A stretch of DNA of 64,000 bases from Naegleria gruberi. Its lineage: Eukaryota. This document shows, one piece after another, positions 1 through 64,000 of this stretch (within the stretch, counting starts at the first letter, position 1; each line of letters starts with the position of its first letter). The stretch lies in assembly GCA_000004985.1 (NCBI GenBank), contig GG738883.1; one strand, given 5' to 3'. Under the pieces are notes generated by a model. The model made no database searches. It saw only the letters and a list, made by a program, of their open reading frames with translations, and had not been told where the DNA came from. The position numbers and the translations under genes are program-made.

Positions 1-13
1 TAGTCCTGGTGGT

Positions 14-259
14 ATGGCAAATATTTTACGTTCCGTTTTTCCTAGTTTGAGTGAACAAGATTGCTTGGGAATTTACTTTACTGTTGCTACATTTGGATAT
101 TGTTTTATTGCAAGTGGAACATTTGATCAGTGTAAAGCCATTGCTGAAAAGCTCACCAAACTTTTCCTTAATGTCATGTTAAAAACTGAAAAGCAAGCCA
201 TATTGGATGAAACTGAAGAACAGGAAGAAGAGGAAGATGAATACATCGATGAGGAATAA
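14..259 (+). CDS. 3' end of a gene that begins upstream of the window; hypothetical protein with an acidic C-terminal tail (EEQEEEEDEYIDEE)
   Basis: The ORF is open to the window edge on the + strand and ends at a TAA; I recognise no domain. Confidence 0.3.
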   Translation: MANILRSVFPSLSEQDCLGIYFTVATFGYCFIASGTFDQCKAIAEKLTKLFLNVMLKTEKQAILDETEEQEEEEDEYIDEE

Positions 260-369
260 ACAGGAAGAAAGCTTATTGATAAACTGTTGATTCTCTTTAA
301 AATTTAATATTGAATAATGAGGAAGTAATATCGTGTAAATTACAATGTCTTGGCAAATGCATTTTATTA

Positions 370-1908
370 TTAACAAATGATACAATCACTTTCCTTCTTG
401 GTTTTTTTAGACGACTGAGAAACTTGTGGTGAAGCTAATTCTCGTTCCTGTCTCTGCTTATTGAGCTCTCTCAATTGTGATGCTTGATTCGCGTAGGCGT
501 TCGCTCCATGCTTTTTCGTTGTATTAGAACCAGGTTTCTTTTCTCTAATTGTTGGCACATTTGCATATGGAATGCTTGGATCCTGTTCGAGAGGAGTTTG
601 AACTACCCTAGGAGATGTTTGAGGATTATTAGCTTGTTGCTGAGGTTGTTGAAATTGTGGATTAAATTGTTGCTGTTGTTGAGGGTGAGGATGTGCCTGA
701 GGTTGTCTTGTTTGTTGCTGTTGTTCATGCATCATTTCTTGCTGATAGGCCATCTCCTCTTCTCTTTGAAGTTGAAGAGCTAGTTGTAAATCTTCATCGT
801 GTTGCTTACTATCCACAACTGGTGCTTTTTCCTGTTGATAATATTCATAGTTTTGAGAGTGAGTTTCCAGCATTCGGAATGGTGTAAAATCTCCCAAATA
901 ATATTGTTGATCTTCTCCATGAATTGTCAAATTTTCCCAGACAATGTTCGTTTCATTTAGGAGAGTCTCATTTGTACAGAGTGTGAGGATTGCTTCCTGT
1001 ATTTTACAAATTACTGAAAAGTGATTATTTCTGAAAAAGATGGCAATCTTTCTATCAGCCAAACTATTGTGAAGGGATGCCAAACCATATTGTGTCAATT
1101 GTGATGGTGAGTTGGTAAGGAAAGTTTGAATGAGTGATCCTTGTGAAATAATATCATTCTTTTGATCGACTGGTAATCTGGTGACCATTTCTTCTGGAGT
1201 TTTCAATTCTGTCAAATCAACGTGAGCAGATAGAATTTGCTCAATAACTTTTCCACTCTTTTTCATTTGCTCTTCTGCATTGATAAGTTCATTCATTAAA
1301 ACAATCTTTTCGACTGCTTGATCGTAGGAGAGACTTTTGAGCGCTTTAAATGTTTCAAGCTCAGATTCCGAATCTACAAGCCATCCGTGCATTAATTTGA
1401 TATTGAAAAAGTTGAACACAGACAAGTCACAAGTTGTAAATCCATGAACTCCTTCAGTAAATTGTACATTGACATCGAGACCATGTTTGAGTTTTGGAAC
1501 TGAGTCTAGAGCTGCTTGTAACATCTTTCCCTTCTCTCCATCAGTATCTGATTTACTATATTTAAGATTGTATGTATCCAACATGGATTGGGCAAGAATC
1601 TGCACAAGACTTTCATTTGTAATAAATCCATTCACAATGAAATTGTCAATAGCACTCACATCACCTCCTCTCAATGAAATTATATTAAATACAGCAATCA
1701 GAGGACAAGGACCATTTAAATTCTGCAGAACGATCGGAGTTCTTCTCTCTCCAATCAAGACTCGTTTTACTCTGTACTTTTCTATAGTTCCTTCCTCATC
1801 AACATCCTTTGCTGCTAATTGAATTGTATCTCCTTCTTCCATATTTACAAATGTTGCTTCTTCCGATTGTTGTTGTTGTTCTTCTTGATTATTTGTATGA
1901 TCGTCCAT
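370..1908 (-). CDS. MINDY-family (DUF544/FAM63) K48-specific deubiquitinase with a Gln-rich C-terminus and a possible CaaX end (CIIC)
   Basis: The 512-aa ORF has a true ATG at 1908. It carries the MINDY catalytic signature 'IVLQNLNGPCPLIAVFNI' (QNxNGPCPL) and downstream conserved blocks. Confidence 0.8.
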   Translation of the reverse strand: MDDHTNNQEEQQQQSEEATFVNMEEGDTIQLAAKDVDEEGTIEKYRVKRVLIGERRTPIVLQNLNGPCPLIAVFNIISLRGGDVSAIDNFIVNGFITNESLVQILAQSMLDTYNLKYSKSDTDGEKGKMLQAALDSVPKLKHGLDVNVQFTEGVHGFTTCDLSVFNFFNIKLMHGWLVDSESELETFKALKSLSYDQAVEKIVLMNELINAEEQMKKSGKVIEQILSAHVDLTELKTPEEMVTRLPVDQKNDIISQGSLIQTFLTNSPSQLTQYGLASLHNSLADRKIAIFFRNNHFSVICKIQEAILTLCTNETLLNETNIVWENLTIHGEDQQYYLGDFTPFRMLETHSQNYEYYQQEKAPVVDSKQHDEDLQLALQLQREEEMAYQQEMMHEQQQQTRQPQAHPHPQQQQQFNPQFQQPQQQANNPQTSPRVVQTPLEQDPSIPYANVPTIREKKPGSNTTKKHGANAYANQASQLRELNKQRQERELASPQVSQSSKKTKKESDCIIC

Positions 1909-2828
1909 TTTCTTCTTGACGAACTATTGTATTTACAAGTGTATTAAATTATTACTATTATAATTCTATTATATTTTGATGATGATTGTTATATTATTTA
2001 TAACTTGAATTCCTTTTTTTCAATAAATTAATAAAAATCAATGTAAACTGTTGTTGGTGTTCTTTTAATTTTTTCTAAAGAGACAAAAAATCGTAGAGAT
2101 TAAAAAACGAGTTAATGCATCTATTTTTAGACCATTCTTAATAAAAGTGCGCCAAAAGTTTCCAATTCGAACTCCTCAAAGATTCTAAGGAATAGTTAAA
2201 CTTGGCTTCTACTAATTCGAAACCAAAACACGTCATAATCTTTCATCCATCACTCAATTCCCAAACGAATTCTTAAGAAGAAACTCAAATGTTAGATTTA
2301 AACTATTAAACGTTTTGATGAACGATAAAACCTAATGTTCAATATCTTTAGACATGCTTGATTTGAAACAATTATTTCATTCAAAAAATGTCTCAACTCT
2401 CCAAATCAATGGAAGCCTCTGAATATCAGAATTGATAAGGCTTTTATGCGGACTGAAAAATTATATTTTGTATGATCCGATCATATATGAACATTATTTG
2501 GAATTTAAGCGACGATTATGAGTGTTATTCTCAGTGAGTGGTGATAACTCAGGAGCACCTTCTGTTGATCCAAACTTTGAGAATGCAACAATTTATGGAA
2601 GCCATGGATGAGTAAGAATTATCATGTTTTCGCTGGACTACACTGAACATACACTCTTCACCAAAATGTTCACATACAACTTAAATAAATCTTTTGTCTC
2701 GATTCTATATTATTTGTCTCACCGACAAATTTTCTTGTACATTTTCAAAAAGGCTTGAGAATTCCCAACTCTTAAAAGCCTTTTAAATAGCCTTTCATCA
2801 ACCATTCAACACTAGCTATTCAAAAAAA

Positions 2829-4265
2829 ATGTCACAACATCAAGACAAAGAAACTATGCAACAATGTGCTCCATCACATGGTGACAATGGTTCGGAAGAG
2901 TTTATTTCGGTTGATGAAGTCAATAAAGCTTCAGAATCAAGTGCTTCCGATTCAATGATCATGGATGACAAACAAGTGAATTCTGACGAAAATGCTGCAA
3001 TTTATGAGAAGAAAATTCCAAAAGCTTTAATCGAGTTGAAGAAAATATTTTCTGATGATTTTGATTTTGAAGTGTTGAAGAATACGTATGGATTGAGTAA
3101 GAATGAGGCTCTGGTTGAGGGGATTGAAAAGGTAATTGTACAGGAAGGGGAAGGATTGGAAGCAAAACCAGGTTCTATCATTAGATGTAAGTGAAAGAAT
3201 TGAGTTTTTATTTGAATAATATAATTGAACATTCGAATAATAATAGTTTTGGAAGCCTGTGTAGTATTTTTTAAAAGAAATGAATTTAGTGATTGGGAAT
3301 TTCTTATTAGTTCTAATACATTGCTTCAGGAAAATAGATTGAAATTGAATAAGGTTCCACCAGTATTTTTCAAATGTATTCACACTCTCAAGTTGGGTGA
3401 GCGAGCCTTTTTTAAAATTCATAAGGATTTGTATCCAGAGTTGAAGGTTACTCGTTTGGATCCAGTTCAGGATGATGTGGAAACTACAAAATTAATTGAC
3501 CTTCTTAAATGCCACGATTATTATGGAGTTCAATATATCAGCATTACACATTTGGAATTGAAGGAGGCACCTTCACCAAAGGCATCCTTTGAAGAACATC
3601 TCGAGCAAATCAGTAAGAAGAGACTTGAAGGAAATGTGCTCTTTAAGGAATGCTCATTTGCTAAAGCATTGAAAACATACAATACTGGAATTATTTTCGT
3701 TAATGAGGCCAAGTTAGATGATGGTAAAATTGATGAACAAAAGGCAATACTGAAAGAAGAACGTATCAAGCTCTTAACCAATATTGTCAGATGCCAAAAC
3801 TCACTTAACAATGAAAAGAATCACAAGCTATGCCTTGATACTTGTGACAAGATTCTCTTCTACGAGCCAGAAAACCACAATGCATTCTATTTTAAAGCCA
3901 AAACTTACAATACACTCGACGATTATTCAAGAGGTCTTGAATGTATGGAAAAGGCAAAACACTATTTTTCCACTTACCAACAAAAGAATAGCAGTGATCC
4001 AATTCAACAAAAGAAGGACGCTGAACTGAAAAGCAGAATGGAAATTATTGAAAGGCAATTACTCAAAAAGAAGAAACTCCAAGAAGTACAGGACAATAAG
4101 CTTATGAAATCCAAAATGACTAACATGTTCTCTGAGGAACTCTATGCTGATACAGAACCATATGATGAGGAAGAGTATTGGAGAAAACAGCAAGAGGAAG
4201 ATGAAAGACTGGGCCGTAAGCCATGGTTCATGTCAGATGGCACCATTCACTATCAACAATTGTAA
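2829..4265 (+). CDS. FKBP-like PPIase domain plus TPR-repeat protein (FKBP/AIP/TTC9-like), two exons
   Basis: Exon 1 is 2829-3186. A GTAAGT donor sits at 3187 and the intron ends at the AG at 3245-3246; an alternative acceptor at 3263-3264 stays in frame. Exon 2 runs to the TAA at 4265. An FKBP-like block ('GLSKNEALVEG...GSIIR', 'TLKLGERAFFKIHKDLYPE') is followed by TPR-like repeats ('KRLEGNVLFKECSFAKALKTYNTG'). Confidence 0.55.
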
Positions 4266-4293
4266 TATTCCAATGTATTTGTAAAAAGGTTGA

Positions 4294-4860
4294 TTAATTT
4301 ATTCTAAATGAATTGAAATGAATCGTTTCATTATATTGCGTTTGAGGTATTGACTTAATATTGTTTGGCTTGATAATGACTTTCTCGTTAAAATTGTCAC
4401 TTTCTAATGTATTTACTAATAATTCTAAATCTTGAGGTCTGTACAAAAAACAATTATTTGATTCTTCTGCTGCAGTTTCAGCAAAGATTGAGTTGACGGT
4501 ATTTACATTGGGAAATTCTTCAAGTAATTCATTTTCTGAAACCTTGAGGTAGGTATTATTTGGGCTGATCAAGGAGAGTGGTTCCAAAAACTGACCAAAA
4601 CAATCTGATAACTGATTTGATGAATCAATTATCGAAATGGTTTGTTTGATTGTATGCTGATTATATATTAACAAATCAGCTTCCGAATTAGATAAGGAAG
4701 ACTCTGAATGATTTGATGATGAATATAGACTATTATCACAATGAAGAGAGTATTCATGATCATCATCTTCCTCATGCCTTGTTGCTTCCTTCTCCAAAGA
4801 GATAAAGTAGGAATCAGCAGCAGCAACAGCATTAAACGATAAGGTTGTTGAGAAATTCAT
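4294..4860 (-). CDS. hypothetical Ser-rich protein
   Basis: The 188-aa ORF has a true ATG. The sequence is low complexity, I recognise no domain, and codon usage is coding-like. Confidence 0.35.
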   Translation of the reverse strand: MNFSTTLSFNAVAAADSYFISLEKEATRHEEDDDHEYSLHCDNSLYSSSNHSESSLSNSEADLLIYNQHTIKQTISIIDSSNQLSDCFGQFLEPLSLISPNNTYLKVSENELLEEFPNVNTVNSIFAETAAEESNNCFLYRPQDLELLVNTLESDNFNEKVIIKPNNIKSIPQTQYNETIHFNSFRIN

Positions 4861-5479
4861 TATGTGTGTTATTGTTGAAGGTTGTGTGTTGATTCTTTTT
4901 TTGGTGAGAAAGATGCAACATTGACAATGTTTCTATGAAAAAAACAAAACATAACGAACAAATATATTCAGTCCGGATTCAAATAAGTACATGAGAGGAA
5001 TAAGGCCATCATTTAACAATGAACCTGACTGTCGGAAGAATCGCTTTTCATCTATATTAAGAGTACTTTCTGTTTTGCATAAGCATCCTTAATAAGAACA
5101 TTGCCGTGCTTGTTTTTATACCCAAATATTTGGACAGATTTGTTAAATGAATCGACCATGGTTCTCGCAATAATTGAATCTAAAAAGTTGGTTATTGCAA
5201 GTGTATTGTTTCAAAACACACAACAAGTTCCAACCTTCTTCGAAAGAGGGCCCTGTAATAATTTCCAGTTCTTAAATAAGGGTGATCTTATTAATATTTA
5301 TCAGTGTGATTTCAATCGGTCGATAAATATTTGTACGGTTTATTGAGAGTATTGTTGAATATTCACGTATTGATGAAATGCAGTGGTGGGAACAGAATTT
5401 GTCTCTAAGGAAATGGTGATTATTAATAAAAGGTAATCCATTAACATCTTGGGATTGGTATTTGATCAACTCCATAATT

Positions 5480-6961
5480 CTAAAAGACAACGCCATCTTT
5501 TTTTGCCCTTTGGACAACTTGTGCCATTTGCTTATCCTTTTCTTGTGTGGCAGCTTTGAATTTTTCTTGTTCATAACTAGATTTGAGATCTGAGGGAGAA
5601 ATGGTAACTAATCTTCCATATTCAAAGATTTCTTCCTTAATTTTGGTGACATTTTTGTAAACACGAGCATTTTCAAGAGATTCTAATCTTGAATTGACTA
5701 AGGTGGACAAGTTGTAAGAAAGAGCTTCGGATTTTTCCTTCAAAAAAGCTTGATCATTGGAAGTGAGGTATTTAAGTGATTTGAACATTTCAGCATTGAT
5801 TCGTTTGGTTTCTTCCAACAAGGTAGCATTGAATCTTCCATATTCGAACGTGTGTATTTCCAAGCTATTTCTCTCAATCGACACAGAGACAATATAAAGT
5901 ACTTGTTCAATCTCATTCACAACCATTTTACAATTTGCCGAGCTCACAAATAATGGACCCATTGAAAACAATTGAGACCCAGAACCCAAATGTGAAATGC
6001 AAATTGAAGACAATGGTCCAGGACTAACTAAACTGAAAACCAGACCTCTTTTTCTATCAAGTGCAAATGTGGAAACTAATTCTCCGTCCTCCCTCAATGA
6101 AAAAGCATGTAGAATTGCATGAGTACCATTCTCCAATTTTGCACCGCTCTCATCAATCATCTTAATATGGGTACACTCATTGGAACTTCCAAGATTCATT
6201 CCACCATTCAAAGATGGAAAGAGAAATCTCTCTCTATAATGAGCCAATTGAAAATTGTGAAATTTTAAGAATTGTTTCGACTCTAAAGAAATGAAATTCT
6301 TTGCATCATTAATTTCACTTCCATTTGGATGATAGCATTCTGAAATAGTTCCATCCAGATTGACTCCACAAATGATTCCAGATTCTTCCTTAATACAAAT
6401 TCCATTCACACAATTCTCGTCGTGGCCAATCCAAGAAACTTGACCTTTCAAATCCAATTTTACAATGGTTGCTGGTTTGGTGGATTGATCGGAAAAATCA
6501 TTCAGTAAAACAACAAGTGAATTGTCCACTGAAGAATACTCAATTTGTCTAACGAACACTCTAGTTTCGTCCAAATTGTTTCCAAACATTGTTTCAGATG
6601 GATTTTGTGAAAGAATTTGCTCTTTCAAATTGAATGAATGGACAACTTCCAATGTCGAAGCTGATGATGTATAATTTTCCATATTGAAAACCAAAACTTG
6701 ACCTGTTTTTGCATTCACACAAAACAATTCACTTTTTACCAAACATGGAAGGAATGGAAAACAACCTTCATGTGAAAGAATTGAATTGCTCGGTAAGGAA
6801 TGAGCAATTGTAGAAACATATCCAAGACCTACTTGTCCATTCTGTTGATCAGCACACTGATTCTTATGAAATCTGGTTGGATTAAATACCAAATATGGAA
6901 ATTTATCGTTTGGATACACTTGAGAATTGTGGATACTAAATTGGCTGATTAGCTTGTCCAT
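5480..6961 (-). CDS. hypothetical protein (predicted beta-rich N-terminal region plus C-terminal coiled coil)
   Basis: The 493-aa ORF has a true ATG at 6961 and is transcribed divergently from the 7212 gene. I cannot assign a family from memory. Confidence 0.5.
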   Translation of the reverse strand: MDKLISQFSIHNSQVYPNDKFPYLVFNPTRFHKNQCADQQNGQVGLGYVSTIAHSLPSNSILSHEGCFPFLPCLVKSELFCVNAKTGQVLVFNMENYTSSASTLEVVHSFNLKEQILSQNPSETMFGNNLDETRVFVRQIEYSSVDNSLVVLLNDFSDQSTKPATIVKLDLKGQVSWIGHDENCVNGICIKEESGIICGVNLDGTISECYHPNGSEINDAKNFISLESKQFLKFHNFQLAHYRERFLFPSLNGGMNLGSSNECTHIKMIDESGAKLENGTHAILHAFSLREDGELVSTFALDRKRGLVFSLVSPGPLSSICISHLGSGSQLFSMGPLFVSSANCKMVVNEIEQVLYIVSVSIERNSLEIHTFEYGRFNATLLEETKRINAEMFKSLKYLTSNDQAFLKEKSEALSYNLSTLVNSRLESLENARVYKNVTKIKEEIFEYGRLVTISPSDLKSSYEQEKFKAATQEKDKQMAQVVQRAKKDGVVF

Positions 6962-7211
6962 CGTCTTGATTGTATTGATACAATGTTATGAAATCAACAC
7001 GGATTTGATGTGATGAACTTTTTTTTTGATGAGTTTCAAGAGCCATGACAGTTCGAAACTAAACTAATTTCTTAAGTGTCCAGAACACACAATGAACGGA
7101 CACGTTTGCAATCACTGACGCACAGACACACCCACTCACCATAATCCACACAAGAGGTCAAATAAATCAATTTTCAGAGTTTAGTTTTCAAAACCGAAAG
7201 CTCATAAAAAA

Positions 7212-8474
7212 ATGTCTCAAAACCTTTCTTTAACTTTGGCTGGTTGTTTGGTGACTCCAAGTTTGGCAAGTGTTGATTTTGATAATTCGACACGGACATT
7301 GTTGTATTTGTATAAAGGAAAGGTGATTAATGGGAATGTTTCGTCTTTGATTCTTGAAACTAACCCATTGGAATCGAATAATGGCAGTCGAAGGGAAATT
7401 TCTGTCGTTTCGACTGAAAGAATTTTGGCTAATCCACGTTTCCACAAGTATGAACACATTCCAGATCAAATACAACTTTACTATCAAGTACATTCTAAAT
7501 TGAGTGAAAATGTCCTTGTCTATAGAAAAACAGTTCAAGACGAAACTAATCTCTATTCACTTTTGCAAACTCCACAAGATTTGTATTGTGTAAATCCAGT
7601 GAGTGGAGATTATGCAACCTATTCGGATGGTTATGTGAAAATTTATAAGAATGTCAATTATTGGGCGAATTCATGTCGTTTGGAGGAAATTAAGCTTTCG
7701 AATAATGTGTATAGTTTCGGATTTGCAATGTTGCCACAATCTGAAACTTGTCAATTGCCACGAATCTTACTATTTTCAAGAGAGAAATTGAACTATTTTG
7801 AAGGAGAACATTTAATTATGGAAATTCCAATTCCATTCACAGAAGATTGTAAAGTTTCGACTGATTTCAAATTAGGTATCCTATTTATGGCAGATTCAAA
7901 GAAAATTCTAGCCCTCGATATCAATAACAAATTCGAAACTCTATTCAGAATTGATTTGGGATTTTATCTAGTGAAAGGAATGACCATTGATGTGGAGAAG
8001 AAATTATTATTCATTGGTTCGAAACATTTTATTCACATTTTCAATTATGGTTATTTTGAAACAATTGACCCATTACAACAAGAACAATTACAACAATTCT
8101 CAAAGGAATTCATGATGAAAGGTAGATCAATGGATTATCAAGAACAAGTCAAATCCTATTTCAGATCCCTATATAATGATTCCAGTTTGACAGCTGTTCC
8201 TCCAAGTGCACCTTCTACCTATAAGGGAGGTGGCTATTGTGAAATTATTCCACAATTAATTCCATACGTGAATGGTCAATCTGTGTTGCCAACTAGTAAT
8301 ACAAGCCAAACTGCAGTTTCTTCCTCTTCTATTGGTGGTGCAACTTCTGTATCGAATGGTTCATCAGCTCCTGTTGTGAATTACAATAATAATTCTGCAC
8401 AAGTTCAGACAACAACACAAAGAGTTTCTAATCAGCAGCAACAACAAGACACTGATTGTTGTGTTATTCTCTAA
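7212..8474 (+). CDS. hypothetical protein with a Ser/Thr/Gln-rich tail and a C-terminal CaaX box (CVIL)
   Basis: The 420-aa ORF starts at an ATG at 7212 and ends '...QQQQQDTDCCVIL*', a CaaX-type prenylation motif with X=L (geranylgeranyl type). Confidence 0.5.
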   Translation: MSQNLSLTLAGCLVTPSLASVDFDNSTRTLLYLYKGKVINGNVSSLILETNPLESNNGSRREISVVSTERILANPRFHKYEHIPDQIQLYYQVHSKLSENVLVYRKTVQDETNLYSLLQTPQDLYCVNPVSGDYATYSDGYVKIYKNVNYWANSCRLEEIKLSNNVYSFGFAMLPQSETCQLPRILLFSREKLNYFEGEHLIMEIPIPFTEDCKVSTDFKLGILFMADSKKILALDINNKFETLFRIDLGFYLVKGMTIDVEKKLLFIGSKHFIHIFNYGYFETIDPLQQEQLQQFSKEFMMKGRSMDYQEQVKSYFRSLYNDSSLTAVPPSAPSTYKGGGYCEIIPQLIPYVNGQSVLPTSNTSQTAVSSSSIGGATSVSNGSSAPVVNYNNNSAQVQTTTQRVSNQQQQQDTDCCVIL

Positions 8475-8892
8475 TAAATATAAAATACAATTAATATTAG
8501 TGAACAATAGCTTAATTTCATCAACGGAAGAAGAGATGTGAAGGAAACAACTTTTTTGCATCATTTGATTTTAGGAGCTTGTGTTGTGGTTTTAATAGTG
8601 CTACAAAATGTTGTATCAATCCAATGATGAAAATTTGTATTATTTTACTTCTTCACATCATGACAACAATATTTTCAATATTTAAATATAATTTTAATTA
8701 ATTAGTTTAATATTTATCATCAAGGTTGAAATCCTTCAAGACATTCATATCAAAATACTAATCTACAGAATATTATCAACAACTACAGGCTAAGACGCAT
8801 TGTAAATTATTTGCGCCACAATATTTTTTGTTTCCACAAACAACCAAACCCACCAACAACTAGAGGAGAAAAATCTAAAAATATTAGAAAAA

Positions 8893-9996
8893 ATGGCTCC
8901 ACATAAACCACAAGAATTCACTTCATTGGTTCAAAAGTTGAAGAAAATGGACAAGGCAGAAAGAATTAAATTTTACCGAGAACGTACGAAACACATGGCC
9001 AACAAACAACAAGCTAAGCAACAACAAGATCACCCTCTCGCTAATAACAAGAGAAAGAAAGAATATTATTCTGATGATGATCAAAATGATGATGATGATC
9101 AACATGATGATGATAAACAACAAAGAAAGAAGAGAAAAGAACAAGAAGAACAAAATGATAGAAAGGAAATGTCTGATGACGAATCCGAAGAAGAAACAGA
9201 CGACGATCAAGAATCAGGTGATGATTCTTCTGACTCTGAATGTGATGAACAAGAAGAAGAATTACAAGAAGAACAACATGAAGAGCAACAACAAGAGGAA
9301 CCAGAAGTAATAACAATAGATGATGACGAAGAAGATTCTGATGAAGATTCTGATGAAGAAGATTCCGATGAAGAAGAAACCGACAAAGACCAAGAATCAA
9401 TCGACGCCTCTTCTGAATCAGACAATGATGATGACAATGATGAACTGAGACGATTTTTCCATAGACACTGGCGCGGCTCCAAAGCACAATTTGTCAGAGA
9501 TTATGGACCTGAGAATGTTGATGCTTCAATTTTTTGCAGATGGTTGAGTAGAAATATTAAGGTCAGCTGGACAAGCTCCTTTGTTAGAAAATACATGGAA
9601 GCATTGAGCCAGACTCAAGCTACTGAAGCACTTGCTCACGATGAAGAACATTCAGAGTCAGAAGAGGATAGAGACGAAATGTCTGACGATCAAGCAGAAG
9701 AATGGAATGTTGTAAACGATGTAGAGGTGCCAGCGGAACCAGAAATAATAATAATAGATGATGATGATGATGAAGAAGAAGATCAAAACACAGAGGTACA
9801 TTATTCTCAAGAACAAGAAGAGATGGATAATTGCTTAACAGAACAAACTGAGTACCTCATGAATCATGAGAAACAAGGTGATTGTATGCAAGACGAAGAA
9901 GAAATCATTCCTGTAATAGAATGCAATCAAGCCAAGAAAGGAATCATGTTATATCCTCCATCAACACTTCCAAATGGCATACCTTATCACAGATAG
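8893..9996 (+). CDS. highly acidic (Asp/Glu/Ser-rich) hypothetical protein with the conserved C-terminal motif 'PPSTLPNGIPYHR'
   Basis: The 367-aa ORF has an ATG at 8893. It contains long EDSD/DDDD tracts and a structured central block ('RRFFHRHWRGSKAQFVRDYGPENVDASIFCRWL'). Confidence 0.5.
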   Translation: MAPHKPQEFTSLVQKLKKMDKAERIKFYRERTKHMANKQQAKQQQDHPLANNKRKKEYYSDDDQNDDDDQHDDDKQQRKKRKEQEEQNDRKEMSDDESEEETDDDQESGDDSSDSECDEQEEELQEEQHEEQQQEEPEVITIDDDEEDSDEDSDEEDSDEEETDKDQESIDASSESDNDDDNDELRRFFHRHWRGSKAQFVRDYGPENVDASIFCRWLSRNIKVSWTSSFVRKYMEALSQTQATEALAHDEEHSESEEDRDEMSDDQAEEWNVVNDVEVPAEPEIIIIDDDDDEEEDQNTEVHYSQEQEEMDNCLTEQTEYLMNHEKQGDCMQDEEEIIPVIECNQAKKGIMLYPPSTLPNGIPYHR

Positions 9997-10033
9997 ATTC
10001 ATCTCTGAGATATTTTAAATATCTTGTAAATTA

Positions 10034-10582
10034 ATGTACATAAACTCTTTTAGATTCCTTCTTCAACACCTTTTGAATACAGTACAAATTGAGAAAACCC
10101 AACTTGTTTGTAATTATCAAACAAATTATATATTTTTAGAAGAAAAAAAATCCCTCACAACAACCACTAAGGGAATGGACAAGAATGCAGGAGGGAAAAT
10201 TTTGAATGAAGAACACAAAGAGGAAGCAGAAAAAATTAATACTTCGGAAGGTAGTGAAGAAAACAAACTAGAAGGAATGAACAAGAGAAAGAATTTGGAT
10301 TTTTATCAGCAAAAGACAAAGAAGAGAAAAGAATCCAAAAAAGACACAGATGATGATGAAGCTAGAGAGGAAACCAATAACAACACGCATAACCATGTAA
10401 TTAATGCAAATGAAGAGGATGAAGAATGTGTGAATGATAACAAAATTGGAGGTAATTTCGAAGAAGAACCAAAAGATAGCACTTCTCAGTTGAAAGAAGT
10501 TACATGTCCTCCACCACATCTTCCAAATGGATTGTCCTATAACAGAAATATACCAATAACTATTAGGGACATTCCAATTTAA
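10034..10582 (+). CDS. acidic hypothetical protein, tandem paralogue of the 8893 gene, with the C-terminal motif 'CPPPHLPNGLSYNR'
   Basis: The 182-aa ORF lies immediately downstream of 8893 on the same strand and shares the tail motif C..PP..LPNG..Y.R. Confidence 0.4.
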   Translation: MYINSFRFLLQHLLNTVQIEKTQLVCNYQTNYIFLEEKKSLTTTTKGMDKNAGGKILNEEHKEEAEKINTSEGSEENKLEGMNKRKNLDFYQQKTKKRKESKKDTDDDEAREETNNNTHNHVINANEEDEECVNDNKIGGNFEEEPKDSTSQLKEVTCPPPHLPNGLSYNRNIPITIRDIPI

Positions 10583-10766
10583 AATGAAATTAACAGTTAT
10601 TGTAAAATGAAGATTTGAACGAGAAATTGGTACCACTTGGTGATTTTCCCATATCATTGGAAATTTAATTCGATAGTTGAATAAATTGGAAAAATGGACT
10701 AATTCCCTTCATTACAAGTTGGTACTACATATTGAAAATCTATAAAATATGAATTGGTTTCATTTG

Positions 10767-11922
10767 TTACATAATTGAACACTTTTTTCCACTGTTGTTC
10801 CTTCTATATTTTTCTAAAATATTTGAGTCTTGTACAATGATTGTTTGTAATAGTTGTAAATCATCAGGTGAGAAGCTTTTCGACATTTTCATACATTCAT
10901 TAAATACTAAATCACTCTTCAACTTGTCCTGCGCAGATGCTTCAATAATTCTTGTGTTTTTCAATTGGAATCGAGTAATAATTTGGTTAATTTCATTCTT
11001 ACAATCAGTAATGGAAATTTGAATTTCTGTTTGTGGAATATCAATCTTGTTAATAACGAAAACCATGGGTAATCCAGCATTTTCGTTAATGTTCAAAATT
11101 TTCTTTACCATGCCATTTAAATTTTTCAAGGATTCACTGTTATCCAGAGAGCAGACCAGTATGAAACTCATTGCATCTCTAATATAACCATCTCTTAATG
11201 CTGCAAATTCCTCCTGACCAGCTGTTATTGAGCCATTGCATATTTATTTTCAATGGAATTCCAATAAAAATATGATATTGTACTTACCAGTATCCAGAAT
11301 TTCAGCAAAGACAGGTGCCCCATCAACAGAAACTTCCTTCCTATACGAATCCTCCAGGGTTGGATCATATAAACTAACAAATACACCCTGTATAAATTGA
11401 ATAGTCAAGGCTGTTTTACCAACCCTTGCTGCATATTTCAATTTAAATTTCACACCAAATAACAATTCAATAATAATTTTCAATAACATTTTAAATATTG
11501 AATAACATTCCAAATGATTACAAACCTTCTCCCATAATGACCATTTTAATAATATCCTTTTCCCAAACACTCTTTGAACTCTTCACTGCAGATTTAATAA
11601 ACCTCATCAATAACAGTTTCCTCCTCAAAACATTCTTTCTAATCATTTCCTCTTTCAATTTGTTTAATTCTTCCCCCAGTGATGCATTCGTTCCTAAATC
11701 CACTTGAAATAATTTCCACCAAAATTCCTCCATCAAATACTTGTTAGTTTCTTTGCAGAGTTTGGAATTAAGTGCTTGAAACTTGATAATGCTCAGTGCA
11801 CATGCCTTCCGAACCGAAAACTCAACTTGTTTAATATCCGAAGGAATTAGAAAAGAGAGAATATGTCGATGTATTTCGTTGGGTAATGAGAGAAAGGCTG
11901 ATGATGATTGCTTAGTAGACAT
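10767..11922 (-). CDS. F-box domain / Ras-family small GTPase fusion with a C-terminal CaaX box (CSIM); three exons
   Basis: Exons on the minus strand are 11922-11526, 11428-11288 and 11221-10767, with introns 11525-11429 (GTTTGT...CAG) and 11287-11222 (GTAAGT...CAG). The N-terminal F-box reads '[17 protein letters not shown]'. The Ras motifs are G1 'GEARVGKT', '[15 protein letters not shown]', 'NKID' and 'SAQ'. The protein ends 'KKCSIM*'. Confidence 0.8.
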
Positions 11923-12863
11923 TTTTTTTAAAGTTTTGTAATCAAACTGTTGTTGTTCATTTGATGTTCCTTTTGATCTTGTTGTGGATGATTACAATAA
12001 TATAGCTCAACAATGTTCTCATACTTGAATTTGTTGTTGAGTGTACCAACCATTGTTCTTCCACTTGTGCCAAATCAATCTACCGTGCCATTCTTTGTTT
12101 TATACATATTTAAATAATACTGGAATATTTCTTTTTTCATCTTCTTTCAGGGAAGTAAATCGATGCTTTTCGGTTTCCCAGGTTGGGGAAGCTTGTAAGG
12201 AGGTTATAAAGCAAGAAAATACCCTATCCAGCAGGTGTAAATCTGTTAAGGCCTATTGACTGAAGAATAGAAGAAACTAATGTGTTGTTTGCCATCCCAT
12301 GAATATTGTCCATACCAACATTAATAGCCTCTTCGTTCACCTCAACTAATCGTTTTGGATTCAAAGAAATAGATTCGCCCAAATTTAAATTGTCATTGGT
12401 TAAGGAATGGTAACATTACCTCACTAACATGAGTTAATATGCAAGATTTACAGGCAATTGATAAACTCGAGAAACCAAAGAAAAGTTATGTCTATTATCG
12501 TAAACATGAAAAATAATCCACACTCCTACCTAATAAACCTCAAATTTACTCTTGATACAATCCTTAAACTTGATCAGTTACAGTTGGTTATTCTTCACAT
12601 ATTGCATCAACTTGCCTTAATGATCAACAACCGTCTTTTACCGCTCAAAATCGTTAAGGTTCTCAAACATTTTACCGTTGCACAATTTAAAATCATCACC
12701 AGAAAAAAACGTTCAAGCTCTTTGCAGACTAGTAGTTAAAAATCGTTGATTGCAACCGCCTTATCATCATCACACAAGCAATTAAATTATTAATATCAAC
12801 CCAGATACTAAGCATTCACAAAAGTTATAATAATTAAGAACCCTCATCAAATTTATTTACAAA

Positions 12864-13571
12864 ATGGCCACCAACTCGATATCAAATATTGTCTTTGATT
12901 ATCCAACTGCTCCTCCTTCTCTTGCTACTCATTTGAACGCTCCTGGACATTCGATTCGTAACTCTTCACATCATTTTCATCCAGTAGCCACAGCAAAGAT
13001 TGGAAAATCATCCTGCAGTAGTAGTGACTCATCTGGTCCAATTCAATCCTCAAGCGAACCTCTAAGAGTACCAACAAGAGTAAATCCAACAAAGAATCAA
13101 TCTTCCATTTCTTTCATTCCATCTAAGAGTGAAAGCTCAACTAGTGCATCTTCTTCGAATAACAAATCTAACAAGTCACTGAACTCTTCCACTATTAAAG
13201 TGACTGAGGTTGGAGCTGTTAGCTCTGTCGAATCACCAAATTTCTGGGCTAGAAAGAGTAGAAATGCTGGATTCAAGAAGGAGGATAATCTCTCCGATGG
13301 TTTGGCCACATTCTTATCAGAAAAGAAGACCATTGAAGATGGTCGTCCAGAGAATATCAGTGGTGCTACCCTCAAGAGAAGTATTGCCACACCAGTTCCT
13401 AATGAGAAACCAACAAGTAAGGTCAAAACAATTGCTCCACCATCCAATGATGATCCACGCCCTAATAGATTGGCTCAAATTCCACCTCCAGTGATTAAGG
13501 AGAAGGCAAGAGGAAAGGCCAAGCTAAAGGAAACACAACCAACTAGACCGACCTTTGCTACTCACTACTAG
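12864..13571 (+). CDS. hypothetical Ser/Pro-rich protein
   Basis: The 235-aa ORF has an ATG at 12864. The sequence is low complexity and I recognise no domain. Confidence 0.4.
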   Translation: MATNSISNIVFDYPTAPPSLATHLNAPGHSIRNSSHHFHPVATAKIGKSSCSSSDSSGPIQSSSEPLRVPTRVNPTKNQSSISFIPSKSESSTSASSSNNKSNKSLNSSTIKVTEVGAVSSVESPNFWARKSRNAGFKKEDNLSDGLATFLSEKKTIEDGRPENISGATLKRSIATPVPNEKPTSKVKTIAPPSNDDPRPNRLAQIPPPVIKEKARGKAKLKETQPTRPTFATHY

Positions 13572-13836
13572 ATCAATTTTTATAATCTCTATTCTTTAAT
13601 TGTAAATACAAGAACTAAGCCGCCCCGATGATTATCAGACATTAACCATTGAAGAAAATTCAATGGTTTAAATGATGATGATTAGAAATAAAATTATTTT
13701 CAAATAATCAATACAATATTGTGTATTTTCTATTGTTGATAGGGAATTATTGCAAATAATAATAAATATTATTATTTATATTTAATATCAAATTTAATTA
13801 ATATTCTGATAGATCATTTAATAATAAAATTAAAAA

Positions 13837-14388
13837 ATGTTGCAACCACGTTTATTACCAAAAGTCTTGGAACAAATCAACACGGATGGAATTAAAACAA
13901 CAATACTGTGTAATGTTAACGGATCATTAATTAGTTCAGCATCAACGACAAATACAACATCAGCCAACAGCAGCGAACAACAATTAACCTATCAACAACA
14001 TCTTCTTCCATCACAACTTAAACATTTGGATAAATTGGTTGCTGCTATTGCTGCCAATATGTGGTACTCTTATCAAAAAGCTGGTAAAACAGCCTTCTCA
14101 CCATCTCCTATTGAATATGATGAAAACGGAAATGTTATTGAACAAGAACCACAAGATCAAGAGGATCAATTGCCACCACAAGAATTAAAATGTCTATTGG
14201 CTGATTGTGAATATGGAAGAATGGCCATCACTGGAGTGAGTAGAAATGTCGTCTTGTGTGTTTGTGCAGAAAAGAATGTACCTTTTGGATTGTTGAACAA
14301 AAAGACAACTGTTTTGAGAGAATATCTGTCGGAACCTTTCAAGATTATTGATGAAGCAATTGAGGAGGAAGAGGAAGAAGAATTTTAA
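13837..14388 (+). CDS. LAMTOR2: Ragulator complex protein LAMTOR2 (roadblock/LC7 domain) with an internal low-complexity insertion and an acidic tail
   Basis: Three blocks align to the human LAMTOR2 sequence I recall: 'MLQPRLLPKVLEQINTDGIKTTILCNVNGSLIS', 'VAAIAANMWYSYQKAG' and 'LKCLLADCEYGRMAITGVSRNVVLCVCAEKNVPFGLLNKKTTVLREYLSEPF'. Confidence 0.8.
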   Translation: MLQPRLLPKVLEQINTDGIKTTILCNVNGSLISSASTTNTTSANSSEQQLTYQQHLLPSQLKHLDKLVAAIAANMWYSYQKAGKTAFSPSPIEYDENGNVIEQEPQDQEDQLPPQELKCLLADCEYGRMAITGVSRNVVLCVCAEKNVPFGLLNKKTTVLREYLSEPFKIIDEAIEEEEEEEF

Positions 14389-14622
14389 TTGATTTTATAA
14401 TAATATTAACAATTTAGAAAATTATTTATTTAATTTAACAATAACTTTATGATTTATTAGGAGAAGAATTTTCAATTATATAAAACAAATTGGAAAAAAT
14501 CTTAGTGAACCAATAATAATAACCAGCAACACCTTTTTAAAAAACGAAACACGAATAATAGTTTATAATTTTTTGTAAATAAATATTGAATAATAATACA
14601 TTGAAAAAAGCTCGAAAAGGAT

Positions 14623-16719
14623 CTATCTGAATTCAACACTATCATCACTGTCAGCTCCATATTCATCTTCGTATTCCTCTTCACTGGCATACTCTGATTC
14701 ATACCCACTAACTTTTCCAGAATTGGAAGGTCTAAAACGAGAACCCAATCTTCTAGAACTTCTCTTATTGCTATCAGAAATTCTTATTGACCTAGTCTTT
14801 AATGATCTGACCTCACTTAAATATTCCTTATTTTGTGAATCCATTTCTTGTAATCTGAATTCGAGCATTTTTCTAGTCTTTTCTTCAGTATTCAATTTCT
14901 CCCTCAATTGTAGAATCGTATTGATCATTTGCTGATATGATAATTTGTTGATACTAATTATATTATTACTGACTGTACCTTCTATTGTCATTAATTCATC
15001 CACTGGATGATCAAGAGCGATCTTTCTTTCATCTTCAAGTTTTTTTTGTTGTTCCATTTTGGCTTGTTTTGCAATCTTGAACTCCTTCTTGGTCAAGACA
15101 GCTCCAAAGTTATCAGGATCATTCTTTGCCAATGCGACAAAAGATTCATATCTCTTGAGCACTGATGATAAATTGTCATGCCACATTCTAAGTGAAATGG
15201 ATGTGTCAACATAATGATAGAGGGAAGGATCTTGTTCTGTAGATCCAAAATCTTCTGTTACAATTACACTAGTGTTAAATCCACCTTTTTGTTGGTAAAT
15301 GACCTTGATGCCATTTACAGAATCAGTATTGGTCTTTTTTTTTTCTTCCTTTTTACCTGGTTGTTCCTCATCATCATCCTCTACCTTTTCAACAGTCTTG
15401 ACTTGGTTCATAATTTCCAATTTCTTAATATGATCGTATGGAATTTCACGATCGACAAGAAATTCTGATTGTGCATGACCTTCACTTGTAGTTGATTCAC
15501 GAATAGTCATGACAACCAAAGATTCACCAGTCAATCTTACCAATCTCAATGGATAAATCATATCAGCACCAACTGATAATTTTTCAACAATACCTCTTGG
15601 CATGTGACCTCTGAAATTCTTTGAAGCACCTCCTCTCTTTTGTTCTGTATCAGATCCACTTGAATAATTTTTTGGTTGGAGACCTACGAGAAGTTGCTTT
15701 TTGGCAACTCCACCACTAGGTGAGCTTGGAGAGGTACTAGGCGAATTAAACATTGAACCAGCTCTCAAATGTTGCATACCACGAGCACTGAGAGCTCCAC
15801 TTTGAGTTGAAGTTGTAGAGGTTGCACTCTTCTTGACCCACAATTGATCACGAGACAAATTCTTTGAACCCTTAAGCTCTATATCATAAGGTGAATCATT
15901 TTCAAAAATTTGAGAATAATTCACAACGAGTACTGACACAATTGCACAAATAGTTGGAGTATCCTTAAGAGAATTCATTGCAAAAGCAGATGGATCATCT
16001 CTCTTCAAATCACCATTCTCATCCTCCTCTTCAGAGGGAGCCCACAATAAATTCGGACCCAAAACCAGTGCAACATTCTCATCATTCATCATGGTTACCT
16101 CACGATTCTTCACAATCAATGCACACAAGGCCATCAACCTCTCCAACACTACAATATTCCTCTCCGACATGCTTCTCACAATTCCTCTCAATTCAATCAC
16201 CCTCTCACGTGTAATACTCGACTCGGCACCACTCGTCGATTCATTTTCTTCTTCTGATGCTGCTGAGGAGGAATTGGCGCCAAACAAATTACATAATTTA
16301 CGATAGAATCGAGCTTCAATCAGCGGCTGAGGCAACTCTCTCAGGTACATCTTCAACAAGCTGGCAATGGCATTCGGATCAGTGCCTGGCATGATGGGTT
16401 TATAGTTGGAATTGTTGGCCTCTTCGAATTGTTGTTTGAGTGCCTCGGTATGACGCAGAGAACCACTCACACGAAAGATGCCCAATACCTGACCATGAAT
16501 GGCAATGTAGGAACAGAGCATGTCGATAAAGTCTGGAACTGGTGGAAGATCGGCTCCACTAGTGCTGCTGCTTGATGATGATGAGAGTTTTTGTTCCTTG
16601 TGGAAGAGAAATCCTAATGGTCTGCCAAAGATTTTGTTCACTTTGAATTGTTGGAATGTTGTTATTAGAAAGGTTGTTATTATTATTCGAAAGTGGATTA
16701 AATTGATGAGCCAATTCAT
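14623..16719 (-). CDS. RhoGAP-domain protein with a long C-terminal coiled-coil/Ser-rich region
   Basis: The ORF has the RhoGAP arginine-finger block 'GIFRVSGSLRHTEALKQQFE' and 'NAIASLLKMYLRELPQPLI'. An ATG lies at 16719 with an in-frame stop upstream, but the 5' exon structure is uncertain. Confidence 0.8.
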   Translation of the reverse strand: MNWLINLIHFRIIITTFLITTFQQFKVNKIFGRPLGFLFHKEQKLSSSSSSSTSGADLPPVPDFIDMLCSYIAIHGQVLGIFRVSGSLRHTEALKQQFEEANNSNYKPIMPGTDPNAIASLLKMYLRELPQPLIEARFYRKLCNLFGANSSSAASEEENESTSGAESSITRERVIELRGIVRSMSERNIVVLERLMALCALIVKNREVTMMNDENVALVLGPNLLWAPSEEEDENGDLKRDDPSAFAMNSLKDTPTICAIVSVLVVNYSQIFENDSPYDIELKGSKNLSRDQLWVKKSATSTTSTQSGALSARGMQHLRAGSMFNSPSTSPSSPSGGVAKKQLLVGLQPKNYSSGSDTEQKRGGASKNFRGHMPRGIVEKLSVGADMIYPLRLVRLTGESLVVMTIRESTTSEGHAQSEFLVDREIPYDHIKKLEIMNQVKTVEKVEDDDEEQPGKKEEKKKTNTDSVNGIKVIYQQKGGFNTSVIVTEDFGSTEQDPSLYHYVDTSISLRMWHDNLSSVLKRYESFVALAKNDPDNFGAVLTKKEFKIAKQAKMEQQKKLEDERKIALDHPVDELMTIEGTVSNNIISINKLSYQQMINTILQLREKLNTEEKTRKMLEFRLQEMDSQNKEYLSEVRSLKTRSIRISDSNKRSSRRLGSRFRPSNSGKVSGYESEYASEEEYEDEYGADSDDSVEFR

Positions 16720-16814
16720 AAGTTGTTGTTGTGTTTGTGAAAGTGATGGCAGTTGTTAAATTTGACAAGTAAGAGTTGTCAACAATATAAAGCGGATTAA
16801 AAAGATGATGATGA

Positions 16815-17255
16815 TCAAGAACGTGTGTGAATGTAATCAATAATCAAAATTTGTATCCTAAGCAAACACAGATAATCTAATAACTTGTACTTACTCTCTT
16901 GGGGTGGTATTGGTGGTGATAATTGTAAATGCATAGTATTTTCTCTACTAATAAACATTGCATATGTGGATTGACCAATACTGTCATTCATTTGGACGTG
17001 AATTAATTCCTTTAAGAGTTCCTTTCTCTTCTTCTTTGGATCTTTCTGTTTAGAGAGCACTGATTTTTCAATATCGGAAGGTAGAAGAGCAAATTTATGT
17101 TTGGAAAGTTTTGGCATACATCTTTCTTGGATGAATTGATCCATGACTTGACTGAAGGTTTCGTCAGATCGAACACCATCTAGACGAAAGGTTTCTACTT
17201 CATTGATGTGAATATTAACACACAATTGTGTTACATCATCAGATAGAGAAGACAT
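16815..17255 (-). CDS. hypothetical protein; possibly a 5' exon of the downstream RhoGAP gene
   Basis: A true ATG at 17255 gives 'MSSLSDDVTQLCVNIHINEVETFRL...'. A GTAAGT sits after '...PPQES' at about 16885 on the minus strand, but I could not find an in-frame acceptor into the RhoGAP ORF. Confidence 0.4.
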   Translation of the reverse strand: MSSLSDDVTQLCVNIHINEVETFRLDGVRSDETFSQVMDQFIQERCMPKLSKHKFALLPSDIEKSVLSKQKDPKKKRKELLKELIHVQMNDSIGQSTYAMFISRENTMHLQLSPPIPPQESKYKLLDYLCLLRIQILIIDYIHTRS

Positions 17256-17620
17256 TTTTTTACTGTGTGATGACAAGTGATCGCCTCTTGGTCAAGTTTT
17301 CTCAAATCAGTGAATGTTTTTTCTTCGTTGTCAACAAATCTTTGAATGGATCCTTATTGATTTTTCTTATGGTTAAGCCATAGTTATAACTGCTAGTTCT
17401 ATCTTATCGTTGGATTGAATAGTATTGTTGTAATTTGTCCTTTTTTAAAACTTTTTTCTGTTGGATAATTTATTTGAAGAATTTACAAAATAATTTATAG
17501 GTTAGATTTGGTTTTTGTGTCCATACGAGACAGACACAACTCTAGGTGTTAAATGATCATTCCGATACGATCCTCCAATAATAATTATTAATTAATATTG
17601 AAAAGGATGATTTCCAAAAT

Positions 17621-18094
17621 TTAATCCGTAAAGGCAGCAAGTGCATTATCAAACTTTGACATGACAGTCTCTGTAACTTGTTGTAAATTAACTAATCCTT
17701 CTTCAAGAGTTTCCTTTGCAGTATACTTTTCACCAACAGTTTGGAGTCTCAAATTCATCTTGGCTTCAAGTGGATGAGGAACAGTGTAACCACAGAAGCT
17801 AACTTTCTTATTCTTCATTAACATGTGTCTAACAGAGTTACCCATTGTGTGGCTTTCCTTGTGGAAGATAAAAGTAGAAACGGAAGCATCAGGTCCGAGA
17901 TGAATTTCAATATTTGCTGTGATAGCAGCGTGATCTTGAACGATAGATTGTTCCTTCTTCTTTTTCTTTTTTTTATCGGTTTTTGATGAGGAATCACCTT
18001 GTTCATCTTGCATAGTGGCGTCTTCTTCGGCTTCCACTTCGAGAAGTTCTTCATCAAGGTAACTTGGTTTATCTTCGTTTTCAGAGTCAGACAT
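17621..18094 (-). CDS. DNA-directed RNA polymerases I/III subunit RPAC2 (AC19/POLR1D)
   Basis: 'FIFHKESHTMGNSVRHMLMKNKKVSFCGYTVPHPLEAKMNLRLQT...LEEGLVNLQ' matches the AC19/Rpb11-like fold signature. The protein has an acidic N-terminal extension. Confidence 0.8.
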   Translation of the reverse strand: MSDSENEDKPSYLDEELLEVEAEEDATMQDEQGDSSSKTDKKKKKKKEQSIVQDHAAITANIEIHLGPDASVSTFIFHKESHTMGNSVRHMLMKNKKVSFCGYTVPHPLEAKMNLRLQTVGEKYTAKETLEEGLVNLQQVTETVMSKFDNALAAFTD

Positions 18095-18380
18095 TTTTTT
18101 TCAATTTATTTTTTGATATTTTTCATTAATTATTTTTCTTCGCCTCTATAAACTTGCAGCAAGTGTGAGAGACAACCAAGTAATATATAGAAGATAACAC
18201 TCTGTAACAACCAACACATCACAATATTATTCAACTATTCTGTTTGTTCAAAGTCTACCCATGAAAAGAAGTTTTTTAAAAATAACAAGGAAGTGAGGTG
18301 GCAAAGATTTGGACTTATCACTGCGTATCCGATATTATTGTGTTTCAGATTAAAAAAATTCAAATATCGTCTATATCATC

Positions 18381-20846
18381 ATGGGTAATGAGGTTACCAA
18401 GCTCTCCCCGGAGGAGTTGAAGAATCGGCAGATTCAGAAAGTCGATATGGAGATGAGCAGAAAGATGCAGAAGGGTAGTAGATACAATAGTATGTATTGG
18501 TTTGATTGTATTTGTGTTGAAAAGTTTTGATTCCGAATTGTTGTTGGTAAATAATCAACACCATCACGTAACTAAAAATAATAATAATTTATTGGAAAAT
18601 TGGAAATAATGATCATGTGAATATTAATATTTTCTAATTGGAATTATATATTTTGCAATGAATGATGAATAACAATAATAGTGAAGGTACTTTTGAAGGG
18701 TGATCGTAATTCAGGAAAAACCATGTTGTTCAGAAGACTTCAAGGGCAACCATTTAGTGAAGCCTACATTCCTTCAACCGCAATTTCTACAGCTCATGTT
18801 CATTGGAATTACAAGGCCAGTGATGATACAGTAGTAGTTGAAGTTTGGGATGTTGTTGACAAGGGAAAGTTGAATGGTATCACAAATTATGAGGATGCTG
18901 TAATTGATGAAGAAGATAATCAACCAACTCCAGAACAACTTCAACTCAAAGCTCAAGCAATGGCTAAATCAACAGAGTATGAAGTGGAACAATTGAAAAA
19001 GAAAACTAGTTCACCAGCTGTAACAAATTCACCAAATTTTGGAGATCATCAATTGACTGTTATTGATGCCAATATTGTAGATGTTTACAAACATTGTAAT
19101 GCTGTATTATTAGTCTTTGATATTACCAAACCTTGGACATGGGAATATGTAAAGAATGAAATTGAGAACAAAGTTCCAGAAGGTGTTGAAATTGCTGTCA
19201 TTGCAAATTGTAAAGATTTGGAAAATAAGAGAGTTGTTACACAAAATGAAGTTACTGAATTTTGTGCTAGAAGAGGAGTTTTCATCATTGAATGCAGTGG
19301 CTTGAATTGTTATGGATTGAAGGAGATTTACACTTGGTTAAACATTCCATTCTTAAAACTCAAAATTGACATTACAAAGAAGCAATTGAATATTTTGGAA
19401 GAGGAATTACAATTCGGAAAGGAAGAAGTGGATCTCTACTTGAAAACATCCAATTATGCCAATCACTTGCAATCTCTCAAAGAAAAGAAGAAGGCAACCA
19501 GTGGGTTCACAGAAGAACTTGCCAATCGTAAGGTAGCTGTTAAGAGACCAACATTGCCACCATCTACACCACCTCCTTCAACCAATCACACTGCTCTCCC
19601 ACAAGCATCTCAAGTTCACAGACCACCAACCACAACAACTGTTCAACACAATACTCCAGATGCCACCTCTATTCCACATCATCAACCTCAACCACAAACT
19701 CAATCACCTGTTCCACCACAAGTCAGATCTGCTCAACCAACCACTCCACAATCTGCTACACCTACTCCAAAAACAAATTCAGGTGGAGGAGGTTTCTTCT
19801 CTGCAGCTCTCTCTTACTTTGGCGGATCTAGTAAGGAAACACCAAAACCTCAACCTCCAAAGGCTGTCCTTCAACCAGTTATTACTGAAAGTAAGGAAAA
19901 GGTTGACATTAATAATTTCTATGCTGGAAATGATGATGAAGATGCTTTCTATTCTGACGAAGGTGAACAATATGCAAGCACCAATGTCACTACAAGTAGA
20001 TCTATGGAAGATGAAGAGGATTCTCCATCAACAAAACCTAAAAAGAAAACTACTAAGAAGTCAACAAAATCTAAAAAGTCAACCAAGAAATCAAAGAAGG
20101 TTGAAAGTGAAGATGAAGAGGAAGAAGAGGACGAAGATTTCAGAGATAGACCAATGATTGACCAATCTGTTAATGAATCTATGGAAGAATTATATGTTCC
20201 TGTATCCAAACAATCATTCAAAAAGTCAGTTTTGGCTGCCACTACTAGCAGTCCTAGTCCAAAGGAAACTCCAAAACCTGAACCAGTTATTGTCAAGAAG
20301 GAAATCCCAACTCTTTCAAAGGAAGAAATTGCTGTAGAGGATGATAACGGTTTCTACAGTGAAGAGGAAGAAACCAAAGTGGAGGAAGAAGACACTTATG
20401 AAGATGCTTTTGCCACCACTACTGACACTAACACTGCACCAGTTACAACTCAAGAAGATGAAGAAGAAAACTTTTATGGAGATGAAATTAAGGAAACCTC
20501 AATGGATATTGTCCCAGAAACTAATGAATCATTCTACGATGACGAAGAAGAAAAGGTACAAGAAGAACCAGTTGAACCTCCAAAGCCAGCCATTGTCTCT
20601 TCTCCAGTTGTTCAAGTTGAAGAACAAAAGCCTGAAGAACCAAAGCAATCAATCTTCTCCCAAAGATCCTACTATGAAGAGGAAGAAGAAAAGCCAAAGA
20701 AGAAAAAGTCCACTAAAAAGGCATCAACCAAGAAATCATCTGCTGAAACTTCTGAAGAAAAACCAAAGAAGAAAAAGAAGAAACCAAAAGCACCAGCTGC
20801 AGAAGAGAGCCAGCCATCTGTTCCAACTGGCTATGAAGAAATATAA
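18381..20846 (+). CDS. RABL6: Rab-like protein 6 (RABL6) homologue: an atypical GTPase domain plus a long acidic/Lys-rich low-complexity C-terminus; two exons
   Basis: Exon 1 is 18381-18489 (MGNEVTKLSPEELKNRQIQKVDMEMSRKMQKGSRYN). The intron is 18490-18681 (GTATGT...AATAG). Exon 2 is 18682-20846. The spliced '[37 protein letters not shown]...VVVEVWDVVDKGK' aligns with human RABL6 '[37 protein letters not shown]...KVEVWDVVDKGK'. Confidence 0.85.
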
Positions 20847-21162
20847 AGTTTCAATAAATTATTGATAGAACAAACTTGAGTAATAATACTTGAGAGTTCT
20901 TTGATTACAAAATATGAAATCACGTTTTGGAATTTTAATTATAATTATTAATTACAAAAAAAATGCATAATCAATTAGTAAAGAAGATTTTGGAAACCTC
21001 CAACAAGGCCACACAAATCAAGACTCTCCTACCAATTGCTACAAAAACAATTGATCATGAATCAGATGGAGCACTGGTAGGTGTTTTATTGAAAATCATT
21101 ATAAAAAACAATATATGAATTAAATCTTTGAATATTTCGGAATTAATAATATAATGATTGGA

Positions 21163-22122
21163 ATGATAAAATAGTATCAAGTAAGAATTGCAGTAGGAGG
21201 ATACTTGAAAACAAGTAATTTGGAAAAGGAAATTGAAAAGGAACAAGAATCAAAGAAGGAAAAGGTTCAAACACCTCCACCACAAGAACCAAAGGAAAAT
21301 AATAACCTTACTCAGGATCCATTCAGACCTATCGATGAGACACTTCTTGTAAAACATGTGGAGCCTTATCATACAGTTGTTTTGAACAAATTTATGGTCA
21401 TTCCTGAACATTTGTTGATTGTTACGAAAGAGTTTGAGCCACAAACTGATAATTTGAGTGTTGGAGATTTTGAATCAATTGTAAATACTATGAGCGAGCT
21501 TAATGGAGATAGGGATGATTATATTTGTTTCTATAATCGTGGACTTTATTCTGGAGCTTCTCAACCTCACAAACATGTTCAAATTGTTCCAAAGAGGGAG
21601 AGAAATGAAAATTTGGAATGGAGTGATAAAGAGCAATTCCCACTTCCTAAAAAGTTTGATTTATATGCTGACGAGTCAGGAAATTCATTGAGAGAATGCA
21701 TAGATTTCCCATTCATTCATCAAATCAGATCTATCAAAGATTGTTTCGAAAAGCCAGATTCAAAGGAAATTGTAAAATCACTCACTGAGGTCTATAACTC
21801 AATGTTAAAGGAATTGGATATGTATGATGAAAAACAAGTTACCGAGGAAGAAGAACGATTCATGGATGTTCAATGTTTGGATGGAGAGATTAAGAAGATT
21901 AACTTGTCCACCAAAAAGTATCCAAGTTATAATCTTCTCTTCTCTAAAAAGTGGATGGTTGTTGTGCCTAGAAGAAATGAAAACTTTATGGGAATTTCAT
22001 GTAATTCTCTGGCCTTCTTGCATGGTTTCTTCTGTAGATCTGATGAATATTGGGAACGCTTAAAGACTGAAATTCAAATCCCAAGATTGTTGGCTCACGT
22101 TACATTCCCAAAAGATAACTAA
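21163..22122 (+). CDS. ATP adenylyltransferase / Ap4A phosphorylase II-like protein (APA1/APA2 family)
   Basis: The first in-frame ATG is at 21163; the track ORF used TTG at 21205. Motifs are 'VVLNKFMVIPEHLLIVTKEFEPQTDNL' and 'GASQPHKHVQIVP', the histidine motif. Confidence 0.65.
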
Positions 22123-22156
22123 GTGTTGAGCATTATTGTTGAATAAAATACAATAT

Positions 22157-23326
22157 TTATTTGGAGATAATTTCCAACTCTGGGAAATCTTGTTTTCTGA
22201 ATAACTGCAAACCATTTACACCTAGCTTATTACCACCAAATATTAATTCATCCAATAATTCCTTTTCCAAAATTTTACTCAACTCACTTGTACCCTCGAA
22301 ACCAATGAGATTTCTTTCGAGGTTGACTGATTTGATATTCTTATGTTTTGAATTATTTTTCATGATGGCATCACTCAATACTGTTGCACCTTCATTACCA
22401 ATTTGATTAGCACCCAAATCCAAGCAAGTTAATTGAGGGCTGAGCTTTTCGAGAATACTTGCAACCGCTTGGGCACCTTCATCAGAAATCTTATTATGAT
22501 GTAAGTTAAGAGTTTGCACATAGAATACAGAGTGAAGAGATGCCAAAGCATTGACAAAGGTCTTGCACCCTTCATTTCCAATCTTATTGTAGGAGAGATC
22601 AATTTCGAGCAATCTCAACATGCCAGAGGTTGGCAATGCTTCGCTCAAGAGAGCCACTTGCTTATCGTCAATATTGTTGTGGGACAAATTAATAGAGGTC
22701 AATGTCTTATTTGATTGTAAAACTTGTGTTAATGGTTCCAAGTTGGAAAGTCCACATCCTGAAATATCTAATTTTGTGATTGACTTGTTTGTGACAAGGG
22801 CTTCACATAAAATTGACAAGTTCAATACGTTTGGATTATTCTTCAGCACGAGAGTATGTAAAAATTCGTGATATTTGAGTGGTTCTTTGATTGCCATCAA
22901 ATCTTCAACTTGTTTCAATTTACAGGTAAAGACCTTTCTCTTGTGAATAGTATTGAAAAAGTCAGTAACTTGTTCATTAATTGAACCAGAGCACAAATTC
23001 TTATAGTACAACATTGTAATCTTGTTATTGATGGCAATATACCAAGAACGACGTTCATCTTCACTACCACCTTCAACATCAAAGTACAATGTACGTCCAA
23101 CTGCATCATCATCATCGTCGTCATCATCTCCTGCGTCACCACTTGATGCTTCACTTTCTTCATCCATTTGAAGGAGGAAACGATTATTCATACCGTCAGA
23201 TGTGAAAGTTGAATCCTTTGGTGTATAAAGCTCCAAACATCCTTTAAAATCATCAGTTCTACTTTTTGCAAATCTAATAATTTGGGTACCATCCAAAACA
23301 ATTTTACCCTTTCTATTCGATTCCAA
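22157..23326 (-). CDS. PH-domain plus RNI-like leucine-rich-repeat protein; 5' end unresolved
   Basis: The N-terminal PH-like region is 'GKIVLDGTQIIRFAKSRTDD...RRSWYIAINNKI'. RanGAP/RNI-type LRRs follow ('LSHNNIDDKQVALLSEAL', 'DLSYNKIGNEGCKTFVNAL', 'HHNKISDEGAQAVASIL', 'GANQIGNEGATVLSDAI'). The track start is TTG, so a real ATG probably lies in a short upstream exon. Confidence 0.65.
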   Translation of the reverse strand: MESNRKGKIVLDGTQIIRFAKSRTDDFKGCLELYTPKDSTFTSDGMNNRFLLQMDEESEASSGDAGDDDDDDDDAVGRTLYFDVEGGSEDERRSWYIAINNKITMLYYKNLCSGSINEQVTDFFNTIHKRKVFTCKLKQVEDLMAIKEPLKYHEFLHTLVLKNNPNVLNLSILCEALVTNKSITKLDISGCGLSNLEPLTQVLQSNKTLTSINLSHNNIDDKQVALLSEALPTSGMLRLLEIDLSYNKIGNEGCKTFVNALASLHSVFYVQTLNLHHNKISDEGAQAVASILEKLSPQLTCLDLGANQIGNEGATVLSDAIMKNNSKHKNIKSVNLERNLIGFEGTSELSKILEKELLDELIFGGNKLGVNGLQLFRKQDFPELEIISK

Positions 23327-23424
23327 TAAAAATTAAAAATAAATTCAAAATAAAATCACACAAATCACATCAAAATTATAATGCACAAAAATAATTAATG
23401 AACTAGACAATTCCAAAAAACCAC

Positions 23425-24180
23425 TTACAACTTATTCTTCTTTGCAGTATAATAACTCAATGTATTACTACTCAAAACAAACCATCTCTTCTTCCAATTC
23501 TTTCTAAATCTACCTTCCTTCACCAACCATCCTTCCTTATCAACCTGCTCACTACTTCTAGCCACAATCTTCTCCTTCTCCGATTTCTTCTTACCTCCCG
23601 AAGTCAACAACTCCAACTGCTCTCTAAACACAGAGTCCTTGTTGTGGTACTTTTTTCTCGCGTCGGCAAAGAACGTATGAAACAAATCCAATTCTGGATC
23701 ACTTAAATCTTTTGGCGGTGGCGGGAAAGTTATCGTAGTTGCATTGGCGCCAGAATTGTTATTAGAAGCAGAATTATTATTGTTATTGGATGATGAAGAT
23801 GATTGGACGGGAACTTTATCAAAGACTGAGAATGGATGAATATCGTACTTGTAGATGGCTTCATCGAGATCGTTTTGAATATAATTGGATGAGTGGATGG
23901 AATCTTCCTTTCCGATACCTTGTGTATTAAAGTCCTTCTTGAGACCAGTGGCTACTTTGATGACTGTTGGTGAGGAGTGTTGGCGACCGTAGTTTTTTAA
24001 TTCACCCTCGAGGTCTTTTTCATTGTTGCCTCCGAACATTTTTTTTTGATGGGAAATTTGTTGTGAAATGATTTGTGACATTTTCAATTCGGAACGAATC
24101 TGTTGGTATGTACTGGAATTGTGTGTGGCACACACAAGAATTGTTGAGATGTTGTTTAGCAGTAAAGAGTTTAATAACAT
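23425..24180 (-). CDS. hypothetical protein with a hydrophobic N-terminus and a C-terminal PH domain
   Basis: The ATG is at 24180. The C-terminus 'KEGWLVKEGRFRKNWKKRWFVLSSNTLSYY' is a canonical PH-domain N-terminal strand. Confidence 0.5.
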   Translation of the reverse strand: MLLNSLLLNNISTILVCATHNSSTYQQIRSELKMSQIISQQISHQKKMFGGNNEKDLEGELKNYGRQHSSPTVIKVATGLKKDFNTQGIGKEDSIHSSNYIQNDLDEAIYKYDIHPFSVFDKVPVQSSSSSNNNNNSASNNNSGANATTITFPPPPKDLSDPELDLFHTFFADARKKYHNKDSVFREQLELLTSGGKKKSEKEKIVARSSEQVDKEGWLVKEGRFRKNWKKRWFVLSSNTLSYYTAKKNKL

Positions 24181-24188
24181 AGTTTAGT

Positions 24189-25418
24189 TTACAATCGAAT
24201 CAAGTTTAGAATACCATTGACAGTTCTCTTGTAGTGATCTGGTAAATAATCGACGAAAATATGAAAGACATGGAATGGAATCTTTTCTACCAAAACATTC
24301 ACATTATCAATTCCTTTCAATTTTTCCAAGACTGATCCAATTTCATAATTCAATCTTTCTCCAGAAGTATACGAAATGAACATTCCTTTTGGCAGTACAG
24401 ATGCAATTCTTTGCCATTTCTCTCTATTCCAATGATAAGGAGATAGAATTTGAGTTTTTTCTTGTTGACCTAGTCCACATGGTACTCCATTCAATTTCCA
24501 TTCTCTAATCTTTTCATTTCGAATGAGTCTATCCTGATGAAAGAGATCTCTACTCGGTGGAGTATCCATTTCCATATCACACCAAGGAGAAAGTAAGATG
24601 GCACCTTTGAGAGCATTCACATAATTGGCATCTGTTGAAGGATTCAACTGAGAAATTTTATCTGCAATTTGCCAACATAAATTACCACCAGCAGATTCAC
24701 CAATGACATAAATTTCCGAATGTCCCTTCACATCAACAAGCCATTTGAAAGCTCTGAATGCTTCTTCAGTAATTTGTTCAACTGTTGATTGTGGATAGGT
24801 TGTGTATTCCAATCCAAGTAGATCGAATGAATTTTCAGAGCACCATCTCTCATGAATATAACACAAATCTGAAACACCTGAAACGTAGGCACCTCCATGG
24901 AAGTGTAAAATTGCAATCTTTCTCTTTTGATTCTTTGAGAAATTGAAATATAAACTTTTAACAGAACTTCCTTTTAGGGTAAAATCTGGTCTCTCATCAG
25001 GTTGATGGAATGGACCAGCATTGAGTGCAAAAATTGCATCACTTGACCTATTCTTCAAAATTCTACAATTTTCCACAATTTGTTCGGCAGTGTAAGGTTT
25101 TTGATTTGCAGGAAGAGGAGGAAGTGAATATTTCAATGAACCAAAAATCAAATCAACCAAACGAAGAGTTGCCAATTCTCTATTATCCAATCCTTCCAAT
25201 GCTTTTTGTCTTTCAATTGCTCCCTTTTCATCATTCGATAAATTTTCCTCCCTTTTCAAAGATGATTTTCGGATGGAAAATCCAGAATTTTCCAAGAGTA
25301 AAAACACATGATATAGTGTCAAGGTAATCATGGCCAATATGCCTCTCTTGAATACAAATTTTCCAATCACCAATGCAACAATCAACGATAGGACAATACC
25401 ACCTATGAGTAGAGACAT
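24189..25418 (-). CDS. alpha/beta-hydrolase fold-3 esterase/lipase (AADAC / hormone-sensitive-lipase-like) with an N-terminal membrane anchor
   Basis: The ATG is at 25418. The oxyanion motif is 'HFHGGAYVSG' (HGG). The nucleophile elbow is 'GESAGG' (GxSxG). An N-terminal TM segment is present. Confidence 0.65.
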   Translation of the reverse strand: MSLLIGGIVLSLIVALVIGKFVFKRGILAMITLTLYHVFLLLENSGFSIRKSSLKREENLSNDEKGAIERQKALEGLDNRELATLRLVDLIFGSLKYSLPPLPANQKPYTAEQIVENCRILKNRSSDAIFALNAGPFHQPDERPDFTLKGSSVKSLYFNFSKNQKRKIAILHFHGGAYVSGVSDLCYIHERWCSENSFDLLGLEYTTYPQSTVEQITEEAFRAFKWLVDVKGHSEIYVIGESAGGNLCWQIADKISQLNPSTDANYVNALKGAILLSPWCDMEMDTPPSRDLFHQDRLIRNEKIREWKLNGVPCGLGQQEKTQILSPYHWNREKWQRIASVLPKGMFISYTSGERLNYEIGSVLEKLKGIDNVNVLVEKIPFHVFHIFVDYLPDHYKRTVNGILNLIRL

Positions 25419-25559
25419 TTTTTAACTATTATTGCCTGTTGAGAATCTTTTAAATATCCTTCCTACTATTATTGATGAAGAAAATTTTTGTTATGAACAT
25501 CGGAAGAATAAAGAAGTGGTTGGCGATAGATCTAATGCAAATTATTGTGCTAGTTCTCT

Positions 25560-26867
25560 ATGAAAATACTCTCTTTTGATATCATTGTAAAATATCAAAG
25601 AAAAAAAATGCAAGACATTAATGGTTTGAAGGTTTTGATTGGTGTCATTGTAGTGTTGCTGTTGGTCGCCCATGATGGTGTGTTATCGTTAGGGTTGAGA
25701 GTGAATAATAATCCTACTATTATTGGTGATCAAATTATTCCAGTAGAAATCAACGTTTTTTATTCGAATCCACAACTTTCTTCTCCGAAATTGTTTATCA
25801 GAGGAAACCTGAGTCCAATAATGTCATGGAATAGGGGTTTAAAACTTGAAGAGTCTAAACTCTCATCAGGAGTCTATCAATTACAATTCAACACTACCCA
25901 AAACCAATTACAAAATATTGGAAACCTATTCGAATTCAAAGCTCTCATTAATGACCAAGATTGGGAAATTGGAACCAACAACCAATTTATTCTCTCACTA
26001 ACTGCCAGAAATTCCATTTCAATCTATCCATGGTTCTATCAAAAGAAAGGTTCCATTCAAACATTACAAAATGTCTACTCACCAATTTTACAAAATTACA
26101 GAAATATTTCCCTTTACCTTCCACCTTCATATTTTGAAAATCAGGCAAAGACATTTGATAATTTATTGATCATGCACGATGGACAGAATTTATTTGATCC
26201 AGCAACAGCCTTCCTCAATCAAGCTTGGATGATTCAGAATACCCTTGATCCATTGATTACTTCCATGGATCCATCCTATGCCATGGAGGAGATTATAGTG
26301 ATTGGAATTGATAATACACCAGATCGATTGAATGAATATACCTATTCAAAAGATAAGGATTATGGTGGAGGAAAGGGAGATTTATATTTGGACTTTATTG
26401 AACATGAGGTTCTTCCTTATTTGTTGGCCAAGTTTTCCCAGAGATGGGTTCTGAGGAATGATAAATTGGGAATTTTGGGTTCATCACTTGGTGGACTCAT
26501 TTCGTGCTATGCTGGTTGGACTCGTTCCTCAATCTACTCAAAGATTGGATGTATGAGCAGTAGTTTTTGGTGGAATAATCAGGACTTCAACAATACCATT
26601 CTCAATAGACCATACACTCCATCGAACATTAACATTTATTTGGATAGTGGTGATAGTGGTGATGGAAATGATGATGTAATTCAGACTCAAACCGTTACCA
26701 AGCACATTTTGAACAAGGGCTCCTTCAAACTCAATCAGAATGTTTACTATTATCTCGATAAGGGTGCTTCACACAATGAATATTATTGGGGTCGGAGATT
26801 TCACGAGCCAATGTTGGCCCTGTATAAGAAATCTCCTCTATATTCCAAGTTCAATAGACTCTACTGA
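25560..26867 (+). CDS. secreted esterase of the 'putative esterase' family (PF00756-like, esterase D / enterochelin esterase type) with an N-terminal beta-rich domain
   Basis: The signal peptide is 'MQDINGLKVLIGVIVVLLLVAHDGVLS'; an alternative ATG lies at 25606. Motifs are 'LLIMHDGQNLFD' and the nucleophile 'GSSLGGLIS'. Confidence 0.55.
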   Translation: MKILSFDIIVKYQRKKMQDINGLKVLIGVIVVLLLVAHDGVLSLGLRVNNNPTIIGDQIIPVEINVFYSNPQLSSPKLFIRGNLSPIMSWNRGLKLEESKLSSGVYQLQFNTTQNQLQNIGNLFEFKALINDQDWEIGTNNQFILSLTARNSISIYPWFYQKKGSIQTLQNVYSPILQNYRNISLYLPPSYFENQAKTFDNLLIMHDGQNLFDPATAFLNQAWMIQNTLDPLITSMDPSYAMEEIIVIGIDNTPDRLNEYTYSKDKDYGGGKGDLYLDFIEHEVLPYLLAKFSQRWVLRNDKLGILGSSLGGLISCYAGWTRSSIYSKIGCMSSSFWWNNQDFNNTILNRPYTPSNINIYLDSGDSGDGNDDVIQTQTVTKHILNKGSFKLNQNVYYYLDKGASHNEYYWGRRFHEPMLALYKKSPLYSKFNRLY

Positions 26868-27062
26868 TCTTGCTTCCATTTTCATTTTTGAATCGACCAG
26901 TGCAAATGGTCCTATCTATTGGATTGGAATTGGAAACGGGAATTGAGCGAAATTAACCTTAATCCCTTTTTTCACCTTGATGTTTTCACAATAAAACTGT
27001 TCCAAGTACACTTGATATTGAATTCAACACGCTTGAAGAAAACAAGTCAAAAGCTATCTGTA

Positions 27063-28367
27063 ATGCTAACCTCAAAGATGATCACTAATTACTCCCTCTT
27101 GATGGGTGCCTTATTATTCACAATAATACTAAGCGGTATTGCTTCACTGGTGCATGCACAACAAATGGTTTTATCCAAGTCAAGATGCCATGCTGGTCCA
27201 TTCACAATTACATTCTCTTCGACCATTCCAATTTCCTTTGGTACATCTGCTAAAATCAATGATGGATACAATACCTCTTCAACATTCAATTCAATTGTTG
27301 GCTATTCTAAAGATGAGACTAGCTTTTCTTTCAGAGTTGGAAAAACATCTGAAATGGGTGATTTCTTTATCTTCAATTCACCACATCCATTCGCTATTAG
27401 CTATACCATCTCGATGGATTTTGCCATGCTGAATTCAGAAACAACTACATTGAAAATACCTGCCTTTGGCCATGAAAGATTATTCACATCCAATCTCGTT
27501 CACACAACCACAAACAGTTTAACATTAACCAATTTGGATTCAACAAGGCACCATGTGAAAATTGCATATACATTCGCAAAGAGTGAAAAACCAAATTATC
27601 AATCGTTTGTTCTTTCCACTACTGAAACTATTCCACTCACCATTCCTTCTCAATACACTTCCTCCTCCAATATTCCGTTCTACCTCTATCTCCAATGTCA
27701 AAGCTCTTCAGAATGCAACATGGAATTGAAAATTACCCATGTGAGTTTCACAACTCAACAAAACCCTACTATTGACTCCAGTGCACCTCCAGAAGCAGCC
27801 TCAGGAACCGACATGCAAAGTATCTTTATGGATGAATTATTGGAGGCTGTTCCATCAGTGGCCTATCTCATTGGAAGTTTAATTGTTGGCTGTATTGCAT
27901 GTGCATGTTTAACATGTTGTGGTGTTTACTGCCTTGCTAAAAGACAAAAGAAGAAGGCAAGAGTCTCTTGTATTGATGCCTCTACAGAAACTTCATTCCG
28001 ATTCGTAACTGCCTTTGATAATAAGCAAGGAGAAGGAAATAATGATGCAACTAATTGTCCAACTCTTGCCTTTGTTCCTTGTCATAGTTTTAATAAGAGT
28101 AATGTGATGATGCCAAGTGCTGCTACTCAAGTGGAACTTCCAATGGCTGCTGATGTCATTATGGAGCAACAACATCCTCAATCCTATCCAACAAGTTTAC
28201 CTCCTCCTTATTCTTCTTCATCTAATCTGGAGACGCTACCAACAAATGAATTTAGTAAGGGTGAATTACCAGTAGAAGAACAACATCCAGTGGTCATGTA
28301 TCAAACTGTGAATATGTATCAGGATCCTAAAATGTCTTTCGATGTTGATCCTAATTTTAAAGTGTAA
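27063..28367 (+). CDS. novel type-I membrane protein, paralogue A (signal peptide, conserved ectodomain, one TM, cytoplasmic tail with a PPPY motif, C-terminus 'FDVDPNFKV')
   Basis: The track ORF starts at TTG 26919; the first ATG is 27063 (MLTSKMITNYSLLMGALLF...). The ectodomain blocks 'FRVG..S..G.FIFNS', 'IPAFGHERLF', 'VKIAYTF', 'PFYLYLQC' and the TM 'VAYLIGSLIVGCIACACLTCC' are shared with 34498 and 36609. Confidence 0.6.
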   Translation: MLTSKMITNYSLLMGALLFTIILSGIASLVHAQQMVLSKSRCHAGPFTITFSSTIPISFGTSAKINDGYNTSSTFNSIVGYSKDETSFSFRVGKTSEMGDFFIFNSPHPFAISYTISMDFAMLNSETTTLKIPAFGHERLFTSNLVHTTTNSLTLTNLDSTRHHVKIAYTFAKSEKPNYQSFVLSTTETIPLTIPSQYTSSSNIPFYLYLQCQSSSECNMELKITHVSFTTQQNPTIDSSAPPEAASGTDMQSIFMDELLEAVPSVAYLIGSLIVGCIACACLTCCGVYCLAKRQKKKARVSCIDASTETSFRFVTAFDNKQGEGNNDATNCPTLAFVPCHSFNKSNVMMPSAATQVELPMAADVIMEQQHPQSYPTSLPPPYSSSSNLETLPTNEFSKGELPVEEQHPVVMYQTVNMYQDPKMSFDVDPNFKV

Positions 28368-28442
28368 AATAAATTATATTGTTATTTAAAAATACAAATC
28401 TGAGAAGAACATGTTCAAATAGATTGATGGTTCATTAGATAC

Positions 28443-29109
28443 TTAATGTTTTTTAAGATTTCTTGGACTTTCCAAGTAGGCTTTAACTCTCTCACTCTTC
28501 AATACATTTGCCTTCAGAGTTTCAAGCTTGGAATCATCAACAACCACTTCAAATCGATACAAATCCAAGTATGATAATAAATCGTACAAGTATAAATCGG
28601 CCCAACTCAATCCTCCCGGAACTAGATTGCCATTATTCTTGATGAGGTGAGAATTTAATCCTTTCATGATGAGTTTCAACCAACCATTTTGGAATTTAAC
28701 TCGTTCCTCCTCCTTCTTATCTTCGGAAGTAAAATAGACAATTCTGATAACGTGATTGGTTAATTCATCAATAGCAGAGACGCATTCTTCGAGAATGGCT
28801 TGATTTCTTTCATCAGTTGGATGAAAATTTGCTTGCTTGGCTAAGAATCGAGCAATAGGAATGGTTTGATAGAGTGTGAAATCTTCATCAACTTTGAGAG
28901 AAGGCAATTGACCATATCTTGTGTTTGGTTGAGTAGATGTCCAGGATCCATCTTCAAATGAAATTGATTTAAATTCGTATGGAATTGCACAATGTTCTGC
29001 GATCAACTTGATAATGTCCTACAAAGAAGATTCAGTAATTTGAAAAGTTGTTTCAATGAAAACTTACTGCTCTGCCGGGTCCAGGAAAGTATACTAATTG
29101 GTAAGCCAT
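28443..29109 (-). CDS. sigma-class glutathione S-transferase (haematopoietic prostaglandin-D-synthase-like), two exons
   Basis: Exon 1 is 29109-29068 (MAYQLVYFPGPGRA). The intron is 29067-29019 (GTAAGT...TTGTAG). Exon 2 is 29018-28443. 'MAYQLVYFPGPGRADIIKLIAEHCAIPYEF...YGQLPSLKVD..LYQTIPIARFLAK' is the canonical GST N-terminal thioredoxin-like domain. Confidence 0.8.
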
Positions 29110-29354
29110 TTTTATTTGTGAATTTGTTGGATATTTGGTTAGTCAAATCTAGCTATTTATTTCGATGACCTGACTTCATGCAAATGCTAGAACATCCAAT
29201 TCGAGTGGAAATTCGAATCCTGAGCGTACGCATTAATCTCCAGCTCCTGATACTTTACAATTTCAGTTCATTAAAGTTGCTTGCAGCTGAATAAGTTTCT
29301 TTATGCTCAGTGGCAAATATTGATCTAATTGTTACAATTTCAAATAGTTTTGGA

Positions 29355-30371
29355 ATGGGTGAATTATTTAAAAAAATGAAATTGTTGGAACTGCCAGACG
29401 AAATTATTTTTCATATTTTGGGATATTGTTGTGTAGCAGCAGAAAATCATCATGAACCTCTACTCCGAAATCCATATGTTAGACAAATGGCCAAAATACA
29501 ATCTATCAACAAGGATTTTTCAAGAAGAATTAAAAGTTATTCTGATACGTTTTGGAAGAGTCTTTTAGTGGATGAATTTGGAGCGAATAAGCAATTTATT
29601 AAATTAATAGATGATCAAATAACAGGTACTTTGCAAAATAAGAAGATTTCACTGAAGAGAAGAGCACTCTTGTTGAGAAAATTATTTAGTAGGAATTTCA
29701 AAATTAATACCAATAAGCAACCTGGTTATTCCGAATGTAAATTTTGTGTTTCTGGACCTGCTAATACTGGTAAAACTTGTTTAACCACAAAATACATAAC
29801 AGGTGAATTTCCACAAGTTACAGATCCAACAATAGAAGACAGCTACAGAAAGATGATACGAGTAGATGAATATTCACACCTTTTGGATATTTTGGACACG
29901 GCTGGGCAAGAGGAATATAAAGCAATGAGAGATGGATATATTGCAACATCACAAGCTTTTGTAATTACTGCAAGTTTAGATCTTATTCCAACAGAATGTA
30001 CACAATATTACGAGGAATTATTGGCTCAAATTATAAGCATTAAGGATTGGAAAGGAGTTGGATGTTATCATCCAATGGTTTTTGTAGTGAACAAGTCTGA
30101 TTTAGAACAAGAGGAAAGAAAGTCAACATTTGAGGAATGGAAAACATTTTTGAATTCAGTTATAGAGAGATATGGAATAATGAATTCTGAGATTATTGAA
30201 ACCAGTGCCAAATCCAATATTAATGTTTCAAAAATATTTGAATTAGGTATTAGAATGTTTCTACATTTTCATTTTAGTCACGTTTTTTGGTTTCAACAAG
30301 TAATTGAATTGGATACAAAAGCTTTTAGTCACACAGAAAACAAATCCGAAAAGAAATGTTTACTACAATAA
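29355..30371 (+). CDS. F-box domain / Ras-family small GTPase fusion with a C-terminal CaaX box (CLLQ)
   Basis: The track ORF starts at GTG 29310; the first ATG is 29355 (MGELFKKMKLLELPDEIIFHILGYCC). Ras motifs are G1 'GPANTGKT', 'DTAGQEEYKAMRDGY', 'NKSD' and 'SAK'. The protein ends 'KKCLLQ*'. Confidence 0.8.
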   Translation: MGELFKKMKLLELPDEIIFHILGYCCVAAENHHEPLLRNPYVRQMAKIQSINKDFSRRIKSYSDTFWKSLLVDEFGANKQFIKLIDDQITGTLQNKKISLKRRALLLRKLFSRNFKINTNKQPGYSECKFCVSGPANTGKTCLTTKYITGEFPQVTDPTIEDSYRKMIRVDEYSHLLDILDTAGQEEYKAMRDGYIATSQAFVITASLDLIPTECTQYYEELLAQIISIKDWKGVGCYHPMVFVVNKSDLEQEERKSTFEEWKTFLNSVIERYGIMNSEIIETSAKSNINVSKIFELGIRMFLHFHFSHVFWFQQVIELDTKAFSHTENKSEKKCLLQ

Positions 30372-30430
30372 GTCTTTCTTTCAATGATTGTTAAGGGAAA
30401 ATATTAAGAGATTGATTGCTCATCATGTGA

Positions 30431-30503
30431 TCCCCCTTAGCTCAGTCGGTAGAGCGTCAGACTGTTAATCTGCAGGTCGGTGGTTCGAGCCCACCAGGGG
30501 GAG
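30431..30503 (+). tRNA. tRNA-Asn (anticodon GTT)
   Basis: The 73-nt cloverleaf has a 7-bp acceptor stem TCCCCCT/AGGGGGA and a D-arm GCTCAGTCGGTAGAGC. The anticodon loop is CTGTTAA with U33 and GUU. The T-arm is GGTTCGAGCCCACC, with discriminator G. Confidence 0.85.
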
Positions 30504-31036
30504 ATGCTTTTGCTCCCTACTTACTTTTTTCCCAAACTTGTCCTAAACCTGACTTGTGTATTTTATGCATTTCCTCAATTTATATCATGGAAGTGTTTAT
30601 TGGATATTCAAAGAATGGAATATTCCGGGAGTGTCACTACAAAACAACTAGATATCCAATATCAACTTTAAAATTGTTAGACAACCATTTACCCTTAATC
30701 CAGTCAGTTTGCTCCACATATTTTATAGTATCAACAAGTTTTTGCTGGGAAGTTTCAATGTCACTAAACAAAATCACCAATGCTTGCCCATGACTTTCCT
30801 GTTTGTTATTCACATCACTTCGTTCTTTTAAAATGCCGAGTATTGACCTGAAAACCCAAAAGCCCGATAACTTTGTAAACACAATTTCAGCAGTATAACA
30901 AATTGTCCATTTTAAGTAGTTTTGCACGCACCTTTTAATACCAATGCAATTTAAAAAAAACCTCCAAACAACTAAGCACCCACCTCTACCTCGAACAACT
31001 ATAACATACTTGGGTGCATTCAAATTTTGAATACAA

Positions 31037-32293
31037 ATGAACAATTTAATCCTCTCAACATTTGATGTTATTTCCAATTCAACCTCAACAACCAATACAT
31101 CTGCACTCTATATTGGTAATTGCTTACTGGTGGACCCTGATGGCTATCCATATGTCGAGTGGATGTACAATCTAATGGGTCAGTGTGTCCATTCACCATT
31201 GGAGCAGAGCTCTTTCTATGTTGGATTGGGAAGTCTGGCCTTGTACATTGTTTCTGGCATTCCACAAGTTATTGAGAATTTCATGAAGGGTAATGCTGAT
31301 GGTTTATCGCCCTACACTTTGGCCATGTTTATCATTGGTGATTCGAGTAACTTGTTGGGGGCCATTCTCACCCGTCAATTATTCACACAAATTCTATTGG
31401 CCATCTACTTTGTCACTATAGAGGTGATTTTAATTTCACAATTCCTATTCTACAAATTGAAAGCACTGTGGAAGAGGAGGAAACACAAAGGACAAGAACA
31501 ACTCCACGATGAAGAGGATGATAAAGCATCATCTGCCAACACTTCAGCAATAGTATCAGCAGCCGTAGATACTCACAGTTGTACCTCAATGACTTGTACT
31601 CCATTAGAGGAACACAATAATGAATTTCTTTCCGATAGTGAGCAGCAGCCTCATCACGAGAATGGACTGATGAGTTTGAAGGGCAATGTTAATTCCACAC
31701 GAACTGTTTCTCTACTTGTTTTGTTGATGGTCTTTTTCTATTTAATGTTCACAATGAATCATTCAAGTAACAACCTTAATATTCCACAACAACACAATGA
31801 ACAACAAACTGGAAGAAGATTATTATCGAACCATGAAGATGAAATCAGCACTACCAAGGATCACAACAGCGTTCAATTTCCACCTGTTGCAACTGAGGCC
31901 ATTATTGGCTATACTATTGGTTTCATATCCACGACATGTAGTATTGGTTCAAGAATTGCTCAAATTATTAAGAATTTCATGAAAGGAACCTATGGCATGA
32001 ATCCATTGCTGTTTGGATGTTCAGTTTTTGGTAATATTCTCTACTCGTCATCAATTTTCCTCTTTAGTGTGAATGGTTCCTTTCTGTTGTACAAAATTCC
32101 ATGGTTGACAAGTAGTTTGGTCAATATTTGTCTTGATTCTTTCATTATTGCACAATACATTTATTTCACATTCATTAAAAAGAAGCAACCACAACTAGAA
32201 AACCAAAAAACCTTAGAAAATAGTGAAAAATCTAAATTGGAAATTCAAAATGAAGAAAGAATTGAGAACAAGTTGAAAGATTTAGAAGTTTAA
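31037..32293 (+). CDS. PQ-loop repeat transporter (PQLC2/LAAT-1/Ypq-like lysosomal cationic amino-acid exporter family)
   Basis: Two PQ-loop motifs are present, 'SGIPQVIENFMKGNADGLSPYTLAMFIIGDSSN' and 'SRIAQIIKNFMKGTYGMNPLLFGCSVFGN', within seven predicted TM segments. The ATG is at 31037. Confidence 0.8.
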   Translation: MNNLILSTFDVISNSTSTTNTSALYIGNCLLVDPDGYPYVEWMYNLMGQCVHSPLEQSSFYVGLGSLALYIVSGIPQVIENFMKGNADGLSPYTLAMFIIGDSSNLLGAILTRQLFTQILLAIYFVTIEVILISQFLFYKLKALWKRRKHKGQEQLHDEEDDKASSANTSAIVSAAVDTHSCTSMTCTPLEEHNNEFLSDSEQQPHHENGLMSLKGNVNSTRTVSLLVLLMVFFYLMFTMNHSSNNLNIPQQHNEQQTGRRLLSNHEDEISTTKDHNSVQFPPVATEAIIGYTIGFISTTCSIGSRIAQIIKNFMKGTYGMNPLLFGCSVFGNILYSSSIFLFSVNGSFLLYKIPWLTSSLVNICLDSFIIAQYIYFTFIKKKQPQLENQKTLENSEKSKLEIQNEERIENKLKDLEV

Positions 32294-32599
32294 TGTTTCT
32301 TCCTTATACTGCTTTCAAGTTTTGCAATTCCACAATACATGAACAATTCGAAATTAACATAGCATCATACCAATCATATATGCTTTGTTATCCAAAAAAA
32401 CAATTCCCTCAATAAGATAATCTCTTTCAATAATAAATATGAGAAAGTGGGAAAGTTTAGTTTTTTCAAAATTCTAATTGTCTAAAGTTTTTAATGGGAG
32501 TGTCTACTGTTCCAAAACCGATTCTAATATCTTCAAGTTGAGTTCATCATTTTGTTCTTCATCTCTCTTTTCTGGTATCTATTTTGACAAGAACAAAAA

Positions 32600-34334
32600 A
32601 TGAAACAACAACGTTTATTCCTGTTTCTGATTGGTGCTATCGCTTTTATTTTACTTATTGTTTATCTACAATTTATCAACAACAAAACAACACCATCCAC
32701 TTCTCACATTTCTTCTAACTCTCCTCCGACAACAACACACGAGAGAAAGAAAGTAGACGAAACTAGAAATACACAACAGGTTGTTGCAGCAGAAGAGAAA
32801 GAAACTTCATCATTGCCAGGATCACACGTAAAGGAAATTAAAGTTCCAAAAATCAGAGACGATTCTTACTATGCAAGTGGTTTGAAATATTTCGATGCAT
32901 TCGAAAAAACACAAAATGTTGAAGCTAAATTAGCCGACATGGACACATCCAACATGAAAGATTTAATCTTTACTACCCAATTCAATCAAAGAATGAACAA
33001 GGGACAATTTATTGATAGAAGATTCGACAAGACACTTTATACATTTTCTAATGGAAAGGTCAAGGTAAATCATCCGAATCTGAAGGTGCATGTAAAATTC
33101 TCACCTGATGAATACAAAGATGATCATCTTCACTATCCAATCTCAACAGATGCCACCATTGATAGGTATTGTATCAGAGATAGTTTCTGTCAAGGTGTCG
33201 GTCAAACAATGTGTCAATTGTGTGATTCTAAAAAACCAAAACTTGAAAGCAAATACTTTTATACTTCATGGTGTTACAAACCAAATATTGATTTTACATT
33301 GGTTTCAGTGGATAATGGTATTTTAGATTATGGAGCTCATCATGAAATTGTGAGATTTAATGTTTTTGATGCAAATGCAAATGTGTTTTCAATGCCTGGT
33401 GGAAGTCCAATTGAAATTCATAGTGGAGGATGGAGTGTTGAATATCATGCTCAATTGGGAACAATTGGTAATGTGTGGTATCCTGATGGTATGTTCTTTT
33501 CATAATCATTCTTTTTTTTAATTCATGTTTTGCATTTTGTAATCTTAATTTTTGTAAAATGTGAAAATTCAAGCTCTTGGACATTTTCCAAATGAAATTC
33601 TTTTGAGAATTGTCTTTTTACACATTCATCTCCCTCTCGACATTCCAATCATTTATCATGATGGTCCATTTGCAAACTCAATTATGGATTCTCTAATTGA
33701 GAAGGGTTTCTTCCCAAAGGAGAGAAAATTCATCAAAGCAAAGGGTTCAGTTTTTCATGTGGCCAAACGTCTCTATTTCTTCCATTCTAAAGATTATCAA
33801 CACGTTCCAATTACTCCAGATGTTGTGGTGAGAAAGAGTACCGACTATCTGAAACAATTCTTCTATGCCAATGATAATTTGATTCAAAATAATGTCCGAT
33901 TCGACAGGGAATATATTCTAATTGTCGATAGATTGGACGCTAGCTCTAGAGGTATCCTAAATCATGATGAAGTAGTATCAAAAGTCAAAGAATCAGTCAA
34001 AGGAAAGAATATTGACGTTATTTCTGCAAGATTATCCAAACGTCAATTCTTGGAAATTGGTAAAATCTTTTTTGATGCCAAGGCAATCATTGCTCCACAT
34101 GGTGCTGGTCTAGCCAACTTGGTATTTGTGAAATCTGATATTAAATTCATGTTAGAGGTTGGTTGGGTTGGTTCAGATGCTGGAGGTTACTTTGCTCACT
34201 TTTTCTGTGTGGCTAGAGCTATGGGAATTAAGTATTATGCTGTGGCTGCAACTTCTGGAACTTATGGATCACATTTTAGAGTGGATGCTGACGAAATTGG
34301 TGGAATTGTAAGAAAGGAATTTGAAAATTATTAG
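32600..34334 (+). CDS. type-II membrane glycosyltransferase of the GT61/DUF563 family (EOGT / beta-1,2-xylosyltransferase-like), two exons
   Basis: Exon 1 is 32600-33488. The intron is 33489-33573 (GTATGT...TTCAAG). Exon 2 is 33574-34334. The N-terminus has a signal anchor. The C-terminal block 'IIAPHGAGLANLVFVKSDIKFMLEV' matches the GT61 'HGAGLTN' signature. Confidence 0.55.
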
Positions 34335-34497
34335 ATTCGAATAAGATTTTAATTTTGGGGTGTTGATTTTTCATTGGATTTCAAGGTATTGTAATCGACA
34401 GAGACTTTCTAATCTCATCAAATTAGAAACGCAGTAACGAAATCTGGGTAAAACCACACATTTGTTAACTCACTCGAGTTCACAACCATTAAAAAAA

Positions 34498-35604
34498 ATG
34501 TCACCACTCAACACATCACTTTTTATTTTTTGCATCTTGGCAGTATTGACACCCACCATTTACTCTCAATATCTTGTTGTCTCCCCTTCCACCTACTTAC
34601 CAGGTCAATACTATGTTACCTTGTCCATGAACAGTAGTTCTCCAGTCAACTTGGGTCACAGCTCCAATACCCAAGCAGCATACACAACTTCAACTGGTTT
34701 CACACTGCTGAGAAGCAACATTTTGAATGGAACCTACTACTTTAGAATAGGTTCAGTTTCGTCCTCTACAGGAAATTACGTAATTTTCAATTCTGCTTCA
34801 ACATTCCAAATTTCTTACAGAATTGGTGAAAGTTTTAATAACTTTTATCCATCTAGCTCAAGCAATTCCTATTCGATTCCTGCCTATGGAACTGAGAGAT
34901 TATATGCTAGCTCTTCCTACAGATCAGGAGAAAGTTATACATTACAATTCAAATCATCCAGAACAACTTCAGTCAAGATTGCATACACTTTCAATATTGA
35001 AACTGAACCATCCTATAGTTCTTATCAAATTACTTCATCCAGATCTGCATCCATTTCCTTTACTGTTCCAACTACTTCCTCTATTTATCCAACTTTTTAT
35101 TTATATATTCAGTGTAATAATGGAATTTCAGATTGTGGAACCATTACAGTTGAGACACCAAGATCTGATGATGCTGGAATGATTATTGGAATTGTGATTG
35201 GAGTTTTCATTTTGTTTATTATCATTTCAGTTGCCATTTCAATTCCATCAGTTATTGCTGCTAAAAAGAGAAGAATGATGGCACTTGCTGCAGTCACAGC
35301 TGCTAGCAAACATGGCGATTTTGCCACCACAAATAATGCAATTGTGCAGCCAACCATGCCACCTGGAGCCTACCAACCAATGGTTCAACAAATTCCAACA
35401 ATGCCACCTGGAGCTTATTACAATCAACAACAACCATCAACCATGCCACCTGGAGCTTATCAACCAATAATGGTTCAAAATCAAATGACAGTTCAAAATT
35501 ATCAGCCCTATGTTGTGGATCCACAAGTTCAACCATATAGTGGTCAACTACAATATGGAAATCAACCAATGCCTGCATTCAATCCTAATGTAGATCGTGT
35601 ATAA
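34498..35604 (+). CDS. novel type-I membrane protein, paralogue B (tail with three 'TMPPGAYQP' repeats, C-terminus 'PAFNPNVDRV')
   Basis: The first ATG is 34498 (MSPLNTSLFIFCILAVLTPTIYSQ, a signal peptide); the track used TTG at 34462. The ectodomain blocks are shared with 27063 and 36609, and a single TM 'IIGIVIGVFILFIIISVAI' is present. Confidence 0.6.
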   Translation: MSPLNTSLFIFCILAVLTPTIYSQYLVVSPSTYLPGQYYVTLSMNSSSPVNLGHSSNTQAAYTTSTGFTLLRSNILNGTYYFRIGSVSSSTGNYVIFNSASTFQISYRIGESFNNFYPSSSSNSYSIPAYGTERLYASSSYRSGESYTLQFKSSRTTSVKIAYTFNIETEPSYSSYQITSSRSASISFTVPTTSSIYPTFYLYIQCNNGISDCGTITVETPRSDDAGMIIGIVIGVFILFIIISVAISIPSVIAAKKRRMMALAAVTAASKHGDFATTNNAIVQPTMPPGAYQPMVQQIPTMPPGAYYNQQQPSTMPPGAYQPIMVQNQMTVQNYQPYVVDPQVQPYSGQLQYGNQPMPAFNPNVDRV

Positions 35605-35708
35605 TACGATATACTTGTTAAACTAGATTTATAATACTTTGAAAGTTTTTTTCATTCCACTTGATTTGAAACTTTTTCCCGCCTCATTAATAAATAAGGG
35701 ACAAAAAA

Positions 35709-36396
35709 AATGTCTCAAAATCCATCCGCCGAAACACTGCTATACATTAGACAGTGTGCTTCAGTGACATCCATGTTAAATCATTTTCCTTTCTTGAATT
35801 TTATGATTGAATTCTTTCACTCCTTGGGAGTTGAAGTTAAGGTAGACGACTATTTGAGATGAGAATGGACAAATTCTTGTTAATCAATTGCTGGCTATTA
35901 GTTTGGAAAATTTCAACATGTGTGGAATAGTTTCAAGTGACCTATCCAGAGAAAGTGAAGAGGAATGGAGAAGCTGTATTTTTATTTCGCAATTATGCAA
36001 CGAAGAAATAGGAGGCATAGAAAATTCTCACTTTGTTTTATCATACACGGCAGAAAAGTTACTTTCTGTTATTCTACCAAAAATTTGATTGTAGACCATT
36101 TCGTATTCAATAAGATTCAAACTTGGGACATTTGTAATGTGGATCATTTCATTGAAATAGTTGGATGTCTTTTTAAATTTACCAATTTTTCTTGGTGCCA
36201 TTTACCTAATCCATTTGGATACAAATCTAGTGCTATTCGTTGTTCTTCCCTAGCTGTTGGTTATTATGAAGAAGAGTTGAAAGAAAAGATAAGATCCAAA
36301 GAGAGAAGGGAGCTAATGAAAGAAACATTGCATAGAATTGAAAAGAAGTACAAACTAGGGCATACTCCAAAAACAAAGAAACAATTAGATTTGTGA
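35709..36396 (+). CDS. possible small multi-exon gene of unknown function; exon structure unresolved
   Basis: Short + strand ORFs with coding-like composition chain together: 35709 'MSQNPSAETLLYIRQC...', 35888-36088 and 35965-36396, the last ending in a basic tail 'KKYKLGHTPKTKKQLDL'. There are no competing minus-strand ORFs. I did not find a clean splice solution. Confidence 0.2.
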
Positions 36397-36608
36397 CTGA
36401 TAACGTAATTGAAAAATTGTTGAATTGTGCAATTAATAAATAACGTTTACAATGACTTCATCATGCAGAACCATTATTTGAATATCATCAAATTGTCAAA
36501 TGGAACCTTATAAAAGTTTACAAACAAGAAAACTCTAGAATGGTATTGGATTTTCAAAACAGCTCATTCAAATTCGAATCCTACTTTCCAATAACTTATT
36601 TTTAAAAA

Positions 36609-37874
36609 ATGTCCACTCGAGTCAACCAACACCACTCTCTAATTTTTTACTTCCTTGTTGCTGCTGGTGTTCTTACTCTCATCCACTCACAACTTGTTGC
36701 TGCAGTAAATGCAGCCTCTGGCTACGTCTATCCGAAAAATTATCTGACTCTCAATGTGAATAGTGGTGTTTATTCCGTTTCCTTCTCATCGAGTTGTTCA
36801 CTCGTGTTGGGTTATATTTCGTACAGTAATTATAACGATCTGGACAAATTGGCAACCTCTGTTCCTTCTACTTTCACTGTAATTTCAAAGGGTACAACCT
36901 ACTATTCAAACTCGTACAGTTATTATTCCTTAGATTCGAATTATTATTTTGTACTATTTAATAATGGATCATCCAACAGTTGTTATGCTAGCACATTTAG
37001 TGTGGCTTTGGAAATGAATACTTTATCATCCTCCACTCGTTCATTTACACTTCCCTATGGAATTACAAAAACCTTTTCCAATATTTATAGTTATAATAGA
37101 TTGGTTGTTACTTCCTCCAGTAGTTCTTCAATGAGTTTGTACTACAAGTCAGACTATTCATATTCTACACCAACAACAACACCAAATAGTTTGAGTCTTT
37201 ATAGTATTTCTAGATATGGAACTGCAAATATTCCATTGAGTACTTCTCGAAGTTCTTCGTATACCTCATATGTGTATCTTTCATGTGGTAATATTGGTGG
37301 TTGTCCTGTTACTTTATCTCTTGATTCAGATGGTAGTGATTCAGGTGCATCAACTATTATTGGAGCTATTGTTGGACCAATTGCATTTGTTGTAATTTTC
37401 ACATTCATTGTAATCATTTCAGTTGTTTCAACATGTGTGGCAAGAAGAAGAAGAATGCTGATGTTGGCAGCTGCCACTTCAGCTGTTGCAACTACAACCA
37501 CTTACTCAACTCAACCAACCTATGTTCCTGTCCCAACACCAGTTTCAACCACAACAACCACAACTGAAAACACAACTGTTTATGTTCCACCACCAGTTAC
37601 AACGACAGCTCAACAACCTTATAATCCAAATCAAGGTTACATTCCTCAACCTGGTGTTCCACAACCTTATAATCCAAATCAAGCTTACTACTCACAACCA
37701 CCAACTAGTCAACCGTATCAATCATATCAACCATATCAACAATATCAACAACAACAACCAAATACTCAACCTCCACCTTATTACAATCCTGGAGTTGGTG
37801 TCTACCCAACAAACAATGTTCCAGCACAACAAGAACCAAGGCCAGCTTTCAATCCAAATGTCGATAGTGTTTAA
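36609..37874 (+). CDS. novel type-I membrane protein, paralogue C (tail with 'QPYNPNQ(G/A)Y' repeats and a PPPYY motif, C-terminus 'PAFNPNVDSV')
   Basis: The ATG is at 36609. The protein has a signal peptide, a Ser/Tyr-rich ectodomain with the shared blocks, the TM 'IIGAIVGPIAFVVIFTFIVIISVV' and a Pro/Gln/Tyr-rich tail. Confidence 0.6.
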   Translation: MSTRVNQHHSLIFYFLVAAGVLTLIHSQLVAAVNAASGYVYPKNYLTLNVNSGVYSVSFSSSCSLVLGYISYSNYNDLDKLATSVPSTFTVISKGTTYYSNSYSYYSLDSNYYFVLFNNGSSNSCYASTFSVALEMNTLSSSTRSFTLPYGITKTFSNIYSYNRLVVTSSSSSSMSLYYKSDYSYSTPTTTPNSLSLYSISRYGTANIPLSTSRSSSYTSYVYLSCGNIGGCPVTLSLDSDGSDSGASTIIGAIVGPIAFVVIFTFIVIISVVSTCVARRRRMLMLAAATSAVATTTTYSTQPTYVPVPTPVSTTTTTTENTTVYVPPPVTTTAQQPYNPNQGYIPQPGVPQPYNPNQAYYSQPPTSQPYQSYQPYQQYQQQQPNTQPPPYYNPGVGVYPTNNVPAQQEPRPAFNPNVDSV

Positions 37875-38163
37875 AATTATTTCTAATTGAATCAATACAT
37901 GAATAGGATCAGTTCTTAATATTGGACTCGGTCAATTAACAAAACAACATTAAAATTCTTTCAATTTTCTATTCTGGACCAGAATATTAACACAAACCTT
38001 ATCCTCTTATCCACCTTCCAAATCTCATCTTTGAAATGTCTTTTGAATTGACCATTAAGTTATGGCTTACACAACCCTTAGGACATTGTAAGAATCTAGC
38101 TTGCTACGGACAATTCAAAAAATGCTAAAAATAAAAAAATTAATCAAATTCTTTTAAAAAAAA

Positions 38164-39861
38164 ATGGCTTCCACTGCACTCCGTGTTGTTTATAACAATT
38201 TGATTGAACATGTCAGAAAGTACAAGATTCTCCAATCGGTGAATGCTCTTGCTGATTGGGATGAGTTAGTCATGATGCCTCCAAAGGGTGCTGAATCAAG
38301 AGGATTGCAAAAGACTGTCTTGGCTTCTTTGACTCACGATTTGCAAACTTCTCCACTCATTGAAAAGTATCTTTCGGAATTGGTAACTACTCAAGATGAT
38401 CAAAAGATTGTAGTGAAGAATGATTCCGAATTTGATGAATATGAAATTTCCAATATTATTCTCATCCATAAGGAATTTATAAGAAATACTAAAATTACAA
38501 AGGAATTGGTTGAGAGAGCTTCTGAATTATCTAGTCGTGGATATCATCAATGGGTTGAAGCTAGAAAGAAAAGTGATTGGACCTTGTTCCAAGACACTCT
38601 CCAAGAATGGGTTAACATTCGTAAGGAAATGAGTTTGTTGATTGAACCAAATCAAAATATTGCTGATACTTTGCTTGACGAATATGATCCTGGAATGACA
38701 TGTGAACAAGTTGCTCAAGTTTTTGAAGATGTCAAGAAGGAATTGATTCCACTCATTCAAGCCATTAGAAAGAAGGTTGAAGAAAATCCAGAAAAATACA
38801 GTGATGCTTCCTTGCTTGCCAAGATTCAAGCTGGTGCAGATGAATTGTTTGATCAAAAGGAACCGTTCCCAGTTGAAAAGCAAACTGAACTCTCCAAGCA
38901 AGTAGCTCAAGAATTAGGTTTCGATTTTGAAATGGGTAGATTGGATGTCAGTGTTCACCCATTCAGTACTTCATTCTCAACCAATGATGTCAGAATTACT
39001 ACCAGATATAATACTAAGGAATTCGTTAATGGTTTGGGTATGTTTTTTTGATGAATTATTGAAATTTATTTACCACATCATTTGGATAATTTGATTATCA
39101 TCATATAATTTACATTATCTTATTCTTGAATAATTACAGCTGGTACTGTACACGAAACAGGACACTCACTCTATGAAGCTGGTCTCAATCCACTCTATGC
39201 CTATCAACCAGTTCAATCTGCTCTTGGTACTACCATCCACGAAAGTCAATCCTTGTTCTGGGAAAGACATGTTGGTTTGAGTAAGGGATTCTGGAGAAAG
39301 TGGTTGCCAGTTGCTGAAGAATTGTTCCCATACTTGAAGCAAAAGAAATTGAGCGTTGATGACATTTACAGATCTGCCAATACTGTCACCCTCAATAACT
39401 TTATCAGAATTGAAGCTGATGAATTGACCTATCCAATGCACGTAATTCTTAGATTTGAAATAGAAAAGGGATTATTGGATGGATCAATCAGTGTTGCTGA
39501 TGTTCCAAAAGTTTGGAATGCCAAAGTTAAGGAATATTTGGGACTTGATGTTCCAAATGATGCTAAGGGTGCTCTCCAAGATGTCCACTGGAGTTCAGGC
39601 GCTTTTGCCTATTTCCCAACATATCTTCTTGGTGCTATGGCCTCTGCTCAAATCTCTGCATCCATTCCAGATTTTGAAAAACACATTGAAGAAAATAACT
39701 ATGCCTTCTTGAAGAATTGGTTGAATGAAAACATCCACAAGAGAGGTACTGTTACATTGACCTCTAACAAGTTGCTTAAGGAAGCTACTGGTTCTGAATT
39801 GAATCCAAAGATCTTTGTTAACTATCTCAAGACTAAATACAGTGCTCTCTATGATCTTTAA
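38164..39861 (+). CDS. M32-family metallocarboxypeptidase (carboxypeptidase Taq-like), two exons
   Basis: Exon 1 is 38164-39037. The intron is 39038-39139 (GTATGT...TTACAG). Exon 2 is 39140-39861. The spliced product contains 'GTVHETGHSLYEAG' (HExxH zinc site), 'TIHESQSLFWERHVG' (the HES motif) and a C-terminal 'DVHWSSGAFAYFPTY', all M32 hallmarks. Confidence 0.85.
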
Positions 39862-40027
39862 AATAAAATTATCATTACTTTCAAATGAAAATTAGTTTGA
39901 AAATTAGAGAATCTATTTTGATCTTGTTCAATCAATATTGATTTCTATTTTCAATCAACAAAGATTACATCAAAATGATTATCTTAAATTTTACAAAATT
40001 AGATAATCTAATTTAATTAATAAAAAA

Positions 40028-40696
40028 ATGATTAGAAGAGCTTGCTCCATTTGTGCCGGTGTCAAACCTGTCAAATTTACAAGCTTCTCCCTGATACCTC
40101 GTTTCATACATTCAGCATCGGAACGACATTTTCATGTAAATCTAAATGCACAAACAAAAGATACTTACCTTCATCTGATGCAACGAGATTATGAAAAACC
40201 AACCTTTTCCACACTCAATATTACTATCCAAGATTGCAAAGAATGGAAGGAATTGGAATTTTTCAAGGCCATGGGTAGAACCATTCCAAGAGGAGGAGCT
40301 GGTTTAGCAAGAGGCGAATTGGAGATACTCCTCAAATCTAGGGAGGTTATGAATCCTATTGATGGTGAATTTCTCATTAAAGTTTCACAAGTTTTGGAGA
40401 AGAAAGGTTCATATGCAGCTAGAAAATATGTGGAATATGAATTGAGAACTGATCCAACAATTGCTAAAAAGATTGTTGATTGGGTAGAAGAGAAATCGAA
40501 AAGAGATGATACAAGTGGAGGTGGTGGAGAAGTAATTACCGATACTAGCTCACCAAATATTCCTCCCAGAGAACGAAAGGAAAAGGAACAAGAAACTTAT
40601 GACGATGAGCAGGAATGGATTGATGATTTTGGTGGAGGATTGGATGGTGGTGATGGTGGTGGTGATGGAGGGGGTGATGGTGGAGGAGGTGATTAG
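40028..40696 (+). CDS. hypothetical protein with a mitochondrial-presequence-like N-terminus and a Gly/Asp repeat tail
   Basis: The ATG is at 40028. The N-terminus 'MIRRACSICAGVKPVKFTSFSLIPRFIHS' is basic and amphipathic. The protein ends with GGDGGGD repeats. Confidence 0.45.
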   Translation: MIRRACSICAGVKPVKFTSFSLIPRFIHSASERHFHVNLNAQTKDTYLHLMQRDYEKPTFSTLNITIQDCKEWKELEFFKAMGRTIPRGGAGLARGELEILLKSREVMNPIDGEFLIKVSQVLEKKGSYAARKYVEYELRTDPTIAKKIVDWVEEKSKRDDTSGGGGEVITDTSSPNIPPRERKEKEQETYDDEQEWIDDFGGGLDGGDGGGDGGGDGGGGD

Positions 40697-40846
40697 TTCT
40701 CATTCGTTTTTTGATCTAACAATTATCCAAAATTACTCTTTTTTTCCTTTTATATTCATAGGCTGTAGATTTCAAAAAAACAAACTGTAATTTGTGTTCG
40801 TTACGTTTTTTGATGGAATTATAAATATTATAAATATAAAAAAAAG

Positions 40847-41687
40847 ATGCCAAAGAACAATGCACCTTTCATGATTAAGGTGCAGTTAGGAAATAAAAAG
40901 TCAGGAGTGGTTGTGGATCCTAGTCATGAATTTTCTAGTTTTGCTCTTCATCAGGTTTTACATTTTACTTCAGAGCAACGTTTGTTTGTCAAGGTTTGTT
41001 GTTATTGTAGTAACGAGTTGATTCATCAAGTTTATCATCATTTCACCTTATTTCATATTGAAAATTGTTGTATGGAATTGATGATTTGATTTAAATGTGG
41101 ACCATTCAATAATATATTTAGGTTTTGGCTCTTGAGGATGAGGAAAATAAATTGAGGATTTGTTTTCATCATGATCCGAACATTAGAATGGGAACTTACT
41201 TGATGAAGGAACAATTGATTAATGATTTAAAGCCGAACAAGGTTTATACACTGATTATTCAGGATACTAGAGATGTAAAAGTGGAAGATCTAACAACAGA
41301 GGAATTGGATGAAATCAAACGACTGTTCGATGAAATGGATAAAGGTAGAGTAGTTATTAATAACAACTCTTAAGGAAAACTCTAATGTTTGAAAATGTAG
41401 ATAAATCTGGATGTATTTCACTATTGGAAGTCAAGAACTTTTACAAAAATGAAATGGAAATCAATATGAGAGTGAGTCGTAAAGTTGCCGATAGAAAGAT
41501 TCAAAAACATGTAATATTTAGAGAAAGATATGAAAAGGACTATGAAAATGATTGTAAATTTTTCAAATCCATCATGGACAGTAACATTTCTCATTTTATG
41601 CAACAGGATACAGATAATAATTCACGAGTTACATGGGATGAATTTTTGAAACATCAAGCAAAGGTTAAAATTTCACAACGAAGATAA
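40847..41687 (+). CDS. hypothetical multi-exon gene with EF-hand-like loops
   Basis: Exon 1 is 40847-40993. The intron is 40994-41121 (GTTTGT...TTTAG). Exon 2 runs from 41122. A third segment, 41385-41687, carries EF-hand-like loops 'DKSGCISLLEVKNF' and 'DTDNNSRVTWDEF'. I could not determine how it joins exon 2. Confidence 0.4.
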
Positions 41688-42200
41688 TCAATATGTATAT
41701 TAATGTTAGATGGTTACATCATCAACACTTCAACACTAAGCAAACACTAAAACATCATCTTTCCAATAAATTTGATTCATTCCTTTGTGATTGTATTAGC
41801 AATAACGTTTCCTTCCACTAAGCAACACAAACCTCAAAGAACGGATTAAGAAGCCACTCAATAATTCAACGCCACCATAAACAGCCTCCTTAATACGAGA
41901 ACTATCAATTAATGAATAATTTCCAGAACAATTTTTCGCTTTGTAGACTTGTATGTTCCCCATTTTCTCCAAATATGAACCTTCCATGAATAAAGAAGGC
42001 ATTTCTTCTGAATTGGGTATTAATTGTGTTAGACACTAGTCCTGCATTTCAACAACAACATCATAGGTGGCGACATCCACTCTCTCTTTTGCTTTCATTT
42101 TCATTACCTGGGCAATTATTCATCCTGATTCATCCAAACTAAGAACCAAATTAAAGGCTAAATAATAATACTTCAAAAACTCATAAAAAAACATACAACA

Positions 42201-43950
42201 ATGATGCGTTCCTCTTTACAACAATCTGTTCAAAAGATTTCATCCTTTTCCAAACTCATGGGAAGAAACAATATTTCTGCCTGTTCGTATGGTATTAACA
42301 ATATTCCATTCGAAAAGAAGGTTATGGATGCCAAGACTGCTCTCACTTCGTTCATCAAGGGAGGAAACAGAGTTTTCGTTCAAACTGGTAAGTGTTTTTG
42401 AAGCATTGTATGGAGTTTGTATAATTTTGAATTGTTTTACTGTACTATTATTGCCACTTGTTTGTATTCCGGAACTGATGATTCAATTCCAATATATATT
42501 TACATATTCGTCATCTTCATTATCCACTTTTTGATTTTCATCATCAATTCATTACTGTTTATATGAATATAATTATTATATTAAAATTCAAAAGGTTGCA
42601 ACGTTCCAAAGCACCTTATCAAGAGTTTGGATACACTCATCGATGAAAAGGAAAAGACCTTTGCCGATAATAAGAAGAGAATTGAATTCGTAGGTCTCCA
42701 TATTAACTATTATCCAGGAGAACAACCACCACACATGAGTGGTAAAAATAGAGAATACTTCCACACAAATGCCATCTTTAACGGTGCTTCGGAAAGAGCT
42801 GGTATGAAAGATAGAAGTGGTGAAGAATTACCACTTGTCGATTACTTGCCAATCTTTTTGAGTGAAGCTCCAATTTTGTTCAAGAGTGGTAAATTCCCAC
42901 TTGATGTTGCTTTGATTCAAGTTTCCCCACCAGATAGCCACGGTTATTGGTAAGTACTAGTATAATTTGAATTTTGTGAAATAATTATTACCTTAATTAG
43001 TTCACTTGGTGTCTCTGTCGATATTTCCTTGTCTGGTGTTCAATCTGCTAAATATGTCATTGCTCAAATTAACAAGAATGTCCCAAGAACTCACGGTGAT
43101 GGTTTCATTCACATTTCTCAAATTGATGCTTTCGTTAAGCATGACGAACCACTTTCTGAAATTCCATGTAATATTCATGAACTTGATGAAGTTGACAGAA
43201 AGATTGGTGAAAATGTTGCTCAATTGATTCCAGATAGAGCTTGTTTGCAATTGGGTGTCGGAAGTTTGCCAAATGCTGTTTGTGCTGCATTGACAAATCA
43301 CAAGGATATTGGTATCCACACTGAATTGATGTCTGATGGTGTTTTGGAATTATTCAAGAAGGGAGTTGTCACTAACAAGTATAAGGGAGTTCACCCTAAT
43401 GAAATTTTGTGTACTTTCGTCATGGGTTCAAGAAACATTTACGATTTCGTTGATGACAATCCACAAGTCATTTTCAGAGGAGCTGACTTTGTCAATGATA
43501 TTAACAATATTAAGCAAAATAAGAATATGATTGCTGTCAACAGTGCTATTGAAATTGATTTTACTGGTCAAGTTTGTGCTGACTCTATTGGTACCAGAAT
43601 GTACTCTGGTGTTGGTGGTCAAGTAAGTATTTAAATAGTTCAATAATAATTTATGCAATATTTAGATGGACTTTATGGTAGGTTCAGCAAAGAGTGAAGG
43701 TGGTAAGCCAATTATGGCCATTCCATCCCTTACATCAAATGGTGAATCAAAGATTGTCAATACTCTCAAGGAAGGTGCTGGTGTCGTTACTACAAGAGCT
43801 CACGTTCACTATGTCTGTACTGAATATGGTATTGCTGAATTGTATGGTAAGAACGTTGTTCAAAGAGCTAAGGCCTTGATCAGTATTGCTCACCCAATGC
43901 ATCGTGAAAGATTGACTTTTGAAGCTAAGAAACGTTTCGGTTATTTCTAA
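42201..43950 (+). CDS. acetyl-CoA hydrolase/CoA-transferase family protein (Ach1 / 4-hydroxybutyrate CoA-transferase / ASCT subtype-1C-like) with an N-terminal targeting-like sequence; at least four exons
   Basis: The 5' exon is about 42201-42387 with a GTAAGT donor at 42388; I could not fix how it joins exon 2. The later exons are 42594-42949, 43001-43622 and 43666-43950. Their introns are 42950-43000 and 43623-43665, both GTAAGT...TAG. The spliced 'PDSHGYCSLGVSVD', 'SAIEIDFTGQVCADSIGTRMYSGVGGQMDFMVGSAKSEGGKPIMAIPS' and 'YVCTEYGIAELYG' are family signatures. Confidence 0.8.
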
Positions 43951-44075
43951 ACCTTATAGAGAGAATGCATCTCTTTTCCACAACATGATAAGAAAGAATT
44001 TATGTTGATTTTGCTCACAACTAACTTGCAACATGTTCAAAATTTTCTAACCAAATTTCCAATAAAAATTAAAAA

Positions 44076-45089
44076 ATGTCTGAAGAAGAAATACAACAAA
44101 TATCATCATCGGAGGAAAATATTACAACAGATGAAGAAGAAAAATCCTTGGAAGAATTAGAACAACAACTTGCTCAATTTAATGAACAATTACAACAATG
44201 TATTTTACTTTCCGAACAAGAACCAGAATCAACTGAATATTCATCACTGATTGAAGATTTACAAAATGCCATCAATTTGACAACGGAATTAATTAATATT
44301 AAATTATCGGAACAACAACAGACTCATAGTAATACAATTGTGGAATCTGCAGTACCATTATATCAAGAGGGAGATTATTGTTATGGTCTTTATGAAGGTT
44401 TATGGTATGTGGCTGTTGTTACTAAAATCATAGATAACACCAAAAAGCTTGCCGAGTCAAGCATCAAGAAACCTTCTTTTGAATATTTAGTTAGATATGT
44501 TGGATATGGAAATTCTGAATTTATTTCAAAAGAAAGATATACCATTAAGGATTATTCACACCCTCCAACTGAATATTTACAATCAGGATCTAAATGTCTT
44601 GCTGTCAATGCCAATGATCCTGATGGACTCTATGAAGATGCCGTTGTTGATAAATTGACAGAAAAAGAAACGGTTTGGGTCACATTTAAGGAGAGAGGAA
44701 TCATGCAAGAAGTTCCATTAAGACTGATAAGACTTGCCTCTGATCATTTCTATGATCCAAAATTCAAACCAAAGAAATTCAAAAAACCAGAAACCACAAG
44801 CAATACTACCACTGTTGCTTCTACTGCTGCTGCAACAGCCATCACCCAAGAAAAGAAGGAGCAAGCTGAAATTATTGCCAAAAAGAAAAAGAAGCAAGAA
44901 AAGAGACAAGCCAAACAAAAGGAAGAGGAAAAAAACATTAATGAAAGAAAACAAAGTTGGCAATCCTTCAAGAATAAGAACTCTGGTAATTACAAGAATA
45001 CTGGAAAGACATTACAATCCTCAGAAAAGACCTTCACTCCCGCCCAAAAGAAAACCAAACATTCACACCCAACTAGTTCTCAACAATAA
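44076..45089 (+). CDS. tandem-Tudor-domain protein with an acidic coiled-coil N-terminus and a Lys-rich C-terminus
   Basis: Two Tudor-like cores are present ('YQEGDYCYGLYEGLWYVAVV', 'GSKCLAVNANDPDGLYEDAVV'). The ATG is at 44076. Confidence 0.5.
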   Translation: MSEEEIQQISSSEENITTDEEEKSLEELEQQLAQFNEQLQQCILLSEQEPESTEYSSLIEDLQNAINLTTELINIKLSEQQQTHSNTIVESAVPLYQEGDYCYGLYEGLWYVAVVTKIIDNTKKLAESSIKKPSFEYLVRYVGYGNSEFISKERYTIKDYSHPPTEYLQSGSKCLAVNANDPDGLYEDAVVDKLTEKETVWVTFKERGIMQEVPLRLIRLASDHFYDPKFKPKKFKKPETTSNTTTVASTAAATAITQEKKEQAEIIAKKKKKQEKRQAKQKEEEKNINERKQSWQSFKNKNSGNYKNTGKTLQSSEKTFTPAQKKTKHSHPTSSQQ

Positions 45090-45364
45090 ATTATTCATCA
45101 TCATCGCCTAAGAAGAAGTTTAAAACTGCATTAGAAAAATTGAAACTCTTCTCGTTAGCTAGCTCCCTAACTCATTCACACAACGATGTGATTGGAGAGT
45201 TGTGATTACTTGAAAAATTGAAGCGAAACGGTTTTGTAAGCATCTCCAAATCAGCAAAATATTTTAAAAATAAAAAATCAAATTTAAAAAAAAATCGAAC
45301 CAAGTGCTAGGCTGCCCTACATTTCTTCGAGAAAAATAAACTCCTAGATTTATACATCATCACC

Positions 45365-48109
45365 ATGCAAAACGAAGGTAAAGAACAACAAAAAGCCGGA
45401 GGTTTCTTCTCCTCACAAAACAAGAGAAGTGAAATCAACGAATGGAGATTGGGCTTGGGAAATGAAAAGGAATCCGTCAGAAAGGATACAGTCAAGAAGG
45501 TTATTGCTGCCATGACTGTCGGTAAAGACGTTTCCATGTTGTTCACTGATGTCATCAAGTGTGTTGCTACCAACAATATCGAACTTAAGAAGTTGGTCTA
45601 TCTTTATATTATGAATTATGCTAAGACTCAACCAGATTTGGCTATCATGGCTGTCAATCAATTCGAAAGAGACTCTAACCATCCAAATCCTTTGATCAGA
45701 GGTTTGGCTGTCAGAACTATGGGTTGTATCAGAGTTAACAAGATTGTCGAATATTTGGCTGAACCAATTAGAAAGACAATCAAGGATAAGGATCCATACG
45801 TCAGAAAGACAGCTGCTGTTGCCATTGCTAAATTGTTCGATATTAATGCTGAAATGGCTATTGAGCAAGGATTTGTTGAAGCTTTGGAAGAATTGTTGAC
45901 TGATGACAACCCTATGGTTGTTGCTAACGCTGTTAAAGCTTTGGATGAAATTTCATCAACATCAAGTGAAGTTATTCTTGATTTCACAGAAAAGACTGTC
46001 AAGACTCTCTTGGCTGCTTTGAACCAATGTACAGAATGGGGTCAAGTTTTTATTTTGGATGCTCTCTCAAATTATCAACCAAAATCTGATAAGGAAACTA
46101 CTGAAATTGCTGAAAGAGTTGCTCCACGTTTGCAACATGCCAACTCTGCTGTCGTCCTTTCTGCTGTCAGAGTTATTAACAAGATGATTGATTTGATTAG
46201 CAATGAAAATGAAAAGAATGAATTGATCCAAAAGATCTCTGCTCCTCTTGTCACATTGTTGAGTGGTAACCCAGAAATTCAATATGTTGCTTTGCGTAAT
46301 ATTGACTTGATTGTCCAAAGTAGACCAGGTATTCTTGCTAACAATATCAAGATGTTCTTCTGTAAATATAACGATCCTATTTATGTCAAGTTGGAAAAGT
46401 TGGATATTATGGTTAAATTGGCTTCTGAACGTAACGTTGATACTGTTTTGATGGAATTCAAGGAATATGCCACTGAAGTTGACGTTGAATTTGTCAGAAG
46501 AAGTGTCCGTGCTATTGGTAGATGTGCCATTAAGCTTGAAAGAGCTGCCCAAAGATGTGTTGATGTTTTGCTTGATTTGATTCAAACTAAGGTTAACTAT
46601 GTCGTCCAAGAAGCTATCATTGTCATTAAGGATATTTTCAGAAGATATCCAAACAAGTATGAAGGTATTATTGGTAAGCTCTGTGAAAACCTCGATACTT
46701 TGGATGAACCAGAAGCTAAGGCTTCTATGATTTGGATTATCGGTGAATATTCCAACAAGATTGAAAATGCTGACGAATTGTTGCAAATCTTTATTGATAC
46801 TTTCCACGATGAAACTTCTCTTGTTCAATTGCAAGCCCTTACTGCTGTCATGAAGCTCTTCTTGAGAAGACCAAACGACACTAGAGATTTGATCAAGAAG
46901 GTTCTCCATTTGTCTACTGAAGAATCTGATAACCCAGATTTGCGTGACAGAGGTTACATTTATTGGCGTTTGCTCAATGAAGACCCAGAAGCTGCTAAGG
47001 CTGTCGTCTTGTCTGAAAAGCCAGTCATTAGAGATGACTCTACCAACATTCCAAAGACCTTGTTGAACGAATTGGTCAAGCATATTGGTACTTTGTCATC
47101 AGTCTATCATAAGCCTCCAGAATTGTTCGTTGCTGGTTACAAGAAGAAGAAGAGTGAATCTGGTGAAGATAAGGAAGTTGAAGATTACCTCAGAGAACAA
47201 CAACACCAAGATGCTGCTGACAGAACTACCACCCAAGATATTCTTGGTTTGGATGACGTTTTGGGAATGGGTACTGGTGCTCCAGCTCAAGATTCTGGTG
47301 ATCTTGATTTGGATGATGTTTTGGGTGTTGGTTCATCTCAACCTCAATTACAATTCTCTGCATCAACATCTGCCAATGCCAACGTTACTTCTCTCGTTCG
47401 TCCAGCTCCACAAAAGAAGTTGTTGCTCACTGCTGATAAGAGCAAGGGTCTCCAAATTTATGGTGCCATCAATAGAAATGCCAGAGGTGGACTCGAATTC
47501 TTGGTCACTTTTGAAAATCTTTCACAACAACCAATCACTGGTTATGCTTGTAAATTCAACACAAACACTTTCGGTTTCGTCCCAGGACAAGTTCAAGCTA
47601 ATGGTATTATGCCTGGTCAAAAGACTGATGGTATTGTTCCAATCCTCCCTGGTAACAATGAATCTGATAAGGTTTCTCCACTTATCCAAGTTGCCATCAA
47701 GACTGATTTGGGTGTTGCTTACTTTGCTGATAGCATTCCATTCAGTGCCTTGTTCATTGAAAATGGTTCTTGTGATAGAGATACTTACCTCACTCTCTTC
47801 CAAAGCATTCCAGATGAAACTGAAAGCACTACTGATGCTCCAAACGCTTCTGCTGGTAATGCTAGCGCTCTCATTTCTAGATTGCAAGCTCACAACATTT
47901 TCTTCGTTGCTGACCATCAAGATGCTGGTTTGACCAACTATTACTTCTCTGCCAAATTCAACTATGGTACTGAAGAAGTTATTGCTCTCTTGGAAATTGT
48001 TGTTAGTGCCAACTCACCACAATGCAAGATTAATACCAGATGTGCTGAAACTCAATTCATCCCATTCATTGAACAAGATGTTGCCAGAATTGTTTCCCTC
48101 ACTTTCTAA
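45365..48109 (+). CDS. AP-1/AP-2 adaptor complex beta subunit (beta-adaptin), intronless
   Basis: 'VKKVIAAMTVGKDVSMLFTDVIKCVATNNIELKKLVYLYIMNYAKTQPDLAIMAVNQFERDSNHPNPLIRGLAVRTMGCIRV' is near-identical to the AP2B1/AP1B1 trunk as I recall it. The appendage and ear domains are present in the 914-aa product. Confidence 0.9.
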   Translation: MQNEGKEQQKAGGFFSSQNKRSEINEWRLGLGNEKESVRKDTVKKVIAAMTVGKDVSMLFTDVIKCVATNNIELKKLVYLYIMNYAKTQPDLAIMAVNQFERDSNHPNPLIRGLAVRTMGCIRVNKIVEYLAEPIRKTIKDKDPYVRKTAAVAIAKLFDINAEMAIEQGFVEALEELLTDDNPMVVANAVKALDEISSTSSEVILDFTEKTVKTLLAALNQCTEWGQVFILDALSNYQPKSDKETTEIAERVAPRLQHANSAVVLSAVRVINKMIDLISNENEKNELIQKISAPLVTLLSGNPEIQYVALRNIDLIVQSRPGILANNIKMFFCKYNDPIYVKLEKLDIMVKLASERNVDTVLMEFKEYATEVDVEFVRRSVRAIGRCAIKLERAAQRCVDVLLDLIQTKVNYVVQEAIIVIKDIFRRYPNKYEGIIGKLCENLDTLDEPEAKASMIWIIGEYSNKIENADELLQIFIDTFHDETSLVQLQALTAVMKLFLRRPNDTRDLIKKVLHLSTEESDNPDLRDRGYIYWRLLNEDPEAAKAVVLSEKPVIRDDSTNIPKTLLNELVKHIGTLSSVYHKPPELFVAGYKKKKSESGEDKEVEDYLREQQHQDAADRTTTQDILGLDDVLGMGTGAPAQDSGDLDLDDVLGVGSSQPQLQFSASTSANANVTSLVRPAPQKKLLLTADKSKGLQIYGAINRNARGGLEFLVTFENLSQQPITGYACKFNTNTFGFVPGQVQANGIMPGQKTDGIVPILPGNNESDKVSPLIQVAIKTDLGVAYFADSIPFSALFIENGSCDRDTYLTLFQSIPDETESTTDAPNASAGNASALISRLQAHNIFFVADHQDAGLTNYYFSAKFNYGTEEVIALLEIVVSANSPQCKINTRCAETQFIPFIEQDVARIVSLTF

Positions 48110-48283
48110 ATAAATTAAACATTTATTCTCTGAAAACAATTGCCTCAATACTATTCTTTTGTAAACTAAATTTCAATACGAGCAGTCTACTATTACAGTA
48201 CTGAATATTCAACGTATTTCCCTCCAATAGGCCACTTAAAGCGACAAGAAAAAAATCAACCCAACAGACATCCTTTTTTCATC

Positions 48284-50200
48284 ATGTCTTCGTCGATAAA
48301 CCATGATGAGAGCCAATCATTACTCTCCTCACCGCCTCCTCCCCAAACACAACAAGAAGATGATGACCAAGAATTCGACTTGCATCCAATAGAGAAGATT
48401 AAAAAACGTTCTTCCGGAACCATTTCTACAATCTTTTCCATCGTCAATACTATGGTTGTAAGTTTTTCATCATCCGAATTGTTCTTCAATACTAATTATC
48501 TATTTTCTAATTTCTTCTAATTTTCTAATGAATTAAAATTGATATCTATTTAAATAGGGTTCAACCATTCTATCACTTGCTTGGGGATTTACTCAAAGGT
48601 TTGTTTTCTTCTTTAATTTATTATTGAATATTTTATTGAATATATTTAATTATTATTATTATTCTAATTAATTGCAACAAATAGTGGTTTATACTTGGGT
48701 ATAATAGTATTTATTCTCGTCGGATTTATTAGTTATTACACTTGTAATTTGGTTGTTAAACATTCATTATTTAAAGTGAGATATGATGCCAGTAGTGAAG
48801 AAAGCAATACTAATACTGAATCAATTAATAGTGAAAGTCCAAATTATAATTCAATAGGAGGAGAATCAAAGACTCAATCATTCAAGATTGGAAAAGTTTC
48901 ATATACTAAAAAAACAAAGAGGCAAATCAAATCAATTTTTGATATTAAGGATTTTTCACAAGTTTGTGTTGAACATTTAGGAAAGTGGAGTGAAATTTTG
49001 TGTATTCTTACAAGTATTGTAATTTTGGTTGGAGCTTCAATTGCCTATCACATATTTATGAAAGATTGTCTTGTTAGTATTATTGATGGTATTGCAAATA
49101 TTGAATATGATCAATCAGTTATTTATCCATGGGAAAATAATGGTCCTCCATGGTATTGGAATGGAATTTTTGCATCATTGATTATTGTTGTGGTTTTATA
49201 TCCAATTACATTGTTTAAGAATTTGAATTTCCTTGTCAAGTTTAACTCATTTGGTATTTTCTTTGTGTTATTCTTGCTGGTTTTTATTATTTATGCATCA
49301 ATTGAAGCTTTGGTTTCACCTTTTGAAATGTCAGCTAATGTTGCAAGTGTGTCAAGTTTGACCATTTCAGCATTGGGATTATTTGGAAGTAATTCAGCTA
49401 CTCCTCCTGCTTCATCTTCACAGGATTCTTATAATATTGCTGATGATGTTATTAGAAAAGGAGACGAAGTTCTTGTCAATCACCTTAAATTATTCGATAT
49501 TCACTTTAGTCACCTTTTGGCAATTTTGTCTTTGAGTTTCTTTATTCACAACGTTATTGGACCAATTTTGAAAAACCAAAAGTCTTTGAAACATACCCAA
49601 AGAGATACAGGTGTAGCTTTCATTGTTGCTGGTATGATTTATGCTGTTCCTGGAATTTTGGGAGCTTTTGCGTATGTTTTTTTTAAATTTATTGGATTTT
49701 TATTGACCTATTATATCACAAGTTTCCGTTTTGCCTCAATTGATCAAAACTTTTTGAATCAATTCTCATCTAAGAGTATTTATGCTAATATTTCTCGTGG
49801 TGCAGTTTTGTTCCAATTAATGTCAATTTATCCTCTCTTGTTGAGTGTTATTAGAGTTCAATTTTTCAGTTTTGTGTACAGAAATAATCCAAACAAGGAG
49901 AAGCAACAATATCCTGGAATTATTCAAGTTGGCGCTTTGAACTTTTTTGTTTGTTTGATTACCACAGCAATGGCTGCTTTTTATCCAATGGTTGGTACTG
50001 TTTTGAGATTTACAGGTGCCATTTGTGGTTTAATTTACATGTACTTGTTACCTGTTTCAATTCACTTGGTTGTGCAATACAAGAAGAAGCAACTCACCAT
50101 TCTCTCAGTTCTATTCCATGTAGTATTGGTGCTATTTGGTTTATCAATTTTGGTATTACAATTTATTGATTTTGATCAATTCACACAGAAAGGCAATTAA
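48284..50200 (+). CDS. amino acid transporter of the Aa_trans family (SLC38/AVT-like), three exons
   Basis: Exons are 48284-48457, 48558-48598 and 48685-50200. Introns are 48458-48557 (GTAAGT...AATAG) and 48599-48684 (GTTTGT...AATAG). The spliced 'IFSIVNTMVGSTILSLAWGFTQSGLYLGIIVFILVG' is the canonical Aa_trans N-terminus, and about 11 TM segments follow. Confidence 0.75.
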
Positions 50201-50222
50201 ATAAAAATAATATTATATAATC

Positions 50223-53186
50223 TTATTCCATCTTTGTTGGTGGTGGCAATTCAGTTGACTCTCCCTTTTGACTAGTAGGTGAAGCAAATGTAGCAGCTGG
50301 TGGAGTTTGTTGCATTTTCATATTAGGAGAAGAGAATTGAGCAAGAAGAGGCTTTCCAAATGGAGAAGGAGTGAAAGGACCACCAACTCCAAGTTTTGGA
50401 GTGCTTGCAAAAGGAGTTGGAGTGCTTGGAATAGCTTCCTTCTTTTCCTTCTTTGCTTTTTCCAAAGCTTCTTGTTCTTGTTGAAGTAATAACAATGACT
50501 TGGATTCTGTTTGGAGAGCTTTCCATTCCTTTGCAAGTTGAGTTTCAATAGCTTGGAAAATCTTAGTGAGTTGAGTATCAGATAAGGTGACACTCTTGAG
50601 TTGTTGCAAGGTGGTTTGGCAAAAGTTCTTCAAAGACATAATACTTTCCTTATATTCATCAAAGCTATGGATACACTTCTTATTTTCATCATCAATATCT
50701 TCATTATCCTTCTTTTCCTTCATCAAGAAAACTTCTTTTGGAACTGTGAGTAAGATGGAACCTAACAAGTGACTAACATATGAAATGTCCTTAATACATG
50801 TACTAACACTGATTTGGAAAGATAAGCTCTCTTGTTTGGTGAAACAAATGTATGGAATAATAAAATGTTCAAAGAGAAGAGAGTATGTTTGAACAAGCTC
50901 TGCAAGTTGAGTAGTGAGGAACCACTTAATATTACCAGACAAGAGAACTGGAATGGCATATTGTTGAATATCCTTGATAACTCTACAGCAATCAGAAATA
51001 AAAGAGTCAACAAAGTTGAATTCACGTTGAATGACAGATTTGCCAAATAATGATAATTCAGTAGTTTCACCTTCAAGGAAGAGTGTTCTGAAAACAAAGT
51101 TCAACTTGTGAAGGTTTTGAGAGTAGTAATGAGCATCACTTGGAATTTCAATATTTCTAAACTTTTCAATATCGTCATCCTTCTTTCTTTCAGTGGCAAA
51201 CTTTCCAATACCTTCATTGTCATTTGGAGTTTCATATCCTGAAATATTTCTGTGCGAATTAAAGGCAGCAATCTTGGCATTTTGGTGGAATCTCAAAATG
51301 GAGAAGATGAGTAACTTTCTTTCAAGGGAGTGCTTCTTGAGTTGTTCTTGTAAAGCATCCATTTCAATTGTAATCTTTGAAGATGAGGAAGCATCAGTAC
51401 TGAACAAGAGTCTTTGAATGAATGGATAAAATTCAAAAGCCAAGAACTCTGGGAGAGGAGGCAATTGATAAGGAATCTTGATTTTAAGCATGGCTTGAGC
51501 CTTATCTCCAGCATAGTATAACCTAGTGAGAGTTTCAATATATTCAACAAAATCATGTACATTGTGTACCTCCTCGAGGAATGACAAGTAAGTTGGCAAA
51601 ATACCAGCAGTATTTACAGGGACAACTGGTGAATTGGATTCAGCAACATTGATAGGGGCTGTTGGAACAGGTGTAGGTACATGGGCTTCATCAGTCATTT
51701 GTTGATCTTGATCTGATGATTTAAAACTAATCTTGATGGTTGTTCCCTTAGTGTTGGTATTAACAAGAGTGGTACCTTCTTTTTGTGGCTTAACTTTGAC
51801 CTTTTTCTTTGCTGATGCATTGGATTCTTCAGGTTCAGTGGCCTTTCTCTTATTCTTTTGCTTCAACATTGGCATGGATAAGAGAACTTGTTCAACGGAC
51901 TCTACAGGCATATTAGGGTGTTGAGAATAAATTAATTCCAATAAATAGAAGATTTCTTGAAGGAGTGTGTTAGAAATGAATGGAGATCTACAAATGACAG
52001 CAATATCTCCCCAAGCTTCACTATCAGAAGGGATATTGTCGAAAAAGTGTCTCAATTCTTTCATTCTTCTAACATCGAAAAAGTCTTTCAAATTGATAGT
52101 GTCAGAACTATCAACTTGTTTGTTTTCACCTTGTTGATTAATTCCTTCGATGGTTTCTTCCTTCTTGACAACAGGCTTTGCCTTAGCTTTGGAGCCCTTC
52201 TTTGGTTTGGCTTTTTTGGTTGCTCCTGTTGAAGATCCCAAAGAACCACTAGAACTGGCATGTGAAAGGGAAGCTTGATTTCTGGTGCAAGTAATCTCAG
52301 TCTTGGCATCTTCTGAATGTTCAGAATAGACATAATTCAATAAATTGGCATGTACAGTTCTAATCCAAGCGTCCAACCACCAACAAAAGTAATGGCACAT
52401 ATCCATTTGGTGAAGTTGTTGAACTTGATTGTCGTGAAGAGCCATCAAAAGATCATATCTGAATGTACACAAATGTCTACTTCCTGTTGCAAGGAGTTGA
52501 CTTCTACAATAGCCTAGAACTCTATGATATAACTTAGGGTCTTTTCCTAAAATATTGATCATGCTTGTCAATGTTTGATTTTTCTCTCTCTTCTTCTTTG
52601 GATCAATTTTATAGGTTGAAAGGAGGTCAATCTTGTAAATTTGAGGAAGGTCATACTTCTTCAGAAGAGTTGAAATGTGTTTGATAAACAAGTTTTCATC
52701 ATTTACCCATACTTGTCTCTTCACTTCAATAGGGAGATTTTTAAAAATCTCATTATTACCTTGAAGTTGTTGTAAAAAGTTGACAGGAATTTCATCCATT
52801 CTCTTCAAAAGAGAGTATACAATCGGACGTAATTCCTCAAATCCAATATATGGGAAAATTTGTTCCAATAGTTCCTTTTCTTGAGTTAATTCACTTTCAT
52901 TTTCAATTTTATCAAGAAGAATTTTCTTCAAATGGTTCATCAAACCAAAAAATAAATTGTTTCTTTGTACATTCAATAGATCGGTTAACTCCAAAATAGG
53001 CGGAATGCTTGGAGACACTGCATTACTAGATAATGATGAAAACTGTTTTTGAAAAGTAGTAATGGCAACCTTTGGATCACCAGAACTCAGCTTGGTAAGA
53101 ATATATTCTTGCCCTTCGGCTCCTAACAGCGCTCTTGAGTGATCAGAATTTGGCGGTTGATAACCTCCTTCACCACTTCCACTCAT
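50223..53186 (-). CDS. NELFB: negative elongation factor B (NELF-B/COBRA1) homologue with a ~400-aa C-terminal extension
   Basis: 'IEVKRQVWVNDENLFIKHISTLLKKY' and 'LCTFRYDLLMALHDNQV...CHYFCWWLDAWIR' align with NELF-B 'VEVKRQIWQDNQALF...LLKQY' and 'YCTLRAELLMSLHDLDV...CHKFTWCLDACIR' as I recall them. The ATG is at 53186. Confidence 0.7.
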   Translation of the reverse strand: MSGSGEGGYQPPNSDHSRALLGAEGQEYILTKLSSGDPKVAITTFQKQFSSLSSNAVSPSIPPILELTDLLNVQRNNLFFGLMNHLKKILLDKIENESELTQEKELLEQIFPYIGFEELRPIVYSLLKRMDEIPVNFLQQLQGNNEIFKNLPIEVKRQVWVNDENLFIKHISTLLKKYDLPQIYKIDLLSTYKIDPKKKREKNQTLTSMINILGKDPKLYHRVLGYCRSQLLATGSRHLCTFRYDLLMALHDNQVQQLHQMDMCHYFCWWLDAWIRTVHANLLNYVYSEHSEDAKTEITCTRNQASLSHASSSGSLGSSTGATKKAKPKKGSKAKAKPVVKKEETIEGINQQGENKQVDSSDTINLKDFFDVRRMKELRHFFDNIPSDSEAWGDIAVICRSPFISNTLLQEIFYLLELIYSQHPNMPVESVEQVLLSMPMLKQKNKRKATEPEESNASAKKKVKVKPQKEGTTLVNTNTKGTTIKISFKSSDQDQQMTDEAHVPTPVPTAPINVAESNSPVVPVNTAGILPTYLSFLEEVHNVHDFVEYIETLTRLYYAGDKAQAMLKIKIPYQLPPLPEFLAFEFYPFIQRLLFSTDASSSSKITIEMDALQEQLKKHSLERKLLIFSILRFHQNAKIAAFNSHRNISGYETPNDNEGIGKFATERKKDDDIEKFRNIEIPSDAHYYSQNLHKLNFVFRTLFLEGETTELSLFGKSVIQREFNFVDSFISDCCRVIKDIQQYAIPVLLSGNIKWFLTTQLAELVQTYSLLFEHFIIPYICFTKQESLSFQISVSTCIKDISYVSHLLGSILLTVPKEVFLMKEKKDNEDIDDENKKCIHSFDEYKESIMSLKNFCQTTLQQLKSVTLSDTQLTKIFQAIETQLAKEWKALQTESKSLLLLQQEQEALEKAKKEKKEAIPSTPTPFASTPKLGVGGPFTPSPFGKPLLAQFSSPNMKMQQTPPAATFASPTSQKGESTELPPPTKME

Positions 53187-53411
53187 TTTTTTTGATTAAA
53201 AAATTCTTAAAAAAATATTAAAAAATCCAAACGGTTTTTTCATCACACCAGAAAATAATACAAAACATCACTATTAAGTAAGCCTTTGCAATTAATATCA
53301 ATGAGGTCTTAAAGCACAAAATAATAGAGTTACTCTTTTATCACCCTTTCCGAACGAAAGGAATTTTAATATTAATATGCACTAGAAATTAAACTCAAAG
53401 CAGATTTAATT

Positions 53412-54817
53412 TTACAAATTCTTATGGTAAAAAGTCACCAATAATTCCTTAAACTTATTCAGATTATTGAATTGGAATGCAATGTGATTATTACAAAAGT
53501 GTCGAGTTCTGGTGGATTCTTGAAAGCTCTCTGGGTATACAATGGTGCCCATATAGGATTGGACACTCTCTGGATTGTACTTATTCTTTGAGACTGATTC
53601 CATGGTTGCTTTGAGACAATCTTCTTGATTAGAGCTTGGAACTATCGAATCACCAACTGTTTGCAAGAAGAAAATTGTTCGATTATTGGAAAGGTTTACA
53701 TTTTTTAAGAGCTCAATTGGATCGTTGTGAAATGGGGGAAAACCAAAGTGAGAAACTTTGAGAGGTGAGACGCTCTTGATAGTTTCCAATCCAAGACTTG
53801 CAATAGGATCACTGGAGACCATTGCCTTAGCTCCAAACAAAAGTGTCTGATAGACGTTACAAGGAGGTGAATCAAGGAATGCAATTTTAATTCGATTCTC
53901 TTTGGCAAATGCAATTGCTGAAGTGGCAGCTCCCTACAATTATTTCAACAATTATTTAAATAGTCTAACAAATTTCACACTTACCATTGAGCTACCAAAG
54001 AGTCCAACATTATTAGTCTCATTGAGAAATGTAAATCTTTCCAATAAATAATCAAAAGCTCCTAAAACATCCAAATGTTCAAAATTTCCAAAGCTCACAA
54101 ACTTGATTGGCTCAAATAATGATGAATCACCATGATTTCTCAAATCAATTGATAATACATTATATCCTGCATGATATAAAATTCCAGCAGGTAATAAGCT
54201 ATCATATTTTAATCGACAAACTCTGTATCCATGAACAACAATTGCAAACTTAGAAGTTGAATTGATGATATCCTGTTTGTATAATGTTCCAACAATATTT
54301 GCAGTTCCTATTTCAATTATTCCAACATTCATTCGAACAATTTGAAATTAAACTTACCTAATCCTTGAACCCAATCCACAGGTCGACTCTTAAATTTTAC
54401 AATCTCAGTCTTTTCTGAATTAACATAGAAAGGAGCCAATTTCTCATACCATTGACTCTCTGGTTCAGTCAACGGAGGACAATCATATAACAGTGTGAAA
54501 TTTTGAGGAGAATTTTCTCTGAAATATTTACAATTCTCAGGCGCAATTTCAAAAGCAACATCAAATAAATAATTACCCAAACAGAACCATCCAACCACAA
54601 ACAAAGCACCAAAGAATAATAATCCAGTAATGCACAAAATGGAAAGTGTTGAGATGGCCACAATAATTTTACGTTTTCTGGTGGATGTTGTTGATGATTG
54701 TTGATGATAGTAGGTCTCCAATGTTGCAGGATCATCATGAGTGTGGTCATCCTCTAACTTATCAAAGGATGAATATGAATGATGATGAGGTCGAGTAACA
54801 AGTGAGCTTCCTGACAT
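53412..54817 (-). CDS. membrane-anchored alpha/beta-hydrolase (ABHD/Hydrolase_4-like serine hydrolase), three exons
   Basis: Exons on the minus strand are 54817-54358, 54307-53985 and 53933-53412. Introns are 54357-54308 (GTAAGT...AATAG) and 53984-53934 (GTAAGT...TTGTAG). The N-terminus has a TM segment. 'AIVVHGYRV...IDLRNHGDS' is followed by the spliced nucleophile elbow 'GLFGSSMGAATS' (GxSxG). Confidence 0.7.
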
Positions 54818-54863
54818 TTTTTATTTGATGTGACATTTCCAGTATTCGTTCGTCCGGATAACA

Positions 54864-55040
54864 CAATGAGAGCATTTTATCTCTAAACACAAATAAAAAA
54901 TTAATTACACAAATTTTTTGTGAATATTTGTGCTGAATTGTGTTAAAATATTTTCACAAATTTGTGTTTGAGTTTGTGAAGACAGGCCATTTTATCTTGC
55001 ACAAATACATATTTTTATTAAAATTATTCCAACTAATGTC
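54864..55040. repeat. left arm of a long imperfect inverted repeat (foldback)
   Basis: 'TGAGAGCATTTTATCTCTAAACACAAATAAAAAATTAATTACACA...CAGGCCATTTTATCTTGCACAAATA' is mirrored, as its reverse complement, at 55501-55660. Confidence 0.75.
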
Positions 55041-55500
55041 TATCTCAATAGAAGGTATAAGTTGAAATCAGAAAGAATTTCTACAATATGTTGATTCGAA
55101 TGTAATGTATCCTAATTTAATTAGTGATGATGGAGTTGGTTCTGGTGGTGCGGAATCAATGAAAGCATGCTCCAAAAACAAACTGTTTTGTTCCAAATAT
55201 TTAATTATTCCATCTGTTACTGCTTTCCCTCTTTATTTCACTTGAATCTTGGGTTGTTGGTGGTGTTGGTGTTGGTTTATCTGATGAAGGTGTTCTTCTT
55301 ACATTTTTTAATATTTAATTAATAAAAAATGTATTAAACTTCTCCTTCATCAAACGGGAGAAGAAATCAGCAACCATTAGAACCCGATTCATGTCCAATT
55401 CTTGCAACAACAATATTGATATCGGATCACATATTTCAAGATCAACGACGAATGAACTTTTACTACTAGATTCAAAGAAAACAACCTAAGATTCAAGACC

Positions 55501-55660
55501 ACAATAATTTATTATTTTAATAAAATACTTTTGTGTTTTCACAAATATTTGTGCAAGATAAAATGGTCTGTCTACACAAACACAAATCACAAATTTTTAA
55601 ATCTGTGTAATTAATTTTTATTTGTGTTTAGAGATAAAATGCTCTCAATAAGAATCTTTT
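55501..55660. repeat. right arm of the inverted repeat
   Basis: The reverse complement of 55501-55660 is about 85% identical to 54864-55040, with one ~35-bp indel. Confidence 0.75.
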
Positions 55661-55740
55661 TCAATAATTATAATAAAAGTGTTAATTCTCGATTGTGGCA
55701 TAGTTTTTTGTAAATTCTGATATTTAACAACTAAATAAAA

Positions 55741-56460
55741 ATGCAACAACTTGACGAAGGAATTGACGAAGAAATCAACAGCAATTATCAACAAACAGAA
55801 ATATCCAACTCGGAATTGAATGAAAATTCCAATTCACCACAATTATCTATCAAGATTATCACATTCGGAGTATTGCATGGTAAAATTCCAAAGAATAGTT
55901 ATGATGTCTTGTACAATTTACAAGAACTTCCAAATCCTCTGACTGCACAAGCTAGAAAGAAGATGACTGGACTTTCAAAAGAGTTGAGAGAGGATTTCAT
56001 TTCCAATACAATGGTTAAATCTCATTTTGAAACATCGTATAGAGAAATTGTTGGAAAGTTGAATGAAAAATTAAAAGAATTGAGAAATATTGCTGTAGAA
56101 TTGGAGGATAAACCAGAGGAAGAGAAGGAAACCAAAGAAGATGAGGAAGAAAGTGAAGAAAATGAGGAAGACGAAGATGATGAGGAAGAAATTGAAGATG
56201 AAGACGAAGAAGAAGATGAAGAGGATGATGAGGAAGAAGATACTGATGAAAATACCTTTGTTATTGCTGTATGTTGTCACAAGGGAAAGCACAGATCTGT
56301 TTCATTTGCAGAAATTCTCAAAGAAAAGCTCACCTCAGATTCAACACTTCGTTCCTCAATTAGTTCCCTAAATGTTGTCCACAGGGATGTTCATAAGAAG
56401 GGTGCTTCCAACAATAACTCACGAGGCTCCCACAAGAGCAAATTCTTCAATGACTACTAA
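55741..56460 (+). CDS. protein with a bacterial RapZ (YhbJ/YvcJ) C-terminal-domain-like fold, interrupted by a long acidic (Glu/Asp) insertion
   Basis: 'SIKIITFGVLHGKIPKNSYDVLYNLQELPNP' parallels RapZ 'SFGFKYGIP.DAD.VFDVRFLPNPH'. 'FVIAVCCHKGKHRSVSFAEIL' parallels RapZ 'LTVAIGCTGGKHRSVYIAE'. No P-loop NTPase domain is present. Confidence 0.55.
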   Translation: MQQLDEGIDEEINSNYQQTEISNSELNENSNSPQLSIKIITFGVLHGKIPKNSYDVLYNLQELPNPLTAQARKKMTGLSKELREDFISNTMVKSHFETSYREIVGKLNEKLKELRNIAVELEDKPEEEKETKEDEEESEENEEDEDDEEEIEDEDEEEDEEDDEEEDTDENTFVIAVCCHKGKHRSVSFAEILKEKLTSDSTLRSSISSLNVVHRDVHKKGASNNNSRGSHKSKFFNDY

Positions 56461-56531
56461 CCAATCTCATTCAAACTTTACAATAATATATTCCAATTTA
56501 AATAATCTTTACAATTTTCCAATAGGAAAAA

Positions 56532-56837
56532 ATGTCTCAAAGTCAACAATGGCTTCGTAAAATTCTCTACTATATGCTCCATCTGATATTCGGAGGCAAT
56601 CAAGCCTACACATTCAAGCCAGGAGATTCTGTTCTTGTGATTGAAATTGGAAAGGATTTCGTCAAGTATTTTAAATTGACAAAACCAGAAGAACATGTGA
56701 CGAATGGAAAATCAATAACAAATGGAAAACAACTTGAAAATTATCAAAAACAATCTAATTATGGAGGAACCTTTTTGAATGTAAAGAGTTTGATGCCACC
56801 TTCTTCATCTTCCGATCATTCCATTCAAATTATTTGA
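56532..56837 (+). CDS. hypothetical small protein
   Basis: The 101-aa ORF has an ATG at 56532. It has a KOW-like 'FKPGDSVLVIEIGKD' stretch and no firm assignment. Confidence 0.3.
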   Translation: MSQSQQWLRKILYYMLHLIFGGNQAYTFKPGDSVLVIEIGKDFVKYFKLTKPEEHVTNGKSITNGKQLENYQKQSNYGGTFLNVKSLMPPSSSSDHSIQII

Positions 56838-57010
56838 ATTATTAATAATATGAAAAAAGGCTTTTTTGTTGAAATTTGATGATAGAATAATCCAATAAGA
56901 GATAGAAAAATTGATAATATTATCACCCCAATGATGCTAATGATAATAAGAATTATTAAAGTATCAAATAACAATTAAATTTATTTAATTATTAAAATTA
57001 TATTAAAAAA

Positions 57011-57586
57011 ATGTCTTTTGATCGTTGGATTCGTACAGGATCAATCACTTCAACAAATTTACCAACTCAACCTCACTTTGGATTGGATAATCCAAGAATT
57101 TCCTTGGGTTTGGAAAAGGACCTTCCAGAAATTACAAACAAGATTTTCGATCGATTATTAAATTATCACGTCTGTGCTGAGAATCAAGTCAATGAATTAC
57201 TTCAACAATTTGAATATAATAAGGTATTGGAAAAATCAGAAAAATCTCTGAATGAAGTGGACAAACATGTTGAGCAATCCACACAAAAGATTGTACAATC
57301 AATTGCTACTTTTGATGAAATTAATCCCGAAATTCAGAAAACTATTTCAGTCTCTCTGGCCTATGCACAAGATTGGATGAATAAGAAGACGAAGAGTCAA
57401 CAACCTCAGAAACCATCCTATCCAATTCATTCCCAATCATCTCTTCCTCCAACTGTTAATACTACAACACAACAATCAACAACAACTCCAACTACTTCAT
57501 CATCATCAACAACAACCCCTGTACAGCAAACAACTCCTTCCAATGAAGATCAATCTACAACAACAGCTTCCTCGGATAATAATTAA
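57011..57586 (+). CDS. hypothetical coiled-coil protein with a Thr/Ser/Gln-rich tail
   Basis: The 191-aa ORF has an ATG at 57011. It could be a small BLOC-1/BORC-like subunit, but that is not established. Confidence 0.45.
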   Translation: MSFDRWIRTGSITSTNLPTQPHFGLDNPRISLGLEKDLPEITNKIFDRLLNYHVCAENQVNELLQQFEYNKVLEKSEKSLNEVDKHVEQSTQKIVQSIATFDEINPEIQKTISVSLAYAQDWMNKKTKSQQPQKPSYPIHSQSSLPPTVNTTTQQSTTTPTTSSSSTTTPVQQTTPSNEDQSTTTASSDNN

Positions 57587-57652
57587 ATAAATTATCATGA
57601 TCCAATATATTAATACATTAATAATATTGAATTAATAATACAAACTTGGAAC

Positions 57653-58813
57653 ATGAACATTTCAAAACATAAAAAAATGGGAAACAAGTCGTCATTGGCT
57701 AAACGTGAAGGAGAACATGATTTGGATTTTTGTGAAAAATTGCAAGTAAAGAAACAAGATTCACTATCAAATGTTGATGAAGATGATGAGGATGAAGAAA
57801 AGAAAATTGAAAAATTGGATCCGATCTTGTCATCGTTAAATTATGATGTCATTTCTGAAGTTATTAGCTTTTTGGATGTAAAAAATCAACTTTTGGTGTG
57901 TTCTAGCTCGAAAGCATTGTTTAATGAATTTATTGGAACGGATTCGTATAACAAGTATTTCTATTCATGTGCTACGAAACATGCAATACCATCAATTAAT
58001 GACATGTCACTGCTAGATCACTTATTTAAAACAGCTAAGAGGGAATTTAAATCGTCACTCAATGAGGAGGAAATAATTGTTAAATTTAATAGAATATGGA
58101 GGAAACTGTTGAATATTTTGATTGAAACTCAATCATTTAAATTTAATTCATCACTTCCCAACATTGCATGCGAGGAGGATAGCCATTTATTAAGCTACCA
58201 AGGACAATCATTTGGAAATTTCACCTTCTCAATGGAAGCTCCATCAAACCTTAGCGAATTGTACGATAGTTCACAAAGTTTCTCTTCAGAAGAGCACCAG
58301 TTCCTTTTTAATTTTGAAATTGTAACAAAAGATCAAACCAGAAATATTTCTATTGGAATGGGTGACAAGGAAGTGAAGGATTTGAATTGTTCATCTCGAT
58401 TTCTTGGATTTCCAGACAATTCTCTATCCTATTCAAGTGATGGCTCAATAAGATTTAAAATAGTCGAGTCACTTAGGTATGAAATATCGCTGCTTCCCTA
58501 TAAACCAGGTGATCTAATTTCCATGCATGTCAAATCAAAACCCTACACAAAAGGCAAAGAGGTCTTTTACTCTTATCAAGTGAATTTCTTCTGTAATGGA
58601 CATTTTCTTCCTTACCTTGAAGGAGAGGAACAAAAACCATGCCCTCAATTTGATTGTCTGTGTCCTTTGTATCCTTCCTTTACATTGCATTCACCTGGTG
58701 ATTCTGTGAGGATGCTCTTCTCTAGGTCTTCACATAACAATCCTGCTGTTCATCACAAAAAGGCATTGGAACGTATTTTTGCCTTCATGTTGGAATATAA
58801 TTTGTTAAGTTAA
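57653..58813 (+). CDS. F-box-like plus SPRY/B30.2 domain protein; a possible alternative start at 57677 would give a myristoylatable MGNKSS
   Basis: The F-box-like region is 'LDPILSSLNYDVISEVISFLDVKNQLLV'. The SPRY-like region is 'ISIGMGDKEV...LSYSSDGSIRFKIVESLRY...PGDLISMHV'. Confidence 0.55.
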   Translation: MNISKHKKMGNKSSLAKREGEHDLDFCEKLQVKKQDSLSNVDEDDEDEEKKIEKLDPILSSLNYDVISEVISFLDVKNQLLVCSSSKALFNEFIGTDSYNKYFYSCATKHAIPSINDMSLLDHLFKTAKREFKSSLNEEEIIVKFNRIWRKLLNILIETQSFKFNSSLPNIACEEDSHLLSYQGQSFGNFTFSMEAPSNLSELYDSSQSFSSEEHQFLFNFEIVTKDQTRNISIGMGDKEVKDLNCSSRFLGFPDNSLSYSSDGSIRFKIVESLRYEISLLPYKPGDLISMHVKSKPYTKGKEVFYSYQVNFFCNGHFLPYLEGEEQKPCPQFDCLCPLYPSFTLHSPGDSVRMLFSRSSHNNPAVHHKKALERIFAFMLEYNLLS

Positions 58814-58998
58814 AAGATATATATCAAGTGTAGTAATAAATAGTATTTACACTGATATAATCAAACACCAACTCGGTACAACAGTCTGGTCTTCGGAATG
58901 GCTTTCAATGTTATTATCTTTGTATTTTGCAGTAGGCATCAAACTTCTGGGAAGCAAAAAAAAATATTAAAAATTTAATTTTTTCAAATAAATAAAAA

Positions 58999-59376
58999 AT
59001 GTCTTGGAGAGGAAAGGTATCAAAGAACATTCATCAAGTCGTGTTTTACTTTTGCAACAAGAATACCCAAAGCAAGGGTGTTAGAGATTTTTTAACAACA
59101 AATTATAGTGATATTAAAGCTTTGAACCCATCTACTGGTTTGCTCATCAGAGAAACTCCCGATGCCGAACCATTCATGATGATCGAACGTCATTATGGTG
59201 CCAGAGAAAAGAAGGATTTGAAGGATTTATCACAAAACGATATTGAAAATATTTTAAAGGAAGTGACGTTGGAAGCTGAAAAGCCAAAGGACACTAGACC
59301 TGTACATGAAAAGATTGCTGATGTTGTTACTGAAGAATTTGTTCGTTTCCATCCAGAAATGCCATACAGATTGTAA
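58999..59376 (+). CDS. L51_S25_CI-B8-domain protein (NADH dehydrogenase 1 alpha subcomplex subunit 2 / mitoribosomal L43 family)
   Basis: 'QVVFYFCNKNTQSKGVRDFLTTNYSDIKALNPSTGLLIRETPDAEPFMMIERHYGAREK' matches the NDUFA2 thioredoxin-like fold signature 'GVREF...Y..LK..NP..P.LIRE'. Confidence 0.65.
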   Translation: MSWRGKVSKNIHQVVFYFCNKNTQSKGVRDFLTTNYSDIKALNPSTGLLIRETPDAEPFMMIERHYGAREKKDLKDLSQNDIENILKEVTLEAEKPKDTRPVHEKIADVVTEEFVRFHPEMPYRL

Positions 59377-59629
59377 ATTGAAAATAAAGATAAGCCATAG
59401 CGTGGGCCTTTTTTAATGTATTTAATTGATTCAATGAATTTCCGATTTAAACACAAGAAAAACATGCCAATTTTTAAAATTATTAGTATGAATGCTTTTT
59501 TCGTATTATGCTCTTTTTGTTTAGTTTATTTGGGTTTTGGTCATTGTTTACTTGACCATACCCTTGATAATTGAATAATGTTAAATAGATAGGGGTAATT
59601 ATTATATATGGGAAAGAGAAGATTTGGAA

Positions 59630-61435
59630 TTATTGTTTACTGTAGAAATGATTAATGGTTACATTAAATTGAATTTTTAAAAAACTTACCTCTTGTTGTG
59701 GAGCAGACTGTGAACTTTCAGACTGTTGTGCCTTATCTTCCTTCCACATAAACTTTAAAGATTTTCCGTCCATATCAGTTCCTTGTTGGGTTGCCTTAGT
59801 GGCATCAGCTCTAGTGGAATACTTTACAAGACAGGCGCCATCAGTGAGTACATCAACTTTGTCAACTGAACCAAACTTGGAAAAGTGGGATTGAATAGAT
59901 TCTGGATTCATCTTGTCCTCTGGTAAACCAGTAACATAGAGAGTTGAGGTTCTATTATCCTTAGAAAGAGTTCTTCCTGCAAAAGCTCCTCCTCTACCTC
60001 TTCCTCTGGCATAACCTCCTCTACCTCTGTAGGAACCAAAGTTTGGACTCTTTGTTGTTGATTCTGAACCTTCAGTGATTTGCTTGAGATCATCATCAAG
60101 GCTCTTTTCTTTCAATTCTTCTTGCTTCTTCTTGAAGAATTCTAATTGTTGTTGTTGCTTTGGTTTGGAAGCTTCAGAAACCTTTCCAATGATTGTCTTT
60201 TGAGTTTGCAAAGAGGATTCAATAGTTTCAGACAAACTCTTCATAATTGTAGCAAGTTCCTTTCTCTTTTCACTACCTTCTGGTAAACTTTCCAATTTCT
60301 TTTCCAAACTTTGATACATGGAAAGTTGTTGTGTGAGAATGTCTTCATTCTTCTTGGTAATTTCACTAGTTTTTTGGAGAGTAACAGTCTTTTGTACAAC
60401 TTCTTCAGCAACATTGTCTGAAGAGTGGTCAACCTTCATTTCACTTGCAACTCTCTTAGACCAAGCAGCTTGAATGAATCTATTTCCTAGAATGGCATCT
60501 GGTGTCTGCAATGCATTTTGAGCATCTTCCTTATTTTCAAATTGAACAAATGCCATGTGATTGTGTGATTTGACCATGATATTGACAATTGGACCAAACT
60601 TCTTGAAATAATAGAAAATCTTGTGCAAACGATTCAACTCTGGTGGAATTCCTGTCAACATTATAGTATTAGTAGATGGCAATCTAGCAGCTGTTGGATC
60701 TGACAAAATATCCTTATTCAAAACAAGAATATTATTTCCATAACTATCCTTGATAATTTCTCCTTCAATTCTCTTATTTTCCTTTCTCTTATCATTCTTA
60801 TCGTACTTGCTATCCCTCTCATATTTGGAATCCTTTCTATCATTCTTATCATATTTGCTATCTCTATCGTTATATTTCGAATCCCTATCATATTTACTGT
60901 CTCTATCATATTTTGAATCCTTTCGTTTGTCTCTAGTGTCTCTTCTTTCGTTATCGTAATCATCCTTTGATTTGGATTTTTCATAACCTTTAGTTTGTCT
61001 ATCCTGTTGTTTGTTATTTGGTGTTGGTTTAGTCTTTTTTGTATCCCTAGAGTATTCTTGATCGGTTTCATCTTTTCTTTTCCTTTTCGTTGAGTCGTTT
61101 TGTTGTGTTGAAGATGAAGAGGATGAAGAAGCAGCTGTAGAAGAAGTTGATGTTGTTGTTGTTGATGGAGGAGTTGTTGATTTTGGTTTCTCTTTAAATA
61201 ATCCTCTATCCAAAGCAGACATAAATTCTGATACAAAACTAGTAACTTGATCACCTAAAAATTCGTTCAATTGATCCTTCAATGTTCCTCCAATAGTTTC
61301 CTTGTCTGTGTCTCTCAACAAGGCCAACACATAGTCAGCAAGCAGAGTCGGATCAGCAGGACACTTGTCTCTCAAATGATCAATGAGCCATTGTTTAAGT
61401 TCTTGTTCTGCTGAAGCATCAAAAAGGGACGACAT
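59630..61435 (-). CDS. RBM26/RBM27-like RNA-binding protein (N-terminal PWI-like domain, Arg/Asp/Ser/Lys-Tyr repeat region, two RRMs)
   Basis: The PWI-like region is 'LKQWLIDHLRDKCPADPTLLADYVLALLRD'. The RRMs are 'TIMLTGIPPELN...FKKFGPIVNIMV...MAFVQFENKEDAQNAL' and 'TLYVTGLPEDKMN...FSKFGSVDKVDVL'. A possible terminal intron (GTAAGT at about 59692, acceptor CTACAG at about 59645) would end the protein at '...SAPQQE' with the stop in the next exon. Confidence 0.7.
   Translation of the reverse strand: MSSLFDASAEQELKQWLIDHLRDKCPADPTLLADYVLALLRDTDKETIGGTLKDQLNEFLGDQVTSFVSEFMSALDRGLFKEKPKSTTPPSTTTTSTSSTAASSSSSSSTQQNDSTKRKRKDETDQEYSRDTKKTKPTPNNKQQDRQTKGYEKSKSKDDYDNERRDTRDKRKDSKYDRDSKYDRDSKYNDRDSKYDKNDRKDSKYERDSKYDKNDKRKENKRIEGEIIKDSYGNNILVLNKDILSDPTAARLPSTNTIMLTGIPPELNRLHKIFYYFKKFGPIVNIMVKSHNHMAFVQFENKEDAQNALQTPDAILGNRFIQAAWSKRVASEMKVDHSSDNVAEEVVQKTVTLQKTSEITKKNEDILTQQLSMYQSLEKKLESLPEGSEKRKELATIMKSLSETIESSLQTQKTIIGKVSEASKPKQQQQLEFFKKKQEELKEKSLDDDLKQITEGSESTTKSPNFGSYRGRGGYARGRGRGGAFAGRTLSKDNRTSTLYVTGLPEDKMNPESIQSHFSKFGSVDKVDVLTDGACLVKYSTRADATKATQQGTDMDGKSLKFMWKEDKAQQSESSQSAPQQEVSFLKIQFNVTINHFYSKQ
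60780..60960 (-). repeat. imperfect ~18-bp coding tandem repeat (about 8 copies) encoding (R)DSKYD(K/R)
   Basis: Units like 'CTATC(C/T)CTATCATATTTG' recur on the + strand and translate on the minus strand to 'DSKYDRDSKYDRDSKYNDRDSKYDKNDRKDSKYERDSKYDKNDK'. Confidence 0.6.
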
Positions 61436-62174
61436 GTTTTAAATAATTCACGAGTATAAAGAAGCGTGCAATTGAATATTTTTTTGAAATGAAAAATTCT
61501 TTTTTTAATTTTGAGTTTTGTGGTTGAACAGGCATTGAAGATTGTTATTCGGTATTTGAAGATTAAGCAATGATTCAATTAATATTAGTGCAAAATGTTG
61601 AAAGAGGTGTGATGGATAAAATGATTTGTATAAACGAATCCAAACTATCCTCAACTAAAATCAAACTGTTAATGTTCACGAAAAGGAATTGGCTCATGAA
61701 ACAATTGTCGTCAAGAAAAAATAAGCAAAATAGTCTTTGCAATGTCGGCACACGTTATTCCGCAATAAAATTGACAATAACTTTGATTAATATTGTTTAG
61801 ATTTTGTTGTTGTGTGAAAAGAGGAATAATATCTTTTGGTCATCACGGATTTCTAATCGATATGAATAATGATTTGTGTTAATCGCTGACTAATACTAGA
61901 TTTAAAAGGTACTGATGATGATTATTCCATTCCTTGTTGTCCTTCATGAAAATGTTATTTGTGTGTGATAAAGAGCCATGTTTATTGGTTTTATTTTTTA
62001 TTTCTCTGCTCTGGTTCTGTGGGCTGCGTACTCATTGTAAAAAACTCATGGTCAAGACAACCTGAAAATATTTAAAAAATTTGTTGAAAAAAATACACTA
62101 AAATGTAAGTTGCTATTTTATCCCTCAAATCTCACTTAAACTTTCTGTCTTTGCCATTCATCCAACAATAAAAG

Positions 62175-62567
62175 ATGACTCGTGCTTCAATTTTGAACGA
62201 CGCCCTTACCACTCTCAGAAACGCCGAAAAGGACGGTAAGAGACAAGTCTTGCTCAGACCAGCCTCAAAGACTATTACCAAATTCTTGGAAGTCATGCAA
62301 AAGCACGGTTACATTGGTGAATTCGAAGAAGTCGATGACCATAGATCTGGAAAGATTGTTGTTGAATTGACTGGTAGAATCAACAAGTGTGGTATCATCT
62401 CCCCAAGATACGACGTTAATGTTGAAGAAATTGAAAAGTGGGTTACTAACTTGCTCCCATCTAGACAATTCGGTTATGTTGTTTTGACCACCTCAAAGGG
62501 TATCATGGATCACGAAGAAGCCAGACAAAAGCACACTGGTGGTAAGGTTCTCGGATTCTTCTATTAA
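62175..62567 (+). CDS. RPS15A: 40S ribosomal protein S15a (uS8; yeast Rps22)
   Basis: The 130-aa product is about 70% identical to animal and fungal uS8 ('[12 protein letters not shown]...[38 protein letters not shown]...[38 protein letters not shown]'). An intron-like GTAAGT...AAAAG element at 62105-62174 lies directly before the ATG. Confidence 0.9.
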
Positions 62568-62743
62568 ATAAATTATAAAATTATCTTAAAATTATCTCAA
62601 ATTTCATTGTTTACTTTTATTAATACATTATTCACTTTTAACATCCAACTTCCATTGATGATGTAATCTTTATAATTGGTTCTTGTCTTGTAATAGAATG
62701 TGTCTCTTTTGACGTGTCTTATACGTGGAAACAACTTTAAAAA

Positions 62744-63541
62744 ATGGATCAACATGATAAGCTTCTCAAGGAAGCAAAGAATCTCATCCAACAAATTAAT
62801 AGACAATTGGATGATTTGGAAAATCAGTACTCAAATTCTGTTTCTCATCAAATACATAACAGTAATACACGAACATACAAGAGGAGAGTATCGAATGGTG
62901 AAAAGCTTTCCTATGAGGAGAGTTTGGAAGGAGGTTATTCATACAATTCGGACGCCTCTCGTGATCGTCACTCAATCAATCTAACAAAGGAATCTCTTTT
63001 TGAGAATGTTAAAACACTCTCCAGCTATGAAAAAACTTTAAAGAATTACTTTTCGGACATGCCAAGAGGAAAGCAAAAAGACAAGTGGCAAATTCAAATA
63101 ACAACACTTTCTCATGATGTACAAAATATTACAAACACAATGAACAAGCTTAATAGAAAACATACAAATTTTGAAAATGAAAGAAAACTACTTGAATTGG
63201 ATGGTGAAGATGAACGAAGATCATTCAATAATAATGATAATGAATTGGAAAGTGCTCTCACAGAATATGGAGTTCAAGGAAAATCAATGGACAATTCAAT
63301 TAGATTAATCGAGCAAATGAAACAAGTGGGAATTGACTCTTTAGGAATGTTATCGGACCAAAGGTCAACTTTGAAAATAATTCATGAAAAACTCATTGGG
63401 ATGGGATCAACATTAGGAATTTCTCAATCTACAATGAGATCTATTGAAAGAAGATATGTAAGAGACAAGTACATTATCATGGCTGGAATGATTTTTATAA
63501 CTTTACTCTTGATATTTGTCTATTACTATTTTAAAAAGTAG
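62744..63541 (+). CDS. Golgi Qb-SNARE membrin/GOSR2/Bos1 homologue (tail-anchored)
   Basis: The C-terminal SNARE motif plus TM 'QRSTLKIIHEKLIGMGSTLGISQSTMRSIERRYVRDKYIIMAGMIFITLLLIF' aligns with membrin '[50 protein letters not shown]'. Confidence 0.75.
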   Translation: MDQHDKLLKEAKNLIQQINRQLDDLENQYSNSVSHQIHNSNTRTYKRRVSNGEKLSYEESLEGGYSYNSDASRDRHSINLTKESLFENVKTLSSYEKTLKNYFSDMPRGKQKDKWQIQITTLSHDVQNITNTMNKLNRKHTNFENERKLLELDGEDERRSFNNNDNELESALTEYGVQGKSMDNSIRLIEQMKQVGIDSLGMLSDQRSTLKIIHEKLIGMGSTLGISQSTMRSIERRYVRDKYIIMAGMIFITLLLIFVYYYFKK

Positions 63542-63600
63542 TTCATTTATTTGTCGATTTTTGAGCTCCTTTTTTAAGACTTTCAATAATTTTCATGTTA

Positions 63601-64000
63601 TTAGCTGATGCATGAATTGTAAATAAAATCATGTGATGAAATATCCAGATACTTACGATTTTTGGCGAGAGATTGTATTGTTAGGGCGCATACTTTCTTT
63701 AAATTTTCATTCTTTGATATATTGATTGTGTGAAGGAGCATTTCAAGTCCTTTCATCTTTCCAACCTTGGTACTTGTATCTTCATGGGATGACATATTCT
63801 TTATGCATAACACTGCTTCCTTAACAATGTTATCATTCTTATTGGTGAGTAATTTAAGGATTATTGGAATGTACTTCTGGTCGTTTGATACAACTTTCAC
63901 GTTCATTTCTTATTTAAAATTGAATATACAATTAATTCAATATGTTGAAACTTACTTTCTGATGTATAGTTCTTAATGATTGTTAGGATATTCTCTAAAA
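63601..64000 (-). CDS. 3' portion of an ARM/HEAT-like repeat protein whose gene continues beyond the window end
   Basis: An upstream exon (about 64000-63947, '...LENILTIIKNYTSE') splices through GTAAGT...AATAAG into the 63912 exon ('KMNVKVVSNDQKYIPIILKLLTNKNDNIVKEAVLCIKNM...'). A further GTAAGT donor at about 63625 suggests a short terminal exon. Confidence 0.4.

What the first reader, a model, noticed from the sequence alone, without database searches (positions are those of the whole stretch)
26919..37874. Cluster of three paralogous novel type-I membrane proteins with PPxY / Pro-Gln-Tyr-rich cytoplasmic tails and a conserved C-terminal peptide
The genes at 27063-28367, 34498-35604 and 36609-37874 all lie on the + strand within 11 kb. 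Each encodes a signal peptide, a Ser/Thr/Tyr-rich ectodomain, one TM helix and a cytoplasmic tail. The ectodomains share collinear blocks (FR(V/I)G..S..G.(F/Y)(I/V)IFNS, IPA(F/Y)G.ERL(F/Y), VKIAYTF, P(F/T)FYLY(L/I)QC). The tails differ in repeat content. Tail A has a PPPY motif. Tail B has three TMPPGAYQP repeats. Tail C has QPYNPNQ(G/A)Y repeats plus PPPYY. Two proteins end with the near-identical peptide PAFNPNVD(R/S)V, and the third ends FDVDPNFKV. PPxY motifs are classic ligands for WW domains of Nedd4-family E3 ligases and a C-terminal ...D.V ending resembles a PDZ-binding tail; both readings are inference. I know of no described family matching this ectodomain. It could be a lineage-specific receptor or adhesion family whose surface levels are controlled by ubiquitin ligases.
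Basis: seen in the sequence. Interest (0 to 1): 0.7.

Follow-up and report, generated by a model that had tools for sequence, protein, structure and literature searches.

The report
Naegleria-only family of single-pass membrane proteins
Three neighbouring genes of the amoeba Naegleria gruberi belong to a small uncharacterised family, so far seen only in this species, of membrane proteins with a folded beta-sheet outer part and a fast-changing disordered inner tail; the proposed link to Nedd4-type ubiquitin ligases is not supported.

Summary
The window is Naegleria gruberi. The three genes are real, intron-less and annotated only as "predicted protein" (NAEGRDRAFT_70246, 70251 and 58704). Each has a signal peptide, an ectodomain of about 200 aa, one TM helix, a polybasic stop-transfer and a P/Q/Y-rich tail of 118-145 aa.

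A and B are clear paralogues (33% identity over 218 aa, E 8e-23). C is only a remote relative (profile-profile E 1.3e-7), and the quoted sequence blocks exist in A and B only.

An exhaustive HMM search of 1.84 billion proteins found only N. gruberi or N. gruberi-like sequences. The family has at least 8 members and no Pfam or PDB sequence match.

AlphaFold2 on the 8-member alignment gives an all-beta ectodomain (pLDDT 83). It most resembles tandem jelly-roll or beta-sandwich binding modules, at generic similarity only. Two Cys next to the membrane are invariant. The ectodomain is not a mucin.

PPxY occurs in 2 of 8 tails, about as often as chance predicts. Tail C has no lysine. A published survey finds C2-WW-HECT (Nedd4-like) ligases only in opisthokonts and apusozoans.

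The one constrained tail element is the C-terminal PAFNPNVDxV shared by B and C, where 5 of 9 conserved codons differ synonymously. Four of 8 members end in Val. I read this as a trafficking signal.

This is an orphan family of receptor-like proteins of ordinary architecture. Interest is low to moderate.

The parts
27063..28367 (+). Gene A (NAEGRDRAFT_70246, D2VMS8), 434 aa. Signal peptide aa 1-33, ectodomain about aa 34-261, TM about aa 266-291 (Cys-rich: CIACACLTCCGVYC), tail aa 292-434.
27696..27719 (+). A: the family-invariant membrane-proximal Cys pair (CQSSSEC), probably a disulphide.
28200..28211 (+). A: PPPY (within LPPPY), the only PY motif whose occurrence is somewhat unexpected from composition (p 0.034).
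28338..28364 (+). A: C-terminal FDVDPNFKV, a degenerate counterpart of the B/C terminal peptide that also ends in Val.
34498..35604 (+). Gene B (NAEGRDRAFT_70251, D2VMT3), 368 aa. Signal peptide aa 1-23, ectodomain aa 24-223, TM about aa 226-252, KKRR aa 256-259, tail to aa 368.
35113..35139 (+). B: invariant Cys pair (CNNGISDC).
35353..35460 (+). B: three TMPPGAY(QP/YN) tail repeats. They are PPxxY, not PPxY, and two of them form YQP(M/I), i.e. YxxPhi.
35572..35601 (+). B: C-terminal PAFNPNVDRV, conserved with C at the protein level despite synonymous divergence.
36609..37874 (+). Gene C (NAEGRDRAFT_58704, D2VMT4), 421 aa, of the divergent C-type subfamily (with NAEGRDRAFT_71330). Signal peptide aa 1-27, ectodomain aa 28-245, TM about aa 249-277, RRRR aa 279-282, lysine-free tail.
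37284..37307 (+). C: invariant Cys pair (CGNIGGC).
37614..37688 (+). C: two QPYNPNQ(G/A)Y repeats.
37770..37781 (+). C: PPPY, expected by chance in 43% of shuffles of this tail.
37842..37871 (+). C: C-terminal PAFNPNVDSV.

Best explanation
A, B and C are three members of a family of type I membrane proteins with at least 8 members, detected so far only in Naegleria gruberi and one N. gruberi-like metagenome strain.

Shown or predicted from sequence:
- A cleavable signal peptide, probably leaving an N-terminal Gln.
- An ectodomain of about 200 aa, rich in Ser, Thr and Tyr, predicted to be all-beta with 15 strands. It most likely forms two jelly-roll or beta-sandwich modules of about 100 aa each. 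The last hairpin is probably pinned by an invariant Cys-x6-7-Cys pair next to the membrane.
- One TM helix followed by a polybasic stop-transfer.
- A rapidly diverging, compositionally biased (P/Q/Y/T) tail that is presumably disordered.

Inferred function:
- The ectodomain is a binding module for an extracellular ligand, by analogy with carbohydrate-, collagen- and ephrin-binding beta-sandwiches. The proteins would then act as surface (or endolysosomal) receptors or adhesins. This fits an amoeba that crawls on surfaces and eats bacteria.
- The tail carries short linear sorting motifs. The only one under demonstrable constraint is the extreme C-terminus (PAFNPNVDxV in B and C; x-[KRS]-V in 4 of 8 members).
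- I read that C-terminus as a C-terminal-valine trafficking signal, recognised by COPII/Sec24 for ER export or by a GRASP-type PDZ domain. I do not read it as a scaffold PDZ ligand.
- The PY and YxxPhi matches may be functional but cannot be told apart from composition-driven chance.
For: Organism and gene identity:
- B is 100% identical to an N. gruberi protein on a 371 kb scaffold. C and A are likewise identified.

Family membership:
- The exhaustive HMM search of 1.84e9 representative proteins gave 10 hits at E<=1e-3. Eight of them are A, B, an allelic fragment of C (P0003) and five further paralogues (P0004-P0007, P0010). Every one that carries a name is N. gruberi, and the rest come from one ENA metagenome. 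The other two hits (P0008, P0009) matched in several short stretches; P0009 reads as an unrelated repeat protein and P0008 was not inspected.
- The 8-member alignment shows conserved motifs (IFNS, IPxYGxxRLF, AFTF, PFYLYxQC) and two invariant Cys.
- The C-type and A-type subfamilies are linked by hhalign at E 1.3e-7.

Fold:
- AF2 on the 8-sequence alignment gives pLDDT 83.1 and pTM 0.71, with 15 beta strands plus a TM helix.
- Foldseek top hits are tandem-sandwich proteins such as the SIDT1/2 ectodomain, ColG s3a-s3b, HA70 and CUB pairs.

Topology:
- Hydropathy and the positive-inside rule.

These are real genes under constraint:
- An allele of B in a second strain has dS 0.024 and dN 0.007, and the ectodomain shows 4 synonymous against 1 non-synonymous change.

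C-terminal motif:
- B and C share 9 of 10 residues, and the best match in 300 shuffles was 7 of 10. Five of the 9 conserved codons differ synonymously, which argues against recent gene conversion.
- Four of 8 members end in Val although Val makes up 9% of tail residues (binomial p 0.0035).
- C-terminal Val is an established ER-export and GRASP signal of type I proteins (PMC11470877). COPII is present in N. gruberi (PMC5963838). GRASP is inferred for the last eukaryotic common ancestor (PMC5840792).
Against: - There is no experimental or expression evidence, and no paper mentions these loci.
- I could not inspect model coordinates, so the two-domain split rests on strand count and on what kinds of proteins were hit. 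The two halves show no sequence similarity to each other.
- The C-terminal peptide is shared strictly by B and C only. Four of 8 paralogues do not end in Val, although two of those gene models may be truncated.
- The paralogues are not independent samples, so the p-values for tail motifs are post hoc and optimistic.
- Surface versus internal-membrane location is not determined.
- Absence from other Naegleria species rests on a 3-sequence profile. The better 8-sequence profile could only be run through the word-filtered search, which scored just 8000 candidates.
Confidence: 0.55

Rival explanations
1. These are surface receptors whose PPxY motifs recruit WW domains of a Nedd4-type HECT ligase, so that their abundance is controlled by ubiquitin. 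The D-x-V C-terminus docks on PDZ scaffolds.
For: - LPPPY in A is a textbook PY motif and is somewhat unexpected from composition (p 0.034).
- PPPY is present in C.
- The pooled PPxY count is 3 against 0.8 expected (p about 0.05).
- D-R-V and D-S-V fit a class III PDZ ligand (general knowledge).
Against: - PPxY is absent from B and from the five other paralogues.
- In C it is expected by chance in 43% of shuffles.
- Tail C has no Lys acceptor.
- Nedd4-like C2-WW-HECT ligases are reported only from Opisthokonta and Apusozoa in a survey that included N. gruberi (PMC3673628).
- The four Val endings fall into three different PDZ classes.
Confidence: 0.08
2. These are residents or cargo receptors of internal membranes (ER-Golgi or endolysosomal), working like p24/GOLD-type or lysosomal type I proteins, and are not plasma-membrane receptors.
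For: - C-terminal Val is an early-secretory signal.
- YQP(M/I) and YQTV match YxxPhi lysosomal or endocytic signals.
Against: - p24 proteins have one GOLD domain, a coiled coil and a tail of 10-15 aa. Here there are about 200 aa of beta structure, no coiled coil, and tails of 84-145 aa in most members.
- YxxPhi is not enriched: 6 observed against 8.7 expected.
- The GOLD similarity is no better than that to dozens of other sandwiches.
Confidence: 0.2
3. These are structural or matrix proteins, for example Ser/Tyr-rich components of the cyst wall or surface coat, and the membrane anchor serves only for delivery.
For: - Ectodomain composition is extreme: Ser 15-25%, Tyr up to 12%.
- The family is lineage-restricted and fast-evolving, as is typical of coat proteins.
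Against: - The fold is conserved and confidently predicted, without tandem repeats in the ectodomain.
- The long cytoplasmic tails with a constrained C-terminus are unnecessary for a wall protein.
Confidence: 0.08
4. These are spurious or decaying ORFs produced by low-complexity sequence.
For: - Biased composition creates long antisense and off-frame ORFs over the same DNA.
- No expression data were found.
Against: - There are eight paralogues with collinear motifs and invariant Cys.
- The fold prediction is confident.
- The ORF is intact in a second strain, with dN/dS 0.3 overall and about 0.08 in the ectodomain.
- The C-terminal peptide is under purifying selection.
Confidence: 0.03

Closest known systems
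Tandem beta-sandwich or jelly-roll binding modules: SID1/SIDT ectodomain, clostridial collagenase collagen-binding/PPC domains (ColG s3a-s3b), CBM6/29/35, ephrin-receptor ligand-binding domain
   Different: - There is no sequence similarity (5-14% identity), and TM-scores are only about 0.3.
- It has no multi-pass SID1 channel domain, no kinase and no enzyme attached.
- Ca- or sugar-binding residues could not be assessed.
- This is a resemblance of fold class, not membership.
PY-motif membrane adaptors and substrates of Nedd4/Rsp5 (Ndfip1/2, Bsd2, Ear1/Ssh4, Shisa-like STMC6 proteins)
   Same: Membrane proteins with a proline-rich cytoplasmic region. A and C each carry one PPPY.
   Different: - The PY motif is not conserved in the family and is near chance expectation.
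- The cognate ligase family is not reported from Excavata.
- Ndfip and Bsd2 are multi-pass proteins. Shisa-like proteins have a Cys-rich ectodomain with 6-8 Cys (from my own knowledge), whereas only two Cys are invariant here.
Type I membrane cargo bearing a C-terminal valine (CD8alpha, proTGF-alpha, Kit ligand, HLA-F)
   Same: Type I topology with Val as the last residue in 4 of 8 members, inside the only constrained part of the tail. The machinery involved (COPII, and GRASP more widely) is ancient.
   Different: These proteins are unrelated in sequence and the dependence on Val is untested. Half of the family lacks the terminal Val.
p24/TMED GOLD-domain cargo receptors
   Different: - The beta region is twice the size.
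- There is no coiled coil.
- Tails are about 10 times longer and compositionally biased.
- There is no sequence match.

Membership tests
Nedd4/Rsp5 PY-motif clients or adaptors | A [LP]PxY motif in the cytosolic region, conserved among homologues | tested here: not met
   Present in A and C only (2 of 8 tails) and not positionally conserved. The chance of at least one match in shuffles is 0.43 for C and 0.034 for A.
Nedd4/Rsp5 PY-motif clients or adaptors | A C2-WW-HECT ligase encoded by the same organism | not testable with these tools
   The proteome could not be scanned here. A published survey that included N. gruberi finds this architecture only in Opisthokonta and Apusozoa (PMC3673628).
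Nedd4/Rsp5 PY-motif clients or adaptors | Cytosolic lysines available as ubiquitin acceptors (needed for substrates) | tested here: inconclusive
   Tail C has 0 Lys, tail B has 3 and tail A has 9.
PDZ-ligand C-termini | A C-terminal [ST]-x-Phi, Phi-x-Phi or [DE]-x-Phi consensus that is consistent within the family | tested here: inconclusive
   Four of 8 members end in x-V, but as F-K-V, D-R-V, D-S-V and S-K-V, which are three different classes. The other four end in N, K, N and I.
PDZ-ligand C-termini | A cognate PDZ protein in the organism that binds the peptide | not testable with these tools
   This needs a proteome scan and a binding assay.
C-terminal-valine ER-export cargo | Type I topology with Val at the extreme cytosolic C-terminus | tested here: met
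   Met for A, B, C and NAEGRDRAFT_66544. Four of 8 against a 9% background gives p 0.0035. The peptide is under purifying selection between B and C.
C-terminal-valine ER-export cargo | ER exit depends on the terminal Val, via Sec24 or GRASP | not testable with these tools
   This is an experimental question.
SID1/SIDT family | A multi-pass (about 11 TM) membrane domain following the ectodomain | tested here: not met
   Only one TM segment is present.
p24/TMED | A single GOLD domain, a coiled coil and a short tail of 10-15 aa with COPI/COPII motifs | tested here: not met
   The model has 15 strands over about 200 aa and no helix before the TM. Tails are 84-145 aa in six of the eight members (65 aa in NAEGRDRAFT_73576 and 14 aa in the possibly truncated 71330 model). 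There is no Pfam EMP24_GP25L hit.
   - No tandem or direct repeats in the ectodomain coding DNA.
- Collinear conserved motifs across 8 paralogues.
- AF2 pLDDT 83.
Any Pfam-A family or solved structure, by sequence | A significant profile match | tested here: not met
   No Pfam hit reaches its threshold and none is shared by two or more members. The best PDB profile search gives E 1.1.

The most novel reading that the evidence does not exclude
The constrained C-terminal FNPNVDxV peptide, together with the PY-like and YQP motifs, would be the ligand set of a peptide-recognition sorting system in a discoban. That system would be independent of Nedd4: a non-canonical WW- or PDZ-like reader coupled to a different E3 or coat. 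The family would then be a handle on how PY- and PDZ-type sorting of surface receptors existed, or arose convergently, outside Amorphea. The ectodomain would be a new family of prey- or substrate-binding receptors.
Probability: 0.07. Interest if true: 0.6.

Novelty: new variant of a known kind. Interest (0 to 1): 0.3.

Why it matters
If the reading is right, this is an uncharacterised receptor-like gene family so far seen only in Naegleria gruberi. It could contribute to how this free-living amoeba recognises surfaces or prey. It also offers a compact case of a folded ectodomain evolving slowly while the disordered tail is reshuffled around one conserved terminal sorting peptide. No such family is described in Pfam, so it could be deposited as a new domain.

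The wider impact is limited. Orphan single-pass membrane families are common in protists. No orthologue was detected in the pathogen N. fowleri, and the attractive Nedd4/PPxY story does not hold up.

Tried and rejected
- Word-indexed protein searches with B, with the full-length A/B/C alignment and with the 8-member ectodomain alignment returned only sequences already in the query. Low-complexity and TM words saturated the 8000-candidate limit, so these searches say little about distant relatives.
- A JGI metagenome scan with the peptide patterns [SH]VKIAYTF and [TP]FYLY[IL]QC found 181 pattern matches but no relative.
- A metagenome scan for the back-translated PAFNPNVDxV-stop pattern found nothing.
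- The 8-member alignment was too divergent for pattern derivation.
- The afdb50 library was unavailable, so AlphaFold-database paralogues and neighbours could not be retrieved.
- The internal-duplication test of the two ectodomain halves was negative (hhalign E 0.13).
- A synteny test compared the neighbour of the metagenomic paralogue P0005 with the window ORF at 32600-33505. The two are unrelated.
- A phage-database search with L001 was irrelevant and empty.
- Literature searches for the locus tags and UniProt ids found no paper. Searches for Naegleria with PPxY, WW or PDZ gave nothing specific.
- YxxPhi as an enriched endocytic signal was rejected: 6 observed against 8.7 expected.
- Recent gene conversion as the cause of the shared B/C terminus was rejected, because 5 synonymous differences occur in 10 codons.

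Full report
**Source and gene models.** Protein B (window 34498-35604) is 100% identical to a "predicted protein" of Naegleria gruberi carried on a 371,401-bp scaffold. A, B and C correspond to NAEGRDRAFT_70246 (D2VMS8), 70251 (D2VMT3) and 58704 (D2VMT4). The window has about 35% G+C and short GTATGT...AG introns in neighbouring genes, which fits this organism. All three genes are uninterrupted ORFs on the + strand. The many overlapping off-frame and antisense ORFs are by-products of biased composition.

**Checking the observation.**
- Hydropathy gives each protein an N-terminal signal-like segment ending (H/Y)(A/S)-Q. Each also has one strong internal hydrophobic segment (mean Kyte-Doolittle 2.4-3.3) followed at once by KR-rich residues, so a type I topology with a cytosolic tail of 118-145 aa is the straightforward reading.
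- The ectodomain blocks are real for A and B: BLASTP E 8e-23, 33% identity over 218 aa, Smith-Waterman score 22 SD above shuffles.
- C is different. A-C is not significant pairwise. B-C matches only from the Cys pair through the TM helix to the juxtamembrane stretch (E 2e-6).
- C's ectodomain is nevertheless a remote homologue. Shuffle z-scores are 4.5 (B-C) and 6.0 (A-C). A profile of six A-type members aligns with a profile of the two C-type members over 171 collinear columns at probability 94%, E 1.3e-7.
- The window holds no fourth copy.
- The cluster is loose. A is separated from B by about 6 kb carrying a GST, an F-box-Ras fusion, a tRNA-Asn, a PQ-loop protein and a GT61 glycosyltransferase. 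B and C are adjacent.

**The family.**
- An exhaustive HMMER search of 1.84 billion representative proteins, using the A/B/C ectodomain profile, gave ten hits at E<=1e-3.
- Eight of these are A, B, an allelic fragment of C (P0003) and five further paralogues (P0004-P0007, P0010). Every sequence that carries a name is N. gruberi: NAEGRDRAFT_66544, 71414, 71330 and 73576. The unnamed ones come from one ENA metagenome (ERZ929261) that evidently contains a second N. gruberi-like strain.
- The other two hits (P0008, P0009) matched in several short stretches. P0009 reads as an unrelated repeat protein, and P0008 was not inspected.
- The family therefore has at least eight members. No member of N. 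fowleri, N. lovaniensis or any other organism was detected. That search used only a three-sequence profile, and the better profile could be run only through a saturated word filter.
- No Pfam family reaches its threshold or recurs among members. No PDB sequence matches.
- The alignment shows conserved motifs: G.Y.ISF, (I/L)F(N/T)S, IP.YG..R(L/F)F, (A/G)F(T/A)F and PFYL(Y/H)(I/L)QC. Exactly two Cys are invariant, 6-7 residues apart, just before the TM helix. The C-type pair (C and 71330) shares two extra Cys.

**Fold.**
- With three sequences AF2 gave a poor model (pLDDT 62).
- With the eight-member alignment it gave pLDDT 83.1 and pTM 0.71: 15 beta strands over about 200 residues, then a continuous TM helix.
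- Foldseek's best hits (E about 2e-4, TM about 0.3) are proteins with two sandwiches in tandem: the SIDT1/2 ectodomain, ColG s3a-s3b, botulinum HA70 and CUB pairs.
- I conclude that the ectodomain is a conserved, folded all-beta module, probably two sandwich domains. The halves are not detectably duplicated.
There are also no repeats in the ectodomain DNA.

**Are the genes under selection?** The B allele from the second strain (L002) differs by 6 synonymous and 6 non-synonymous changes (dS 0.024, dN 0.007). Within the ectodomain the split is 4 to 1. Flanking DNA is 95-98% identical. The numbers are small, but they fit purifying selection on a real gene.

**The tails.**
- Tails are unalignable across most paralogues and compositionally biased: P 10-19%, Q up to 14%, Y up to 10%.
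- PPxY occurs in A and C only. Shuffling each tail gives at least one PPxY in 3.4% (A), 14.7% (B, which has none) and 43% (C) of trials. Pooled over the family, 3 matches compare with 0.8 expected, p about 0.05.
- Tail C has no lysine at all.
- The Nedd4 mechanism is therefore unsupported, though not strictly excluded, because I could not scan the proteome for other WW proteins.
- YxxPhi motifs are not enriched: 6 against 8.7 expected.
- YQ[PT] and NPN are enriched, but mostly through internal tandem repeats.

**The C-terminus.**
- B and C share PAFNPNVD(R/S)V, 9 of 10 residues. The best 10-mer match in 300 shuffles was 7.
- Five of the nine conserved codons differ at synonymous positions. The identity therefore reflects purifying selection on the peptide, not recent gene conversion.
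- B and C also share the juxtamembrane stretch (K/R)4M(M/L).LAA and a loosely collinear repeat region, although B's ectodomain is closer to A. This means either mosaic evolution or unequal rates.
- Four of eight members end in Val (FKV, DRV, DSV, SKV) against a 9% Val background (p 0.0035, post hoc, and the members are not independent). These endings belong to three different PDZ-ligand classes.
- A C-terminal Val on type I membrane proteins is a documented ER-export signal (CD8, Kit ligand, HLA-F). It is also a ligand of the PDZ domains of GRASP55/65 (PMC11470877).
- COPII is present in N. gruberi (PMC5963838). GRASP is inferred for the last eukaryotic common ancestor and is not listed as lost in Discoba (PMC5840792).
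- I therefore prefer a trafficking-signal reading. This is an inference.

**Verdict.**
- The architecture and the "no known family" statement hold. The PPxY/Nedd4/PDZ mechanism does not.
- What is present is a lineage-restricted orphan family of receptor-like type I membrane proteins. Each has a tandem beta-sandwich ectodomain and a fast-evolving disordered tail that ends, in half the members, in a constrained Val-terminal peptide.
- This is a new protein family of a familiar architectural kind, already in databases as "predicted protein". Interest is low to moderate.

Noticed in passing
window 32600-34334 (+): The ORFs at 32600-33505 and 33561-34334 look like one GT61-family glycosyltransferase gene. 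It has an N-terminal type II signal anchor, and Pfam PF04577 matches the second ORF at E 7e-16. A short intron beginning GTATGT at about 33490 splits the two ORFs. The gene lies directly upstream of the Ser/Thr-rich gene B, and any functional link is speculative.
   Followed up: partly
window 38164-39861 (+): An M32 (Taq-type) carboxypeptidase is split into two ORFs by an intron of about 100 nt, from GTATGT at about 39040 to TTACAG at 39139. Pfam PF02074 positions 2-254 and 294-489 fall on the two halves.
   Followed up: partly
window 29310-30371 (+): A protein that combines an F-box-like domain (PF13013) with a Ras-family GTPase domain (PF00071), which is an unusual fusion.
   Followed up: no
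window 30431-30503 (+): A tRNA-Asn(GTT) gene lies between the F-box-Ras gene and the PQ-loop gene.
   Followed up: no
L002 (ENA ERZ929261) versus window 35605-36320: A second N. gruberi-like strain in a metagenome carries a B allele that is 98-99% identical. In the region aligned by blastn, its B-C intergenic DNA is about 430 bp longer than the window's. A 175-aa gene is called at L002 1426-1953, within that intergenic region, and I did not check whether it has a counterpart in the window.
   Followed up: partly
L001 1060-2259 (ENA ERZ929261): P0005 is an eighth family member. Like A it has a Cys-cluster TM helix (CLCCACCGIGCCC, a possible palmitoylation site). It is found only in the metagenome and not in the NCBI N. 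gruberi protein set, so it is either unannotated there or strain-specific. Its neighbour gives a faint MACPF hit.
   Followed up: no
window 35173-35280 versus 37353-37460: B and C share the TM and juxtamembrane segment and the C-terminal peptide, although B's ectodomain groups with A. This suggests a domain-level mosaic, from past recombination between the adjacent genes or from very unequal evolutionary rates.
   Followed up: partly

What the first reader, a model, noticed from the sequence alone, without database searches (positions are those of the whole stretch)
42201..43950. Acetyl-CoA hydrolase/CoA-transferase gene with an N-terminal targeting-like exon and unresolved 5' splicing
Exons 2-4 encode an Ach1 / 4-hydroxybutyrate-CoA-transferase / ASCT-1C-type enzyme (HGYCSLG; SAIEIDFTGQV...SGVGGQMDF; YVCTEYG). 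A first exon (42201-42387, MMRSSLQQSVQKISSFSKLMGRNNISACSYGI...) looks like an organelle-targeting sequence. Its GTAAGT donor at 42388 is in phase 1, and I could not find a phase-compatible acceptor into exon 2 at 42594. There may be an unrecognised micro-exon in 42400-42590, or an alternative donor at 42372 (GTTTTC). In anaerobic and microaerophilic protists this enzyme family makes acetate in mitochondrion-related organelles. Its presence hints at acetate/succinate-type energy metabolism.
Basis: partly seen in the sequence, partly recalled or inferred. Interest (0 to 1): 0.5.

Follow-up and report, generated by a model that had tools for sequence, protein, structure and literature searches.

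The report
Naegleria mitochondrial-type CoA-transferase gene, splicing resolved
This is an ordinary four-exon Naegleria gruberi gene for a 4-hydroxybutyrate-CoA-transferase-like (ASCT subfamily 1B type) enzyme with a mitochondrial-presequence-like N-terminus, and the "unresolved splicing" was a one-base counting slip.

Summary
The gene is real. Its 5' splicing resolves cleanly. The GTAAGT donor at 42388 (phase 1) joins the AG at 42593-42594, so exon 2 starts at 42595, not 42594. No micro-exon or alternative donor is needed.

The model is exons 42201-42387, 42595-42949, 43001-43622 and 43666-43950, giving 482 aa. The junction peptide VFVQTG|CNVPK matches the N. fowleri ortholog (78% identity). 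The N. fowleri gene has an intron at the same codon and phase.

The window is Naegleria gruberi nuclear DNA: the neighbouring beta-adaptin is 100% identical to the deposited N. gruberi protein.

The enzyme is a family I CoA-transferase (PF02550 + PF13336). Solved 4-hydroxybutyrate CoA-transferases match at E about 1e-122, Ach1/AarC-type enzymes only at about 1e-11. By published definitions this is ASCT subfamily 1B (Fasciola type), not 1C. Subfamily 1B was already predicted for N. gruberi mitochondria.

The first 37 residues have no bacterial counterpart, carry four basic and no acidic residues, and recur in all heterolobosean homologs. That fits a mitochondrial presequence but is not proven.

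N. gruberi is a strict aerobe that excretes no acetate, so the "anaerobic acetate production" inference is weak. Interest is low. One minor point: no N. gruberi protein model for this gene was found in the protein collection.

The parts
42159..42161 (+). In-frame TAA stop upstream of the start codon. It closes the reading frame 42 nt before the ATG.
42201..42387 (+). Exon 1, covering aa 1-62 plus the first base of codon 63. It starts ATGATG with A at -3.
42201..42311 (+). Presequence-like N-terminal extension, aa 1-37: MMRSSLQQSVQKISSFSKLMGRNNISACSYGINNIPF. It has 4 K/R, 0 D/E and 8 S/T, and no counterpart in bacterial homologs.
42388..42594 (+). Intron 1: 207 nt, GTAAGT...AAAAG, phase 1, 25% GC. 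It has stops in all frames and a 178-nt AG-free stretch before the acceptor. The N. fowleri ortholog has an intron at the same codon and phase.
42595..42949 (+). Exon 2, covering aa 63-181. This is the N-terminal CoA-transferase domain, ending ...PPDSHGYC with codon 181 split.
42950..43000 (+). Intron 2: 51 nt, GTAAGT...TTAG, phase 2. The position is shared with N. fowleri.
43001..43622 (+). Exon 3, covering aa 181-388. It contains the G-V267-G loop and the start of the C-terminal domain, up to SGVGGQ.
43323..43325 (+). Codon GAA for Glu289. This residue aligns with the catalytic glutamate of family I CoA-transferases.
43623..43665 (+). Intron 3: 43 nt, GTAAGT...TTAG, phase 0. It is absent from the N. 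fowleri ortholog.
43666..43950 (+). Exon 4, covering aa 389-482 plus the TAA stop at 43948-43950.

Best explanation
The locus is a nuclear, four-exon gene of Naegleria gruberi. It encodes a 482-aa family I CoA-transferase of the 4-hydroxybutyrate-CoA-transferase-like clade. [quoted passage not shown]

Shown here:
- The exon/intron structure, with three GTAAGT...AG introns in phases 1, 2 and 0.
- The two Pfam domains.
- Full-length colinearity with solved 4-HB-CoA-transferases.
- Conservation of the nucleophile position (Glu289), the G-V-G loop 22 residues upstream of it, and the GVGGQxDF motif.

Inferred from the family's established chemistry: the enzyme works by a ping-pong mechanism. Glu289 attacks the acyl-CoA thioester and forms a glutamyl-CoA thioester, releasing the first carboxylate. 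The CoA is then passed to a second carboxylate.

Inferred: the 37-residue basic, acid-free, Ser-rich N-terminal extension, encoded in the same exon as the start of the catalytic domain, directs the protein to the mitochondrial matrix. There it would interconvert acetyl-CoA + succinate and acetate + succinyl-CoA, working with succinyl-CoA synthetase.

N. gruberi does not excrete acetate but oxidises added acetate readily. The physiological direction may therefore be acetate (or another short-chain acid) activation rather than acetate production. The substrate pair is not established.
For: Gene model. The spliced CDS is 1449 nt and open, with consensus splice sites. Introns are AT-rich and closed in all frames. 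The junction sequence NRVFVQTG|CNVPKHL matches N. fowleri NRVFLQTGCNVPKYL and N. lovaniensis. The N. fowleri genomic locus has introns at the same codon and phase for introns 1 and 2. Solved bacterial enzymes align without a break across the junction, query 38-473 against 9vag 4-417.

Organism. The adjacent beta-adaptin ORF is 100% identical to N. gruberi AP-1 beta1, 90% to N. fowleri and 81% to Willaertia.

Family. PF13336 scores 9.9e-63 and PF02550 scores 2.8e-23. 4-HB-CoA-transferase structures score 7e-122 to 7e-91, against 3e-16 to 7e-9 for the Ach1/AarC type. A rotifer (metazoan) homolog shows 46% identity at 1e-119.

Active site. Glu289 aligns with residue 238 of chain 3gk7 and is invariant in 11 sequences. 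The V267-E289 spacing of 22 equals the V227-E249 spacing in RipA (PMC3180442).

Extension. Bacterial homologs begin at query residue about 38. All five heterolobosean homologs that have a complete N-terminus carry 37-70 extra residues with no acidic residue and net charge +2 to +8. Only 1 of 25 control ORF N-termini in the window has this composition.

Literature. The 4-HB-CoA-transferase-like enzyme is ASCT1B, it was predicted in N. gruberi mitochondria, and it was found by mass spectrometry in Acanthamoeba mitochondria (PMC3785491).
Against: - No transcript data were available, so the splice junctions and the start codon rest on homology and consensus only.
No canonical R-2/R-3/R-10 cleavage motif is evident by eye.
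- In-frame Met20 and Met42 could give shorter products.
- Substrate specificity cannot be read from the sequence. The nearest NCBIfam model (butyryl-CoA:acetate CoA-transferase) scores far below its cut-off, 269 against 675 bits.
- N. gruberi showed no acetate, propionate or succinate excretion under the conditions tested (PMC6205838). This argues against an acetate-forming role in trophozoites.
Confidence: 0.8

Rival explanations
1. Exon 1 and exon 2 are joined through an unrecognised micro-exon in 42400-42590, or through an alternative donor at 42372 (GTTTTC).
For: The 42372 donor can be paired in frame with AGs at 42611 or 42623.
Against: The phase clash disappears once exon 2 starts at 42595. 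The 42372 pairings delete VFVQTGCNVPK(HLIK), which is conserved in Naegleria orthologs and paralogs and partly in bacteria (F59, P67 and L70 are nearly invariant). GTTTTC is a poor donor, whereas all three introns of this gene start with GTAAGT. Intron 1 has stops in all frames and no AG between 42416 and 42592, so no internal acceptor exists for a micro-exon. N. fowleri has a single intron at the identical position.
Confidence: 0.02
2. The enzyme is made without a presequence, by transcription or translation starting at Met42 (or Met20). It would then be cytosolic, or dually localised. The upstream part of exon 1 would be 5' UTR or a fortuitously open frame.
For: Met42 sits where the bacterial proteins start. 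One deposited N. fowleri model uses a later start than the other, 481 against 508 aa. An open frame of 41 codons has roughly a 5% chance of arising by accident in DNA of this composition (my estimate). No predictor or experiment supports import.
Against: The first ATG has A at -3 and is preceded by an in-frame stop. Residues 27-41 (ACSYGINNIPFEKKV) are conserved with N. fowleri and N. lovaniensis (ASYGSVNGPFNARV), upstream of the bacterial start. The acid-free, basic character is shared by all heterolobosean homologs, including Pharyngomonas and the Naegleria paralog. The Acanthamoeba ASCT1B is experimentally mitochondrial (PMC3785491).
Confidence: 0.12
3. The protein is a mitochondrial CoA-transferase, but its physiological job is not acetate formation from acetyl-CoA. 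It may activate acetate or other short-chain acids (propionate, butyrate, 4-hydroxybutyrate) with succinyl-CoA or acetyl-CoA as donor, or it may act as an acetyl-CoA hydrolase. This differs from the best explanation only in substrate and direction.
For: The closest characterised relatives are 4-hydroxybutyrate and butyryl-CoA transferases. Family I enzymes are promiscuous (PMC3180442). N. gruberi oxidises added acetate and fatty acids to CO2 and excretes no acetate (PMC6205838). Naegleria keeps two paralogs, which suggests divided roles.
Against: Eukaryotic members of this clade that have been assayed (Fasciola ASCT1B) are acetate:succinate CoA-transferases according to the literature cited in PMC3785491. 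No specificity determinants were tested here.
Confidence: 0.35
4. The gene is bacterial contamination or a very recent, non-functional lateral transfer.
For: Most of the closest database relatives outside the Heterolobosea are bacterial, at 52-57% identity, from many phyla.
Against: The gene has three spliceosomal introns with eukaryotic consensus sites. Exon GC is 37-40%, against 30-41% per kb across the window. The gene lies 125 nt upstream of the next eukaryotic gene. Orthologs are present in N. fowleri and N. lovaniensis with two shared intron positions, and a homolog is present in Pharyngomonas.
Confidence: 0.01

Closest known systems
Naegleria fowleri FDP41_011623 / CAG4707753.1 and N. 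lovaniensis C9374_003555 (annotated 'hypothetical protein' / 'Acetyl-CoA hydrolase')
   Same: These are orthologs at 77-78% identity over the full length. They have the same N-terminal extension type and the same lineage-specific insertions. N. fowleri shares the positions of introns 1 and 2.
   Different: N. fowleri has four introns, two of them at other positions, and lacks the window's intron 3. The neighbouring genes differ.
ASCT subfamily 1B (Fasciola hepatica-type acetate:succinate CoA-transferase; Acanthamoeba mitochondrial ASCT1B)
   Same: The window protein is a eukaryotic, 4-hydroxybutyrate-CoA-transferase-like enzyme of about 480 aa with an N-terminal extension. It was already predicted for N. 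gruberi mitochondria (PMC3785491). A metazoan (rotifer) family member is 46% identical.
   Different: No activity or localisation data exist for the Naegleria protein. I could not align it directly with the Fasciola or Acanthamoeba sequences, because they were not retrievable here.
Bacterial 4-hydroxybutyrate CoA-transferases with solved structures (9vag, 2oas Shewanella, 3eh7 Porphyromonas, 3gk7 Clostridium aminobutyricum AbfT) and Yersinia RipA
   Same: The domain order is the same. The alignment is colinear from residue 38 to the C-terminus. The catalytic Glu, the G-V-G loop and the GGQxDF motif are conserved.
   Different: The bacterial enzymes lack the 37-aa N-terminal extension. They also lack three short Naegleria insertions in the N-terminal domain, at about aa 78-90, 98-101 and 134-142.
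ASCT subfamily 1C / Ach1 / AarC type (Trichomonas hydrogenosomal ASCT, yeast Ach1, Acetobacter AarC)
   Same: It belongs to the same Pfam clan (PF02550/PF13336) and has the same ping-pong chemistry.
   Different: The relationship is only distant. E values are 1e-9 to 1e-16 and matches are confined to the C-terminal half. TIGR03458 scores 90 bits against a cut-off of 659.

Membership tests
Family I CoA-transferases, acetyl-CoA hydrolase/transferase group (Pfam PF02550 + PF13336) | Both domains are present, in N-to-C order, above the Pfam gathering scores. | tested here: met
   PF02550 scores 83.4 bits (cut-off 24) at aa 50-230. PF13336 scores 211.1 bits (cut-off 23.7) at aa 323-474.
Family I CoA-transferases, acetyl-CoA hydrolase/transferase group (Pfam PF02550 + PF13336) | A conserved active-site glutamate that forms the glutamyl-CoA thioester (RipA Glu249, per PMC3180442; AbfT Glu238 from my own knowledge). 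| tested here: met
   Glu289 aligns with residue 238 of 3gk7 and is invariant in alignment A1. It lies 22 residues after the G-V-G loop, as in RipA. Catalytic competence itself was not tested.
4-hydroxybutyrate-CoA-transferase-like clade (eukaryotic ASCT subfamily 1B) | The protein is closer to 4-HB-CoA-transferases than to the Ach1/Cat1/AarC (1C) or SCOT (1A) types. | tested here: met
   PDB matches: 4-HBCT 7e-122 to 7e-91, Ach1/AarC 3e-16 to 7e-9. NCBIfam: the SCOT subunit B model scores 34 bits and YgfH scores 90 bits, against 269 bits for the butyryl/4-HB type. The definition of 1B comes from PMC3785491.
4-hydroxybutyrate-CoA-transferase-like clade (eukaryotic ASCT subfamily 1B) | Measured acetate:succinate CoA-transferase activity. 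| not testable with these tools
   This needs a recombinant enzyme assay. The equivalog models in NCBIfam are all far below their cut-offs, so no specific substrate can be assigned.
   Only the C-terminal roughly 215 aa align, at E 1e-9 to 1e-11, with 8dh7, 4eu3, 5ddk and 2g39.
Mitochondrial matrix proteins with a cleavable N-terminal presequence | An N-terminal extension relative to bacterial homologs that is rich in basic and hydroxylated residues and free of acidic residues. | tested here: met
   aa 1-37 have 4 K/R, 0 D/E and 8 S/T, and the first acidic residue is at 38, where homology to bacteria begins.
Mitochondrial matrix proteins with a cleavable N-terminal presequence | Predicted or observed import and cleavage (TargetP/MitoFates score, MPP site, localisation). 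| not testable with these tools
   No targeting predictor is available. The maximum helical hydrophobic moment of 0.57 is not distinctive against the controls. No clear R-2/R-3 motif was seen by eye.

The most novel reading that the evidence does not exclude
This may be a second ASCT1B-type paralog of N. gruberi that is missing from the deposited annotation. In this strictly aerobic amoeba it might run 'backwards', activating acetate (or another short-chain acid) with succinyl-CoA in the mitochondrion. That would help explain why an enzyme regarded as a hallmark of anaerobic ATP generation is retained in an obligate aerobe. The two Naegleria paralogs would then have divided substrate or direction roles.
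Probability: 0.2. Interest if true: 0.4.

Novelty: already known. Interest (0 to 1): 0.12.

Why it matters
The value is mainly annotation hygiene. The work gives a complete, homology-validated gene model for a Naegleria gruberi CoA-transferase, including the N-terminal extension that any localisation prediction needs. It also corrects the subfamily label from 1C to 1B.

ASCT-type genes in aerobic protists such as Naegleria and Acanthamoeba feature in the debate on the origin and role of 'anaerobic' mitochondrial enzymes. A correct full-length model is therefore a prerequisite for expression, localisation and enzymology experiments. It does not change current understanding.

Tried and rejected
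No model, pLDDT profile or fold search was obtained.
- Exact look-ups of the Tudor-like neighbour and of the N. gruberi paralog P0004 found no contigs. The adaptin look-up returned only a 3.8-kb metagenome contig. I therefore could not see how the reference annotation treats this locus.
- A search with the exon-3 peptide alone found no 100%-identical N. gruberi model. That search returned only proteins of 362 aa or less. Together, it argues that no model of this gene is in the collection, but it does not prove it.
- The Fritz-Laylin 2010 genome paper is not held, and the Bexkens 2018 supplements are not held. Literature searches for Naegleria + acetyl-CoA hydrolase or 4-hydroxybutyrate gave nothing further, and a search for 'Glu238' gave nothing.
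- I considered and rejected a micro-exon, the 42372 donor, the GT at 42394 as donor (it inserts KC, has no consensus and is not in the orthologs), and bacterial contamination.

Full report
**What is in the sequence**

The + strand between 42201 and 43950 carries four open segments separated by short AT-rich stretches. Each stretch begins with GTAAGT and ends with AG.

Joining 42201-42387, 42595-42949, 43001-43622 and 43666-43950 gives a 1449-nt open CDS and a 482-aa protein. The introns are 207, 51 and 43 nt, in phases 1, 2 and 0. My first attempt used exon ends two to four bases off and gave a broken frame. The corrected coordinates are those.

**The "unresolved" exon 1-2 junction**

The acceptor AG is actually at 42593-42594, so exon 2 starts at 42595.

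The last base of exon 1 (G, 42387) plus GT (42595-42596) reads Gly63. The frame then runs on as CNVPKHLIKSLDTLIDEK into the long exon-2 ORF that the ORF listing reports from 42627.

I enumerated every GT..AG pair between 42300 and 42640 that keeps the frame open.
- The consensus donor at 42388 has exactly one compatible acceptor, at 42594.
Those pairings delete 11-15 conserved residues.

Intron 1 is 25% GC, against 37-40% for the exons. It contains stops in all three frames and no AG dinucleotide between 42416 and 42592. There is therefore no internal acceptor for a micro-exon.

**Independent support for the junction**

- The N. fowleri and N. lovaniensis orthologs read NRVFLQTGCNVPKYL where the window reads NRVFVQTG|CNVPKHL.
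- In the N. fowleri genomic locus (L002), exon 1 ends ...CAA ACT G|GTATGT and resumes ...TCTAG|GA TGT AAC GTT CCA AAG. That is an intron at the same codon and the same phase.
- Intron 2, after HGY-TG, is also shared.
- Solved bacterial 4-hydroxybutyrate CoA-transferases align without a break across the junction, query 38-473 against 9vag residues 4-417.

**Organism**

The adjacent single-exon ORF 45365-48109 is 100% identical over 914 aa to the deposited Naegleria gruberi AP-1 beta-1 adaptin. It is 90% identical to N. fowleri and 81% to Willaertia magna.

Other neighbours are ordinary eukaryotic genes: an M32 carboxypeptidase, an EF-hand protein, an amino-acid transporter and NELF-B/COBRA1. 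The window is N. gruberi nuclear DNA.

**What the protein is**

Pfam finds the acetyl-CoA hydrolase/transferase N- and C-terminal domains well above threshold.

Against the PDB:
- The best matches are 4-hydroxybutyrate CoA-transferases (9vag 7e-122, 2oas 9e-118, 3eh7, 3d3u, 3gk7), followed by Yersinia RipA (about 2e-75).
- The Ach1/AarC/'acetyl-CoA hydrolase' group reaches only 3e-16 to 7e-9, and only over the C-terminal half.

NCBIfam gives the same ranking. No equivalog model comes near its cut-off, so no specific substrate can be assigned.

At the active site:
- Glu289 aligns with residue 238 of the Clostridium aminobutyricum enzyme. From my own knowledge, that is its catalytic glutamate.
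- Glu289 is invariant in an 11-sequence alignment.
- It lies 22 residues after a G-V-G loop, exactly as catalytic Glu249 follows Val227 in RipA (PMC3180442).
- The GVGGQMDF motif is also invariant.

That paper describes the ping-pong glutamyl-CoA thioester mechanism as the family's defining chemistry. I infer it applies here.

**Subfamily**

Leger et al. (PMC3785491) define the eukaryotic ASCT subfamilies as follows.
- 1A is the SCOT-like type (Trypanosoma).
[quoted passage not shown] - 1C is the Trichomonas/fungal type.

A rotifer family member is 46% identical at E 1e-119.

I could not retrieve the Fasciola, Acanthamoeba or Trichomonas sequences for a direct tree.

**N-terminal extension**

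Bacterial homologs begin 2-6 residues before the conserved K-x-x-S-A-x-E-A motif, which corresponds to window residue about 38.

The Naegleria orthologs, the Naegleria paralog (N. lovaniensis C9374_009753) and the Pharyngomonas kirbyi homolog all carry 37-70 extra residues.

In the window the extension is MMRSSLQQSVQKISSFSKLMGRNNISACSYGINNIPF. It has four basic residues, no acidic residue and eight Ser/Thr. The first acidic residue is at position 38. The other heterolobosean extensions are likewise acid-free, with net charge +2 to +8. Only one of 25 control ORF N-termini from the window has this composition.

The start ATG has A at -3 and an in-frame TAA 42 nt upstream. Residues 27-41 are conserved with N. 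fowleri, which argues that this stretch is translated.

All of this fits a mitochondrial presequence. However, no predictor could be run, the amphipathicity measure was not distinctive, and Met20 and Met42 remain possible alternative starts.

**Physiology**

For N. gruberi this idea dates from the 2010 genome paper.

Later labelling and NMR work showed a strict aerobe that oxidises fatty acids, and added acetate, to CO2. No detectable acetate, propionate or succinate was excreted (PMC6205838; commentary in PMC6856725).

The gene's presence is thus a known and so far unsupported hint. A role in activating acetate or other short-chain acids is at least as plausible. This is inference only.

**Paralogy and annotation**

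Naegleria has two paralogs.
- Type A comprises the window gene, N. fowleri FDP41_011623 and N. lovaniensis C9374_003555.
- Type B comprises N. lovaniensis C9374_009753 and N. gruberi 'predicted protein' P0004.

P0004 is 357 aa and starts in the middle of the N-terminal domain, so it looks truncated.

Neither a full-length query nor an exon-3 query recovered a 100%-identical N. gruberi protein. This gene model therefore seems to be absent from the deposited protein sets. I could not inspect the reference annotation directly.

**Verdict**

The puzzle was a one-base counting error. The family assignment is right at superfamily level but wrong at subfamily level. The biological inference is already in the literature and is weakened by experiment. 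The finding is ordinary and of low interest.

Noticed in passing
window 42201-43950: No N. gruberi protein identical to this gene's product, or to its 207-aa exon 3, was found in the 5.8-billion-protein collection, although the neighbouring adaptin is present at 100%. The gene may be missing from the deposited N. gruberi annotation.
   Followed up: partly
P0004 (N. gruberi 'predicted protein', 357 aa; not in this window): The only N. gruberi family member in the collection is the other paralog. It begins MFFGPHERKAL, in the middle of the N-terminal domain, so the model looks N-terminally truncated.
   Followed up: partly
L002 6001-7941 (N. fowleri VFQX01000009.1): The ortholog has four introns. 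The first two are at the same codon and phase as window introns 1 and 2, two are at other positions, and window intron 3 is absent. Two deposited N. fowleri models use different start codons (508 against 481 aa). The flanking genes (PUB-domain protein, penicillin amidase) are not those of the window.
   Followed up: partly
window protein aa ~78-90, 98-101, 134-142 (about 42640-42830): Three short insertions in the N-terminal domain are shared by both Naegleria paralogs but absent from bacterial homologs and from Pharyngomonas.
   Followed up: no
window 38164-39051 (+): This ORF matches the M32 carboxypeptidase Taq family (3e-59) over the first half of the profile. It is probably one exon of a larger gene.
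   Followed up: no
window 44076-45089 (+): A 337-aa acidic/lysine-rich ORF starts only 125 nt after the CoA-transferase stop codon. It has no Pfam hit, and by eye its middle part looks Tudor/SMN-like.
   Followed up: no
L001 (ENA ERZ929261, contig k127_249238): A 3.8-kb metagenome contig encodes the identical 914-aa beta-adaptin, which means N. gruberi DNA is present in that metagenome sample.
   Followed up: no
window 46067-47083 (-): A 338-aa ATG-started ORF lies antisense inside the beta-adaptin gene. It is most likely a chance open frame.
   Followed up: no

What the first reader, a model, noticed from the sequence alone, without database searches (positions are those of the whole stretch)
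54864..55660. ~0.8-kb foldback structure (170-bp inverted repeats) filling the bidirectional promoter between the ABHD gene and the RapZ-like gene
Positions 54864-55040 and the reverse complement of 55501-55660 are about 85% identical, for example GAGAGCATTTTATCTCTAAACACAAATAAAAA(A)TTAATTACACA...CCATTTTATCTTGCACAAATA. They enclose a 460-bp non-coding core. The structure lies exactly between two divergently transcribed genes, with starts at 54817 (minus) and 55741 (plus). Each arm sits about 50-90 bp upstream of one start codon. It could be a MITE or foldback transposon inserted into the promoter. It could also be a symmetric regulatory module serving both genes. No other inverted repeat of this size occurs in the 64 kb.
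Basis: seen in the sequence. Interest (0 to 1): 0.65.

Follow-up and report, generated by a model that had tools for sequence, protein, structure and literature searches.

The report
Small DNA transposon in Naegleria promoter
The 0.8-kb inverted-repeat structure is a small non-coding "cut-and-paste" DNA transposon inserted between two divergent Naegleria gruberi genes; a 98%-identical environmental relative lacks it precisely, so it is a recent mobile-element insertion of an ordinary kind, not a conserved regulatory palindrome.

Summary
The inverted repeat is real. The termini are perfect for 32-33 nt and the arms run about 163 and 139 nt. A single-strand DNA fold gives z = -13.7, and no comparable inverted repeat occurs elsewhere in the 64 kb.

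The window is Naegleria gruberi NEG-M: the right-hand gene is 100% identical to XP_002674543.1. An environmental metagenome contig (L001) matches both flanks at 98.4% and 95.2% and lacks the structure entirely. Its sequence ...ACACAATAAGAATC... corresponds to ...ACACAAT|GAGAGC...GCTCTC|AATAAGAATC... in the window.

The structure is therefore a 779-bp element (54868-55646) with terminal inverted repeats. It has a 3-bp target-site duplication AAT, no coding capacity, and clustered subterminal CACAAAT repeats. In short, it is a MITE-like non-autonomous DNA transposon.

It widens a ~147-bp bidirectional promoter to 923 bp, sitting 50 bp and 94 bp from the two start codons. The "symmetric regulatory module" reading is rejected.

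The superfamily is unresolved:
- AAT fits the 5'-ANT-3' rule of the Pangu group (PHIS superfamily).
- TSD or termini exclude hAT, Tc1/mariner, Kolobok/piggyBac, CACTA and Mutator/Foldback.
- A published PHIS survey that included N. gruberi lists no family for it.

Copy number could not be tested, because no Naegleria genome is searchable by DNA here. This is an ordinary kind of feature, with modest interest as evidence of recent transposition in a transposon-poor genome.

The parts
54865..54867 (.). Left copy of the 3-bp target-site duplication, AAT
   Evidence: The empty site in L001 reads ACACAAT-AAGAATC, with AAT once. The window has AAT on both sides of the insert.
54868..55646 (.). Whole element, 779 bp: a non-autonomous DNA transposon with terminal inverted repeats (MITE-like)
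   Evidence: L001 1-1912 matches window 52967-54871 at 98.4%, and L001 1905-3284 matches window 55646-56985 at 95.2%. The interval between is missing from L001. The fold gives z = -13.7. Its ORFs have no Pfam family and the region has no Rfam family.
54868..54899 (+). Left perfect terminal inverted repeat, 32 nt: GAGAGCATTTTATCTCTAAACACAAATAAAAA
   Evidence: Perfect inverted pair 54867-54899 / 55615-55647. The TIR 23-mer occurs only at these two places in the window even with 3 mismatches allowed; 0 are expected by chance.
54868..55030 (+). Left arm, 163 nt. It holds two CATTTTATCT..CACAAATA motifs (54873, 54988) and CACAAAT/ATTTGTG subterminal repeats
   Evidence: Arm alignment and motif positions. 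11 of the window's 33 CACAAAT/ATTTGTG heptamers lie in the element.
55031..55507 (.). Non-coding core, about 477 bp. It has an internal 18-nt inverted pair (55241-55258 / 55480-55497) and a 34-nt AT palindrome (55300-55333)
   Evidence: pairs I7, I9. Six-frame ORFs have no Pfam match and no homologue in the protein collection.
55508..55646 (-). Right arm, 139 nt, the inverted copy of the left arm with indels
55615..55646 (-). Right perfect terminal inverted repeat, 32 nt
55647..55649 (.). Right copy of the 3-bp target-site duplication, AAT
53412..54817 (-). Left flanking gene (alpha/beta-hydrolase-like, three ORFs in different frames). Its ATG at 54817 lies 50 bp from the element
   Evidence: ORFs. 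Weak Abhydrolase_6 match, E = 3e-4, below cut-off. The same ORF structure is present in L001.
55741..56460 (+). Right flanking gene, a RapZ C-terminal-domain protein (N. gruberi XP_002674543.1). Its ATG at 55741 lies 94 bp from the element
   Evidence: PF22740, E = 2e-15. 100% identity to the N. gruberi protein.

Best explanation
The structure is one copy of a 779-bp non-autonomous class II (cut-and-paste) DNA transposon at 54868-55646.

**Anatomy (shown).**
- Perfect 32-nt terminal inverted repeats beginning GAGAGC.
- Imperfect inverted arms of about 163 and 139 nt. Each holds two CATTTTATCT..CACAAATA motifs and many CACAAAT heptamers.
- A non-coding core of about 477 bp.
- A 3-bp target-site duplication, AAT.
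- Presence in N. gruberi NEG-M and precise absence in a 98%-identical relative.

**Mechanism (inferred).**
- A transposase encoded elsewhere in the genome binds the terminal and subterminal repeats.
- It makes a 3-bp staggered cut at the target, and repair of the stagger creates the duplication.
- The element landed in the ~147-bp shared promoter of two divergent genes in the lineage of N. gruberi NEG-M, after that lineage split from an environmental relative. Alternatively, it was excised precisely in that relative.
- The apparent symmetry with respect to the two genes is a by-product of a TIR element landing in a bidirectional promoter.
- The insertion pushes the two core promoters about 0.8 kb apart and places the same arm sequence, in the same relative orientation, upstream of each gene. 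This may alter their expression or co-regulation.

For: - **Empty site.** L001 (ENA ERZ929261 contig) is collinear with both flanks at 98.4% and 95.2% identity and lacks exactly the interval bounded by the TIRs.
- **Junctions.** They read ACACAAT|GAGAGC...GCTCTC|AATAAGAATC in the window and ACACAATAAGAATC in L001. This gives a 3-bp duplication and perfectly symmetric ends.
- **Not an assembly artefact.** The joint in L001 shares only 4 bp (CAAT) with both window junctions. The contig name (k127_...) implies a 127-mer de Bruijn assembly, and such a joint could not arise from a 4-bp overlap.
- **Inverted repeat far above chance**.
- **Repeated short motifs in the arms, as in transposase-binding subterminal repeats.** 11 of the window's 33 CACAAAT/ATTTGTG heptamers lie in 1.2% of its length. 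All four CATTTTATCT / AGATAAAATG motifs in the window are here.
- **No coding or RNA-family content**.
- **TSD and TIR length.** Pangu elements have ANT TSDs and TIRs of 11-40 bp (PMC4482050). AAT and 32 bp both fit.
- **DNA transposons are known in Naegleria**: Kolobok and MuDRF (PMC9587614, PMC3164196).
Against: - **Only one copy was seen.** No second copy is in the 64 kb.
- **No copy in any searchable collection**: JGI metagenomes, viral contigs, prokaryote genomes, or the protein collection queried with the element's ORFs. None of these holds N. gruberi genomic DNA, so this says little, but multi-copy status is unproven.
- **No transposase gene in the window**.
- **Superfamily guess is weak.** The TSD rests on a single insertion. 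Pangu TIRs usually start AG or GG, and this one starts GA. The PHIS survey of 836 genomes included N. gruberi and lists no PHIS family for it.
- **Polarity is not resolved.** The outgroup species lack the left gene, so insertion in NEG-M and precise excision in the relative cannot be told apart.
Confidence: 0.85

Rival explanations
1. It is a conserved symmetric cis-regulatory palindrome that serves both divergent genes. It is single-copy and kept by selection.
For: It lies exactly between two divergent start codons, with one arm 50 bp and the other 94 bp upstream. Only one copy was found anywhere that could be searched.
Against: A relative with 98% identical flanks and intact copies of the flanking ORFs lacks it completely and precisely. 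The boundaries coincide with a perfect TIR plus a 3-bp direct duplication, which a regulatory palindrome has no reason to show. In N. fowleri and N. lovaniensis the interval has a different gene content and is only about 130-195 bp long.
Confidence: 0.03
2. The sequence is not mobile. The relative lost it by a microhomology-mediated (CAAT) or hairpin-stimulated deletion, or the metagenome assembler skipped it.
For: Long inverted repeats are deletion-prone. A 4-bp direct repeat, CAAT, flanks the interval. L001 is a single metagenome contig of unknown coverage.
Against: The deletion end points would have to fall, to the base, on the outer ends of a perfect 32-nt inverted repeat and leave exactly one copy of a 3-bp repeat. 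A 127-mer assembly graph cannot join sequences that share 4 bp. The arm architecture, with terminal and repeated subterminal motifs, is that of a transposon.
Confidence: 0.05
3. It is a mobile element of another superfamily with a different TSD: an hAT-type MITE with an 8-bp duplication (CAATGAGA / CAATAAGA, 7 of 8), or a CMC- or Academ-type element with a 3-4-bp duplication (CAAT).
For: BLAST alignments of L001 to the two flanks overlap by 8 bp. The two 8-mers differ at one base. The 4-bp CAAT is also a possible duplication. CMC TSDs are 2-4 bp (PMC4482050).
Against: - The 8-bp model needs a mutation in one TSD copy and gives ends offset by 3 nt (GCATTTT... against AGAGCATTTT...). The 3-bp model needs no mutation and gives perfectly symmetric ends.
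- The 4-bp model leaves the ends offset by 1 nt.
- The termini are not CAC..GTG as in EnSpm/CACTA (PMC12730594).
- (From my own knowledge) they are also not the YARNG typical of hAT.
Confidence: 0.07

Closest known systems
MITEs / short non-autonomous TIR DNA transposons (Tourist-like elements mobilised by PIF/Harbinger-type transposases, e.g. rice mPing)
   Same: - Terminal inverted repeats, a 3-bp target-site duplication and an AT-rich target.
- No coding capacity and a strong hairpin potential.
- Insertion close to gene starts, and a presence/absence polymorphism between close relatives.
   Different: - At 779 bp it is at or above the usual MITE size limit.
- The inverted arms are unusually long (about 140-165 nt) with repeated subterminal motifs.
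- The TSD is AAT, not the TWA of canonical PIF/Harbinger.
- Copy number and the autonomous partner are unknown.
Pangu group of the PHIS superfamily (Han et al. 2015, PMC4482050)
   Same: - 3-bp TSD of the form 5'-ANT-3'; AAT fits.
- TIR length within 11-40 bp; 32 bp fits.
   Different: - The TIR starts GA rather than the usual AG or GG.
- Pangu was reported from animals, fungi, a heterokont and algae, not from Heterolobosea.
- The same survey screened the N. gruberi genome and lists no PHIS family there.
- No transposase link could be tested.
Drosophila Foldback (FB) elements
   Same: Long inverted arms containing short internal repeats, which make the whole element fold back on itself.
   Different: - (From my own knowledge) FB arms are kilobase-scale arrays of tandem repeats.
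- (From my own knowledge) FB elements make 9-bp TSDs and group with Mutator.
- Here the arms are about 150 nt, the heptamers are dispersed in both orientations, and the TSD is 3 bp.
Kolobok transposons, a superfamily already reported in Naegleria (PMC9587614)
   Same: Same host genus, and purine-purine / pyrimidine-pyrimidine termini (5'-GA...TC-3' fits 5'-RR...YY-3').
   Different: Kolobok makes TTAA-specific 4-bp TSDs. The target here contains no TTAA and the duplication is AAT.

Membership tests
Non-autonomous TIR DNA transposon / MITE | Terminal inverted repeats at both ends | tested here: met
   Perfect 32-nt TIR within the element (33-nt pair). It is unique in the window even with 3 mismatches allowed.
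Non-autonomous TIR DNA transposon / MITE | Target-site duplication flanking the element, verified against an empty site | tested here: met
   AAT lies on both sides in the window and once in the empty site of L001.
Non-autonomous TIR DNA transposon / MITE | Small size and no transposase coding capacity | tested here: met
   779 bp. The longest open frame is 63 codons. No Pfam family and no homologue in 5.8 billion proteins.
Non-autonomous TIR DNA transposon / MITE | Multiple copies in the genome (a family) | not testable with these tools
   One copy in the 64-kb window. No collection holding N. gruberi genomic DNA can be searched by DNA. Scans of JGI metagenomes, viral contigs and prokaryote genomes were negative or gave only chance hits.
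Non-autonomous TIR DNA transposon / MITE | Insertion polymorphism between related genomes (evidence of mobility) | tested here: met
   Filled in N. gruberi NEG-M, empty in a relative whose flanks are 98.4% and 95.2% identical.
PHIS superfamily, Pangu group | 3-bp TSD of the form 5'-ANT-3' | tested here: met
   The TSD is AAT. The rule is from PMC4482050. It rests on one insertion only.
PHIS superfamily, Pangu group | TIR 11-40 bp, usually starting AG or GG | tested here: inconclusive
   The 32-nt length fits. The TIR starts GA, which is not one of the usual dinucleotides.
PHIS superfamily, Pangu group | Autonomous relative with the same ends that encodes a PHIS DDE transposase | not testable with these tools
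   No transposase domain in the window. The published survey of 836 genomes included N. gruberi but lists no PHIS family for it, which counts against membership.
Canonical PIF/Harbinger (Tourist MITEs) | 3-bp TSD TWA (TAA/TTA) | tested here: not met
   The length of 3 bp is met, but the sequence is AAT, not TWA (rule in PMC4482050).
hAT | 8-bp (5-8-bp) TSD | tested here: not met
   The 8-mers CAATGAGA and CAATAAGA differ at one base. Using them as the TSD offsets the two ends by 3 nt, whereas the empty site supports a 3-bp duplication.
Tc1/mariner (Stowaway MITEs) | TA dinucleotide TSD | tested here: not met
   The junctions are AAT|GAGAGC and GCTCTC|AAT. No TA duplication is present.
Kolobok / piggyBac | TTAA target-site duplication | tested here: not met
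   No TTAA at either junction or in the empty site. The Kolobok rule is from PMC9587614.
CACTA / EnSpm | Termini 5'-CAC...GTG-3' with a 3-bp TSD | tested here: not met
   The termini are GAGAGC...GCTCTC. The rule is from PMC12730594.
Foldback (FB) / Mutator | 9-bp (8-11-bp) TSD, with arms made of tandem repeat arrays | tested here: not met
   The TSD is 3 bp. Tandem Repeats Finder reports only a 3-copy CACAAAT run in one arm. The 9-bp rule for MuDR elements is from PMC3164196. The FB details are from my own knowledge.

The most novel reading that the evidence does not exclude
The element may be the visible tip of a recently active DNA-transposon family in Naegleria gruberi, a genome reported to be only about 0.3% transposable elements. 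Two possibilities remain open.
- It is the first Pangu-type (ANT-target) PHIS family in Heterolobosea/Discoba, whose autonomous partner escaped a published survey.
- It belongs to a lineage not yet classified.

Its insertion may also have rewired a compact bidirectional promoter, so that natural strains differ in expression of the two flanking genes. If transcribed, it could yield hairpin-derived small RNAs.
Probability: 0.2. Interest if true: 0.45.

Novelty: new member of a known kind. Interest (0 to 1): 0.3.

Why it matters
Naegleria genomes are reported as very poor in transposable elements. N. gruberi is given as 0.28% (bioRxiv 10.64898/2026.06.24.734286), and N. lovaniensis as 3.4% repeats with 1.25% DNA transposons (PMC6125883).

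A clean filled/empty polymorphism between two N. gruberi-type genomes shows that at least one cut-and-paste family moved recently. This has three practical consequences:
- It gives an exact TIR and TSD with which to find the family and its transposase.
- It provides a strain marker.
- It offers a natural experiment on how a 0.8-kb insertion affects a ~150-bp bidirectional promoter.

An active endogenous transposon would also be a candidate genetic tool for an organism that has few. Beyond that, the feature is an ordinary type of mobile-element insertion.

Tried and rejected
- **Candida/yeast transposon lead.** My first guess from base composition was a Candida 'Cirt' transposon, and I searched the literature for it. 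I dropped it when protein hits showed the window is Naegleria.
- **Other copies by exact TIR 22-mer.** JGI metagenomes gave 0 hits and prokaryote genomes gave 0. An internal 20-mer against viral contigs gave 0.
- **Other copies by degenerate motif** (CATTTTATCTN{2,5}CACAAATA). This gave 120+ metagenome and 14 viral single hits. blastn of the whole element against all fetched loci found nothing longer than 47 nt. The best hit, L035, is a phage-like coding sequence and a chance match.
- **Other copies through gene calls.** I searched a concatenate of all 15 open frames of at least 30 codons against 5.8 billion proteins and got no hit.
- **Exact look-ups of window proteins to reach the N. gruberi assembly.** All came back not on record, so the rest of the genome could not be read.
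- **Transposase in the window.** Pfam scans of the non-nested ORFs of at least 150 aa (41 of the 47 listed) found host genes only.
- **RNA gene inside the element.** Rfam gave one sub-threshold chance hit (Yfr10, E = 0.5), and no tRNA was found.
- **Published description of this family.** Literature searches on Naegleria transposons found none.
- **Outgroup polarity.** N. fowleri and N. lovaniensis lack the left gene at this locus, so they cannot show whether the site was ancestrally empty.

Full report
**1. The observation**

Reading 54600-55900 and running the repeat finder confirms a large inverted repeat. There is a perfect 33-nt pair at 54867-54899 / 55615-55647. There is also a 56-nt pair at 82% (54952-55007 / 55546-55601), a 21-nt pair at 95% and a 15-nt pair at 93%. 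blastn of the interval against the whole window shows self-inverted blocks of 50 nt at 96% and 51 nt at 92%, and no other copy in the 64 kb.

A global alignment of the arms (163 nt against 139 nt) has 115 matches, 8 mismatches and 56 indel columns. The arms are therefore about 93% identical where they align, but they differ by several indels.

The repeat is far above chance:
- Local alignment score 92, against 21.7 +/- 3.0 for shuffles.
- Score 90, against 18.2 +/- 3.3 (max 40) for 1456 equally spaced segment pairs from the real window.
- Single-strand DNA fold -148.1 kcal/mol, against -71.3 +/- 5.6 for shuffles, z = -13.7.

The only other inverted repeats of at least 30 nt within 5 kb are three pairs of 71-76% complementarity, at least two in simple or low-complexity sequence.

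**2. Where the window comes from**

The right-hand ORF (239 aa) carries a RapZ C-terminal domain (PF22740, E = 2e-15). Its homologues are Naegleria proteins. A cluster look-up shows it is 100% identical to N. gruberi XP_002674543.1 / NAEGRDRAFT_70261. The window is therefore N. gruberi NEG-M nuclear DNA.

The neighbourhood is ordinary and gene-dense: beta-adaptin, an amino-acid transporter, a COBRA1/NELF-B homologue, then the two genes of interest. It is syntenic with N. fowleri and N. lovaniensis.

**3. The decisive result: an empty site**

The closest relative of the RapZ-like protein lies on a 3.3-kb ENA metagenome contig, L001 (ERZ929261, k127_109388). L001 1-1912 aligns to window 52967-54871 at 98.4%. 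L001 1905-3284 aligns to window 55646-56985 at 95.2%. Everything between is missing.

At the base level:
- L001 reads ...TCGTCCGTATAACACAATAAGAATCTTTTTC...
- The window reads ...TCGTCCGGATAACACAAT|GAGAGCATTTT...AAAATGCTCTC|AATAAGAATCTTTTTC...

The extra 782 bp in the window therefore consist of a 779-bp element (54868-55646) plus a second copy of AAT. The ends of the element are the outer ends of the perfect inverted repeat. This is the signature of a TIR transposon with a 3-bp target-site duplication.

Other ways of parsing the junction are less parsimonious:
- A 4-bp CAAT duplication leaves the two ends offset by one base.
- An 8-bp CAATGAGA / CAATAAGA duplication needs a mutation and offsets the ends by three bases.
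- Taking TGAGAGC...GCTCTCA as the ends leaves a 1-bp duplication.

The joint in L001 shares only 4 bp with each window junction, so it cannot be an artefact of a 127-mer assembly graph. The flanking ORFs in L001 differ from the window by only 1-2 residues each. The two genomes are thus very close relatives that differ by this insertion.

**4. Anatomy of the element**

Each arm carries two copies of CATTTTATCT(N2-5)CACAAATA, one terminal and one about 115-120 nt (left) or about 80 nt (right) in from the end. These are the only four such sites in the window.

The heptamer CACAAAT or its complement occurs 11 times in the element, out of 33 in the whole 64 kb. That is about 27-fold enrichment. Terminal plus repeated subterminal motifs of this kind are what transposases of many cut-and-paste families bind. 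This is established for hAT, PIF, CACTA and Mutator elements (my own knowledge); it is an inference here.

The core (about 55031-55507) has an 18-nt internal inverted pair and an AT palindrome. It has no coding or RNA-family content:
- The longest open frame is 63 codons.
- Its ORFs match no Pfam family.
- A concatenate of all open frames has no homologue in 5.8 billion proteins.
- There is no credible Rfam match and no tRNA.

The element is therefore non-autonomous.

**5. How it most likely works**

Shown:
- The structure (TIRs, TSD, subterminal repeats, non-coding core).
- The precise filled/empty polymorphism.

Inferred:
- A transposase encoded elsewhere recognises the terminal and subterminal repeats and inserts the element at a 3-bp staggered cut.
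- The insertion happened in the NEG-M lineage after it split from the L001 lineage. Alternatively, it was excised precisely in the latter. Precise excision is known for PIF-type MITEs (my own knowledge). The outgroups cannot settle polarity because they lack the left gene.

The empty allele has only 147 bp between the two start codons; the filled allele has 923 bp. The element sits 50 bp from the hydrolase-like gene's ATG and 94 bp from the RapZ-like gene's ATG.

Whether the insertion changes transcription is untested. It must at least separate whatever shared promoter elements lay on either side of the insertion point.

**6. Comparison with known families**

The 3-bp TSD and the GA...TC termini exclude:
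- hAT (8 bp).
- Tc1/mariner (TA).
- Kolobok and piggyBac (TTAA; Kolobok is known in Naegleria, PMC9587614).
- Mutator/Foldback (9 bp; MuDRF is known in N. gruberi, PMC3164196).
- CACTA/EnSpm (CAC..GTG termini, PMC12730594).

Canonical PIF/Harbinger makes TWA duplications, which AAT is not. The Pangu group of the same PHIS superfamily makes 5'-ANT-3' duplications and has TIRs of 11-40 bp (PMC4482050), and both features fit.

Against membership:
- Pangu TIRs usually begin AG or GG, and this one begins GA.
- Pangu was not reported from Heterolobosea.
- The survey's genome list includes N. gruberi while no PHIS family is listed for it.

With one insertion and no transposase, the superfamily stays open. 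I put Pangu-like PHIS at roughly 0.3 among the superfamily options.

**7. What could not be done**

All indirect searches for further copies were negative or gave only chance matches. No transposase lies in the window. No paper in the library describes this element.

**8. Verdict**

The 'MITE inserted into the promoter' reading is supported by a clean empty site. The 'conserved regulatory palindrome' reading is rejected.

It is a new member of a known kind, a MITE-like non-autonomous DNA transposon. Its modest added interest is that Naegleria genomes are transposon-poor (N. gruberi 0.28% TE in bioRxiv 10.64898/2026.06.24.734286; N. lovaniensis 1.25% DNA transposons, PMC6125883), and this copy documents recent mobility. 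Interest 0.3.

Noticed in passing
window 53412-54817 (minus); L002 9871-10001; L004 5806-6001: The alpha/beta-hydrolase-like gene between COBRA1 and the RapZ-like gene is absent from the syntenic interval of N. lovaniensis and N. fowleri. In those species the two genes are directly adjacent and divergent, about 130 and 195 bp apart. This is a lineage-specific gene gain or loss right next to the transposon site.
   Followed up: partly
window 53412-54817 (minus); L001 447-1852: The hydrolase-like gene is split into three ORFs in different frames, and the first two overlap by 4 nt. The same structure is present in the relative L001, so these are probably short introns rather than errors. Pfam support for 'ABHD' is weak: Abhydrolase_6 scores E = 3e-4, below the cut-off, on a crude join.
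   Followed up: partly
L001 2249-2251 (equivalent to window ~55990): The environmental relative has TCA->TAA at codon 84 of the RapZ-like gene, which splits it into 83-aa and 149-aa ORFs. This may be a real null allele in the strain that lacks the transposon, or a low-coverage metagenome error.
   Followed up: partly
window 55741-56460 (+): A bacterial-type RapZ C-terminal domain (PF22740) is encoded in a eukaryote, and the gene is conserved in N. gruberi, N. lovaniensis and N. fowleri. In N. gruberi the match is split by an acidic Glu/Asp-rich tract built from degenerate GAA/GAT repeats (56115-56250). Its origin and function in Naegleria were not examined.
   Followed up: no
L001 1875-1880, against window ~54834: A 6-bp indel (ATGTTA, present in L001 and absent in the window) lies about 20 bp upstream of the hydrolase-like gene's ATG. 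This is a second small difference in the shared promoter.
   Followed up: no
window 38164-39051 and 39253-39861 (+): An M32 (Taq-type) carboxypeptidase is split into two ORFs that cover profile positions 2-254 and 294-489. An intron probably lies between them.
   Followed up: no
window 55241-55258 / 55480-55497 and 55300-55333: The core of the element holds a second 18-nt inverted pair (94%) and a 34-nt AT palindrome. The left side also has about 200 nt (55040-55240) with no counterpart on the right. The core may be a nested or captured fragment.
   Followed up: no
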